This document shows, one piece after another, positions 1 through 51,698 of a stretch of 51,698 bases of DNA. Each line of letters starts with the position of its first letter. The stretch's first letter is position 1. The position numbers and the translations under genes are program-made. The notes under the pieces were generated by a model. That model worked only from the letters and a program-made list of their open reading frames with translations, searched no databases and was not told the origin of the DNA. This DNA comes from Candidatus Eiseniibacteriota bacterium. GTDB lineage: Bacteria > Eisenbacteria > RBG-16-71-46. Where the stretch lies: contig JBGAOA010000030.1 of assembly GCA_044222065.1 (NCBI GenBank), forward strand, positions 1-51,698, written 5' to 3'.

Positions 1-2
1 GC

Positions 3-554
3 GTCCTCGACCTCGGCACCGGGTCCGGAGCGCTCGCGCTCGCGATCGCCGCCGAATGTCCCGCGGCGAGCGTCACCGCGACCGACGCGAGTCCGGCCGC
101 GCTCGAGGTCGCGCGCGGCAACGCGCTCGCGCTCGGCCTCGAATCACGCGTGCGGTTCGCGCACGGCGACTGGTTCGGCGCCGTCGGCGCGGACGAGCGC
201 TTCGAGGTCGTCGTCTCGAACCCGCCGTACGTCGCCGACGGCGAACGCGACGCGCTGCCGGCCGACGTGCGCGACCACGAGCCCCACGCGGCGCTGTTCT
301 CGGGCGAGACCGGGCTCGAGGACCTGCGCGCGATCGTCGAGGACGCGCCGCGGCACCTCGTCACGGGCGGCCTGCTCGCGCTCGAACTCGACGAGACGCG
401 CGCGCGCGACGTGTTCGCGTGGTTCGAGGGCGCGCACGACTGGAGCGGCGCGCGGCTCGTGGACGACCTCGCCGGCAAGCCGCGCCTGCTGCTCGCGCGC
501 CGCGAACGCGGCCCCGCGATCGCGCCGCAACAGTGGGCGGAGGAGCGCGAGTAG
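3..554 (+). CDS. prmC: Release factor glutamine methyltransferase (5' truncated by window edge)
   Basis: Frame from nt 3 reads VLDLGTGSGALALAIA (SAM motif I) and later VVSNPPYV (NPPY motif) and DHEPHAALFSGETGL; stop TAG ends at 554. Confidence 0.93.
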   Translation, partial: VLDLGTGSGALALAIAAECPAASVTATDASPAALEVARGNALALGLESRVRFAHGDWFGAVGADERFEVVVSNPPYVADGERDALPADVRDHEPHAALFSGETGLEDLRAIVEDAPRHLVTGGLLALELDETRARDVFAWFEGAHDWSGARLVDDLAGKPRLLLARRERGPAIAPQQWAEERE

Positions 555-1058
555 GCCGTGACGACTGTTGCGCGGTAGCTAACGGCAGTTCGAAGTCGCT
601 GTTTCGAAGCGTGTCGGACTCACCGACGGTTTTGTGGCGGCCGCCGATCGTTCGAACGCGACTCGTCTCGGCGAGTCGGGGCGAACTCGCGCCGAGACGC
701 GCGCTTGACGGGCAGGGACTGCGCGCACGCGGGCTGGTATCCGAGATGCGAGAGCGGGGTGGGATTCCCATCGCCGCTCCGCATGGAGGCCTCCCTCGTG
801 TTCTGGCCGCGCTGCTCTCAGCGAACTACGCAGGTCGTCGTGGCAAACGCGGTCGTGGCCGCGCGTCCAAAGCACGGTCCGCGCTGATCCGTCTGCAGGA
901 AACGAGGGAACTGCTGTTCCGCCTCGACCAAGGTCTCTCCCCCGGCGACGACCGAGTTGCCGCCTGTAAGTGCGCGACTGCGAGGAGCAGCGGATGCTCG
1001 GCGAGATGCCGGTCAACGTGCTGAGGTCGGACGCAAGAGTGAGGAGGAGACTCGACGG

Positions 1059-3878
1059 ATGAGCCGATTCTTCGAGAGCTTCGAACCCGCGGGCGCGCTG
1101 ACGATTCTCTCGCTGCTCTTCGCATGTGGCGCCGCGAGCGCCACGCCCCCACCGATTCAGTTCGCGAGTCGGCAGCTGTACCCGGACGTTGGCGATCACA
1201 TCGCGGTCGGACAGCTCGATGACGAGCCGGGCTTCGAGATCGCGGGAGCCAAAGCAGGTCAGATCTTCGTTCTGCGTGGCGTGCTTGGAAGCGAGTTCTC
1301 CGGACCCGACTCGATGAGGCTTGCGGGCGGTCCGATCGTTGCGCTCAAGGTGCGAGACCTCGACGGGAATGGCCACGACGACCTGGTTTCACTGCAGGAG
1401 TCGCCGGCGACGCTACGTGTATTGCGCAGACAGATCGGCTTCGCATTTTCGGTCCCCGAAGTCTACGCCGTCCCAACTGGCTCGGCCTCGGTGGAGTTCG
1501 CCGACTTGAACGGAGACTTGCGACTCGACGCGGTGGTGCTCTCTCCGGACTCGCTGTGCGTGTTGTTCGGCGGGGACGGGCGATTCCTGTCTCGAGTCGA
1601 CCGTGGGGATGCGCCGCATGCGATGGCCAGCTTCGCGCTGGGCGACGTGAACTGCGACTCGATCGCCGATCTCGTGGCTATCTATAGAGCGAGCGGTCCG
1701 AATCATCTCGGCGTCGGGCTCGGCAACGGCGACGGCACCTTCACGCCTCCCGTACTCCTCGCCGATGAGAACTCGGGGTTCTCGCACGTGATGCTTGCCG
1801 ACATGGATGCGGACGGCGATCTCGATGTCGTCGCGGTGGACACTTCCCACCCGCACTGGTTCGAAAACTCGGGCACGGGGGCGTTCTCGCATCACGGGCC
1901 GTACTTCCCCGAGAGCAGTTCTCCAAGTTGGAAGGAAGCTCTGGGAGTGGGCGATATCGACGGCGACGGACTGCCCGAGGTGGCGACGAGCGGCCGCATC
2001 CACACATACGTCGACGAGAACCTGCTCGTGTTCGTCGGACACGCGCTGGGGGACGACGCTCGGCAGGGCACAGCGCGCTGGCACGTGCCCGGGGCGCTCA
2101 AGGAGCTGACGATTGCTGACGTGAACGGGGACGGCTGGTCCGAAATCGTCGGCACCTGCGGTGTGAAGGACGACGGTCACGAGGACAGCGACGACCCGAC
2201 CACGTTCATCCTGTGGAATCGCGGCGATGGACTGCTGCTGGGTCGGGAGGAGATTCTGGTGTCATCGCCTCCCCTCTACGCGAGGGCCGCGCGGGGAGTC
2301 CGGCCCGTGCGCACCAGCCAGCGGGCGTTCGCCGATTTCGTCGTTACGGAGCGCGATACGCTCTTCCTGATCCGGAACCAAAGCCCAGGCGTGTACCGCG
2401 AACGCACTCCGATCGGCTTGGGCGAGGCGGCTGCGGTGGTTGATCTGAATGAGGATGGTGAGGATGACCTGCTCTTCTATGACGGGTCCTGCAGGCTTCG
2501 ATCTGGCGATGGCGTTGGCTTTGGCCCGACGCTCCAAGTCGCCGAGTGGGGAAGGCTGTGCGCGCCGGCAGAGTTCAATGGTGACCAGCACCCGGATCTA
2601 CTCCTGCTGACATCGGCGCCCGAGCTGAGAATCTGCCTCGGGCTGGGCGGCGGGGCCTTTGCAGCGCCGATCACCGTCCAATGGCCCGCCATCGCTCCGC
2701 ACCTGTACGCGTGCGCCGATTTCGACGGCGACGGTCGGGACGAGATCTTCCACGTCCCCTGGGCGAGGACCTCCGGAGAGTACGGCGAGCAGACGGCGAG
2801 CGCCGCGCTGGAGATCCTCTATCTCGACTCCTTCGGTGCCGTCGTTCGAGCGACCACCGACTCGATGAGCTTCTTTGGCGCCTCGCTCGTGACTGCGCTC
2901 GACGCTCTCGTGGGCACGGATGTGGACGGCGATGGCGATCGCGACGTGATCTTCGAGTTCGGCCGCGGTGCGGACTTCGGGGTCGCCTGGTGGGGAGATT
3001 TCATCAACGACGGTGCCGGACACCTGTCACTCGTCGGGACGCACTACGGCGACTACGGCGGCAAGGGCTTCGTAACAGCGGACTGGAATCTCGACGGCAT
3101 GGCCGACTTCGCGACCCACGAGGTCTACAACTGCGGCACGTACGCCTACCACGGCTATTTCTACACCGCACTCGGCGGCGGCGCCTTTTCGGAAGCTCAG
3201 ACGATCCGAACCACTGGCTGTGCGGACGGCTCAATCGTCGGCGACTTCGATGGCGACGGCCGACCGGACGTCGGTTTCACGGACGGCTATTTCGGACTCG
3301 TCACGCTGCTCTACAACGCCTCTCCGCTCGCTCCCACGCCCGCGCAACTCGCGCTTGTCTCCTCGCGCTTCGAGAACGGTGCGGTCGTGCTCGAGTGGTT
3401 CGCTCCCGAAGGCGGCACGTTCACCGCCACGGTCGAGCGGCGCGTCGCGGACGGCGAGTGGGGCGCGCTCGCGAGCGTCGTCGCCGATGGCGCGGGGCAT
3501 GTCACGTACCGCGACGCCGCCGTCGCTCCGGGCCGCCGCTACGCCTATCGCCTTCGCTACTCCGACGGCGCCGTCGAACGCACGAGCGTCGAAACGTGGG
3601 TGGACGTGCCGAGGCCCGCCTTCGCGATGCGCGCGCTCGGCGCGGTGCCGGGCGACCGGCTCCCCGCGTTCGCGCTCACCGTTCCCCGCGCGGGCGAGGT
3701 GACGCTCGCGCTCTACGACGTGAGCGGACGACTCGTGCGTTCCGCTCGACGCACGCTCGCCGAAGCGGGCGAGGTGCGGCTCGAGCTGTCCGAGCGTGCG
3801 CTTTCCGCGGGCCTCTACTTCGCTCGCGCGCAGTTCGAGGGCCAGACCAACGTCACGCGTGTCATCCTCTTCCGATGA
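1059..3878 (+). CDS. Secreted FG-GAP/VCBS repeat protein with C-terminal T9SS type A/FlgD-Ig-like domain
   Basis: GAGGAGG RBS before ATG 1059; signal-peptide-like N-terminus; many D-x-D/N-G-D-G-x-x-D repeats; C-terminus 'LALYDVSGRLVR...LSAGLYFARA...TRVILFR'. Confidence 0.85.
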   Translation: MSRFFESFEPAGALTILSLLFACGAASATPPPIQFASRQLYPDVGDHIAVGQLDDEPGFEIAGAKAGQIFVLRGVLGSEFSGPDSMRLAGGPIVALKVRDLDGNGHDDLVSLQESPATLRVLRRQIGFAFSVPEVYAVPTGSASVEFADLNGDLRLDAVVLSPDSLCVLFGGDGRFLSRVDRGDAPHAMASFALGDVNCDSIADLVAIYRASGPNHLGVGLGNGDGTFTPPVLLADENSGFSHVMLADMDADGDLDVVAVDTSHPHWFENSGTGAFSHHGPYFPESSSPSWKEALGVGDIDGDGLPEVATSGRIHTYVDENLLVFVGHALGDDARQGTARWHVPGALKELTIADVNGDGWSEIVGTCGVKDDGHEDSDDPTTFILWNRGDGLLLGREEILVSSPPLYARAARGVRPVRTSQRAFADFVVTERDTLFLIRNQSPGVYRERTPIGLGEAAAVVDLNEDGEDDLLFYDGSCRLRSGDGVGFGPTLQVAEWGRLCAPAEFNGDQHPDLLLLTSAPELRICLGLGGGAFAAPITVQWPAIAPHLYACADFDGDGRDEIFHVPWARTSGEYGEQTASAALEILYLDSFGAVVRATTDSMSFFGASLVTALDALVGTDVDGDGDRDVIFEFGRGADFGVAWWGDFINDGAGHLSLVGTHYGDYGGKGFVTADWNLDGMADFATHEVYNCGTYAYHGYFYTALGGGAFSEAQTIRTTGCADGSIVGDFDGDGRPDVGFTDGYFGLVTLLYNASPLAPTPAQLALVSSRFENGAVVLEWFAPEGGTFTATVERRVADGEWGALASVVADGAGHVTYRDAAVAPGRRYAYRLRYSDGAVERTSVETWVDVPRPAFAMRALGAVPGDRLPAFALTVPRAGEVTLALYDVSGRLVRSARRTLAEAGEVRLELSERALSAGLYFARAQFEGQTNVTRVILFR

Positions 3879-3909
3879 GGCAGCAAACCACTTCCAGGAG
3901 CGACCCCTC

Positions 3910-6411
3910 ATGAAACGCTCATCGCTCGCACTCGCATCCGCCGCGCTCGCGATCGTCACCGCGAGCGCCGGCGCTGCTCCGATCTGGTTTTCGCCCGAGG
4001 CGACGTACAGCTCGCCATCGGCGCTCTGGAATCTCGCAACCGGCGATCTCAACGGCGACGGCTGGACCGACATCGTCGGCGCGTTGCAGACGACGAACGT
4101 CGCCGTGTGGATCAACCGTCAGGACGGTTCGTTCGATCCGGTCGTGAGCGTGCCGTGCGGCCAGCGCTCGGACGCGGTCGCGTGCGCCGACTTCAACGGC
4201 GACGGGCTGGGTGATCTCGCGGTCGTGGACGACCAGAGCACGACGGGCCGCGTCGCGATCCTGCTCAACTCGGTGTCCGGCTTCGGCGCGCCGACGTACG
4301 TGCCCACCGACTCGAACGGCGTCGTGGCGATCGTCGCGGGCGACCTCGATCAGGACGGCGACGTGGACCTCGTCGTCGGCAACCGCTTCCGTCACTCGAT
4401 CTACCGGCTCGCGAACGACGGCAGCGGCGTGTTCTCGGCGGCGCCGCTCGCGGTGCTCCCGGTCGGCGCGAGCCAGCTGTGGCTCGCGGACGCCGACGCC
4501 GACGGTGATCTGGACGTGTTCTCGGCGCAGTCGTTCTACTGGGCGGCCATGGCGCCGTTCGCCCTTCGAGTCGCGTTCGCGACGGGGAAAGACATCGGCT
4601 GGACGATTCCGAACCAGCTCCCGGGCACCTTCGGCGCGCCGGTGTCGCTCGATGTGCGAGGCGTGATGCTCGCGCAAGACCTCACCGGCGACGGACGAGC
4701 GGACCTCGTGTCGGCGCGCGACTCGGTGACGTATGCGACGTGGCAGTTGCGACGCGGACTCGCGGGTGGCGGGTTCGGCGCGCCCGACGCCATCGACGGA
4801 GGCGGTCTGCTGCGCACGGCGGCCGGCGACTTCGACGGTGACGGTCGGGCCGACTTGATCGCGGAGTTCTCGAGCGGAGCCGTATTCGGCTTCGTTCCCC
4901 AGCTGCAGACGTCGCCTGGGATCTTCACGCCCTCGCACCCGATGGGGAGCAGCGGCGACCTGATTTCCTGGGCCGTGGGCGACTTCGACGCCGACGGGAC
5001 GCCGGACCTCGCGCACGGCCTCAGCACGCTTCACGTGCGGCGCTTCGCGCACGGTCGATTCGCGGGCTTCGCGGTTTACGACCAGGGCGTCGGCGTCACC
5101 CCGGAGGACCTCGCGGCCGGCGACGTGGATGGCGACGGCGATGCCGACGTGGCGGTGGCGAACCACTTCACGCTGATGCACCTCTACCGCAATCGCGGAG
5201 ATGGAAGTCTCGCGCTCGCCGGGAATCTGATGAACTCGTACGTGCGTCAGCTCGACATGGGCGACGTGAACGGCGATGGCAGGGCCGAAGTCATCGGGCA
5301 ATACGTCGACCAGCCGTCGAGCTGCACGTACTTCACGCCCGATGGCAGCGTCACGTGGCGGTATCCGCCGACGGGCAACTACGCGCCGGCGCTGTACTCG
5401 AACGCGCCGGGAGACTGGAACGGCGACGGCGATCTCGACGTGCTGCTGTCCGACGGGTCGCTGCTCGACAACGACGGCGCCGGGAACTTCACGCGTCTGT
5501 CGTTCGCATCGTCCGGCGCGGAGCATCGCCTGACCGGCGACTTCGACGGCGACGGACGCGTCGACGCAGGCTCGGCGGCGGCGGATTCGTTCCGCTACCG
5601 GCCCAACCTGCTCGGTCTCGGTCTCGGAAACTCGATCGCGATCTTCGCGGGCGGGACGCTCTCGGCGTCGACCGTCGGCGACCTGGACGGTGACGGGAAG
5701 ATCGACTTCGTCGGTGCGCTCGGGACGAGCGGCCTGAGTTGTGTACGAAGCCAGGGGAGCGGTGCGTTCGCGCCGCCCGTCGTGACGAGCCTGAGCCTGG
5801 CGCCAGCGGGCTACACCGTGACCACGCTCGCGGTCGGCGACTTCGACGGCGACACCGAGGCGGACGTCGCGGTGTTCGCGGCGAATCCGCCACCGTCGGG
5901 CGGCGGTCCGCCTCAGTTCCTCCTGCGCGCGTTCCGCGGGCTCGGCGCCGGCGTGTTCGGCGAGCCGAGCGACGTGGGCCTGGGCGTGTGCTCGGGCACC
6001 GCGATCAGCGCCGATCTCGACGACGACGGCGCGAGCGACTTGCTCGTCCTGCAGCAGAACCACTCGAATGCGCGTCTGCTCCGCGTCGTCTTCGGCACGC
6101 CGATCGCGCCGCCCGCGGGCGTCGGCGATGCGCCGCTCGCGCAACGCGACGCGCTCGCCCTGCGGCCGCTCGGGCGCGTGCCGTGCGCAACGCTTCCGGC
6201 GTTCGCGCTCACGCTGCGCGAGCCGGGCGACGTGATGCTCGCGCTCTACGACTTGAACGGCCGCCGCGTGTGCGCGACGAAGCGCACGTTCGACTCGGCG
6301 GGCGAGCACCGCGTTGAACTGCCGGCCGCGCGGCTCTCGGCCGGGCTCTACTTCGTGCGCGCGTCGACCGCGCGCGGAAACGTCACGGCGCGGGTGATGG
6401 TCGTGAAGTGA
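3910..6411 (+). CDS. Secreted FG-GAP/VCBS repeat protein with C-terminal T9SS/FlgD-like domain
   Basis: CAGGAG RBS, ATG 3910; MKRSSLALASAALAIVTASAGA signal peptide; repeated GDLNGDGWTD/GDFDGDGRAD units; C-terminal 'LYDLNGRRV...LSAGLYFVRA...RVMVVK'. Confidence 0.87.
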   Translation: MKRSSLALASAALAIVTASAGAAPIWFSPEATYSSPSALWNLATGDLNGDGWTDIVGALQTTNVAVWINRQDGSFDPVVSVPCGQRSDAVACADFNGDGLGDLAVVDDQSTTGRVAILLNSVSGFGAPTYVPTDSNGVVAIVAGDLDQDGDVDLVVGNRFRHSIYRLANDGSGVFSAAPLAVLPVGASQLWLADADADGDLDVFSAQSFYWAAMAPFALRVAFATGKDIGWTIPNQLPGTFGAPVSLDVRGVMLAQDLTGDGRADLVSARDSVTYATWQLRRGLAGGGFGAPDAIDGGGLLRTAAGDFDGDGRADLIAEFSSGAVFGFVPQLQTSPGIFTPSHPMGSSGDLISWAVGDFDADGTPDLAHGLSTLHVRRFAHGRFAGFAVYDQGVGVTPEDLAAGDVDGDGDADVAVANHFTLMHLYRNRGDGSLALAGNLMNSYVRQLDMGDVNGDGRAEVIGQYVDQPSSCTYFTPDGSVTWRYPPTGNYAPALYSNAPGDWNGDGDLDVLLSDGSLLDNDGAGNFTRLSFASSGAEHRLTGDFDGDGRVDAGSAAADSFRYRPNLLGLGLGNSIAIFAGGTLSASTVGDLDGDGKIDFVGALGTSGLSCVRSQGSGAFAPPVVTSLSLAPAGYTVTTLAVGDFDGDTEADVAVFAANPPPSGGGPPQFLLRAFRGLGAGVFGEPSDVGLGVCSGTAISADLDDDGASDLLVLQQNHSNARLLRVVFGTPIAPPAGVGDAPLAQRDALALRPLGRVPCATLPAFALTLREPGDVMLALYDLNGRRVCATKRTFDSAGEHRVELPAARLSAGLYFVRASTARGNVTARVMVVK

Positions 6412-6427
6412 GTCGCTGAATACGCGC

Positions 6428-6459
6428 CTCGGCCGCCTTCGAGTGCGAAGGCGGCCGAG
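6428..6459. terminator. Hairpin between convergent genes (probable bidirectional terminator)
   Basis: Perfect 14-bp inverted repeat CTCGGCCGCCTTCG-agtg-CGAAGGCGGCCGAG. Confidence 0.7.
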
Positions 6460-6478
6460 ACGTTTCGAGGCGATGCGA

Positions 6479-7402
6479 TCACCGGTACAGCGTCTTCACC
6501 CGGCCCCACGTCGAGCGCGACGTCGCCGTCGCGTGTCCGACCGCCACCGGGTAGTCCTCGGTCTCGCCTCCGAAGTAATTGCCTCCGGGCACCGTCGCCG
6601 AGCCCGCCCACGGGTAGTCGTCCGGCACCGGCGTGTCGGTCAGCGAAATCCGCAGCCAGGCATACGTGTCGAACGGTCCGGTGAGGAACGCCGGCGACGT
6701 CAGCAGCGCGCAGCCGGGCGGGATCGCGATGGGCGCGTTCTTCACCGCCCATTCGAAGGCGCAGGCGCCGTTCGGGCAGCTGAAGTTGTCGTTCCAGTCG
6801 CCGTCGCCGTTCCAGTCCACGCAGATGTTGAGGAAGCGCGGGCTCTGCTGCGTGGCGGGCGTACAGCTCCACGTGAAGAACGAAACCGCCGATACCGCGC
6901 ACGCCGCGAAGCTGATCGGGCTCGTGATGCCCGCATCCGATCCGTCCGCGTAGCACTCGTCCTGGCCGAACGACATGCCGGGGAACGACGGCTCGATGCA
7001 GTCGGTCGGAATGCCGCCGCACGCGCTCGGTCCGCCGCCGAGGGCGACCTTGCCGTCGGGCTCGCTGTCGATGCCCATCGGACCGGTCGGCGTCGGGTAG
7101 CAACCGAGCCAATAGCCGGCGATCCCCTGGACGTGAAGGATGTAGCCCGTCGGTCCGGGAGGCGTGCTGATCGGCGGACAAACGAACGTCCTCGTCCCCG
7201 GCGCGCTCGGCACGAGACACGTCGGGAAGTGACCGAGCACGCCGCTCGGGTACGCCGGGATCGCTTCGGGCGCGTCGCCGAAGTCCTCGTGAGCTCTCGC
7301 GCAATCGTCAGGGCCGTCGACGTCGGTCGCGCGGGCGACGTTCGCGAACGCGAACGCCAGGAACAACGAGAGCAGGGCGAAGGAGTAGCGAATGGACTTC
7401 AT
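6479..7402 (-). CDS. Secreted Cys-rich GEVED-like domain protein with C-terminal STWGRVKTLYR tail
   Basis: GAGGAG RBS; MKSIRYSFALLSLFLAFAFANVARA signal peptide; DFGDAP, VDWNGDGDWND, WLRISL and GETEDY motifs typical of GEVED-type domains. Confidence 0.8.
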   Translation of the reverse strand: MKSIRYSFALLSLFLAFAFANVARATDVDGPDDCARAHEDFGDAPEAIPAYPSGVLGHFPTCLVPSAPGTRTFVCPPISTPPGPTGYILHVQGIAGYWLGCYPTPTGPMGIDSEPDGKVALGGGPSACGGIPTDCIEPSFPGMSFGQDECYADGSDAGITSPISFAACAVSAVSFFTWSCTPATQQSPRFLNICVDWNGDGDWNDNFSCPNGACAFEWAVKNAPIAIPPGCALLTSPAFLTGPFDTYAWLRISLTDTPVPDDYPWAGSATVPGGNYFGGETEDYPVAVGHATATSRSTWGRVKTLYR

Positions 7403-7870
7403 GGTGCGTCTCCTCGTGCGGGGCTCGCGCCGGATCTCCGGCGGCCCCGCGAATGGGAACGCAAGGGGAGTGTGTGGACCTCGTGGCATTCGGGCCGTGC
7501 AGACACGGCGAAGCGGTGAGTCGGAGGCGCGCGAGCCATCATCACGTCCGCAGTTCGAGTAGAGCGGGACGACTGCGTGACGGAGGCCCAGCAGGGGGGA
7601 GGAAGGAGGCGGGCGTCGACCGTCGTCAACGACCAACGGGCGCACAGTCGCGGCGTGCGCGTCCGCGGTCAAGTCAATCTTGTCCGTTCCGAGGAAGGGG
7701 GGCGCGACGGGCAATGCGCGCGCCGCATCTGCGAACCTCGCGTCCGGCTCGCCGCCACGTTCCGGCCGGGGACGCGGCGCGACGCCGCGGAAAGCTCTCG
7801 GACGGAACCTGGCCCGTTCATGAATGCGCGGATCCGGCGCCCTCGGCTCGCGATTCGTCCACAGGTCGGA

Positions 7871-8812
7871 CTAGTGGTAGTGCGCGTCCTTCTCGCCGGC
7901 GCGGATCGCCACCTTGAGCGTGTTCGCCTTCGAGGGGATCGGACAGTTGTAGTGGTCCGACACCGCGCAGGCGGGGTTGTAGGCGAGGTTGAAGTCGAGC
8001 ACGTAGCGGCCGTTCGCGAGTGGCTCCAGGTCGAGGTAGCGGCCGACGCCGTAGGTCTCGTTCCCGGTCGTCGCGTCGCGGAAGAAGATGCCGAGGCTCT
8101 TCTCGTCCACGCCCGGCTCGAGCAGGCGCACGGCCTCGAGCCGGCACGGCTTGCCCACGACGGCGAAGTCGAACCATCCGGCGCGGAGCGCGTGACGCGC
8201 GTTGCCGCGCGTGGACATGACGACGACCGTGTCGGGCTTCGGGTTCGGGGTGATCGCCAGCTCGTAGCGGTACGCGAAGTCCACGGGGAACCACTCGAGC
8301 CCCTTGTAGTCCTTGAAGCGCGGGCTCTGCGGATCGAACACGATGATCGCGGGGAAGCGCTGGTGCGAGAGCCGCACCGTGAAGCGCGCGACGCCGATGC
8401 TTCCCGGCGCGAGCGTCGCGACGCGCCGCTCCTCACCGCCGGCCGCGAACGTGGCGCCGTCGTCGAGCGCTTCGACGCGGAACGAGTCGCCGACCACCGC
8501 GACGCGCAGGTGGTGCGGCTTCACGCTCGCGTCCTCGATGCGCACGTCGGCGTCCGCGGCGCTGCCGACCGTGAGCGAGGCCTTCGATTCGAAGTCGCGC
8601 CGCAGGATCGTCGCGAGGTACGAAGTCCTGGCCGTGCGCAGCCACTCGCGCGTCTCCTCGCGGTCCTTCTCGTACGCCGCGCGCAGCGAATCGGCCGCGG
8701 CGGGCGCGAGCGCGACGGGTGCGGCGGCGCGGGTCTTGGCCGCGGCGGGAGCGGCGAGAACGACGAGCGAGACGACGGCGGCGGCGAATCGGAAGCCGGA
8801 CGATCGCGACAT
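7871..8812 (-). CDS. DUF1684 family protein (secreted)
   Basis: Signal peptide; C-terminal FRDATTGNETYGVGRYLDL...LDFNLAYNPACAVSDHYNCPIP...NTLKVAIRAGEK matches DUF1684 pattern. Confidence 0.85.
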   Translation of the reverse strand: MSRSSGFRFAAAVVSLVVLAAPAAAKTRAAAPVALAPAAADSLRAAYEKDREETREWLRTARTSYLATILRRDFESKASLTVGSAADADVRIEDASVKPHHLRVAVVGDSFRVEALDDGATFAAGGEERRVATLAPGSIGVARFTVRLSHQRFPAIIVFDPQSPRFKDYKGLEWFPVDFAYRYELAITPNPKPDTVVVMSTRGNARHALRAGWFDFAVVGKPCRLEAVRLLEPGVDEKSLGIFFRDATTGNETYGVGRYLDLEPLANGRYVLDFNLAYNPACAVSDHYNCPIPSKANTLKVAIRAGEKDAHYH

Positions 8813-8983
8813 GGGCGCAATTCTCCTCGAAGGCGGCGGGTCGGCGCGCAGCATAGCGGAGGCCCTGCGTCGCACGCGACGCGCGGGCGTTGATTCCGCG
8901 CGGCGTCGCGCCGATAATGCCGGCGACTCGCGCCGCACCTCGAAGCCCTCGCCCGCGCACGATGCGCGGTTCGCATTCCAGGG

Positions 8984-10309
8984 ATGGACGCCATGACTCC
9001 GACGACTCGCACCTTCGCGCCCGCCGACTCCGCCACCTCGACCACTTCCGGCCTCATGGACGCACTCGTCATCACGGGCGGACGCCCGCTCGAAGGCCGC
9101 GTCGCGATCAGCGGCGCGAAGAACGCCGCTCTTCCCGTCATGTGCGCGACGCTGCTCGCGCCCGGCCTGCACGTCCTGAAGAACGTGCCGTCGCTGCTCG
9201 ACACGCGCACGATGGCGAAGGTGCTCGAAGTGCTCGGGGCGAAGGTCGAGTTCCGCGGCAACGAGTGCCGCATCGACACGACCGGCGTGAACTCGGTCGA
9301 GGCGCCCTACGACCTCGTGCGCACGATGCGGGCGAGCATCTACGTGCTCGGGCCCCTGCTCGCGCGCTTCGGCGCCGCGCGCGTGTCGCTGCCGGGCGGC
9401 TGCGCGTGGGGACCGCGGCCCGTGAACCTGCACCTCGAAGGTCTCAAGGCGATGGGCGCCGCGCTCGAGATCGACCACGGTTACGTCGTCGGCAAGGACG
9501 TGAAGCTCAAGGGCGCCGAGTACAACTTCGAGACCGTCTCGGTCGGCGCGACCGCGCAGCTCATGATGGCCGCGACGCTCGCGCACGGCACGACGGTGCT
9601 CGACAACGTCGCGCTCGAGCCCGACATCACGGTGCTCGGCGAGGTGCTGAACGACTGCGGCGCGCGCATCGAAGGCCTCGGCACGCGGCGCATCGTGATC
9701 CACGGCGTCAGCACGCTGCGGCCGATCCAGACCACGATCATCCCCGACCGCATCGAGGCGGCGACGTTCCTCGCCGCGGCGGCGATCACGCGCGGCCACG
9801 TCACGATCGAGCGCTGCGAGCCCGCGCACATGATGGCCGCGATCCACAAGCTCGAGGAGACCGGCTGCGAGGTGCTGTACGGGCCGAACGAAGTGACGGT
9901 GCACGCGTCCTCGCGGCCGGCCGCGGTCAACACGACGACGGCGCCGTTCCCGGGATTCCCGACCGACATGCAGGCGCAGATGATGGCGCTCGCGGCCGTC
10001 GCCGACGGCATGAGCGTGATCACGGACACGATCTACCTCGACCGCTTCACGCACGTGCCCGAGCTCGGCCGGCTCGGCGCGAAGATCGACCTCAAGGGCA
10101 ACGTCGCCGTCGTGAAGGGCGTCGAAAAGCTCTCGGGCGCGCCCGTCATGGCGACCGACCTGCGCGCGAGCGCGGCGCTCGCGATGGCGGCGCTCGTCGC
10201 CGACGGCGAGACGAAGATCTCGCGCATCTACCACCTCGATCGCGGCTACGAGAACTTCGACCAGAAGCTCGCATCGCTCGGCGCCACGATCCGTCGCGTC
10301 CAGGAGTGA
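8984..10309 (+). CDS. murA: UDP-N-acetylglucosamine 1-carboxyvinyltransferase (start may be 8993 or 9056)
   Basis: ISGAKNAALP, MRASIYVLGPLL, LPGGCAWGPRPVNLH (catalytic Cys loop), PDRIEAAT, FPGFPTDMQAQ, ATDLRASAAL, HLDRGYE. Confidence 0.97.
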   Translation: MDAMTPTTRTFAPADSATSTTSGLMDALVITGGRPLEGRVAISGAKNAALPVMCATLLAPGLHVLKNVPSLLDTRTMAKVLEVLGAKVEFRGNECRIDTTGVNSVEAPYDLVRTMRASIYVLGPLLARFGAARVSLPGGCAWGPRPVNLHLEGLKAMGAALEIDHGYVVGKDVKLKGAEYNFETVSVGATAQLMMAATLAHGTTVLDNVALEPDITVLGEVLNDCGARIEGLGTRRIVIHGVSTLRPIQTTIIPDRIEAATFLAAAAITRGHVTIERCEPAHMMAAIHKLEETGCEVLYGPNEVTVHASSRPAAVNTTTAPFPGFPTDMQAQMMALAAVADGMSVITDTIYLDRFTHVPELGRLGAKIDLKGNVAVVKGVEKLSGAPVMATDLRASAALAMAALVADGETKISRIYHLDRGYENFDQKLASLGATIRRVQE

Positions 10310-10313
10310 CCGC

Positions 10314-11015
10314 ATGCGGCTCCGGTTCCGGCTCGTCCCGCTCGCCCTCGTCGCGCTGACTTTCGCCGGAACTGCCGCCGCGCAGTCGAACGCGCGCGAG
10401 TGGGACGTGTGGATGGGGCCGCAGTTCGTCACGTCCCAGTCGCTCGGCGCGTTCCGCGGCGCGAGCCCGCACGTCGGCTTCGGCCCGGGTTTCGCCCTCA
10501 CGCTGCGGCACGAGCCGCAGCGCGTGGCGGCGCGCTTCGACATCGGGCTCGTGTCGCACGACGGGCGCAAGGAGACGGCGCTCACGGACGACGGCTTCGG
10601 CGGCCTCGAGTCGCACGAACTGCGCCCGCAGACGCGGCTGTCGTGGGCCGCGATCGGGGTGCAGTACGAGCGGCCGTGGGGCGACGGCGCGAACTACGCG
10701 TTCGCGTCCGTCGGTGTCGGCGGCACGCGCACCGAAGTGGACGCGTTCAACCAGGCGGCGGGCTACGATCCGCCGGGGCGCCCCGAGAGCAACCGCGGTC
10801 TCGCGTGGGCCGTGGGCGCGGGGATGCGGCGCCGCTTCGGCCGCGCGCGGACGGCCGCGTGGACCGTCGAGCTGGACTGGCGCCGTCGCGAGAACGCGCG
10901 CTACGTCGGCGTGCCGGCGTTCGGCACCGACGCGAACGGGTCCTGGTACAACACGGCCGAGAGCGAGATCACGACCGCGTCGCTGCGACTCGGCCTGATG
11001 TTCACGCGTCCGTGA
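10314..11015 (+). CDS. Outer-membrane beta-barrel-like protein
   Basis: Signal peptide (…AGTAAA-Q); alternating hydrophobic strands; C-terminal 'ASLRLGLMF'. Confidence 0.6.
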   Translation: MRLRFRLVPLALVALTFAGTAAAQSNAREWDVWMGPQFVTSQSLGAFRGASPHVGFGPGFALTLRHEPQRVAARFDIGLVSHDGRKETALTDDGFGGLESHELRPQTRLSWAAIGVQYERPWGDGANYAFASVGVGGTRTEVDAFNQAAGYDPPGRPESNRGLAWAVGAGMRRRFGRARTAAWTVELDWRRRENARYVGVPAFGTDANGSWYNTAESEITTASLRLGLMFTRP

Positions 11016-11644
11016 GCGCGCGCGCACGCGCGCGGCGCGGCGTCGAGAAGGCCTACGACCGCTCGTACTTCGACCGCTGGTACCGCGATCCGCGTTACGC
11101 CGTGGTGCATCGCGGCGTGCTCGCGCGCCGCGTGCAGCTCGCGATCGCGGCGACGGAGTACTTGCTCGAGCGGCCCCTGAAGAGCGTGCTCGACGTCGGC
11201 TGCGGCGAGGGCGTGTGGCGCGCGCTCGTGCTCGCCGCGCGTCCCGACGCGCGCTACGTCGGGGTGGATTCGAGCGAGTACGCGGTCGCGCGCTACGGCA
11301 AGTCGCGCGGACTCCGGCTCGGCTCGCTCGGCGGGCTCGCGCGCCTCCGGCTGCGCGGTCCGTTCGATCTCGTCGTGTGCTCGGACGTGCTGCACTACGT
11401 GAGCGCGGCCGAGGCGCTGAAGGGGCTGCGCGCGATCGAACGGCTGCTCGGCGGCGTCGCGTTCCTCGAACTGTTCACGAAAGAGGACGCGACGATCGGC
11501 GACGACGAGGGCTTCCAGCCGCGACCGGCGTCTGCGTACCGGCGGCTCTTCCGCGCGGCGCACCTCGTGCCGCTCGGCCTCCACTGCTACGCGGGCCGCC
11601 GTCTCGCGCCGCACCTCATCTCGTTCGAGCGCGGCGGGGGCTGA
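11012..11644 (+). CDS. Class I SAM-dependent methyltransferase
   Basis: GTG start overlapping upstream TGA; VLDVGCGEG motif I, GVDSS, FDLVVCSDVLHY. Confidence 0.85.
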   Translation: MSARARARRGVEKAYDRSYFDRWYRDPRYAVVHRGVLARRVQLAIAATEYLLERPLKSVLDVGCGEGVWRALVLAARPDARYVGVDSSEYAVARYGKSRGLRLGSLGGLARLRLRGPFDLVVCSDVLHYVSAAEALKGLRAIERLLGGVAFLELFTKEDATIGDDEGFQPRPASAYRRLFRAAHLVPLGLHCYAGRRLAPHLISFERGGG

Positions 11645-11666
11645 ACCCGCGCACGGCGCCCGCGGA

Positions 11667-12518
11667 CTACCGCGAGTCCGCGCCCGCGATCTTCGTGAGC
11701 AGCGTGCCCGCGTCGAGCGCCACGCCGGCGCGCACGCTGAGCGCGTCGGGGCCGGGGCGGCCGTCGGTCATCAGCTCCAGTTCGGCGAAGAGGCGCACGG
11801 GCCGGCGCGCGTCGAAGTTCGGCTTCGCCGCCGGCTTGCCCGCGGCCGTCGCCTCGGCGGCCGAGCCCGGCCACGCGCCGAGACCCATCATGACGAGCAT
11901 GCGCGCGCTCCAGCGGCTGGCGCCCCAGTCGTTGCCGAAGAGGTCGTTGTAGCCCGAGCCCACTTCCATCTCGCTGCCGTCGAATACGCCGCCGTCGCGC
12001 TCGAAGCCGAAGTGCACGCTCGAGGTCTGCAGGAAGTTCTCGCCCGAGGAGCGCGCGATCACGACGCCGCCTTCGTAGCGCAGGAACAGGTTCGCGCCCT
12101 TCGTGCCGTCCACCATTCCGAGCGGCAGCGAGAGCTGAAGTCCGCCGAGAACGTCCACCATCGGCGACTCCTCGGTGCGCGCGATCGCGGCGGGCAGTCC
12201 CGCGCCGTACACGAACACGCGCTCCGACGTCATCGCGCGGCCGAACACCGTCACCGAGGGACGCACGCCCTTCTGCAGCGGCAGGTCCATGACGCGGAAC
12301 GCGCACTCGCCGATGCCGACGGTGCTCGACGTGACGCTCAGGCCCAGGCTGTCGGCTTCGTGCGACTGGAAGCGCTCGGCCTGCCGCGCGAGGCGCACGT
12401 CGAACGAGAAGCGGTCTTCGGCGCCGGCGATTCCGGGCGCGAGCAGCGCCGCGGCGAGCGTGGCGAAGCCGGCGAGCGGACCCCGATGCCGTCCGAGGAA
12501 ACGGAGCGCGAGACGCAT
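11667..12518 (-). CDS. Hypothetical exported protein, possible outer-membrane beta-barrel
   Basis: GGAGGTG RBS before ATG 12518; signal peptide ending PGIAGA; beta-strand-like periodicity. Confidence 0.55.
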   Translation of the reverse strand: MRLALRFLGRHRGPLAGFATLAAALLAPGIAGAEDRFSFDVRLARQAERFQSHEADSLGLSVTSSTVGIGECAFRVMDLPLQKGVRPSVTVFGRAMTSERVFVYGAGLPAAIARTEESPMVDVLGGLQLSLPLGMVDGTKGANLFLRYEGGVVIARSSGENFLQTSSVHFGFERDGGVFDGSEMEVGSGYNDLFGNDWGASRWSARMLVMMGLGAWPGSAAEATAAGKPAAKPNFDARRPVRLFAELELMTDGRPGPDALSVRAGVALDAGTLLTKIAGADSR

Positions 12519-12678
12519 GGCACCTCCGGCGAGGAATGCGAGGACCCGCTGCGGCGCGGTTCGGGCCGCGCGGCGCGGGGGACTGGGAGCCTTCACCGGG
12601 AACGAGTCTCGGCCGCCCGGCGTCATTCCTGAGCGCCGGGGCGCACGGCGCGCGCGAGCTGCGCTATGTTCCGCGCCC

Positions 12679-13941
12679 ATGCTCGGATCCCCGTTCGGAC
12701 TTCGCGCGCTGCTGCGCGGCGCGCTCGCCGTCGTCCTGCCGCTCGCGGCGCTCGCCGTGCTCGCCGGGCGCATCCCCGGCGCGCGCGCCGGGGCGTTCGC
12801 GCCGGGGCCGCTGCGTCCGGTCGCCGTCGCGACCGCGCCGGACGCGCGCTTCGCCCGGCTCGAGGCCGACCCCGGACTCGGCGTCGTGATGTGCTGGTTC
12901 GAGGAACTCGAGCGCGGCGGGTTCGCCCTGCGCTTCGCCCACGGCGTCGGCCGCGAGTGCTCGGCGCCGACGACGATCGCCGCGGGGGATTCGTTCTTCG
13001 TCAACTGGGCCGACTTCCCGGCGCTGTGCTCGCTCGGCAACGGCACGCTCGCCGCCGTGTGGCCGTGGAAGACCGGCGCCGACGTGTACGCCTACGAGCT
13101 GCGCATCGCGTTCACGCGCGATCGCGGCGAGACGTGGAGCGCGCCGCTGCGCCTGCACGACGACGCGCGCGGCACCGAGCACGGCTTCGTGTCGCTCGTC
13201 CGCGAGGACGCGACGCACGTGCGCGCGGTGTGGCTCGACGGTCACAACCTGCTCCCCGGGGCCGAAGAGGGGAGCGCCGAGATGACGCTGCACTCGCGCG
13301 TCGCGGGCGCCGACGGCTCGCTCGGTGAAGAGTCCGAGCTCGACGCGCGCACGTGCGACTGCTGCCAGACCGCGCTCGTGAAGACCGGCGACGGACTGCT
13401 CGCGGCGTACCGGGATCGCGATCCGAAGGAGATCCGCGACATCGCGCTCGCGCGCTTCGAAGCCGGGCGCTGGACGGCGGGCCCGGGCGCACGCGCCGAC
13501 CGCTGGACGATGCCCGGCTGTCCCGTGAACGGGCCGGCGCTCGTCGCGCGCGGCCAGCGCGTCGCGCTCGTCTGGTACACCGAGGCGGACGAGACGCCGA
13601 GCGTGTGGATCGCGTTCTCGGACGATCGCGGTCGGCGCTTCGGCGAGCCCGTGCGCGTGGACGAGGGCGCGCCGCTCGGGCGGCTCGACGCCGAGATGCT
13701 CGACGACGGCTCCGCGCTCGTCACGTGGCTCGAGGGCGAGAAGGCGGTCGCGCGCGTGCTCGCGCGGCGCGTGACGCCGCGCGGCGAGCAAGGCGCGACG
13801 TTCGAGATCGGCGCGGCGAGCGGTGCGCGCGGCAGCGGCGTGCCGCAGGTCGCGCGCGACGGCCGCACGCTCGTCTTCGCGTGGACCGAGCCGGGTCCGC
13901 CGCACGCCTTGCACCTCGCGGCGAGCGACCTCGGCCGATAG
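12679..13941 (+). CDS. BNR/Asp-box (sialidase-like) beta-propeller protein
   Basis: Asp boxes TRDRGETWS and SDDRGRRFG; FVNWADFP, CDCCQT and GCPVNGP motifs; N-terminal hydrophobic segment. Confidence 0.8.
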   Translation: MLGSPFGLRALLRGALAVVLPLAALAVLAGRIPGARAGAFAPGPLRPVAVATAPDARFARLEADPGLGVVMCWFEELERGGFALRFAHGVGRECSAPTTIAAGDSFFVNWADFPALCSLGNGTLAAVWPWKTGADVYAYELRIAFTRDRGETWSAPLRLHDDARGTEHGFVSLVREDATHVRAVWLDGHNLLPGAEEGSAEMTLHSRVAGADGSLGEESELDARTCDCCQTALVKTGDGLLAAYRDRDPKEIRDIALARFEAGRWTAGPGARADRWTMPGCPVNGPALVARGQRVALVWYTEADETPSVWIAFSDDRGRRFGEPVRVDEGAPLGRLDAEMLDDGSALVTWLEGEKAVARVLARRVTPRGEQGATFEIGAASGARGSGVPQVARDGRTLVFAWTEPGPPHALHLAASDLGR

Positions 13942-14119
13942 TCGAGCGCGACCCTCCAGAACGGGTCCTCGCGCGGACGGGTTCCGCGACCGGTCCGAGC
14001 GTCGCCCGGTCGGTGCGCGGGGGCCGGGTTCTCGACGATCTTCGCATCGCCGTGTCACCGTTGCGGCCGAATTTGCGTTCTCCATGGACGAGCCGTCACT
14101 CACGAGAGGAGTGCAGACC

Positions 14120-16561
14120 ATGAAGCGCGTCCCCCGAATCGTCCTGATCTCCGCGCTGGCCCAGCTGATGGGCATCGTCGTGCTCGTTCCGCACGGCCAC
14201 GCCGCGTGGCCGCACGGTCCCTACGACTACCTCCCGCTCACGAACGACGGCGGCGGGTACTACCAGCTCACGCGCGCCGTGCCGGACGGCGCGGGGGGCG
14301 CGCTCGTCGCGTGGATCGACAACCGCACGGGCGCCGGGCAGATCTACGTGACCCGCGTGCTCACGGACGGCGTCGTCGCGCCCGGCTGGCCGGGCGGCGG
14401 ACTGCGCGTCGCGTCGACGAGCGCGTCGCAGAGCTCGCTCGACGTGATCTCCGACGGCGCGGGCGGCGCGTACCTGGCGTGGCTCGACTACCGCAACGGC
14501 GCGAACGCCGACGTGTACGTCACGCGCGTCACCGGCGCGGGCGCGATCGCGTCCGGATGGGCTTCGACGGGGAAGCGCATCACCACCTCGTCCGAGCAGG
14601 ATCTCAATCCCCTGCTCGCGAGCGACGGCGGCACCGGTTGCTTCGTCACGTGGGGGCACCAGCTCACGGGATTCGACTGGGACATCTACACCACGCGCCT
14701 CACCTCCGCGGGCGCGACGCATCCGTCGTTCACGCCCGGCGTGCTCAGCGTGTGCTACTCGAGCGGCATCCAGGACCTGTCCTCGGTCGCGGCCGACGGC
14801 GCCGGCAACCTGCTCGTCGCCTGGCGCGACGAGCGATTCGATCCGAACGGCGACGCGTACGTTCAGAAGGTGCGCGGCACCGGGACGATCGTCTGGACGC
14901 TCGACGGCGTGGGACCGGGCAACACGCCGCTCGGCGCCGAGGCCCCGCAGGTGTTCCCGATCGCGGGCGGCGGCGCCGGGTACGTGTTGCGCGTGCGCGA
15001 CACGAGCACGCTCGCGACCTGGGTCGAACGCGTCGGCGTGGCCCCCGACGGCTTCACGGCGGTTCGCAGCGCGCTCGGTCCGACCGGTCCCGTGTGGTAC
15101 CCGGTCGCCGTTCCCGACGGCAACAACGGCGCGTGGGTCGCGTTCGCGACCGTCTCGGAGAGCCTGTACGTGCAGCACCTCGAGCCTTCCTCCGCGCCGA
15201 CGTTTCCCGGCGCGGGCGTGCTCGCGAGCTGGGGCTTCGACATCGGGAACGTCGCGACGATGGCGCTCGACGGCGCGGGCGGCGTGTACGCGACGTGGGA
15301 GGACTACCGCAACGGCTCCTGCAACTCGTACGCGACGCGCGTGAGCCGCTTCGGCTCGCTGATCTTCCCGATGGGCGGCGCCCCGGTCGCGACGACGGGC
15401 GCGAACTCGTTCTGGCCGGCGGTCGTGAACGACCAGCGCGGCGGCGCGATCGTCGCGTGGCAGGACAACCGGCTCAATACGTGGCCGACTTCGAACTACC
15501 GCATCTTCGCGAACCGGCTCGACCCCTACGGCTACGTCGGCGAGTACGAACCGCGCATCACCTCGGTGCGCGACGTCGCCGCCGACCAGGGCGGCTGGGT
15601 CAAGGTGTCGTGGAGCGCTTCGCCGTTCGACGCGTTTCCCGTGACGCTGATCGGGCAGTACCGCCTGTGGCGCTCCGTGCCGGCGACGATCGCCGCCGCG
15701 CGCGTGGCGCGCGGGGCGCGGCGCATCGCGTTCGACGCGCCGCTTCCGGACGGGCCCGGAGCGGTGTTCGCGAGCGTGATCCGCGACGGCGTCGAGACGG
15801 CGTGGGAACTCGCCGCGACGCAGGTGCCTTCGTGGCTGCCCTCCTACAGCCTGACGGTGCCGACGACGACCGACTCGATGCCGGGCTCGAATCCGCCGAC
15901 GCTCTACATGGTGCAGGCGCTGAACGGTTCTTTCACGCAGTCGTGGTCGTCGGCGCCCGACAGCGGCTACTCCGTGGACAACCTCGCGCCGCCGACGCCG
16001 GCGCCGTTCACGGCGGCGTACGCGATCGGCACGACGACTCTCGCGTGGGGCGCGAGCGGAGCGGCGGATCTCTCGGGCTACCGGCTCTATCGCGGCAAGA
16101 GCCCCGGTTTCGTTCCGGGGCCGGGAAGCCTCGTGTCCGAGCAGGGGGGCACGGGCTTCGTGGACGCCGCCGGCTCGCCCTACTACTACAAGCTCGTCGC
16201 GGTGGACGCGCACGGGAACGCGAGCGCACCGGCGTTCGTGATGCCCGCGGGCACGGTCGGCGTCGAGGACGACGTGCCGGCGTTCGAGTTCGCCCTCGCG
16301 GGGGCGTGGCCGAACCCGGTGCGCGGCGAGTCGAGCGTGCGCTTCACGCTGCCGCGCGCGACGAACGCGCGTCTCGAAGTGCTCGACGTCGCGGGACGCC
16401 GCGTCGCGATGCTCGCGAACGGCCCGCTCGAGGCGGGCGAGCACACGCTTCGCTGGCCGGCCCGCGATGGGCGCGGGCGCGGGCTCGCGGCGGGGATCTA
16501 CGTCGTGCGGCTCGAAGCCGACGGGCGCGCGCTCGCGCGCCGGGTCGCCGTGATCGAGTGA
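14120..16561 (+). CDS. Secreted repeat (beta-propeller-like) protein with C-terminal FlgD-Ig/T9SS-like domain
   Basis: GAGGAG RBS; signal peptide; repeats of 'DGAGGA.VAW.D.R'; C-terminal WPNP...VLDVAGRRV...LAAGIYVVRL...RRVAVIE. Confidence 0.82.
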   Translation: MKRVPRIVLISALAQLMGIVVLVPHGHAAWPHGPYDYLPLTNDGGGYYQLTRAVPDGAGGALVAWIDNRTGAGQIYVTRVLTDGVVAPGWPGGGLRVASTSASQSSLDVISDGAGGAYLAWLDYRNGANADVYVTRVTGAGAIASGWASTGKRITTSSEQDLNPLLASDGGTGCFVTWGHQLTGFDWDIYTTRLTSAGATHPSFTPGVLSVCYSSGIQDLSSVAADGAGNLLVAWRDERFDPNGDAYVQKVRGTGTIVWTLDGVGPGNTPLGAEAPQVFPIAGGGAGYVLRVRDTSTLATWVERVGVAPDGFTAVRSALGPTGPVWYPVAVPDGNNGAWVAFATVSESLYVQHLEPSSAPTFPGAGVLASWGFDIGNVATMALDGAGGVYATWEDYRNGSCNSYATRVSRFGSLIFPMGGAPVATTGANSFWPAVVNDQRGGAIVAWQDNRLNTWPTSNYRIFANRLDPYGYVGEYEPRITSVRDVAADQGGWVKVSWSASPFDAFPVTLIGQYRLWRSVPATIAAARVARGARRIAFDAPLPDGPGAVFASVIRDGVETAWELAATQVPSWLPSYSLTVPTTTDSMPGSNPPTLYMVQALNGSFTQSWSSAPDSGYSVDNLAPPTPAPFTAAYAIGTTTLAWGASGAADLSGYRLYRGKSPGFVPGPGSLVSEQGGTGFVDAAGSPYYYKLVAVDAHGNASAPAFVMPAGTVGVEDDVPAFEFALAGAWPNPVRGESSVRFTLPRATNARLEVLDVAGRRVAMLANGPLEAGEHTLRWPARDGRGRGLAAGIYVVRLEADGRALARRVAVIE

Positions 16562-17515
16562 TCAGCCGCGCTTCGCGAACCGTTCTCTCGCCCACTCGAC
16601 CGTGAGGCGCGCGCCGTCGTCGGGCGGCGTGGGCGAGAGGCCGAAGCGTGCGCGGAAGCGCCGGTCGTCGAGCGCGTAGGGCGCGTCCCAGCCCGGCAGC
16701 ATCTCTTCGAGTTCGCGCAGCACCGGCACGAACAGGCCGGCGGCGCGGCGCGCGAGCGCTGGCATGCGCCGGATCCGGATCTCGCGGCCGAGCGCGTTCG
16801 AGAAACGCGCGACGAGCGCGCGCGTGGGCTCGGCCGTCGCGGTCGGGAGCGCCCACCAGCGGCCGCACGCGTCGTCGGGCGCTTCGCCGAGCGCCGCGAG
16901 CGCCGAGACGACGTCGAGCGTGAACGTGTACGCGTGCGGCGTGTCGGGGTTGATCAGCACCGGCCCCGAGCCCTTCGCGATCGCGTCCGGCCAGAACGAC
17001 GGGCCGAAGTGCGACGCCTCGCCGCCCGGACCGTAGAAGTCGGAGGCGCGCCCCACGACGACGCGCACGTCGCCGCGCGAGTGCGCCTCGAAGAACCGCC
17101 TCGCCACCGCCGCGCGGATCGCACCCTTCTTCGTCGTCGGCGCTTCGGGCGTGTCCTCCGAGATCGGGCCCCTCGGCACGCCGTGCATGTAGAGGTTGTC
17201 GAGCACGACGAGGCGCGCGCCGTTCGCCCGGCACGCGGCGACGAGGCTGTCGGCGAGCCGCGGCAGCTCGCGCGCCCACGTGCGCGCGTCGTAGGCCGGG
17301 TTCATGCAGTGGTAGACGACGGCGGCGTCGCGGCAGGCTTCGGTCGCGAAGCCCGGATCCATCGCGTCCCCGACGATCGTCGGCGGGTCCTGCTGCGCGC
17401 GGCCGGAGCGGCGGCGGACGACGCGGACCTCGCGCCCGCGCGAGGCGAGCAGGCGGGCGAGCGGCGTTCCGATCTGACCGGCGCCGAAGACGACGTGCAC
17501 GTTCGACGGACTCAT
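16562..17515 (-). CDS. NAD-dependent epimerase/dehydratase family protein
   Basis: AAGGGAG RBS; VVFGAGQIG Rossmann motif, LDNLYMHG, RASDFYGP. Confidence 0.85.
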   Translation of the reverse strand: MSPSNVHVVFGAGQIGTPLARLLASRGREVRVVRRRSGRAQQDPPTIVGDAMDPGFATEACRDAAVVYHCMNPAYDARTWARELPRLADSLVAACRANGARLVVLDNLYMHGVPRGPISEDTPEAPTTKKGAIRAAVARRFFEAHSRGDVRVVVGRASDFYGPGGEASHFGPSFWPDAIAKGSGPVLINPDTPHAYTFTLDVVSALAALGEAPDDACGRWWALPTATAEPTRALVARFSNALGREIRIRRMPALARRAAGLFVPVLRELEEMLPGWDAPYALDDRRFRARFGLSPTPPDDGARLTVEWARERFAKRG

Positions 17516-17724
17516 GCGGCCTCCCTTCGCGCGCACTCTACTCCTCGACGCGCCCGGATGAGGACGGACACGACCGTCGAATTCCGAGGTCGTCGGCGCG
17601 GTCTCCAACTATTTCTCGCGGACGATCGCAGCCCTGCTAGCGTCTGTGCACGCGGCTCGCGGAGCGGGGGTCTCCCGCTCGCGGAGCCGCGATCCCCCTC
17701 GGTCGGTTCGCCACGGAGGAAGTC

Positions 17725-18093
17725 ATGTCGAAGAAACCCCTCGTCGTGCTCGGAGTCGGAGTGATTCTGCTCGCGTGGGCCGGCCTCGCGGCCGCGTGCG
17801 AGACCTGCATCGGGAGCGCCTGCGTCGAAGTGGGGGACAGCGGGTATCAGATCTGCACCGCCAACGTGGATGGGAACGGCCTGTGCGTCACGAGCGCGCG
17901 TCAGTGCGGTGATGGCGACGGCGGTGGCGGCGATCCCGGTGGCGGCGGCGATCCCGGCGAGATCATTCGAACGGGCCGCTACCGCGCCGTGCGCGTGTCC
18001 TCGGGCGGCGCGGGGCGGATGACCTGGAGCGACGCGCTGTTCATCACGCGCACGCTCCATACGCTGACGGTGAAGTCGCTGCTCTATCGCTAG
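17725..18093 (+). CDS. Small secreted Cys-rich protein (122 aa) with Gly/GDP linker
   Basis: GGAGG RBS; signal peptide; six Cys in ~37 aa; GGGGDPGGGGDPG; own downstream hairpin. Confidence 0.7.
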   Translation: MSKKPLVVLGVGVILLAWAGLAAACETCIGSACVEVGDSGYQICTANVDGNGLCVTSARQCGDGDGGGGDPGGGGDPGEIIRTGRYRAVRVSSGGAGRMTWSDALFITRTLHTLTVKSLLYR

Positions 18094-18113
18094 AGCGGCC
18101 GGCGTCGCGCGAC

Positions 18114-18140
18114 CGCCCGGAGCCTCGTGCTCCGGGCGTT
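18114..18140 (+). terminator. Putative intrinsic terminator after small Cys-rich gene
   Basis: CGCCCGGAGC-ctcgt-GCTCCGGGCG followed by only TT. Confidence 0.5.
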
Positions 18141-18345
18141 CGCGCTTGTGCTCGCTAAGACCGGGCGCACCGCGCCCCCGGCGAAGTTCCTCGCGAGACG
18201 CACTCGCGGAGGCGTGGCAGCGCTCGCATGTCGGCGCGACAGCGGGTCGAAGTGTCACCCGCCCGCGCGCGGACGCTCGCCGGGTGATGTCGCGATGACG
18301 ACGCGAGATCGACGCGCGCGTGCGCGACCGCCCGCGCCGAAATTC

Positions 18346-18361
18346 GGGCACGGGCAGTGCT
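18346..18361 (+). promoter_or_regulatory. Candidate sigma54 (-24/-12) promoter
   Basis: GGGCACGGGCAGTGCT: GG(18347-48)-N10-GC(18359-60), GGCACG and TGCT match the sigma54 consensus; upstream of CDS 18565. Confidence 0.5.
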
Positions 18362-18564
18362 ATTCGATCGCGGCGGATCCGGATCGGTCCCCCTGCGCCC
18401 CCTCCTCACGCCACGACCTCCGCGGCGCCGCCCGACGCGATCCGTGAAGTACCCGGCACCCCGCCCCAGCGTGTGATGAGGCCGCGCGTCCCCGGCGGTC
18501 GAGAGCCGGGCTCGTGCCTCGGTGCAATGCCGAGGCGCCGCAACACGAGAGGAGGTGTGTCTCG

Positions 18565-20478
18565 ATGACACGACACTCCCGCCTTCTGCTGTGTCTCGCC
18601 GTCCTGCTGCTGTTGCTGATGCCCTCGCCCGCGCGCTCCGGCGCCCCGACGGGCGCGGAGCCGCCCGCGAGTCTCTATCCCGAGGATCCGATCGGATGGA
18701 CGCCTTCCGATCCCGGGCTCGAGCGGCTCGACCTGTTCGTCGTCGGACTCGGAACCGCGCCGGCGCTGCCGCGCCCGCGCGCCGTGAGGTTCTACGCGGG
18801 CGAGACGCCGGTCCTGCTGCCCGAGCCGATCGCCGACCCGGACGACGCGGGCGCGCTGCTCACGAAGTACTGGCTGTTCCGCGTCACACCGACGGGCGCG
18901 CTCGTGTGGGAGCGCCCGCTCGGATTCGAATCGCTGGTCATCGAGGAGTGGAGCCTGGATCGGAACACGACGGAGGACGCGCTCTACCTGCTCACACTCG
19001 GCGCGCCGGACCCGGCGAGCGGACTCGAACGCATTCAGAAGTACGGGCGCGAGGGAACGCTCGAATGGGACGTGCCGCTCGCGACCGCGCTGTCGAGCGT
19101 GTCGGCGAACGCCGTCTTCGGCGGCGCGTACGTCGCCGACGACGAGCTCGGCGTGTGGCGGCTCGATGCGCGCGGGCGCGTGGTGTGGGGCCCGCTCGAT
19201 TTCGGCCCCGATCACCCCGGCCCGGCCGCGCACGAACGCCAGGTCTCGGCCGATCCGTGGACCGGCGGCGTGTACGTGACGTTCCATCAGGCGGACGGCG
19301 CGAGCACGCTCGTGAAGCTCTCGCCGGCCGGGCGCGAGCTGTGGCGCCGCTGGCTGCCTTCGGCGTCGCGACCGATCGCGAACGCGCTCGATGGCGGCGT
19401 GTACGTCGCCGCGGGCGGCCCCGACGGCGCGCGTCCGCTGACGGTGCGCTACGACGCGAGCGGCGAACGGCTGTGGGAGCGTGAGGACTTCCCCGGCACG
19501 ATCACGCAGTCGCGCGCGCTCGCGCCGACCGAAGGGGCGCTCATGGTGTCCGGCGGCGGCATGCTCGGCTGTCTCGCCGCGGACGGCGCCGAACACTGGT
19601 GCGTTTCGAACGACGACGGAGCCGGGTGCTGCTTCGGTAACCTGGGCCTCGCGGGCGATCTCGGGGCCGACGCGTTCTACACGGCGCAGGACGGCCTCGC
19701 GCACGGCGTGTCGAAGTACGACGGCATCACGCACGAGCGGCTGTGGCGGCTCGATCCGGGCCGCGGCAGCGAGCGCTTCAGGCTCGCGCTCGGGGTGCCG
19801 GCGCGCGCGAACCACGCGCCCGACGTGAGCCGCGCGAACGGGCGGCTCGTCGCAGCGCAGCCCGTGGATCACACGCTCGTTCCGGCCGAGATCCTCGGCG
19901 TCACCGATCCGGAAGGGGACGAACTGACGTTCCGCGTGCTCGGCGTCACGCAGGACGAACCCGTGGTCTCGACCGAACCGAAGGCGACGTGCCCCGACGC
20001 CGCGGTCGTGGACGACGTGCTGTGGCTGCGCCGCGAGAACGACCAGCCCGGCAACGGCCGCGTGTACCACATCTCGTTCGAGGTGACGGATGCGAAGGGC
20101 GCCGCCTCGTTCGCGACCGTGGACGTGTGCGTGCAGGGCGGCATCGGACCCGAGTGCGATTGCGTGGATGACGGCGGCGACTTCGGTTCGTTCGGGCCGT
20201 GCATCGACGCGGCCGGCGGACGCGGCGCCGAGATCCGCGCGGTGCGCGTCGCGGGCGGCGTCGCGCGCGTGGACTTCACCGCCGTCGCTGCGACACGCGC
20301 CGACATCGAGCTGTTCGACCTGCAGGGGCGCGTGCTGTCGGCGACGTCGCACGTCGTCTCGGGACCCGGCCTTCAGCACGTGGAGTGGAACGCGCCGCCG
20401 GTCGCGAGCGGGATCTACTTCGTGCGCGTGCGCGCGGGCGGCGTCACGGTCGCGCGCCGCGTGCTGCTCACTCCGTAA
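18565..20478 (+). CDS. Secreted PQQ-like beta-propeller protein with Ig-like and C-terminal T9SS/FlgD-like domain
   Basis: GAGGAGG RBS; signal peptide; repeated 'G..(L/V)W' blade ends; TDPEGDELTF/NGRVYHISF Ig-like part; C-terminal FDLQGRVL...VASGIYFVRV...RRVLLTP. Confidence 0.75.
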   Translation: MTRHSRLLLCLAVLLLLLMPSPARSGAPTGAEPPASLYPEDPIGWTPSDPGLERLDLFVVGLGTAPALPRPRAVRFYAGETPVLLPEPIADPDDAGALLTKYWLFRVTPTGALVWERPLGFESLVIEEWSLDRNTTEDALYLLTLGAPDPASGLERIQKYGREGTLEWDVPLATALSSVSANAVFGGAYVADDELGVWRLDARGRVVWGPLDFGPDHPGPAAHERQVSADPWTGGVYVTFHQADGASTLVKLSPAGRELWRRWLPSASRPIANALDGGVYVAAGGPDGARPLTVRYDASGERLWEREDFPGTITQSRALAPTEGALMVSGGGMLGCLAADGAEHWCVSNDDGAGCCFGNLGLAGDLGADAFYTAQDGLAHGVSKYDGITHERLWRLDPGRGSERFRLALGVPARANHAPDVSRANGRLVAAQPVDHTLVPAEILGVTDPEGDELTFRVLGVTQDEPVVSTEPKATCPDAAVVDDVLWLRRENDQPGNGRVYHISFEVTDAKGAASFATVDVCVQGGIGPECDCVDDGGDFGSFGPCIDAAGGRGAEIRAVRVAGGVARVDFTAVAATRADIELFDLQGRVLSATSHVVSGPGLQHVEWNAPPVASGIYFVRVRAGGVTVARRVLLTP

Positions 20479-20623
20479 CTCGGTCACGCGCCGCCCGTGG
20501 GGGCGGACGGCGCAAGAGCGAACGCCCGGACGAGTCGTCGGCGCCCGGGCGTTCGCGTGAGGTGCGCGCCGCGCGGCGTTCGCCTTCACGGTGGGCGAGG
20601 GGCTCCGATAGACTCCGCGCCCC

Positions 20624-22552
20624 ATGACTCGCGCCCCCGACTCGCCCGCGACGCCGACCTCGTCCGCGCCCCGCCTCGCGATCGTCGGCACGGCGGGGCA
20701 CATCGATCACGGCAAGACCGCGCTCGTGAAGCGCCTCACCGGCGTGGACACCGACCGTTTGCCGGAAGAGAAGAAGCGCGGCATCTCGATCGACCTCGGC
20801 TTCGCGCCGCTCGTCACGCCCGGCGGCGTGCGCGTCGGCATCGTGGACGTGCCCGGTCACGAGCGGTTCGTGAAGAACATGCTCGCGGGTTCCGGCGGCA
20901 TCGACGCCGTGCTGCTCGTCGTAGCCGCAGACGAGGGCGTGATGCCGCAGACGCGCGAGCACTTCGCGATCGTGAAGCTGCTCGGCGTCGCGCGCGGCGT
21001 CGTCGTGCTGACGAAGAGCGACCTCGCCGAGCCCGCGTGGCGTGCCGAAGTCGCGCGCGACGTGCGCGCGCTGCTCGAAGGCTCGGCGCTCGCCGCCGCG
21101 CCGATCGTCGAGTTCAGCGCCGTGACGGGCGAGGGGCGGGACGCGCTGCTCGCGGAACTCGACCGCCAGCTGCTCGGCGTCGCGGGGCGCGGCGCCGCGG
21201 AGCCCGCGCGGCTGCCGGTGGACCGCGTGTTCACCGTGGAGGGCTTCGGCACCGTCGTCACGGGAACGCTGTGGCGCGGGTGCGTGCGGACGGGCGACAC
21301 GCTCGCGCTGCTCCCCGCGGGGCGCGAGGTGCGCGTGCGCCGCGTGCAGGTGCACGGCGAGACGGTCGAGGAGGCGCTCGCGGGGCAGCGCACGGCGCTC
21401 GCGCTCCACGGCGTCGAGCGCGAGGGCGTCGAGCGCGGCGACTGGCTCGTCGCGCCGGGATCGCTCGCCGCGTCCGACACGCTCGACGTGCGCTTCGAGC
21501 CGCTCGCCGACGGACCGCGCGCGTGGACGCGCAGCACGCGCGTGCGCTTCCACCTCGGCGCGAGCGAGATCATCGGCCGGCTGCTGCTGCTCGAAGGCGA
21601 GACGCTCGCGGCCGGCGATTCGGCGCTCGCGCAACTGCGGCTCGAACGACCGACCGTCGCCGCGCGCGGCGACCGCTTCGTCGTGCGCAGCTACTCGCCG
21701 TCGCGCACGGTCGGGGGCGGCAGCGTGATCGAGCCCGCCGCGGCGCGCCGCGGGCGGCGCGCCGGCGGGCTCGAAGCGCTCGCCGTGCACGAGAGCGGAT
21801 CGCTCGAAGCGCGCCTGCTCGAGAAGCTCGCGGCGTTCGCGAAGCCCGCGAGCACGGAGCAGGTGGCGCAGGCGCTCGGCGATCCGGTCGCGGGCATTGC
21901 CGCGTCGCTCGCGAGCCTCGCGGCGGCGCACGAGGTGACGGGACTCGCGAGCGGGCGCTGGATCGCGAACGCGCGCTGGAGCGACGCGCGCGAGGCCATC
22001 GAGAGGGCCGTGCGCGACTACCTCGCGAACTACCCCGCGCGCTACGGCGTGATGAAGGGCGAGCTCAAGAACGGGCTCAAGGCCGCGATGGAAGGCGCGC
22101 TGTTCGACGCCGCGTTCGACGCGCTCGTAGACGACGGCACGCTGGAACAGCGCGGCGAGCGCGTGCGCCTCGGCGGCGTGGCGTGGACGCCGCCGGCGGA
22201 GACGATGGCGGCGCTCGAGCGCGTGGAGGTCGAACTCGAAGCCGCCGGCTACGCCGTGCCCGAGAACGCCGCATGGCAGGCGAAGCTCGGCGCGGCCGCG
22301 AGCGAGGTGGTGGCGCTCGGGTTCTTCCTCGAGCGGCTCGTGCGCGTGAGCCAGGAGTTCACGTACACGGCGGCGCAGATGACGCGCCTGCGCGACTCGC
22401 TCGCCGAGTGGTTCGCGACGAGCGGGACGCTGAACGTCGCGCAATTCCGCGAGCGCTTCGGCACGTCCCGCAAGTACGCCGTCCCGTTGCTCGAACACTG
22501 CGACCGCGTCGGATGGACGAGGCGCGTGGGGGATGAGAGGCGGAAGGGGTAG
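20624..22552 (+). CDS. selB: Selenocysteine-specific elongation factor
   Basis: [41 protein letters not shown]-terminal winged helices with [13 protein letters not shown]. Confidence 0.95.
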
Positions 22553-22559
22553 GGATCAG

Positions 22560-23486
22560 CTAGGACGCTTCCCGAAATCTCGCATACCGGATTTCGAGGA
22601 ATTCGGACTTTGGCTTGAGTCGCTTGGACCCAGGAATCCTCGCTAGCGCGCTACCGTGCAATCGCTGAAGGCCGTGCGTGAGCATCGGTCCATCGACCTC
22701 CCTCAGGACGTCGGGTCTGATCTCAATGACGAGATCAGGCCGCACTCCGAGGATGTTCGCATCGAAAGCCGCATGGTGGATCTTACAGAGGCAAAGCCCG
22801 TTCGATACCCAGGGCTCTCCACGCGGATCACGATCGCCAAGGATGTGCGCCGCATCCAGGAGTTCTTGGTGACGAAGCAGGCAGACGGCACAGGCCTCTC
22901 GATAGGCCGAGAGCACGCGCGAGCGGAAATCCTTCTGATGGAGTCTCTGGACCACCGTCGACGTCACGTATCGCCGACGTCCGAGCGCCTCGTCTTCACG
23001 CACGCCCTCGATTTCCGGTGAAAGCAGAAGTCGCGCGTCGTCCACGGCAACGGTGAATGTGAGGCCTTCTGGGTCGTCGCCGACAATGAATGCAGGGTAG
23101 GCGGCCAGGTAGATCCCGGGACGGACGCCGTGGAAGTAGATGATTGGAATCCGCTGCCTCCATGCGTGTCGCAGTCCCTCGTTCTCGTGGTGTCGGGGAT
23201 CTTCTCCGCGATAGCGATAGCGAATCAGTCCATCGGCACCGAATTCGTCTTCGTACGGCCGAGGTCGACCCTCTCGAATCGGCACGGTCGTGATGCTCAG
23301 CGGAGCGTCGCTCAAGATCGCCGGTTTGAAGATCCCTTGGGGTCCCTGCAGCGGAACGCGCCGCCCCTTGTACACAAAGCCCTGCTCGAGATCCGCGCGA
23401 CGAAGGTAGCCGTCGTTCGCGGACTCGAGGCGGGCTACGTATTCGAACGCGGCAGCGCGAATGGACTCGTTTTCGGCCATGGTCAT
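22560..23486 (-). CDS. HNH endonuclease, putative (modification-dependent) restriction endonuclease
   Basis: RLHQKDFRSRVLSAYREACAVC...LLDAAHI...NGLCLCKIHHAAFD (HNH_2-type); N-terminal YRYRG...NEGLR...PIIYF SRA-like region; visibly lower GC than neighbours. Confidence 0.85.
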   Translation of the reverse strand: MTMAENESIRAAAFEYVARLESANDGYLRRADLEQGFVYKGRRVPLQGPQGIFKPAILSDAPLSITTVPIREGRPRPYEDEFGADGLIRYRYRGEDPRHHENEGLRHAWRQRIPIIYFHGVRPGIYLAAYPAFIVGDDPEGLTFTVAVDDARLLLSPEIEGVREDEALGRRRYVTSTVVQRLHQKDFRSRVLSAYREACAVCLLRHQELLDAAHILGDRDPRGEPWVSNGLCLCKIHHAAFDANILGVRPDLVIEIRPDVLREVDGPMLTHGLQRLHGSALARIPGSKRLKPKSEFLEIRYARFREAS

Positions 23487-23553
23487 CTCAGTCTCACGTC
23501 ACCTCGTTGGTCGCACGGTCGAGCTCGGGCACCTCACGGCCGCGCCGCCGCAA

Positions 23554-24339
23554 CTACCGCCTCACCGGCACCCACCCCGCGCCTCTTCCCGTCCACGTCT
23601 GCGCTTCGATCGGCAGGTGGCCGGTGTCGCTCAGTGTCGCGAGCCGCGTCATGCCGTCGGCGCGCACCACGATCGCCGTGATGCTGCCGTTGCCGACCTC
23701 CATGAGGATCCAGTTCCGCGTGTCCACTCCGAGCGCCTTGCAAGCGAACCAGCGGATCACATTGCCGTGGCACACGAGCACGTCGTACGAGTCCTTGTCG
23801 CCGGGCTTCGTCGCGTACTTCGCCCATGCGCGCTCGAGCTGCGCGACCGACGAGTCGCCCTCGCCGGGATAGTCGAAGCGGAAGTTCGGATTGACCGACG
23901 TCGGCGAGCACTCGCGGATCAGCGAGTCGCGCGACGGCGCGAGGTGCATCAGCTCGCCGATCAGGTCCGCCGTCTCCATTGCGCGCGTGAAGTTGCTGCT
24001 CACGAGCCGGTCCGCCTTCACGGGCAGCGACGCGAGGCGCGCGCCGACGAGCTTCGCCTGCACGCGGCCGAGGCTGTCGAGGTGGCGGCCGATGCGCTCG
24101 TCCGCGGGATCGGTGTAGTCGTACATGCCGTGGCGGATCAGGTACAGCACGTGGATCGGCGGCGGCGGGCCCTGCGGCCGCGTCGGGCCGCGATCGCGCG
24201 GCGTGCGTTGCGCCGTATCGGGACGCGCCTCCATGCGCGGTGCGCCCTGCGCGGACGCCCCGCGCGCCGGCGCGAGCGAGGCGGGTGCGGCGAACGCGGC
24301 GAGCGTCGCGATCGAAACGACGAAGCGAACGATTCTCAC
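23554..24339 (-). CDS. Histidine phosphatase family protein, PGAM5-like, with signal peptide
   Basis: GTG start overlapping upstream stop; LYLIRHG, SSNFTRAMETA, LVCHGNVIR, NGSIT, DTGHLP motifs. Confidence 0.85.
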   Translation of the reverse strand: MRIVRFVVSIATLAAFAAPASLAPARGASAQGAPRMEARPDTAQRTPRDRGPTRPQGPPPPIHVLYLIRHGMYDYTDPADERIGRHLDSLGRVQAKLVGARLASLPVKADRLVSSNFTRAMETADLIGELMHLAPSRDSLIRECSPTSVNPNFRFDYPGEGDSSVAQLERAWAKYATKPGDKDSYDVLVCHGNVIRWFACKALGVDTRNWILMEVGNGSITAIVVRADGMTRLATLSDTGHLPIEAQTWTGRGAGWVPVRR

Positions 24340-25330
24340 GAGGCCTCCTCTTCGGCGCCGGCGGACTCGAGCTTGGGCTCCACCGGACGCACCATCACCG
24401 TCTTCTCGCGCTCGCACACGACGAGCCCGGGCGGCGCCTTGCGCGGTTTCCGAACGTACTTCTTCTGCGTGACGATCACCGGCACCTTGCCGGCGGTGCG
24501 CGCCTGCGAATAGAACGCGGCCCACGACGCGACTTCCTCGACGGTCTGGCGCGACGGTTCGTTCTTGCCCTTGCCGCGCCGCAGCACGACGTGCGAACCG
24601 GGCGCGCCGTGGACGTGGAACCAGTAGTCCTCGGGCCGCGCGAGGTGGTGCGTCAGGTAGTCGTTGCCCTCGTTGTTGCGGCCGATCAGCACGTCCCAGC
24701 CCTCGGCGGTCTTGTAGCGCCGCGGCGCGAGCCGCGCGCTCGGCGCGCGCGCCGCGCGCGACCGCGGCCGCGGTCGGCTGGCGCGACGGTGCCTTCGGCG
24801 CGGGTGCGATCTCGTCGCGCAGCGAGCGGCAGCGTCGCGAGTGCCGCGCTCACGAGCTTCATCGTGTCGCGCGCGGGCGGCGCCGCGGGATCCGGCTCCG
24901 CTTCGATCGCGGCCTGCAGCGCGGCCGCGCGCGCGCCTTCGCCGCTTCGACCTCGCGCTCGATCGCTCTGCGATGCGACCCGGGACCTCCTCGAGGCCGC
25001 GGTCGCACTTCGCGGCGCGCTTGAAGTAGCGCGCGGCGTTCGACTGGGCGTTGAGCGCGGGGTCGAGCGCGATCTCGAGCGTCGCGTCCCCGTCCGCCGG
25101 ATCGGGCAGCGTCACGCGCGCGCGCGCGCCGGCACCTGGCGCAGGTAGGCGAGCAGCGCCTCGCCGAATCGGCGGTAGGTCGGCCCTTTCTGCACCTCGA
25201 CGAGGTCGCCGCGCACGGCTTCGAGCTTCTTCGCGAGCCGCTGGCGGTGCTTGCGAACCGCCTTCAGGACCGCGAGCGCGCGCTCGCGATCGGGATGCAG
25301 TCCAACGGGTTCGTCGGGTTCGGGACACAT
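24336..25330 (-). pseudogene. NFACT RNA-binding domain protein (RqcH/FbpA-like, C-terminal part), frameshifted in this sequence
   Basis: IALDPALNAQSNAARYFKRAAK and VLIGRNNEGNDYLT...DYWFHVHGAPGSHVVLR...AAFYSQAR...KYVRKPRKAPPGLV; N-terminal part lies in another frame (25330 ORF). Confidence 0.75.
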
Positions 25331-25665
25331 GGCGGCGCAGGGTAGGAGGGCGCGCGCCGTGCGATCAAATCGCGCGCGTGTGCGCGAGGCCGGCGCACTC
25401 GGAAATCGCCTCTCCGCATCGCTACGGAATTTTTTCCTTGCGCGGCCTCCCGCCGCTCGCCGATGATTCGCCCCGCGCGCGGCGGTGCGTGAAGCGATTC
25501 ACCGCGGTCGAGCGCAGGTCCCTCGCGAGGGACCGCAGAATGACTGCAATCCCCTTGCGGTCCTGCACGCAGGTCTTCCTTCCGGATCCGGTGAGTCCGT
25601 TCGCCCGGCTCCTCGCGTCTCGCAAGTCGCCCCTTGCTGACACGCCTCGAAGGAGGATCCCCCAT

Positions 25666-28436
25666 ATGCGACCGTTCACGAAGTTCACGGCGACGCTCGC
25701 GCTGCTCGGGTGTTGCCTGCTGCTGTCGACCACGGCCCGCGCGACCGACGTCGACGGGGTGGCCGACTGCTTTCGAACGTTGATCGAGTACGGCGATGCG
25801 CCCGAGGGCGTGCAGGCCTATCCGGGCATCCTCGCCGCATTCCCCACCCGCAACGCCGCGGACCCGTCGGCGTGCAGAACGTGGCGGCAGGCGCCGATCA
25901 GCACGATGCCCGGCCCGGCCGGCTTCGTGCGCCATCAGCGCGCCGCGACCGATCCCGGCTTCTGGCTCGGCTGCTTCCCCGCGACGGGCGGCGGCGTGGA
26001 CATCGAGCCCGACGGCAAGACGAACGACAACGGCGCCGCGGTGAGCGCGTGCAATCCGAACGTCGCGGTGGACTGCTACGAGACCGCGTTCGGCCTCACG
26101 TTCGGACAGGACGAGGCGTACGGCACGAACGACGCGGGCCTCGCGGCCGCCGTCACGTTCGGCACGTGCGCGTCGTCGACGGTGACGTTCAACGCGACGA
26201 ATTGCGCCGGCGCCGTGCGGCAAGTGTTCCTGAACATCCTCGTGGACTGGAACCAGGACGGCGACTGGAACGACAACTTCCAGTGCCCCGGCGCGTGCGC
26301 GTACGAGTGGGCGGTCGTGAACCAGCCGGTGTTCCTGCAGCCCGGATGCAACGTCGTCACGTCGCCCGCCTTCCGCTCGGGTCCGAACGCGGGCGACGGC
26401 TGGATGCGCATCACGCTCACCAACGCGCCCGTGAACATGGACTTCCCGTGGGCGGGCAGCGCGACGGTGGCGGGGATGGCGTTCCAGAACGGCGAGACCG
26501 AGGACTACCCGGTCACGATCGGCGATCCTCACAGCGACTGCCCCGACTACGAGGACTGGGGCGATGCGCCCGAAGAGGCGACCGCGTATTCGAACGGCGT
26601 GATCGGCCGCTTCCCGACGTGCCTCTACCTGACGCCGCCGGGAACGCAGGAGCTGTCGTGCCCGCCGATCAGCACGCCGCCGGGACAGACGGGCCACGTG
26701 AAGCACGTCTCGGGTCCGTTCGATCCCAAGATCTGGTTCGGCTGCGGTGACGCGACGTCGGGAACGTCGGGAGTGGACGGCGAGCCGAACGGCAAGATGA
26801 ACCCGACCGGCGCGCTCGTGAGCCAGTGCGATGGCGTCACGACGGTGGACTGCGCCGAGCCCGCGTTCACGCTCACGTTCGGGCAGGACGAGTGCTACGG
26901 CGATCCGCCGTTCGACGCCGGGCTCCGCAGTCCGGTCTCGTTCAGCACGTGCACGCCGACGCAGATCCGCTACTACGCCCGCAACTGCGACCCGCTCGAG
27001 CAGACGACGGGATACCTGAACATCCTCGTGGACTGGAACCAGGACGGCGACTGGAACGACAACTTCCTGTGCGGCGTGATCGGTCAGCCCGGCGCGTGCG
27101 CCTACGAATGGGCGGTGAAGAACCAGCTCGTCGTGCTGCCTCGGGCACGCTGATGACGTCGCCGACGTTCCAGACCGGTCCGACCGGCGGCGAGGGCTGG
27201 ATGCGGCTCACGCTCACGATCCAGCCGGTCGGCGACGACTTCCCGTGGAACGGCTCGGCCGGCGCGACCGGCGACGGCTTCTTCGTCGGCGGCGAGACCG
27301 AGGACTACCCGGTGTCGATCGTCGCGCAGGACTCGTGCGCGGTCGCGTACCTCGACTACGGCGACGCGCCGGCGATGACCGTGCCTGGCCGCCGGGCGCG
27401 CCCTGGCCATTACCCGGACGTCTTCGCGTTCATGCGCCTGGTACGAGATCGAGGTGGCGCGGCGCTCAGCACGCCGCCCGGCGCGACGGGCCACGTCGCG
27501 CACCTCGCGCTCGCGAGCGACGCGGATCACTTCTGGCTCGGCTGCGCGGGCGGCATCGCGCCGCTGAGCGCGGTGGACGGCGAGTCCGACGGCAAGGTGA
27601 ACGTCGGCGCTCCGTTCGGCGGCCCGAGCGCGTGCAATCCGGCGCAGGCGACCGACTGCGTCGAGAACCTGATCGGCATGGCGATGAACCAGGACGAGTG
27701 CGTCGGCGACATCGACGCCGGCATCGGCTCGCCGAAGTTCTTCTTCGCGTGCTCGACCGGCACCGTGACGTTCGACGCCTACAACTGCGGCACGCACGAC
27801 GTGACGGCGAACGTGAACGTGCTCGTGGACTGGAACCGCGACGGCGACTGGAACGACCAGGTGAGCGTGCTGTGCTCCGAGGACATCTGCGCGCCCGAGA
27901 GGGTGACGAAGAACCTCGCGGTGACGCTCGTGCCGGGCTGCAACACGGTCACGGTGCCGAAGTTCGTCACGGGGCCGCGGCCGGGCCGCACGTGGATGCG
28001 CGTCTCGATCGCGAAGGACGTCGCGCCGGACGACTACCCGTGGAACGGCTCGGCCGCGATGCCCGGCGGAACGTTCTCGGGCGGTGAGACCGAGGACTAC
28101 GCGGTCAACGTGCTGCCGCTCACGACGGGCGTCGGCGACGGCGACGGTGCGGAGTCCGGCGCGTTGTGGTTCGGCGCGCCGGTGCCGAATCCCGCGCGCG
28201 ACGACCTGTCGCTCAACTTCTCGCTGCCGACGGCGGCCGAGGTGTCGATCGCCGCGTACGACCTCGCGGGCCGCAAGGTGGCGCAGATCGAGAGCGGCGC
28301 GCGCAGCGCGGGCGTGCACGCGGTGCGCTGGAACTTCCGCGACGCGGCCGGCCGCGAGCTGCCCGCAGGCCACTACGTGCTGAAGCTCCGGGTCGGCGAC
28401 TCGACGCTCGTCCGTCGCGCGATCCACGTGAGGTAG
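25666..28436 (+). CDS. Secreted protein with three tandem GEVED-like repeats and C-terminal FlgD/T9SS-like domain; frameshift near 27140
   Basis: AGGAGG RBS; signal peptide; three repeats YGDAP...VDWN(Q/R)DGDWND...WMR...GETEDY; frames 25666-27153 and 26826-28436 join in the second repeat; PNP...YDLAGRKV...LPAGHYVLKL C-terminus. Confidence 0.8.
26229..27067 (+). repeat. 53-bp identical intragenic direct repeat (26229-26281 and 27015-27067)
   Basis: CCTGAACATCCTCGTGGACTGGAACCAGGACGGCGACTGGAACGACAACTTCC occurs twice, encoding the GEVED core motif. Confidence 0.85.
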
Positions 28437-28682
28437 ACCGGGACGCGGTGCGCGGCGCCGGAGGTGCAACCGGCGCCGCGCGGGCCGCGGGGACCGGCGA
28501 CGCGGCGCGCCACGCTCTCGGGGAGGGCGTGGCGCGTTCGCGTTTCCGGGGTGCGGTGCAGAACCGGTGGAGCCGCGGTGGAAAACGCGCACGTGCGTCG
28601 CGGCCGCGATTGGCGCGCGTGCTTTGACGCCCCCGAGGCCGCGCCGCTACCTTGCCGCTCCACCCACTCCGGAGGTTCCCGC

Positions 28683-29561
28683 ATGATCCGCAGCATGACC
28701 GGCTACGGCTCGGCCGAGCTCGAGCGCGACGGCCAGCGCCTCACCGCCGAGATCCGATCGGTCAATCACCGCTACGCCGAAGTGTCCATCCGGGCGCCGC
28801 GCGCGGTGGCGCTGTTCGAGGACCAGGTCCGCCAGCTCATCCAGGAGAAGTTCTCGCGCGGCAAGTTCAACCTGACGATCGGCTGGAGCGGCGCGGGCGA
28901 ACAGGGCGAGGAGCTGAAGCTCAACGAACTCGTCGCCGACCGCTACGTCGCGCTGCTGCGCCAGATCCAGCAGCGCTACGGCCTCGAGGGCGGCGTGGAC
29001 GCGCGCACGCTCGCGCAGCTGCCCGACGTGTTCAGCTGGGAGCACAGCGCGCTCAGCGACGAGGAGACGTGGGCGCTCGTGAAGGCGGTCGTCGAGAAGG
29101 CGTGCGACAGCATGACCGCGATGAAGTCACGCGAGGGCGCGGCGCTCACCGCCGACCTCGAGGGCCGCCTCGCGATCGTGCGGCGCCACCTCGACCAGAT
29201 CTCGGAGCGCGCGCCGTTCCGCCCGATCGAGGCGAAAGAGCGCCTCATGGCGCGGCTGAAACCCCTGCTCGCCGACGTCGAGATCGATCCGGCGCGGCTC
29301 GCGCAGGAAGTGGCGCTCATGGCCGACCGGCTCGACTGCACCGAGGAGTGCGTGCGGCTGTCGGCGCACCTCGACCAGTTCCGTTCGCTGATCGAGGGGC
29401 CGGAACTCGCCGGGCGCAAGCTCAACTTCCTGCTGCAGGAGATGAACCGCGAGGCGAACACGATCGGCTCCAAGGCGAACGACGTCGAGATGCAGCACGC
29501 CGTGATCGCGATCAAGGAAGAGATCGAGCGCATCCGCGAACAAGTGCAGAACGTGGAGTGA
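28683..29561 (+). CDS. yicC: YicC/YloC family endoribonuclease
   Basis: MIRSMTGYG, EIRSVNHRY, GRKLNFLLQEMNREANTIGSK, EQVQNVE. Confidence 0.95.
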   Translation: MIRSMTGYGSAELERDGQRLTAEIRSVNHRYAEVSIRAPRAVALFEDQVRQLIQEKFSRGKFNLTIGWSGAGEQGEELKLNELVADRYVALLRQIQQRYGLEGGVDARTLAQLPDVFSWEHSALSDEETWALVKAVVEKACDSMTAMKSREGAALTADLEGRLAIVRRHLDQISERAPFRPIEAKERLMARLKPLLADVEIDPARLAQEVALMADRLDCTEECVRLSAHLDQFRSLIEGPELAGRKLNFLLQEMNREANTIGSKANDVEMQHAVIAIKEEIERIREQVQNVE

Positions 29562-30232
29562 CGGCGCCCGCCGCACTCCCGACCGCCGGAGATCCCGTGA
29601 CGACCCCCGATTCCCAGATCGCCCCCGAGCGCGCGTTCCGGTTCGAACGCGGCGGCTTCCTGCTCGTGCTCTCCGGCCCTTCCGGCGCCGGCAAGGGGAC
29701 GCTCGTGGACCGCCTGCTCTCGGCGCGGCCCGAGTGCCTGTTCTCGGTCTCGTGGACGACGCGTCCGCGGCGCACGACCGAGCAGGACGGCGTGCAGTAC
29801 CACTTCGTGACGAAGGAGCGCTTCGAGGACAACCGCACGCGCGGCGGCTTCCTCGAGACGGCCGAAGTGCACGGGCACTTCTACGGCACGCCCGTGGCGC
29901 CGGTGGACGAGGGGATCCGCGCGGGCCGAATCATGGTGCTCGACGTGGACGTGCAGGGCGGCGCGAGCGTGCGGAAACTGCGGCCGGACGGGGTGTCGGT
30001 GTTCATCATGCCGCCGAGCGTGGACGCGTTGCGGCAGCGGCTGCTCGGCCGCGCGACCGACGCCGCCGACGTCGTCGAGCGCCGGCTCAAGAACGCGCCG
30101 GGCGAGATCGCGCAGTACTCCGAGTACCAGTACCTCGTCGTCAACGACCACCTGGAGGCCGCCGTCGCGCGCCTCGTCGCAATCGTGGACGCCGAACGCG
30201 CGCGAGTGAACCGCATGCGCGTCGTCCTCTAG
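29558..30232 (+). CDS. gmk: Guanylate kinase (start GTG 29558 or 29597)
   Basis: VLSGPSGAGKGT, SVSWTTRPRR, EVHGHFYGT, LDVDVQGG, FIMPPS. Confidence 0.95.
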   Translation: MTAPAALPTAGDPVTTPDSQIAPERAFRFERGGFLLVLSGPSGAGKGTLVDRLLSARPECLFSVSWTTRPRRTTEQDGVQYHFVTKERFEDNRTRGGFLETAEVHGHFYGTPVAPVDEGIRAGRIMVLDVDVQGGASVRKLRPDGVSVFIMPPSVDALRQRLLGRATDAADVVERRLKNAPGEIAQYSEYQYLVVNDHLEAAVARLVAIVDAERARVNRMRVVL

Positions 30233-30413
30233 CCTCCGCGCGCGCTCCGCCCGCGAATGGCGCGGCGGCCCGCGCTTCGACTAAGATGCCCGGCCTCGCG
30301 GCGGCCCCCGGTCGCCGACGGCCTCACGAGACTTCCCGCGCGCACGACGCGCGCTCGCACGAGCGGCCGGGGATCCGGTCCAGCCCACTCCTTATAAAGA
30401 GGAGAAGTCCCGA

Positions 30414-30620
30414 ATGAAGCTTGCTTCTCTGGTTCCGCCGCCGGGGTCCTCGAAGTACGAGATCTGCATCGTCGCCGCGCGCGAAGCGCGCCGGCTGAAC
30501 GAATGGGCGCGCCAGTCCGGCCAGACGCTGCCGGGCAAGGTGACGTCGGTCGCGCTCGAACGCGTGATCCACGGCGAAGTCCCCTACGACTACAGCGACG
30601 CCCCTCCGGCGCAGGAGTAG
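30414..30620 (+). CDS. rpoZ: RNA polymerase omega subunit
   Basis: SKYEICIVAAREARRLN...KVTSVALE; canonical position between gmk and coaBC; GAGGAG RBS. Confidence 0.85.
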   Translation: MKLASLVPPPGSSKYEICIVAAREARRLNEWARQSGQTLPGKVTSVALERVIHGEVPYDYSDAPPAQE

Positions 30621-30626
30621 TTCCTC

Positions 30627-31910
30627 GTGGCGGAAGGTCGCACCATCGTCGTCGGCGTGTCCGGCGGCATCGCGGCCTACAAGGCCTGCGAGTTGGTGCG
30701 GAACTTCCGGACGCGCGGCCACGCCGTCGTCGTCGTGATGACGGCGGCCGCGACCGAGTTCGTGACGCCGCTGACGTTCCAGGCCCTGTCCGGCAATCCG
30801 GTCGTGTCCGGCCTGTGGGGCAACCAGCGCCCCGGCTTCCAGCTGCCGATCGCGTCGGGCCGACGCGTGCGCGGCCGCGTCGAGCACATCGACGTCGCCG
30901 AGGCCGCCGACGCGATCGTGATCGCGCCCGCGACCGCGGACCTGATCGCGCGCCTCGTGCACGGGCTCGCACCCGACGCGCTCACGTCCATCGCGCTCGC
31001 GATCCGCGCGCCGCTCGTCGTCGCGCCGGCGATGGACCTCGAGATGTGGCGCAACCCGGCGACGCAGGCGAACGTCGCGGAGCTGCGCGCGCGCGGCGCG
31101 AGGATCGTCGGTCCCGAGAGCGGCCCGCTCGCTTCGGGGCTCATCGGCCCGGGCCGTCTCGCGAGCATCGAGGCGATCGCCGACGAGGTCGAGCGTGCGC
31201 TCGTGCGGCGCGCGAGCCTCGAAGGCCTTCGCGTCGCGATCGGCGCCGGGCGCACGGAGGAGCCGCTCGACCCCGTGCGCGTGCTCACGAACCGCTCGAG
31301 CGGACGCATGGGCTTCGCGCTCGCCGAGGCCGCGCGCGACCGCGGCGCGAACGTGACGCTCGTCGCGGGGCCCGCGAACCTCGAGCCGCCGCACGGCGTG
31401 GACGTGACGCGCGTCACGACGGCGGCCGAGATGGAGAAGGCGATGCTCGCCGCGTCGGCGCGCGCCGACGTCGTGATCATGGCGGCGGCGGTCGCGGACT
31501 ACCGGCCGAAGCGCGCCTCCAAGGAGAAGCTCAAGCGCTCCGCGGCGCCGCTCACGATCGCGCTCGAACCGAACCCGGACGTGCTCGCGGCGTGCGCGTC
31601 GCGCCGTCGCCCCGGGCAGACGTTCGTGGGCTTCGCGCTCGAGACCTCGCAGGGCGTGGCGCGCGCGCGCGCGAAGCTCGCGTCGAAGGGCGTGGACCTC
31701 GTCGCCCTCAACTCGCCCGCGGACGGCATCGGACGCGAGACGAACGTCGTGACGCTCGTCGAGCCGAAGCGCGCGACGAAGCTCCCGGAACAGTCGAAGC
31801 GCGAGGTCGCCGAGGCGATCCTGGACCGCGTGCTGGAGCTGCGGGGCGCGCGAAGGCCCGCGACGGCGCGGCGTGCGCGCACGGGACGCAAGGCGAGGGC
31901 GAAGCGATGA
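30627..31910 (+). CDS. coaBC: Bifunctional phosphopantothenoylcysteine decarboxylase/ligase
   Basis: GVSGGIAAYKA, IAPATAD, APAMD, EPLDPVRVLTNRSSGRMG, AAAVADYRP, VGFALET. Confidence 0.96.
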   Translation: MAEGRTIVVGVSGGIAAYKACELVRNFRTRGHAVVVVMTAAATEFVTPLTFQALSGNPVVSGLWGNQRPGFQLPIASGRRVRGRVEHIDVAEAADAIVIAPATADLIARLVHGLAPDALTSIALAIRAPLVVAPAMDLEMWRNPATQANVAELRARGARIVGPESGPLASGLIGPGRLASIEAIADEVERALVRRASLEGLRVAIGAGRTEEPLDPVRVLTNRSSGRMGFALAEAARDRGANVTLVAGPANLEPPHGVDVTRVTTAAEMEKAMLAASARADVVIMAAAVADYRPKRASKEKLKRSAAPLTIALEPNPDVLAACASRRRPGQTFVGFALETSQGVARARAKLASKGVDLVALNSPADGIGRETNVVTLVEPKRATKLPEQSKREVAEAILDRVLELRGARRPATARRARTGRKARAKR

Positions 31911-32919
31911 GCGAGCGCGACGAAGGGCGGCGATCGCGGGCGCGCGCGCCGCACGATCGAGGCGAGCGCGCCGCGGGCCGCGGCGAATTAGCCAGGTGCG
32001 CGCGGCCCGCCCGGCGCGCGCCCCGGGCGCTCCGCGCGAAACGGCGTCGGTCGCGACGCCGCGCGAGACCCCGGCCGCGCCCGTCGTGCGCGAAACGTCG
32101 CCCGAGGCCGTCACTGCCGTCGCCGCCGTGGCCGAACGTCCGTCGTCCGCGCCGGCCTCCGCCGTGTTCGAGGCGCCCGCCGACAAGGACCTGTTCGGCA
32201 ACGAAGTCGTGCGGCCGCGCTCGGACGAGCCCGAACTCGTGGACGAGACGACGCTGCCGCTGCCGCCGATCCACGCGCCGCTCCATCCGATCGGCGACGC
32301 GCGCGAGGCGATCCTCGGCGCATCGCTGTCCGTGCTCGAGCAGGTCGCGGCCGAGGCGCGCGCGTGCGCGAAGTGCGGACTGTGCGAGACGCGCACGAAG
32401 GCCGTGCCGGGGGTGGGCTCGGCGCGCACCGGCATCGTGTTCGTCGGCGAGGCGCCGGGCGCGGACGAAGACGCGCAGGGCGAGCCGTTCGTCGGTCGCG
32501 CGGGCCAGTTGCTCACTCAGATGATCAAGGGCATGAACGACCGCGGGCTCGTGCCGGGCGTGCCGCTCAACCGCGAGTCCGTGTACATCTGTAACGTGCT
32601 CAAGTGCCGGCCGCCCGAGAACCGCAATCCGCTGCCGCACGAAGTCGAGCAGTGCTCGCCCTACCTGATGCGCCAGCTCGAGGCGCTGAGGCCGCGCGTG
32701 ATCTGCTGCCTCGGCAAGTTCGCCGCCGAGCTGCTGGTCGGCGCGAAGGGCACGATCGCGAGCCTGCGCGGCAAGACGTATCGCTGGGGCGGCGCGAAAC
32801 TCATCGTGACGTATCATCCCGCCGCGCTGCTCCGGAACCCCGGGTGGAAGCAGCCGGCGTGGGAAGACCTGCAGCGGCTCGCGCGCGAGTACCTCGCCGA
32901 CGGCCCGCTCAACGCCTGA
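31907..32919 (+). CDS. Uracil-DNA glycosylase family 4 (Fe-S); start uncertain, likely frameshift in the low-complexity N-terminal part
   Basis: CAKCGLC, VFVGEAPGADED.QGEPFVGRAGQLL, ICNVLKCRPPENRNP, TYHPAALLRNP; ATG 31907 is out of frame with the catalytic domain. Confidence 0.88.
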
Positions 32920-32965
32920 CGCGGCGCGCGCGGCGCGACGACGCAGGAGCGAAGGGGTAGCGACG

Positions 32966-35614
32966 ATGACGGACATGCTGACCCGCCCGCCGGGCGCCGC
33001 GCCGGACGGGCCGACTCCGCCGCAGGCGCTCGACGCCGAGCGCGCCGTGCTGTCGGCGCTGCTGCTCGAGAACGAGGCGATCGGGCGCGCGCTCGAACAC
33101 CTCGAGCCGTCCGCGTTCTACCGCGTCGCGCACCAGAAGATCTACGCCGCGGTCATCGCGCTCTTCAACCGCAACGAGAACGCCGACCTCGTCACGGTGA
33201 CGGAGGAGCTGCGCAAGCGCGGCGAGCTCGAGGCGATCGGCGGCCCTTCGGCGCTCGCGCAGCTCATGGACTACGCGACGACGACCGCGAACCTCGACTC
33301 GCACATCAAGATCATCCACTCGAAGGCGATCCTGCGCTCGCTCATCACGTCGGCGCGCGAGATCCAGGAAGAGGCGTTCGCCGGCAGCGACGAGACGTCG
33401 CAGATCCTCGACCGCGCCGAGGCGCGCATCTTCGCGATCACCGACCAGCGCGTGCGCGAGGGGTTCGTCGCGCTCAAGGACCTGCTGAAGCCGGCGTTCG
33501 AGCACATCCAGCACCTGTTCGAGCGCAAGGTGCTCGTCACGGGCGTCGACACCGGCTACGACGACCTCAACAAGATGACGGCCGGCCTCCAGAACAGCGA
33601 CCTCGTGATCCTCGCGGGGAGGCCCTCGATGGGGAAGTGCCTCACGGCGGGCACGCTGATCGACGACCCGGACACCGGCGAGCGCGTCACGATCGAGCGC
33701 TACGTCCGTGAGCGCCGCCCGCGCGTCTTCGGTGTGAACCGCCACGGCCGCGTGCGCAAGACGGCGGTCGGCGCGTGGATCGACAGCGGCGTGAAGCCGG
33801 CGTTCCGCGTGCGCACCCGCCTCGGCCGCGAGGTCGAGGTCACCGGGCACCACCCGTTCCTCACGACGGGTGGCTGGCGCCCGCTCCACGATCTCGCGAT
33901 CGGCGCGCGCATCGGGGTGCCCCGGCGTGTCGGCGCGTTCGGCACCGACCGGTCGTGGTCTCCGCAACGTGCTCGCCTGCTCGCGTACTTCATCGCGGAA
34001 GGCGGGCTCACCGGCGGCTGCCCGCAGTTCACGAACACCGATCCGCTGCTGCTCGCCGACTTCGACCTGTGCCTCGCGCAGGAGTTCCCCGACGTCGCGA
34101 CGAAGGACGCGGGCGACGGCATCACGTGGCGCGTGGCATTGCGGCCCGATCTGCGTCGCGAGCGCAATGGCGAGAACGCGAATCCCGTGACCGCATGGCT
34201 GCGTTCGCTGGGACTCATGGGCAAGCGATCCGACGAGAAGCGCGTGCCGGAGGCCGTGTGGCGCCTCGAGCGCGGACGGCTCGCGGGGTTTCTGCGCACG
34301 CTCTTGAGCTGCGACGGGACGGTGTACTCGATGAGCGGGTACCCGCGCATCGAATTCACGGTGGCCTCGCCCGAGCTCGCGCAGGACGTGCAGCACCTGC
34401 TGACTCGATTCGGAATCGTGTCCAAGCTGTGGCGCAAGACCGAACGGTCGTGGCGCGTGGAGATCACCGAGCCCGAATCCGTCGCCGACTACTACCGGGA
34501 GATCGGGTGGAACGGTGAGAAGTCGGGCCGGTTCTCGCCGTTGCTCGTCGCGATCGATGCGAGGGCCCGCCACGCGGTCGCGGGGAATGCCGAACCCGAG
34601 ACCTGGGCGCTCGTGCGCACGGCCGCGAGCGCTCGCGGTCTCTCGCTCGCCGAAGCGGCGCGCGCCGCCGGCGAGCCCGTCGCTCGCGGCTGCAACTTGC
34701 ACGTTCGACGGGGCATCACTCGCGGCCGACTCGCGCGATTCGCCGACACGCTGCGGTCGCCGGAACTGCGCCGCGCGTCGAGTCCCGACCTCTACTGGGA
34801 CGAAATCGTCGCGATCGAGCCGCTGGGTCCGCAGCAGGTCTACGACCTCACGGTGCCCGACGGCTCGAACTTCATCGCCGCCGACGTCTGCGTGCACAAC
34901 ACGTCGTTTGCGCTGAACCTCGCCGAGAACGCCGCGATCCGGGCGCGCGTGCCGGTTGCGGTGTTCTCGCTCGAAATGAGCAAGGAGCAGCTCGTGCAGC
35001 GCCTGCTGTGCTCGCAGGCGGAAGTGCCGCTGCACCGGCTCCGCAACGGGCACCTGTCGAACGAGGACTGGCCGCGCCTCACGACCGCGGCCGGACTGCT
35101 CACGCAGGCGCCGATCATGATCGACGATTCGTCGGCGCTCACGGTGATGGAGGTGCGCGCGAAGTGCCGCCGGCTCAAGGCCGAGGGCAAGCTCGGCCTG
35201 CTCGTCATCGACTACCTGCAGCTGCTGCGCGGACACATGCCGGCCGAGAACCGCGTGCAGGAGATCTCGACGATCACGCGCAACCTGAAGGCGCTCGCGA
35301 AGGAACTCGGCGTACCGATCGTCGCGCTGTCGCAGCTCTCGCGGCAGGTCGAGACGCGCGACAAGTCGGGCCGCCCGCAGCTCAGCGACCTGCGCGAGTC
35401 GGGCTCGATCGAGCAGGACGCGGACGTCGTGATGTTCGTGTACCGCGAGGTCGTCTACAACCGCGACACGCCCGAGCCGGGCAAGGCGCAGATCATCATC
35501 GCGAAGCAGCGCAACGGCCCGACCGGCGAAGTGGACCTGACGTTCCTGCGCGAGTGCACGAAGTTCGTGCCGTACAGTCCGCTCATGCCGGACGACGTCG
35601 GCCCCGGCTTCTGA
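32966..35614 (+). CDS. dnaB: Replicative DNA helicase with intein
   Basis: PPQALDAERAVL, LAGRPSMGK|intein|TSFALN, FSLEMS, IDYLQL, LSQLSRQVE, LSDLRESGSIEQDAD, KQRNGPTG. Confidence 0.97.
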   Translation: MTDMLTRPPGAAPDGPTPPQALDAERAVLSALLLENEAIGRALEHLEPSAFYRVAHQKIYAAVIALFNRNENADLVTVTEELRKRGELEAIGGPSALAQLMDYATTTANLDSHIKIIHSKAILRSLITSAREIQEEAFAGSDETSQILDRAEARIFAITDQRVREGFVALKDLLKPAFEHIQHLFERKVLVTGVDTGYDDLNKMTAGLQNSDLVILAGRPSMGKCLTAGTLIDDPDTGERVTIERYVRERRPRVFGVNRHGRVRKTAVGAWIDSGVKPAFRVRTRLGREVEVTGHHPFLTTGGWRPLHDLAIGARIGVPRRVGAFGTDRSWSPQRARLLAYFIAEGGLTGGCPQFTNTDPLLLADFDLCLAQEFPDVATKDAGDGITWRVALRPDLRRERNGENANPVTAWLRSLGLMGKRSDEKRVPEAVWRLERGRLAGFLRTLLSCDGTVYSMSGYPRIEFTVASPELAQDVQHLLTRFGIVSKLWRKTERSWRVEITEPESVADYYREIGWNGEKSGRFSPLLVAIDARARHAVAGNAEPETWALVRTAASARGLSLAEAARAAGEPVARGCNLHVRRGITRGRLARFADTLRSPELRRASSPDLYWDEIVAIEPLGPQQVYDLTVPDGSNFIAADVCVHNTSFALNLAENAAIRARVPVAVFSLEMSKEQLVQRLLCSQAEVPLHRLRNGHLSNEDWPRLTTAAGLLTQAPIMIDDSSALTVMEVRAKCRRLKAEGKLGLLVIDYLQLLRGHMPAENRVQEISTITRNLKALAKELGVPIVALSQLSRQVETRDKSGRPQLSDLRESGSIEQDADVVMFVYREVVYNRDTPEPGKAQIIIAKQRNGPTGEVDLTFLRECTKFVPYSPLMPDDVGPGF
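33638..34900 (+). mobile_element. Intein (421 aa) with LAGLIDADG homing endonuclease, inserted in the DnaB Walker A loop
   Basis: Starts CLTAGTLI, block B TGHHPFL, LAGLIDADG-like LLAYFIAEGG and FLRTLLSCDG, block F VYDLTV, ends VHN followed by Thr. Confidence 0.95.
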
Positions 35615-35615
35615 C

Positions 35616-36416
35616 ATGGTCGAGGAACTCGCGCTCCGCGGGTACGCGTACGCGCGCCGTCGCGCGCTCGACGGCTTCGCCGAGGTCGGCCGCATCGCGC
35701 TGCTCGTCGGCGACACGTTCCGCTACTCGGGGCGCGGCCTGCGTTCGTTCGGCCTGACGATCCAGCAGATGTCGTCCATCGGCGTGGACTCGCTGTGGCT
35801 CGTGTTCGTCGTGAGCCTGTTCACGGGCGCGGTCGCGGCGGTGCAGGCGGCGTATCAGTTCTCGACCGTCGTGCCGCTCAAGTACATCGGCTCCGTGATC
35901 CTGCGCTCGGTGATCATCGAACTCGGCCCGGTGCTCACGGCGCTCATCGTCGGCGGCCGCGTCGGCGCGTCCATCGCGGCCGAGCTCGGCACGATGAAGG
36001 TGACGGAACAGATCGACGCGCTCGAGGCGATGGCGGTCAACCCGGTGCGCTTCCTCGTCGTGCCGCGCGTCGCGGCCGCGCTGATCATGCTGCCCGTACT
36101 CACGGTGTTCGCGAACGCGATCGCGATCTTCGGCGGCTTCGTCGTGTCGGTGACGAGCATCGGCGTGAGCCCGCACACGTACGTCGTCGGGCTCCAGCAG
36201 TTCTTCTTCCTCAAGGACCTGTGGTCGGGCCTCATCAAGGCGCTGTTCTTCGGCGGCATCATCGGCTGGATGGGGTGCTACTACGGCTTCCGCACCGAAG
36301 GCGGCGCCGAGGGCGTCGGCATCGCGACGACGCGCGCCGTCGTCGCCTCGTGCGTGCTCGTGCTCATCAGCGACTACGTGCTCGCGAACGTCCTCTTCCG
36401 GTTCATCTTCTCGTGA
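35616..36416 (+). CDS. mlaE: MlaE family lipid ABC transporter permease
   Basis: ELGPVLTALIVGGRVGASIAAELGTMKVTEQIDALE, GGAEGVGIATT. Confidence 0.93.
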   Translation: MVEELALRGYAYARRRALDGFAEVGRIALLVGDTFRYSGRGLRSFGLTIQQMSSIGVDSLWLVFVVSLFTGAVAAVQAAYQFSTVVPLKYIGSVILRSVIIELGPVLTALIVGGRVGASIAAELGTMKVTEQIDALEAMAVNPVRFLVVPRVAAALIMLPVLTVFANAIAIFGGFVVSVTSIGVSPHTYVVGLQQFFFLKDLWSGLIKALFFGGIIGWMGCYYGFRTEGGAEGVGIATTRAVVASCVLVLISDYVLANVLFRFIFS

Positions 36417-37159
36417 TCCGGATCCGCGGCCTCCGCAAGCGTCTCGGCGAGCGCCAGGTCCTGAACGGCGTGGACCTCGACATCGAGAAGGGCGAGAGCA
36501 TCGTCGTCATGGGCCGCAGCGGCACCGGAAAGAGCGTGCTCCTCAAGCACATCGTCGGTCTCATGGTGCCGGACGAGGGCACGATCGAAGTGGACGGCGA
36601 GCAGGTCGTCGGCATGCCGGTGCGCCAGCTCAACGAAGTGCGCAAGAAGTTCGGCTTCCTGTTCCAGGGCGCCGCGCTCTTCGACTCGATGACCGTGGCC
36701 GAGAACGTCGGGCTGCCGCTGCGCGAGCACCAGCGCATGCCGGCGAACGAGATCCGCGAGCGCGTGCGCGAGCGGCTCGAGTGGGTGGGGCTCCAGGGCG
36801 TCGAGGCGATGAAGCCGGCTTCGCTCTCGGGCGGCATGCGCAAGCGCGTCGGGCTCGCGCGCGCGATCGTCATGAACCCCGAGTTCGTGCTCTACGACGA
36901 GCCGACGACCGGGCTCGACCCGATCATGGCCGACGTCATCGACCAGCTGATCCGCGCGCTGCAGCAGCGGCTCGGCGTCACGTCCATCGTCGTCACGCAC
37001 GACATGACGAGCGCGTACAAGGTGGGCGACCGGCTCGCGATGCTGCACGAGGGCAAGGTCGTGTTCACGGGCACTCCGGACGAGATCCGCGGCACGTCGA
37101 ATCCGCTCGTCCGTCAGTTCGTCGAAGGGTCGAGCGTCGGCCCGATCCAACCGGTCTGA
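36413..37159 (+). CDS. mlaF: MlaF family ABC transporter ATP-binding protein
   Basis: GTG overlapping mlaE stop; GRSGTGKS, LSGGMRKRVGLARA, YDEPTTGLDP, VTHD. Confidence 0.92.
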   Translation: MIRIRGLRKRLGERQVLNGVDLDIEKGESIVVMGRSGTGKSVLLKHIVGLMVPDEGTIEVDGEQVVGMPVRQLNEVRKKFGFLFQGAALFDSMTVAENVGLPLREHQRMPANEIRERVRERLEWVGLQGVEAMKPASLSGGMRKRVGLARAIVMNPEFVLYDEPTTGLDPIMADVIDQLIRALQQRLGVTSIVVTHDMTSAYKVGDRLAMLHEGKVVFTGTPDEIRGTSNPLVRQFVEGSSVGPIQPV

Positions 37160-37172
37160 AGAAGGGAAGGGC

Positions 37173-38066
37173 ATGAGTCGTCGAACGGAAGTGCGCGTCG
37201 GCATCACCGTCCTCGCGGCGCTCGCGATCCTGCTGTGGGGCGTGACGTGGCTGAAGGAACTGTCGCTCGCGCGCCAGGTGAAGGTGTGGAAGGTGCGCTT
37301 CGAGCAGACGGGAGGGCTCGGCGCGAGCGACGAGGTGCAGGTGAACGGCATCCGCAAGGGCTCCGTCGCGGCGATCCACCTCGCGGGCGACCAGGTGATC
37401 GTGGACCTCGGACTCGCCTCGGACGTGACGCTGACGCGCGACTCGCGCGTCGCGATCCGCAACGTGGGCCTGATGGGCGAAAAGGTGATCGCCGTGGACC
37501 TGAAGGCCACGGGCGCGCCGTACGGCGCGAACGACACGATCCCCGGGATCTACGAGAAGGGCATTCCCGAGGTGATGGCGGCGATGGGCGACGCGGTTGG
37601 CACGATCCAGCAGCTCACGAACCAGCTGCAGACGGTCGCCGACGCGATGAACAAGAACGGCGACTTCTCCGCGGTGATGAAGAACGTCAAGACGACGAGC
37701 GAGGAGCTGAAGCAGGCGGCGATCGAGAACCGCAAGGCGCTCAAGCTCACGGTCGAGAACTTCGCGGCGGTGTCGAAGACGGCGAAGTCGCTCACGGCCG
37801 ACCGCGAAGGTGAACTGCGCGCGGCGCTCGCGCACTTCGAATCCGCCGCCGAGAAGTTCGACCGGATGTCGAACCGCATCGACTCGCTGCGCGCCACGAT
37901 CCAGAACGTCTCGAACAAGGTGGACCGCGGCCAGGGCACGCTCGGAAAGCTCGTGAACGACGACCAGGTGTACGTCGAGACGCGCGCGGCGGTCGCCGAA
38001 CTCAAGGCGCTGATCGCGGACATCAAGGCGAATCCGAAGAAGTACCTGACGGTGAAGATCTTCTAG
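37173..38066 (+). CDS. mlaD: MlaD/MCE family protein
   Basis: EVRVG N-terminal anchor, GGL...VQVNGIRKGSV, GLMGEK, coiled-coil, GQGTLGKLVND, NPKKY. Confidence 0.88.
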   Translation: MSRRTEVRVGITVLAALAILLWGVTWLKELSLARQVKVWKVRFEQTGGLGASDEVQVNGIRKGSVAAIHLAGDQVIVDLGLASDVTLTRDSRVAIRNVGLMGEKVIAVDLKATGAPYGANDTIPGIYEKGIPEVMAAMGDAVGTIQQLTNQLQTVADAMNKNGDFSAVMKNVKTTSEELKQAAIENRKALKLTVENFAAVSKTAKSLTADREGELRAALAHFESAAEKFDRMSNRIDSLRATIQNVSNKVDRGQGTLGKLVNDDQVYVETRAAVAELKALIADIKANPKKYLTVKIF

Positions 38067-38102
38067 GTCAGCGACGACCGCTCCCGGGAACGGAACTCGG
38101 AC

Positions 38103-39563
38103 ATGGCGAAGGCGGCGAAGACACATTTCTTCTGCAGCGCGTGCGGCCACGAGGACGCGAAGTGGTTCGGGCGCTGCACCGCGTGCGGCGCGTGGAACAC
38201 GGCGGCGGAGGCGCCGACCGCGAAGGCGGCGGGCACGGCGCGCGGCGTGGCGCGCCAGCGCTGGGCGCCGGCGGGCGCGGCGTCCGCGTCCGCGCCCCGG
38301 CCGCTCGCCGAAGTGGACGTGGCGCGCGTCGCGCGCACGCGCTCGGGTCTCGCGGAGTTCGACCGCGTGCTCGGCGGCGGACTCGTGCCCGGCTCGCTCG
38401 TGCTCGTCGGCGGCGACCCGGGCATCGGGAAGAGCACGCTGCTGCTGCAGCTCGCGCTCGCCGTCGCCGGCGCCGGACGGCGCGTGCTGTACGTCGCGGG
38501 GGAGGAGAGCGAGGAGCAGGTGCGGTTGCGCGCCAACCGGCTCGGTGCGATCCCCGACACGCTGCTCGTCTACCCCGAGACCGATCTCGAACGCGTGCTC
38601 GAGGCGGCCGCGCGCACGCAGCCCGACGTGATGATCGCGGATTCCATCCAGACGCTCGCGCGCACGGACCTCGAAGGCGGGCCGGGCACGGTGACGCAGG
38701 TGCGGGAGTGCGGACTGTCGCTGCTCCACTACGCGAAGGCCGCGGGCACGGCCGTGTTCCTCGTCGGGCACGTCACGAAGGACGGCGCGGTCGCGGGGCC
38801 GCGCGTGCTCGAACACATGGTGGACGCGGTGCTGTACCTCGAGGGCGAGCGCTACCAGCACTACCGCGTCCTGCGCGCCGCGAAGAACCGTTTCGGCGCG
38901 ACGCACGAGCTGGGGGTGTTCGAGATGACGGACGCCGGACTCGAGGGCGTCGAGAATCCGAGCGAGGCGTTCCTCTCGGAGTCGCGCCGCTCCGAACCCG
39001 GCTCGGCCGTGGTCGCGAGCGTCGAAGGATCGCGGCCGCTGCTCGTCGAAGTGCAGGCGCTCGTCTCGACGTCGTTCTACGGCACGCCGCAGCGCGTGAC
39101 GAACGGCTTCGACGCGAAGCGGCTCGCGGTGCTGCTCGCCGTGCTCGAGCGCCGCGTCGGCCTGAGGCTCGGCCGCCACGTGTTCGTGACGGTGACGGGC
39201 GGCCTCACGCTCGACGAGCCGGGCACCGATCTCGGCGTCGCGCTCGCGGTCGCCTCGTCGTTCCGCAGCCGCCCCGTGCTCGCGCGCACGCTCGCGATCG
39301 GCGAGGTGAGCCTCTCGGGCGAACTGCGGCGCGTCTCGCACCTCGACACGCGCGTCCGCGAGGCGCGCCGGCTCGGCTTCGAGCGCGTCGGCGTGCCGCG
39401 CGCCCAGGCCGAGGACCTGCGCGACGCGGGGCTCGACGTCGCGCCGCTCGCGACCGTGCGCGAGGCGATCGAACAGCTGCTCGGGGAGCGCGTCGCCGCG
39501 CCCGCGGCCGGCGGGGCGGACGCGTCGCCGGGCGAGCGCGCCGAGACCTCGCACGCGCGCTGA
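38103..39563 (+). CDS. radA: DNA repair protein RadA/Sms
   Basis: CSACG...GRCTAC zinc finger, GGDPGIGKSTL, KNRFG motif, Lon-like C-terminus GEVSLSGE. Confidence 0.96.
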   Translation: MAKAAKTHFFCSACGHEDAKWFGRCTACGAWNTAAEAPTAKAAGTARGVARQRWAPAGAASASAPRPLAEVDVARVARTRSGLAEFDRVLGGGLVPGSLVLVGGDPGIGKSTLLLQLALAVAGAGRRVLYVAGEESEEQVRLRANRLGAIPDTLLVYPETDLERVLEAAARTQPDVMIADSIQTLARTDLEGGPGTVTQVRECGLSLLHYAKAAGTAVFLVGHVTKDGAVAGPRVLEHMVDAVLYLEGERYQHYRVLRAAKNRFGATHELGVFEMTDAGLEGVENPSEAFLSESRRSEPGSAVVASVEGSRPLLVEVQALVSTSFYGTPQRVTNGFDAKRLAVLLAVLERRVGLRLGRHVFVTVTGGLTLDEPGTDLGVALAVASSFRSRPVLARTLAIGEVSLSGELRRVSHLDTRVREARRLGFERVGVPRAQAEDLRDAGLDVAPLATVREAIEQLLGERVAAPAAGGADASPGERAETSHAR

Positions 39564-39606
39564 GCGCGCGATTGCGCGGGGCGCGGCGGTTCGGCATGCT
39601 GCCGGC

Positions 39607-40116
39607 GTGAACGACCCCGTCCGGCACGATTCCGCCGCGCCCGCGCCGACGTTGTCCGCGAGCGCGCAGCGCGTTCAGGACGCGATCCGGGCGCGCGGCT
39701 ACGACTACCGCGTCGTCGAACTCGCGGTCCCGGTGCGCACCGCGGCCGACGCGGCGCGCGAGGTGGGCTGCGAGGTCGCCGAGATCGCGAAGAGCATCGT
39801 GTTCCGCGCGGCCGGCGGGCGCGCCGTGCTCGTGATCGCGAGCGGCGCGAACCGCGTGAACGAGGCGCGCGTCGGAGAACTGATCGGCGAGCCGATCGGC
39901 CGCGCGACGCCGGACTTCGTGCGCGAGGCGACGGGCTTCGCGATCGGCGGCATCCCGCCGCTCGGCCACGCGACGCCGCTCGTGACGCTCGTGGACGAGG
40001 ACCTGCTGCGCCTGCCGCTCCTGTGGGCGGCCGCGGGGCATCCGAACGCGCTCTTCCGGCTCGATCCGCACGAACTGCCCGCGCTGTCGGGCGGGCGCGT
40101 GGAGCGGATCGCGTGA
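39607..40116 (+). CDS. YbaK/EbsC family aminoacyl-tRNA editing protein
   Basis: RTAADAA...IAKSIVF, REATGFAIGGIPPLGH, WAAAGHP. Confidence 0.9.
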   Translation: MNDPVRHDSAAPAPTLSASAQRVQDAIRARGYDYRVVELAVPVRTAADAAREVGCEVAEIAKSIVFRAAGGRAVLVIASGANRVNEARVGELIGEPIGRATPDFVREATGFAIGGIPPLGHATPLVTLVDEDLLRLPLLWAAAGHPNALFRLDPHELPALSGGRVERIA

Positions 40117-40802
40117 GCGAGCCGAAGGTCGCCGCGCTGCTGTTGTGCGCGGGCCGGGGCGAGCGGCTCGGGCTCGGCGTCGGCAAGGCGCTCGCCCCGC
40201 TCGCGGGCCGGCCGCTGTTCGCCTGGAGTCTCGAGGCGCTGCAGCGCTGCGACGCGATCCACGGCGTCGTCGTCGTCGGGCCGACCCGCACGCTGCGCGA
40301 ACTGCTCGCCGCGAGCGGGCGCGCGTCCGACAAGGTGCTCGCGTGGACCGAGGGCGGCGCCGAACGCCAGCACTCGGTTGCGCGCGGCCTGTCCGCCACG
40401 CCGCCCGAGTTCACGCACGTCGCGGTGCACGACGCCGCGCGCGCGCTCGTCTCGCCGGCGCTCGTCGCTCGCGTCGTCGCGGATGCCGTGGCGCACGGCG
40501 CGGCGCTCGCCGCGGTGCCGCTCGACGACACGCTCAAACGCGCACGCGACGGCGAGGTCGCCGAGACCGTGCCGCGCGCCGGGTTGTGGCGCGCGCAGAC
40601 GCCCCAGGCGTTCCGGCGCGACTGGCTCGAGGCCGCGCACGCCGTAGCCGCCGACGTCGCGACCGACGACGCCGCGCTCGTCGAACGCCTCGGCCACGCG
40701 GTCCGGCTCACGCCGGGCGAGCCGCACAATTTCAAGATCACGACCCCCGACGACCTGAAACTCGCGGAGGCGCTGCTCTCCGCATTACCGACGAGGACCT
40801 GA
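40113..40802 (+). CDS. ispD: 2-C-methyl-D-erythritol 4-phosphate cytidylyltransferase
   Basis: LLCAGRGERLG...K, GGAERQHSV, VHDAAR, AQTPQAF, TDDA, NFKITTPDDL. Confidence 0.95.
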   Translation: MSEPKVAALLLCAGRGERLGLGVGKALAPLAGRPLFAWSLEALQRCDAIHGVVVVGPTRTLRELLAASGRASDKVLAWTEGGAERQHSVARGLSATPPEFTHVAVHDAARALVSPALVARVVADAVAHGAALAAVPLDDTLKRARDGEVAETVPRAGLWRAQTPQAFRRDWLEAAHAVAADVATDDAALVERLGHAVRLTPGEPHNFKITTPDDLKLAEALLSALPTRT

Positions 40803-40803
40803 G

Positions 40804-41316
40804 ATGCCGGTGCGCGCAGGGATCGGATACGACGTTCATCGGACGACGAAGGGCCGCAAGCTCGTGCTCGGCGGTGTCCGCTTCGAGGCCAACTTCGGGC
40901 TCGACGGCCACAGCGACGCGGACGTGCTCTGCCACGCGATCGGGGACGCGCTGCTCGGCGCGCTCGCCCTCGGCGACCTCGGGACGCACTTCCCGCCGTC
41001 CGACGAGAAGTGGAAGGACGCCTCGAGCATCGACCTGCTCAAGCTGATCCGCTCGATGATCGAGGGCGCCGGCGGGCGCATCGTGAACGTGGACGCGACC
41101 GTGGCGTGCGAGGAGCCGAAGCTCGCGCCGAAGCGCGACGCGATGATCATCAACATCGCGCAGGCGCTGAAGCTCGGGAGCAAGCAGGTGTCGGTGAAGG
41201 CGACGACGAACGAGGGACTCGGCGCGATCGGCAAGGGCGAGGGCATCGCCGCCTGGGCGGTCGCGAGCGTCGAGGTCGCGGACGTCGCCTACCGGCCGAA
41301 GGGCACCGGCGCGTGA
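40804..41316 (+). CDS. ispF: 2-C-methyl-D-erythritol 2,4-cyclodiphosphate synthase
   Basis: GIGYDVH, GHSDADVLCHAI.DALLGA, VKATTNEGLG. Confidence 0.96.
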   Translation: MPVRAGIGYDVHRTTKGRKLVLGGVRFEANFGLDGHSDADVLCHAIGDALLGALALGDLGTHFPPSDEKWKDASSIDLLKLIRSMIEGAGGRIVNVDATVACEEPKLAPKRDAMIINIAQALKLGSKQVSVKATTNEGLGAIGKGEGIAAWAVASVEVADVAYRPKGTGA

Positions 41317-42671
41317 GCGTGCGCGTCCGCTTCGCGCCGAGCCCGACGGGCTGGCTGCACGTCGGCGGCGCGCGCACGGCGTACTTCAACTGGCTGTTCG
41401 CGCGCCAGCGCGGCGGCGCGTTCGTCGTGCGCATCGAGGACACCGACGTCGAGCGCTCGAGCGCCGACAGCGAACGCGGCGTGCTCGCCGACCTCGAGTG
41501 GCTCGGACTCGCGCCCGACGAGGGTCCCGCGCAGGGCGGACCGTACGGACCGTACCGCCAGAGCGAGCGCACGGCGCTCTACCGCGAGCGCGCCGGGCAG
41601 CTCGTCGCGTGCGGCGCGCAATACGACGGCACGTGCCGGCGCCTGTCCGCGGCCGAGCGCGACGCCGCGCGCGCGAGCGGGCGGCCCGAGAGCATCCGAT
41701 TCGTGGTCGAGGACCGCGACTGGGTGTTCGACGACCTCGTGCGCGAGGAGGTGCGCTTCCCCGCGGGGCAGGTCGGCGACTTCGTGATCCTGCGCGCGAA
41801 CGGACTGCCGACCTACAACTTCGCGTGCGCCGTGGACGACGACGGGATGAAGATCTCGCACGTGATCCGCGCCGAGGAGCACCTGCCGAACACGGCGCGC
41901 CAGCTGATGATCTACGCCGCGCTCGGCGCCGAGCCGCCGCGCTTCGCGCACCTCGCGCTCATCCTGAACCGCGACCGCACGAAGATGAGCAAGCGCTCGG
42001 GCGAGGCGGCGGTCGCCGTCGGCGACTGGCGGCGCGCGGGCTACGTCCCGGACGCGCTGCTGAGCTACCTCGCGCTGCTGGGGTTCCACCCGGGCGACGA
42101 CCGCGAAATCCTGTCGCGCGCCGAACTGCTCGAGGCGTTCACGTTCGATCGCGTCGGCAAGAGCGGATCGGTGTTCGACGCGGCGAAGCTCGCGTGGACG
42201 AACGCCACGGTGCTGCATCACGCGGACGGCGCCACGCTCGCCGGCTGGAGCGCCGAGTTCCTGCCCGAGTCCGCGCGCGCGCTGCCGCGGGAAGAGCTCG
42301 AGAAGCTGCTCGAGACCGAGCGCGGGAACATCGCGACACTCGCCGACCTGCCGAACGAGCTGCGCTGGTATCTCGAGGACGCGCCGCCGCTCGAGGCCGA
42401 AGCCGCCGCCGCGCTCGAGGCGCCGCGCGCGAAGGAGCTGCTCGGCGCGCTCGCGTCGGAGCTCGCGCCGCTTGCGCCGTGGAGCGGCGAAGCCTTTAAA
42501 TCCGCGCTTCAATCGACCGGAAAGCGGCTCGGCCTCAAGGGCCGCGACCTCTTCCAGCCGGTGCGCGCGGCGCTCACCGGACGCACGCACGGCCCGGAGC
42601 TGCCGCTGCTCGCCGAACTGCTCGGCCGCGAACGCTGTCTCGCGCGGATCGAACGCGCGGCGAGCGCGTGA
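41313..42671 (+). CDS. gltX: Glutamate--tRNA ligase
   Basis: VRFAPSPTGWLHVGGART, RIEDTD, PYRQSER, PTYNFA, KMSKR, PVRAALTG. Confidence 0.95.
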   Translation: MSVRVRFAPSPTGWLHVGGARTAYFNWLFARQRGGAFVVRIEDTDVERSSADSERGVLADLEWLGLAPDEGPAQGGPYGPYRQSERTALYRERAGQLVACGAQYDGTCRRLSAAERDAARASGRPESIRFVVEDRDWVFDDLVREEVRFPAGQVGDFVILRANGLPTYNFACAVDDDGMKISHVIRAEEHLPNTARQLMIYAALGAEPPRFAHLALILNRDRTKMSKRSGEAAVAVGDWRRAGYVPDALLSYLALLGFHPGDDREILSRAELLEAFTFDRVGKSGSVFDAAKLAWTNATVLHHADGATLAGWSAEFLPESARALPREELEKLLETERGNIATLADLPNELRWYLEDAPPLEAEAAAALEAPRAKELLGALASELAPLAPWSGEAFKSALQSTGKRLGLKGRDLFQPVRAALTGRTHGPELPLLAELLGRERCLARIERAASA

Positions 42672-42717
42672 GCCGCATCGCGCGTCCGGACGTGAGGCTG
42701 CTTCGAGGGAGGAACGC

Positions 42718-43755
42718 ATGAAGGTCGCGGTGCTGATGGGCGGGACGTCGTCGGAGCGCGAGATCTCGCTGCGCACCGGGCGGGGCATCGCCCAGTCGCT
42801 GCGGAACCTCGGGCACGCGGTGACCGCGATCGACGCCGCCGATGGCCGCCTGCTCCCGGCGGGCGAGGAAGAGCGCGCCGCGCTGCCGGCCGCGGAGGTC
42901 GAGCGGCTGCCCGCGACGAGCGAGGTCGCGATCGCGCGCGCCGACGCGGTGAACGAGGCCGAGGTCGTGTTCATCGCGCTGCACGGCGGCGCGGGGGAGG
43001 ACGGCACCGTGCAGGCGCTGCTCGATCTCGCGGGCAAGGCCTACACGGGCTCGAGCGTGCTCGCGAGCGCGCTCGCGATGGACAAGGCGATGTCGAAGCG
43101 CGTCATGCTTCAGGCCGGCATCCCGACCCCGAAGTGGCAGCTGCTGCGGCGCGGCGAAGGCGCGGCCGTCGTGGACGCGACCGCGCTCGGAGGCTATCCG
43201 ATCGTCGTGAAGCCGAACTCGGGCGGTTCGACGATCGGACTCACCGTCGTCACGTCGCCCGCGGATCTGCCGGCGGCGATCGACCTCGCGGCGCGCTATC
43301 CCGGCGACGTGCTGCTCGAGCAGTTCATCCCGGGCCGCGAACTCACGGTCGCAGTCGTGGGGCGCGACGCGCTCCCGATCGTCGAAATCCGGCCGAACAG
43401 CGGCCACTACGACTACGAGGCCAAGTACACCGCGGGGCGCAGCCAGTACTTCTGCCCGGCCGACCTGCCGGAGCCGCTCGCCGCGCGCATCCGCGAACTC
43501 GGCGCGCGCGCCTCGGCGGTGCTGCAGTGCGCGGGCGTGTCGCGCACCGACTTCCGCCTCGACCCGAACGACGAACCGTACTGTCTCGAAGTGAACACCG
43601 TCCCCGGCATGACGCCGACGAGCCTCGTTCCGATGGCCGCGAAAGCCCGCGGCATGTCGTACGACCAGCTCGTTCAGCGCATGCTCGAACTCGCGATCGA
43701 AGAGCGCCACCGGCGCGACGGCCGCGGCACCGCCGCGGGCTCGCCGGGGCGCTGA
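42718..43755 (+). CDS. ddl: D-alanine--D-alanine ligase
   Basis: GGTSSEREISL, ALHGGAGEDG, AMDK, KPNSGGSTIG, YDYEAKY, EVNTVPGMTPTSL. Confidence 0.96.
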   Translation: MKVAVLMGGTSSEREISLRTGRGIAQSLRNLGHAVTAIDAADGRLLPAGEEERAALPAAEVERLPATSEVAIARADAVNEAEVVFIALHGGAGEDGTVQALLDLAGKAYTGSSVLASALAMDKAMSKRVMLQAGIPTPKWQLLRRGEGAAVVDATALGGYPIVVKPNSGGSTIGLTVVTSPADLPAAIDLAARYPGDVLLEQFIPGRELTVAVVGRDALPIVEIRPNSGHYDYEAKYTAGRSQYFCPADLPEPLAARIRELGARASAVLQCAGVSRTDFRLDPNDEPYCLEVNTVPGMTPTSLVPMAAKARGMSYDQLVQRMLELAIEERHRRDGRGTAAGSPGR

Positions 43756-43776
43756 ACCCACCTCCAAGGAACGTCC

Positions 43777-44838
43777 ATGGACTCGACGCTGAGCTTCCTC
43801 AAAGAACTGGTCGAGGCGCACGGTGTGCCCGGCCACGAAGGCGACATCGCCGCCGTGATGGCGAAGCACCTGAAGGGCGTCGGCACGGTCTCGCGCGACC
43901 GTCTCGGCAGCTTCATCTGCGAGAAAAAGGGCCCGGCCAAGGGGCCGAAGATCATGCTCGCCGGGCACCTCGACGAAGTCGGCTTCATGGTGAAGGGCAT
44001 CACGAAGGACGGCTTCGTGAAGTTCCTGCCGCTCGGCGGCTGGTGGGGCCACGTCGTGCTCGCCCAGCGGCTCATCATCCGCACGCGCAGCGGCGACGTG
44101 CTCGGCGTGGTCGGCTCGAAGCCGCCGCACGAGATCAAGGACGACGACCGCAAGAAGGTGCTCGAGATCAAGGACATGTTCATCGACGTCGGCGCGACGA
44201 GCGACTGGGACGTCCGCAAGAAGCTCGACATCCAGATCGGCGATCCGATCGTGCCGGACTCGCCGTTCACGACGATGGCGAATCCGAACCTGCTGCTCGC
44301 GAAGGCGTGGGACAACCGCATGGGCTGCGCGGTCGCGGGCCTCGTCGCGAAGCAGCTGAAGGGCGTCGCGCACCCGAACACGGTGTACGCGGTCGCGACC
44401 GTGCAGGAGGAAGTCGGACTCCGCGGGGCGCGCACCTCGGTGTTCCAGGTGCAGCCGGACGTCGCGTTCGCGCTCGACGTCGGCATCGCGCACGACACGC
44501 CCGGCACCGAAGGCGACGAGAAGCTCGGTGGCGGGCCGCTCGTCGTCGCGTACGACGCGTCCATGATTCCGCACAAGGGACTCTTCGATCTCGTGCGCGG
44601 CACGGCGAAGCAGCTGCGCATCCCGCTCCAGTTCGAGACGATCGAGCGCGGCGGCACCGACGCCGGCGCGTTCCACGTCAACGCGGCGGGCGTTCCGTCG
44701 CTCGCGATCGGCGTGCCGTCGCGCTACATCCACAGCCACGTCAGCATCATCGACCGCCGCGACGTGGACGCGCTCGTGAAGCTGCTCGTCGGCGTCGTGA
44801 AGAAGCTCGACGCCAAGACGGTCGCGAAGCTCGGCTGA
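43777..44838 (+). CDS. M42 family metallopeptidase (TET/FrvX-like)
   Basis: LAGHLDEVGFMV, KAWDNRMG, TVQEEVGLRGA, GGTDAG, RYIHSH. Confidence 0.93.
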   Translation: MDSTLSFLKELVEAHGVPGHEGDIAAVMAKHLKGVGTVSRDRLGSFICEKKGPAKGPKIMLAGHLDEVGFMVKGITKDGFVKFLPLGGWWGHVVLAQRLIIRTRSGDVLGVVGSKPPHEIKDDDRKKVLEIKDMFIDVGATSDWDVRKKLDIQIGDPIVPDSPFTTMANPNLLLAKAWDNRMGCAVAGLVAKQLKGVAHPNTVYAVATVQEEVGLRGARTSVFQVQPDVAFALDVGIAHDTPGTEGDEKLGGGPLVVAYDASMIPHKGLFDLVRGTAKQLRIPLQFETIERGGTDAGAFHVNAAGVPSLAIGVPSRYIHSHVSIIDRRDVDALVKLLVGVVKKLDAKTVAKLG

Positions 44839-44860
44839 CGGACCGCGGCGGACTGCCCCG

Positions 44861-45763
44861 ATGCCCCTGTTGCGCGCCCAGCTCCCGGTGCTTCCGGACT
44901 CCGAGAAGCTCCTCGAGATGGGCGCGCGCATCGGCCTCGTCGTCGTCGTCGCGTTCCTCGTCCTGCAGCTCGCGCGGCTGCTGGTCGGGCGTTTCGAGCA
45001 CGTGCTCGTGCGCGCGGGGCGCGAGTCGCCGCACGCGTTCCAGCGCGCGAAGACGATCGGCCAGATCCTCCGCAGCCTCGTCGCGGTGCTCGTCATCGGC
45101 GAAGCGACGATCCACTCGCTCGGCGTGCTCGGCTGGGACGTCCGGCCGCTGCTCGCGGGCGCCGGCGTGCTCGGACTCGCGATCGGGTTCGGCGCCCAGA
45201 CGCTCGTGCGCGACGTGATCGCCGGCGTCTTCGTGCTCGTCGAGGACCAGTACGCGGTCGGCGACCTCATCGAGATCAACGGGAAGGTCGCGAGCGTGGA
45301 GGCGATCAGCGTGCGGTCCACGACGCTGCGCGACTTCAACGGCCACCTGCATTTCGTGCCCAACGGCGAGATGCGCGTCGTGACGAACCGCAGCCGCGGC
45401 TGGCAGCGGCTCGCCGTGGACGTGCCGGTCGCGAGCGAGGAGGATCTGGAGCGCGCGCTCGCCGTCTGCCGCGACGTCGTCGCGCGATTCAACGCCGATT
45501 CGGAATGGCGACCGCGGCTGCTGGATCCGATCGAGCTGTGGGGCATCGAATCGCTGACGCCGACGGAGGCGACGATCCGGCTCGTCGTGCGCGCCGAGAC
45601 CGGGCCGAACGCGCCCGAGGCCGCGCGGGAGCTGCGTCGCAGGGCGCAGCAGTCGTTGCGGGTCGCGGGGCTGCGACTCGCCACGCCGCGCGAGCCCGTC
45701 CACATGCCGCTCGCGGCCGCCGACGCGGCCGGAGCCCACGAGCCCAGGAGAACGACATCGTGA
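44861..45763 (+). CDS. Small-conductance mechanosensitive channel family protein
   Basis: LLAGAGVLGLAIGFGAQTLVRDVIAG, EDQYAVGD, HFVPNG. Confidence 0.92.
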   Translation: MPLLRAQLPVLPDSEKLLEMGARIGLVVVVAFLVLQLARLLVGRFEHVLVRAGRESPHAFQRAKTIGQILRSLVAVLVIGEATIHSLGVLGWDVRPLLAGAGVLGLAIGFGAQTLVRDVIAGVFVLVEDQYAVGDLIEINGKVASVEAISVRSTTLRDFNGHLHFVPNGEMRVVTNRSRGWQRLAVDVPVASEEDLERALAVCRDVVARFNADSEWRPRLLDPIELWGIESLTPTEATIRLVVRAETGPNAPEAARELRRRAQQSLRVAGLRLATPREPVHMPLAAADAAGAHEPRRTTS

Positions 45764-47154
45764 CGCTGCGGATCTACGACCACCTGAAGCGCGAGAAGCG
45801 GGAGTTCGCGCCCGTGACCCCCGGCAAGGTCCGCATGTACGTGTGCGGGATGACGGTGCAGAACAAGCCGCACGTCGGTCACATTCGCGCTTCGCTCTCG
45901 GCGGAGGTCATGCGGCGCTACTTCGAGCACCTCGGCTACGAGGTGGACTACGCCTACAACTTCACCGACATCGACGACAAGATCATCGAGCGCGCGGCGA
46001 GCGAGGGCGGGGAGTGGACGAAGGTCAGCGAGCGGAACATCGAGGCCTACCTGCGCTTCGCGGACCTGCACAACGTGAAGCGCGCGACGGTGTATCCGCG
46101 CGCGACGCAGCACATCGCCGAGATGCACGCGATGATCGCGCGACTGATCGAGTCCGGGCACGCCTACGCGGCCGGCGGCGACGTGTACTTCGACGTGCGA
46201 TCGAAGTCGGACTACGGAAAGCTGTCGGGCCGGCGCGTGGACGAACTGCGCGAGGGCTACCGGATCGAGCCCGGCGAGGCGAAGCGGGACGCGCTCGACT
46301 TCGCGCTCTGGAAGGGCGCGAAGCCGGGCGAGCCCGCATGGGAGTCGCCGTGGGGCCCCGGACGCCCCGGATGGCACATCGAGTGCTCGGCGATGGGCAT
46401 GAAGTACCTCGGCGAGACGTTCGACCTGCACGGCGGCGGCGAGGACCTGCTGTTCCCGCACCACGAGAACGAGATCGCCCAGTCGGAGGCCTACAGCGGC
46501 AAGCCGCTCGCGAACTTCTGGACCGAGAACGGGCTCGTGAACCTGGGCGGCGCCAAGATGTCGAAGAGCGACGGCAACTTCTTCTTCATCGAGGACATCG
46601 CCTCGCAGGTGGACGCCGAGGTCACGCGCTTCTACCTGCTCTCGACCCACTACCGCAGCCCGATCGAGTTCAGCCTCGAGCGCCTGAAAGAGGCGGGGGT
46701 CGCCTATGCCCGGCTGCGCGCGCCGCTCGAGCGCGCGAACGTCTGGGCGGCGCCGCCGGCCGCGGGGCGTCCGGGGGGCGCCCTCGGGGAGGCCTGCGCC
46801 GAGGCGGAGCGGCGCTTCCACGAGGAGATGTCGGACGACTTCAACACCGCCGCGGCCCTCGGCCACCTGTTCGACCTCGCACGGGCCGTGAACCGGAGCT
46901 TCGACGAGGGCGGCCACGCCGAGGCGGTCGCCGGGGCGACCGAGCTGTTCCGGCTCGGGTCGATCCTGGGGCTCTTCTGGAAGGCGCCGGCCGGTGAGGC
47001 GTGGTCCGCCGAGGTGCTGGAACTGGCGGCAGCCCGCGAGGCGGCCCGGAAGGGGAAGGACTGGAAGCGTTCGGACGAGCTGAGAGACCAGCTCGCCGGC
47101 CTGGGCGTCCTCGTGAAGGACACGGCTGAGGGGCAGAAGCTCAGCCGAAAGTAG
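45760..47154 (+). CDS. cysS: Cysteine--tRNA ligase
   Basis: MYVCGMTV...[52 protein letters not shown]. Confidence 0.97.
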
Positions 47155-47244
47155 TCGCCGCCGTGCTCCGGCGCATCCGGTGGGTCCGGGCTTCCCGGTC
47201 CGCCGGCCCGATGACCGACGCGGGGCAGGGGAGAGAGTTTTTCG

Positions 47245-47274
47245 TTGACCGGCCGGAGAAGGCGGGCCTAGGCT
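47245..47274 (+). promoter_or_regulatory. Candidate sigma70-type promoter for the peptide/activator genes
   Basis: TTGACC-N18-TAGGCT preceded by a T-run. Confidence 0.4.
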
Positions 47275-47428
47275 CTTGTCAGCGATCGGGCTACGTCGCT
47301 GAGCGGCTGGAAGAAATCACCCCGTATCCATCCCCCACTTCCCGCCTCGAAGCCACGCGATAGCTCGATGGACCGGGGCCAGGCCATCGCCATGGCCCCA
47401 TTGTTCTTTTCGCAGGGGAAGGGAGTAC

Positions 47429-47797
47429 ATGCGTCGATTCGCAGCGAATCGGTGGATGGCGCTCGTTCTCGCAATCGCGATGTCGACTGCCACGCTCATC
47501 GCCTCGTACGGGACAGCGTCAGCGGACCCGTTCATGGGCGGTGATGGCGGCGACGACGGCGGCGTCGGCGGCAGCTCGGGAGGCGTCACCAATCCGCCCG
47601 TGCCCGGCCCCGGCAACTACGGCGATCCGGACGTTCCGGAGACCGGAGTCAAGCGGCTGTCGCCTCGCATGCAGGTGGGTCGGCTGGCGAGCACGCAGAC
47701 GAATTCGACCGCGGGTGACGGTCGCGTCGCGAGCGTGAGCTGGTTGCAGCGCTATCAGTGGGTGCTGAAGGCCTATTTGAAGGCGTTCATGCGCTAG
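47429..47797 (+). CDS. Small secreted Gly/Asp-rich protein (122 aa), possible signal-peptide precursor
   Basis: AAGGGAG RBS; signal peptide ending TASA; GG-rich stretch, GDPD, amphipathic C-terminal helix [19 protein letters not shown]. Confidence 0.7.
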
Positions 47798-47843
47798 TCG
47801 TCGTCGGGCCGCCAACGCAGTTCGTCGTGACCGGAGTGACCGA

Positions 47844-50245
<2,402 letters not shown>

Positions 50246-50326
50246 TCGAAGTCCCTCGATGTGCTTCGCGGCGAGCCTGAAGGCTCGCCGTTTCGCTTTC
50301 CGACCGACTCGACGACCGCTTCCTCC

Positions 50327-50428
50327 GTGTCACCCTGTTACCGTGAGGTGACACTCCACCAACCACATGGCTTCCAACGGTTTGGTGGGATCGAGGGCCG
50401 CACCTCGTGTTACCGCAATCGGTGACAC
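50327..50428. promoter_or_regulatory. Two palindromic enhancer-like (UAS) sites
   Basis: GTGTCACC-c-TGTTACC-gtga-GGTGACAC (50327-50354) and GTGTTACCG-caat-CGGTGACAC (50407-50428). Confidence 0.65.
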
Positions 50429-50543
50429 CTCGAGCGCTCGAGCCTCGATCACGAGCGGGCATCACGAGCGCGTGGCGCCAAGAAAGCACGATTTTGGCGG
50501 GTTTTTCGCGCTACTCGCGTGTCCCACACCGATTCGTGACGAG

Positions 50544-50559
50544 TGGCACGCAGGGTGCT
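50544..50559 (+). promoter_or_regulatory. Sigma54 (-24/-12) promoter
   Basis: TGGCACGCAGGGTGCT: GG(50545-46)-N10-GC(50557-58), close to the TGGCACGN4TTGC(A/T) consensus. Confidence 0.75.
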
Positions 50560-50569
50560 GAGTGTCGTC

Positions 50570-50995
50570 CGCGGATACGGGGATCGTTGCTTCAACAGTA
50601 GTCGCAGGGGCGAGTCTCTCAGGGGAAGGAGACTCACGACCAAGGGCGGCCCGTTCGCGGGTTCGCACCTCCATCGGCGATCGAGGCCGCCCGAGGTCAG
50701 CCCCGCAATCGAAGCAGCGCTTCGCTCGCAGTAGATGTAAGTCGGAGGGCGACTCGATCGCCCGGGGCTCGTACCCAACTGACACTGCTTGATCTCGTTC
50801 AGTACTCGACTCGAAAGGGGTGAGAGGAACTCAGGTCAGTCGAAGTTGTCAGTTCGGTGAGTAGTGGTTCAAGTTCGTCACAAAAAACCAAATACGCCCG
50901 GTCAACGAAGCCGGGAGAGCAGAGGGGTTCATCCCGGTCACTCCCTGTTCTCTCGGGAAGAGGCAGCCAGAAGCAGTCGACCTGGCTGCCTTTTC
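50570..50995 (+). ncRNA. Candidate ~425-nt structured non-coding RNA of unrecognised family
   Basis: Lies between a sigma54 promoter and a terminator; many nested stems; no convincing RBS-start pair. Confidence 0.55.
50957..50995 (+). terminator. Rho-independent terminator
   Basis: AGGCAGCCAG (50961-70) / CTGGCTGCCT (50982-91) followed by TTT. Confidence 0.7.
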
Positions 50996-51034
50996 GCTTG
51001 GGGTCGAATGGGCCCGATGCTAGCTTGCCCCGCC

Positions 51035-51484
51035 ATGCCTCGCTCCAAGCTCTCGCTCGGTTCGACCTCTCTGCTCGCGTTCGCGCTCGCCCTGAGCGTC
51101 GGCAGCTGCGGCGGGAACGCAGGAGACGACGCCAGCACGTCCGCGCAGGGCACGCCGCCGGCGAATCCGCCGGCGTCCACTCCGTCCGCAGGGGATTCGG
51201 CGTCGGCAACCGCGATCGACGGTGCGGCGATCTTCGCCAGCCGTTGCGCGCTGTGCCACGGCCCCAGCGGGCACGGCGATGGGACCGCGGCCAAGGCGCT
51301 CAATCCGAAGCCGCGGAACTTCCGCGATGCCGCATACATGAGTTCGCGGACGGACGAGCAGCTGCTGGAGGTCATCCGCAACGGCAAGGGCGCGATGCCC
51401 GCGTGGGGCAAGAGTGGAACGCTGACCGAGGCGCAGATGCGCGAGGTGCTGCGACACGTGAGGTCGTTCGCCGGTCAGCCTTGA
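51035..51484 (+). CDS. Monoheme cytochrome c, probable lipoprotein
   Basis: Signal peptide with SVGSC lipobox-like site; CALCH heme motif; GDG...LNPKPRNF, MPAWG axial Met. Confidence 0.9.
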   Translation: MPRSKLSLGSTSLLAFALALSVGSCGGNAGDDASTSAQGTPPANPPASTPSAGDSASATAIDGAAIFASRCALCHGPSGHGDGTAAKALNPKPRNFRDAAYMSSRTDEQLLEVIRNGKGAMPAWGKSGTLTEAQMREVLRHVRSFAGQP

Positions 51485-51536
51485 CGGGCCCGGGCTCCCC
51501 GGAAGAGCATTTGAACCGCGCGGGGAGCGGCTGATC

Positions 51537-51566
51537 TTGACAGTGCCCGAATCGGCTGACTATGTT
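51537..51566 (+). promoter_or_regulatory. Sigma70 promoter for tRNA
   Basis: TTGACA-N18-TATGTT followed by GC-rich discriminator GCGCGCGC. Confidence 0.6.
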
Positions 51567-51592
51567 GCGCGCGCTTGCCCTCGACGCCCTTC

Positions 51593-51665
51593 GCTGGCGT
51601 AGCTCAACTGGTAGAGCATCTCATTTGTAATGAGGTGGTTGGGGGTTCGAGTCCCTTCGCCAGCT
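51593..51665 (+). tRNA. tRNA-Thr(TGT)
   Basis: Acceptor GCTGGCG/CGCCAGC, D arm GCTC-AACTGGTA-GAGC, anticodon arm TCTCA-TTTGTAA-TGAGG, T loop TTCGAGT; CCA not encoded. Confidence 0.96.
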
Positions 51666-51698
51666 CAGTTGTCGCCGCGGCGCCCCCGCGGTCGCGGA

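What the first reader, a model, noticed from the sequence alone, without database searches (positions are those of the whole stretch)
50570..50995. Unrecognised ~425-nt multi-domain structured RNA
Seen pairings: CGTTGCTTC(50585-93)/GAAGCAGCG(50711-19) closing a multiloop with GAGTCTC/GAGACTC, GACC/GGTC and GGGCGGCC/GGCCGCCC stems; GGGCGA/TCGCCC hairpin; a long arm AACTGACA(50777-84)/TGTCAGTT(50847-54) with TGATCT/AGGTCA and a GAAA-capped tip; an unpaired A-rich CACAAAAAACCAAATAC; hairpin CCGGGAGAGCAG/CTGTTCTCTCGG; then the terminator. Several stems rely on G-U pairs, which suggests selection at RNA level on the + strand. It lacks hallmarks of tmRNA, RNase P, SRP or 6S that I can recognise.
Basis: partly seen in the sequence, partly recalled or inferred. 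Interest (0 to 1): 0.8.

Follow-up and report, generated by a model that had tools for sequence, protein, structure and literature searches.

The report
Sigma-54 RNA aimed at its activators
A real, uncatalogued 425-base folded RNA gene of uncultured Eisenbacteria sits behind the gene of its likely activator and carries conserved loops that match the translation starts of that activator and of a sister activator, as well as a second folded RNA, which suggests a two-RNA switch.

Summary
Real non-coding RNA gene (RNA-1, ~50570-50995, +). It has no Rfam hit, folds better than 100/100 shuffles (z -4.3), and its 3' hairpin covaries (13/17 pairs). It occurs in 51/59 and 6/6 sampled genomes of two Ca. 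Eisenbacteria families, and metatranscriptome contigs from four studies start at 50581-50593. All 77 distinct loci have a sigma-54 promoter; 75/76 lie directly behind a TPR-AAA+ activator gene, itself preceded by a secreted GDPD-motif peptide gene. The conserved loops read as pairing seeds: (1) two CCCGGUC copies match the activator's own ribosome-binding site (16/23 loci; background 8/913); (2) a motif at 50764-76 is complementary to a second sigma-54 RNA (RNA-2) behind a paralogous module (42/49 genomes, matched +1 insertion in 3), and more weakly to that paralogue's ribosome-binding site; (3) a G-loop matches that paralogue's invariant C-run. Best model (0.6): an Hfq-free feedback and cross-repression circuit that works like Vibrio LuxO-Qrr-QrrX but uses unrelated, large RNAs. 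All pairings are predicted. Covariation rests on 1-2 events, one covariation test failed, and a sister family keeps the invariant core without the predicted target.

The parts
47429..47797 (+). Small secreted-type precursor (signal-peptide-like N-terminus, invariant GDPDxP motif); candidate signal for the activator
   Evidence: No Pfam hit; GDPD-P invariant in 11/11 aligned orthologues; Atlas look-alikes are unnamed Eisenbacteria clusters, scores under 0.9. Role is inference.
47820..47843 (+). Activator-1 ribosome-binding site with TGACCGGAG (47828-36); predicted target of the two CCCGGUC seeds
47844..50245 (+). TPR + sigma-54 AAA+ + HTH activator (activator-1); here in three frames, breaks near 49578 and 49765-49786
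   Evidence: Pfam; tblastn with an intact orthologue; most relatives have one ~800-aa frame. The laid contigs do not settle error versus real break.
50268..50291 (+). Terminator-like hairpin after the activator
50328..50428 (.). Two TGTTAC/GTGACA-type palindromes, likely activator (UAS) sites
   Evidence: Half-site upstream of the promoter in 76/76 loci versus 11/77 in the RNA body; positions
50544..50559 (+). Sigma-54 (-24/-12) promoter TGGCAC-N6-TGCT
   Evidence: 77 of 80 distinct core-motif loci; first conserved RNA motif 11-15 nt after it in 71/77, exactly 13 in 56. Consensus recalled.
50570..50995 (+). RNA-1, the structured non-coding RNA
50612..50635 (+). Hairpin with G-rich loop (50620-28); can kiss the CACCUCC loop in cis or pair with activator-2's C-run
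   Evidence: Loop unpaired in 58/64; C-run
50638..50698 (+). Long hairpin with CACCUCC loop (50666-72; identical to the anti-Shine-Dalgarno of these bacteria's 16S rRNA)
   Evidence: both loops change or vanish together in three clades
50764..50776 (+). Near-invariant motif M4; complement of RNA-2 (G000:C7:44831) and, with one mismatch, of activator-2's ribosome-binding site
50815..50823 (+). Conserved SD-like G-run with no start codon at a usable distance
50879..50910 (+). A-tract and invariant 20-nt core holding the first CCCGGUC, mostly unpaired
50911..50956 (+). Covarying 3' hairpin presenting the second CCCGGU copy (50932-40) in its loop
   Evidence: Invariant in 75/75; covariation
50958..50995 (+). 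Intrinsic terminator

Best explanation
RNA-1 is a trans-acting, base-pairing regulator in a two-module sigma-54 circuit. Shown by sequence comparison: a conserved unit of secreted peptide gene, TPR activator gene, UAS sites, sigma-54 promoter, RNA and terminator, plus a paralogous unit with RNA-2. Inferred: activator-1, perhaps on binding the processed GDPD peptide, switches on RNA-1. RNA-1 then covers the ribosome-binding site of activator-1 with its two CCCGGUC seeds (negative feedback), and binds activator-2's translation start at up to three sites (CCCGGU, M4, G-loop) that lie in antiparallel order (cross-repression). RNA-2 carries a perfect mimic of activator-2's ribosome-binding site that pairs with M4 and so titrates RNA-1. 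The outcome would be a self-limiting, mutually antagonistic switch between two sigma-54 regulons, with rigid loops doing the work of Hfq.
For: Promoter 77/77, activator upstream 75/76, UAS 76/76. The three f1 genomes without the RNA also lack the activator hit. GAC[C/U]GGAG at activator-1's SD in 16/23 f1 loci, background 8/913; it ranks 2 of 913 candidate starts for pairing with the core. M4:RNA-2 exact complement of 11 nt or more in 42/49 genomes; all 3 genomes with an extra base in RNA-2 have an extra base in RNA-1, one through G-U pairs; cognate pairs beat 10000/10000 permutations; net energy after opening both sites under -5 kcal/mol in 47/49. Activator-2 start: C-run 19/19 versus 11/127 control windows; GAGGG[TC][TC][CG] 26/28 (12/707 for the stricter form among other starts); ACCGGG 16/28 versus 1%. 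In family f3, RNA-1 lacks M4, RNA-2's site differs in 5/5 genomes, and activator-2's SD lacks the match in 4/4. No Hfq hit in the own genome.
Against: Nothing is tested at the bench. The matched insertion needs only 2 changes on the activator tree and one origin is not excluded. Seven of 49 pairs lack an 11-nt exact complement; G010, G007 and L087 deviate without compensation in RNA-2. M4 versus activator-2 SD shows no cognate preference (41% of permutations as good, n=27). Both M4 and the RNA-2 site have GGG...CCC symmetry, so only about 6 nt of the match are independent, and 87 of 411 13-mers of RNA-1 recur somewhere in the genome. The minimum-energy co-fold in the own genome did not form this duplex. 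In 7/7 f3 loci the core is invariant but no GACCG lies near activator-1's start, and 7/23 f1 loci lack the SD site, so the core has a further constraint. The seeds are short (6-9 bp). Activator-1 is frameshifted in this assembly, yet the RNA is in RNA runs.
Confidence: 0.6

Rival explanations
1. Protein sponge in the manner of CrcZ or CsrB: the repeated motifs bind an RNA-binding repressor, and the matches to mRNA starts reflect shared protein sites.
For: Same gene layout as cbrB-crcZ (PMC8871633 passages). CsrA in 37/41 genomes and no FliW hit in the own genome. CCCGGU occurs twice in RNA-1 and in 32/49 RNA-2. An NNCGAAC loop like the core's AACGAA lies in activator-2's leader in 17/28. GCAG/GUAG words about 2x enriched.
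Against: GGA is not enriched (0.95x) and ANGGA is depleted (0.58x); no Hfq hit; most matches to mRNA starts are complements, not copies.
Confidence: 0.15
2. Structural partnership: RNA-1 and RNA-2 build a hetero-oligomer through kissing loops, like ROOL/GOLLD/OLE assemblies, and the assembly is the function.
For: Several complementary loop pairs within and between the RNAs; ROOL, GOLLD, OLE and ARRPOF use kissing loops (PMC12990946 passages).
Against: The 5' kissing module is lost in several lineages; length runs 293-539 nt; does not explain conserved complements at both activators' starts.
Confidence: 0.1
3. The shared motifs are DNA binding sites for a transcription factor, in either orientation, not RNA pairings.
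For: An inverted copy of a motif at two loci, with a matched insertion, would also arise this way.
Against: In G012 the two sites differ as DNA but still pair as RNA through G-U; the motifs sit inside folded, terminated units; co-loss in f3 follows pairing logic.
Confidence: 0.07
4. A cis-acting leader, attenuator or small-peptide mRNA for the downstream cytochrome c or tRNA-tuf genes.
For: SD-like G-run and A-tract; tRNA-Thr lies within 3 kb in 44/57 loci scanned.
Against: No frame has a start inside the RNA in more than 38/77; stops hit one frame within 5 codons in 35/77; the core is invariant at all codon positions. The next gene varies, the terminator is conserved, and the tRNA cluster has its own sigma-70-like promoter.
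Confidence: 0.05

Closest known systems
LuxO-Qrr1-4 with the QrrX sponge (Vibrio cholerae)
   Same: Activator-driven RNAs that repress their own activator's translation (PMC2632942, abstract and section 11) and are inactivated by pairing with another RNA (PMC9732341 abstract). Sigma-54 dependence of LuxO is recalled.
   Different: Qrr/QrrX act with Hfq and QrrX is driven by a LysR regulator. Here both RNAs are 300-540 nt and highly structured, each lies behind its own TPR activator and peptide gene, no Hfq was found, and there is no Rfam or sequence likeness.
CbrB-CrcZ (Pseudomonadaceae)
   Same: RNA gene directly downstream of its sigma-N activator, as a separate unit with conserved synteny (PMC8871633 passages).
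   Different: CrcZ titrates Crc/Hfq; here no Hfq hit, no sensor kinase beside the activator, TPR input domain, and conserved loops complementary to mRNA starts.
RRNPP-type peptide-TPR signalling (Rap/NprR/PlcR; recalled)
   Same: Small exported precursor gene next to a TPR-containing regulator.
   Different: Peptide gene lies upstream, output is a sigma-54 AAA+ domain; binding is untested.
Large ornate RNAs OLE, ROOL, GOLLD, ARRPOF
   Same: Size range, multi-domain fold, kissing-loop potential (PMC12990946 passages).
   Different: No Rfam match; optional domains; dedicated sigma-54 control; heterologous partner.

Membership tests
Any Rfam 15 family | Covariance-model hit at gathering score | tested here: not met
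   (E up to 5: only the tRNA passes); homologue and paralogue loci
tmRNA / 6S / RNase P / SRP | Is the genome's copy of that RNA | tested here: not met
   Separate copies elsewhere in the genome
CsrB/RsmY-type CsrA sponge | Many GGA/ANGGA motifs | tested here: not met
   0.95x and 0.58x of shuffled, 76 RNAs
CsrB/RsmY-type CsrA sponge | CsrA encoded by the host | tested here: met
   37/41 genomes
CrcZ/CrcY | Sigma-54 promoter directly behind its activator gene | tested here: met
   77/77 and 75/76
CrcZ/CrcY | Hfq (with Crc) as the titrated protein | tested here: not met
   No Hfq match in the 94%-complete own genome; relatives not searched
Qrr sRNAs | Sequence/structure family match | tested here: not met
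Qrr sRNAs (works-like test) | Complementarity to own activator's translation start | tested here: met
   16/23 f1 loci, background 8/913; 0/7 f3 loci
Qrr sRNAs (works-like test) | Repression of that mRNA in vivo | not testable with these tools
   Needs reporter assays
RNA sponge pair (QrrX-like) | Conserved, covarying RNA-RNA duplex | tested here: inconclusive
   42/49 complementary; matched insertion 3/3 but 1-2 events
RRNPP-type peptide receptor | TPR domain binds the neighbouring peptide | not testable with these tools
   Needs a binding assay
Small-ORF mRNA | One frame with start codon kept across homologues | tested here: not met

The most novel reading that the evidence does not exclude
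Eisenbacteria run a peptide-sensing toggle switch made of two large structured RNAs, each switched on by its own peptide/TPR/sigma-54 module. Without Hfq, RNA-1 clamps the rival activator's translation start with three loop contacts in matching order and limits its own activator, while RNA-2 displays a mimic of that start to disarm RNA-1. This would be a natural heterodimeric RNA logic gate.
Probability: 0.35. Interest if true: 0.92.

Novelty: new variant of a known kind. Interest (0 to 1): 0.8.

Why it matters
Large structured bacterial RNAs usually come with no clue to function. This one comes with a predicted promoter, activator, signal, partner RNA and targets, each testable in vitro or in E. 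coli reporters without culturing the host. It would extend LuxO-Qrr-type logic to an uncultured phylum that seems to lack Hfq, and would add a natural RNA heterodimer between two independently controlled genes; the heterodimers tabulated in PMC12990946 (passages) are intron intermediates, an evolved ribozyme and T-box/tRNA pairs. Paralogous modules in other families drive further unrelated RNAs, which points to a wider class.

Tried and rejected
Pairing of the core with the rRNA leader: strong in G019 only, upstream of its promoter-like sites, absent in G011 and G012. No convincing match to tRNA, 6S, tmRNA, RNase P or SRP. A 5'-end helix with M4 in cis: probability under 0.5 in 59/59, and the 5' motif varies without compensation; unresolved. 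Whole-alignment covariation scan: dominated by subtype phylogeny, only the 3' hairpin and one small hairpin stood out. One search used a mis-registered structure and is superseded. Exact partner for f3 RNA-2 loops elsewhere in their genomes: none for G032, G026, G030 (the pattern had the wrong length). Genome-wide scan with the core: top hits other than self were not followed as targets. Peptide-TPR complex prediction: no verdict, score 0.19 against a mark of 0.32. Viral contigs: 0 hits. Four RNA runs of the same studies hold none of the words; uncovered bins prove nothing. M4 versus activator-2 SD covariation: negative. Papers: nothing describing this RNA; the library lacks most subscription journals, and supplementary motif lists were not searched.

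Full report
Observation. The stems listed are present and the region folds better than 100/100 shuffles, z -4.29. Six of eight listed helices have pair probability of 0.93 or more; the closing stem (0.08) and the GGGCGA hairpin (0.07) are minor folds. Rfam gives nothing but the downstream tRNA, and the genome has separate tmRNA, 6S, RNase P and SRP.

Distribution. A DNA search found it in 30/40 relatives: f1 21/24, f3 9/10, f2 0/3, others 0/3. A 20-nt core pattern gave 76 loci in the species collection, most labelled Ca. Eisenbacteria, 0 in viral contigs and 120 rows, the limit, in metagenomes. A model of the 3' domain hit f1 51/59, f3 6/6, f2 0/3 and 1 weak of 82 other genomes of the phylum sample. 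Of 106 loci, 80 were distinct; 77 had a sigma-54 motif and 3 lacked every other feature and were dropped as chance hits. Among new metagenome loci with enough flank, 54/57 had the promoter. Invariance of the core is partly built in, because it was the pattern, but it also holds in the 30 loci found by BLAST.

It is an RNA gene. The first conserved motif starts 11-15 nt after the -12 box in 71/77 loci, 13 nt in 56; lengths are 293-539 nt to a conserved terminator. The 3' hairpin covaries and carries a second CCCGGU copy invariant in 75/75. No frame is kept. Fourteen RNA runs from six studies hold 68-88% of its words; four related RNA runs hold none. In four runs from four studies, contigs begin at 50581, 50582, 50586 and 50593 and end between 50902 and 51012, with no cover at 50349-50498; one has depth 93. 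These are contigs from runs chosen for holding the stretch, so they show presence, not strand, ends or level; in run X1 neighbouring genes had similar depth.

Context. The activator's C-terminus lies a median 310 nt upstream of the promoter in 75/76 loci, with UAS-like half-sites in 76/76. It is a TPR-AAA+-HTH protein whose orthologue is missing from the same three f1 genomes that lack the RNA. In front is a secreted-type ORF with invariant GDPDxP. Distant paralogues keep peptide and activator, and several are followed by sigma-54 promoters and other folded stretches with no Rfam hit. The window's activator is in three frames.

A partner RNA. The only other exact copy in the genome of the complement of 50764-76 lies in a second sigma-54-driven RNA, behind a paralogous GEPD-peptide/TPR module on contig C7. 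RNA-2 is in f1 24/24, with no Rfam hit. In 49 genomes with both (22 relatives plus 27 of 30 chosen partly for deviant motifs), 42 have an exact complement of 11 nt or more; the three with an extra base in RNA-2 all have one in RNA-1. Against: that is 1-2 events, several deviations are uncompensated, the motif is partly self-symmetric, a chance 13-mer hit in a 345-nt RNA has odds near 1% (242 recurrences), and the minimum-energy co-fold did not form it, although opening-corrected energies are favourable in 47/49.

Targets. Earlier notes of this scan suggested pairing with activator mRNAs, which I tested. Activator-1's SD reads GAC[C/U]GGAG in 16/23 f1 loci, and 19/23 have this or an exact GACCGG early in the gene; background is 8/913 and the site ranks second of 913. 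None of 7 f3 loci has it. Activator-2's start has a C-run in 19/19 loci picked by the peptide motif (1 of 20 dropped, no peptide found), control 11/127; an SD region complementary to M4 in 26/28; and ACCGGG upstream in 16/28 (those 28 were picked by the C-run pattern). The three sites lie antiparallel to RNA-1's CCCGGU, M4 and G-loop. RNA-2's site mimics that SD region. In f3, M4, the invariance of RNA-2's site and the SD match are all gone. A cognate-versus-shuffled test of M4 against that SD was negative. ACCGGG lies beside a local hairpin and could serve cis structure.

Internal structure. The G-loop and the CACCUCC loop are unpaired in 58/64 and 59/64 and can form 4 or more pairs in 62/64; they change together in two clades and are lost together in three genomes. 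CACCUCC equals the 16S anti-SD; whether it acts in trans is open.

Comparison. It works most like LuxO-Qrr feedback (PMC2632942, abstract and section 11) with a QrrX-like sponge (PMC9732341, abstract), in the gene layout of cbrB-crcZ (PMC8871633, passages). It belongs to none of these families, and fails the CsrB test on GGA content. Six searches found no description; supplements with motif lists were not seen. Homologues of both RNAs were noted by earlier agents of this scan; the RNA-RNA pairing and cross-targeting are not in the notes I was shown.

Unpublished genome G026 contributes one locus to the counts of 77 loci, the f3 tallies, one of five f3 RNA-2 variants and one of four f3 activator-2 starts; it is not in alignment A1 or the 49 pairs, and no conclusion depends on it.

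Verdict. Real RNA gene about 0.97; sigma-54 control by the adjacent activator about 0.9; base-pairing circuit 0.6. Interest 0.8.

Noticed in passing
G000:C7:44719-45070 (L177): RNA-2: about 345-nt sigma-54-driven structured RNA with two G-loops, behind a GEPD peptide and TPR activator, followed by a second sigma-54 promoter and a lipoprotein-like gene; f1 24/24, no Rfam hit.
   Followed up: yes
G000:C3:86532-86830 (L178): A third candidate sigma-54-driven folded RNA with terminator; weak homologues in a few f1 genomes; no Rfam hit.
   Followed up: partly
L158, L159, L166 (family f2), after the activator: Different sigma-54-driven RNA with repeated GGGAGGGGTCC hairpin units behind paralogous peptide/TPR modules; no Rfam hit.
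   Followed up: partly
L161 and L164, after the activator: A ~130-nt terminated RNA candidate (L161) and an RNA-2 relative (L164) in other families of the class.
   Followed up: no
G000:C37:5617 onward: Sigma-54 promoter and structured leader in front of a 21-codon lysine/alanine-rich ORF, directly after another activator.
   Followed up: no
G000:C9:31950-34900 (L179): Third GEPD-peptide/TPR-activator module without an adjacent promoter or RNA seen.
   Followed up: no
L155 and L156 (G011): Two copies of the whole peptide-activator-RNA-1 unit in one genome, one activator in two pieces.
   Followed up: no
window 49578 and 49765-49786: Two frame breaks in the activator; error or real is not settled.
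   Followed up: partly
window 47243-47254: A 12-nt exact complement of the core overlaps the likely -35 box of the peptide-activator operon; not kept as such in relatives.
   Followed up: partly
window 51035-51484 and 51537-51666: Cytochrome c gene and tRNA-Thr(UGU) with a sigma-70-like promoter; relatives continue with tRNA-Tyr, Gly, Thr.
   Followed up: partly
L117:1501-1740: Stand-alone csrA, highly conserved in 37/41 genomes, with no fliW hit in the own genome; its antagonist is unknown.
   Followed up: partly
L059, L079, L090, L094: Complete units in records labelled as other phyla; L079's activator nests among Eisenbacteria, so probably labelling or binning.
   Followed up: partly
L418-L435, activator-2 leader: Conserved hairpin with an NNCGAAC loop that resembles the AACGAA part of RNA-1's core; possible shared protein site.
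   Followed up: partly
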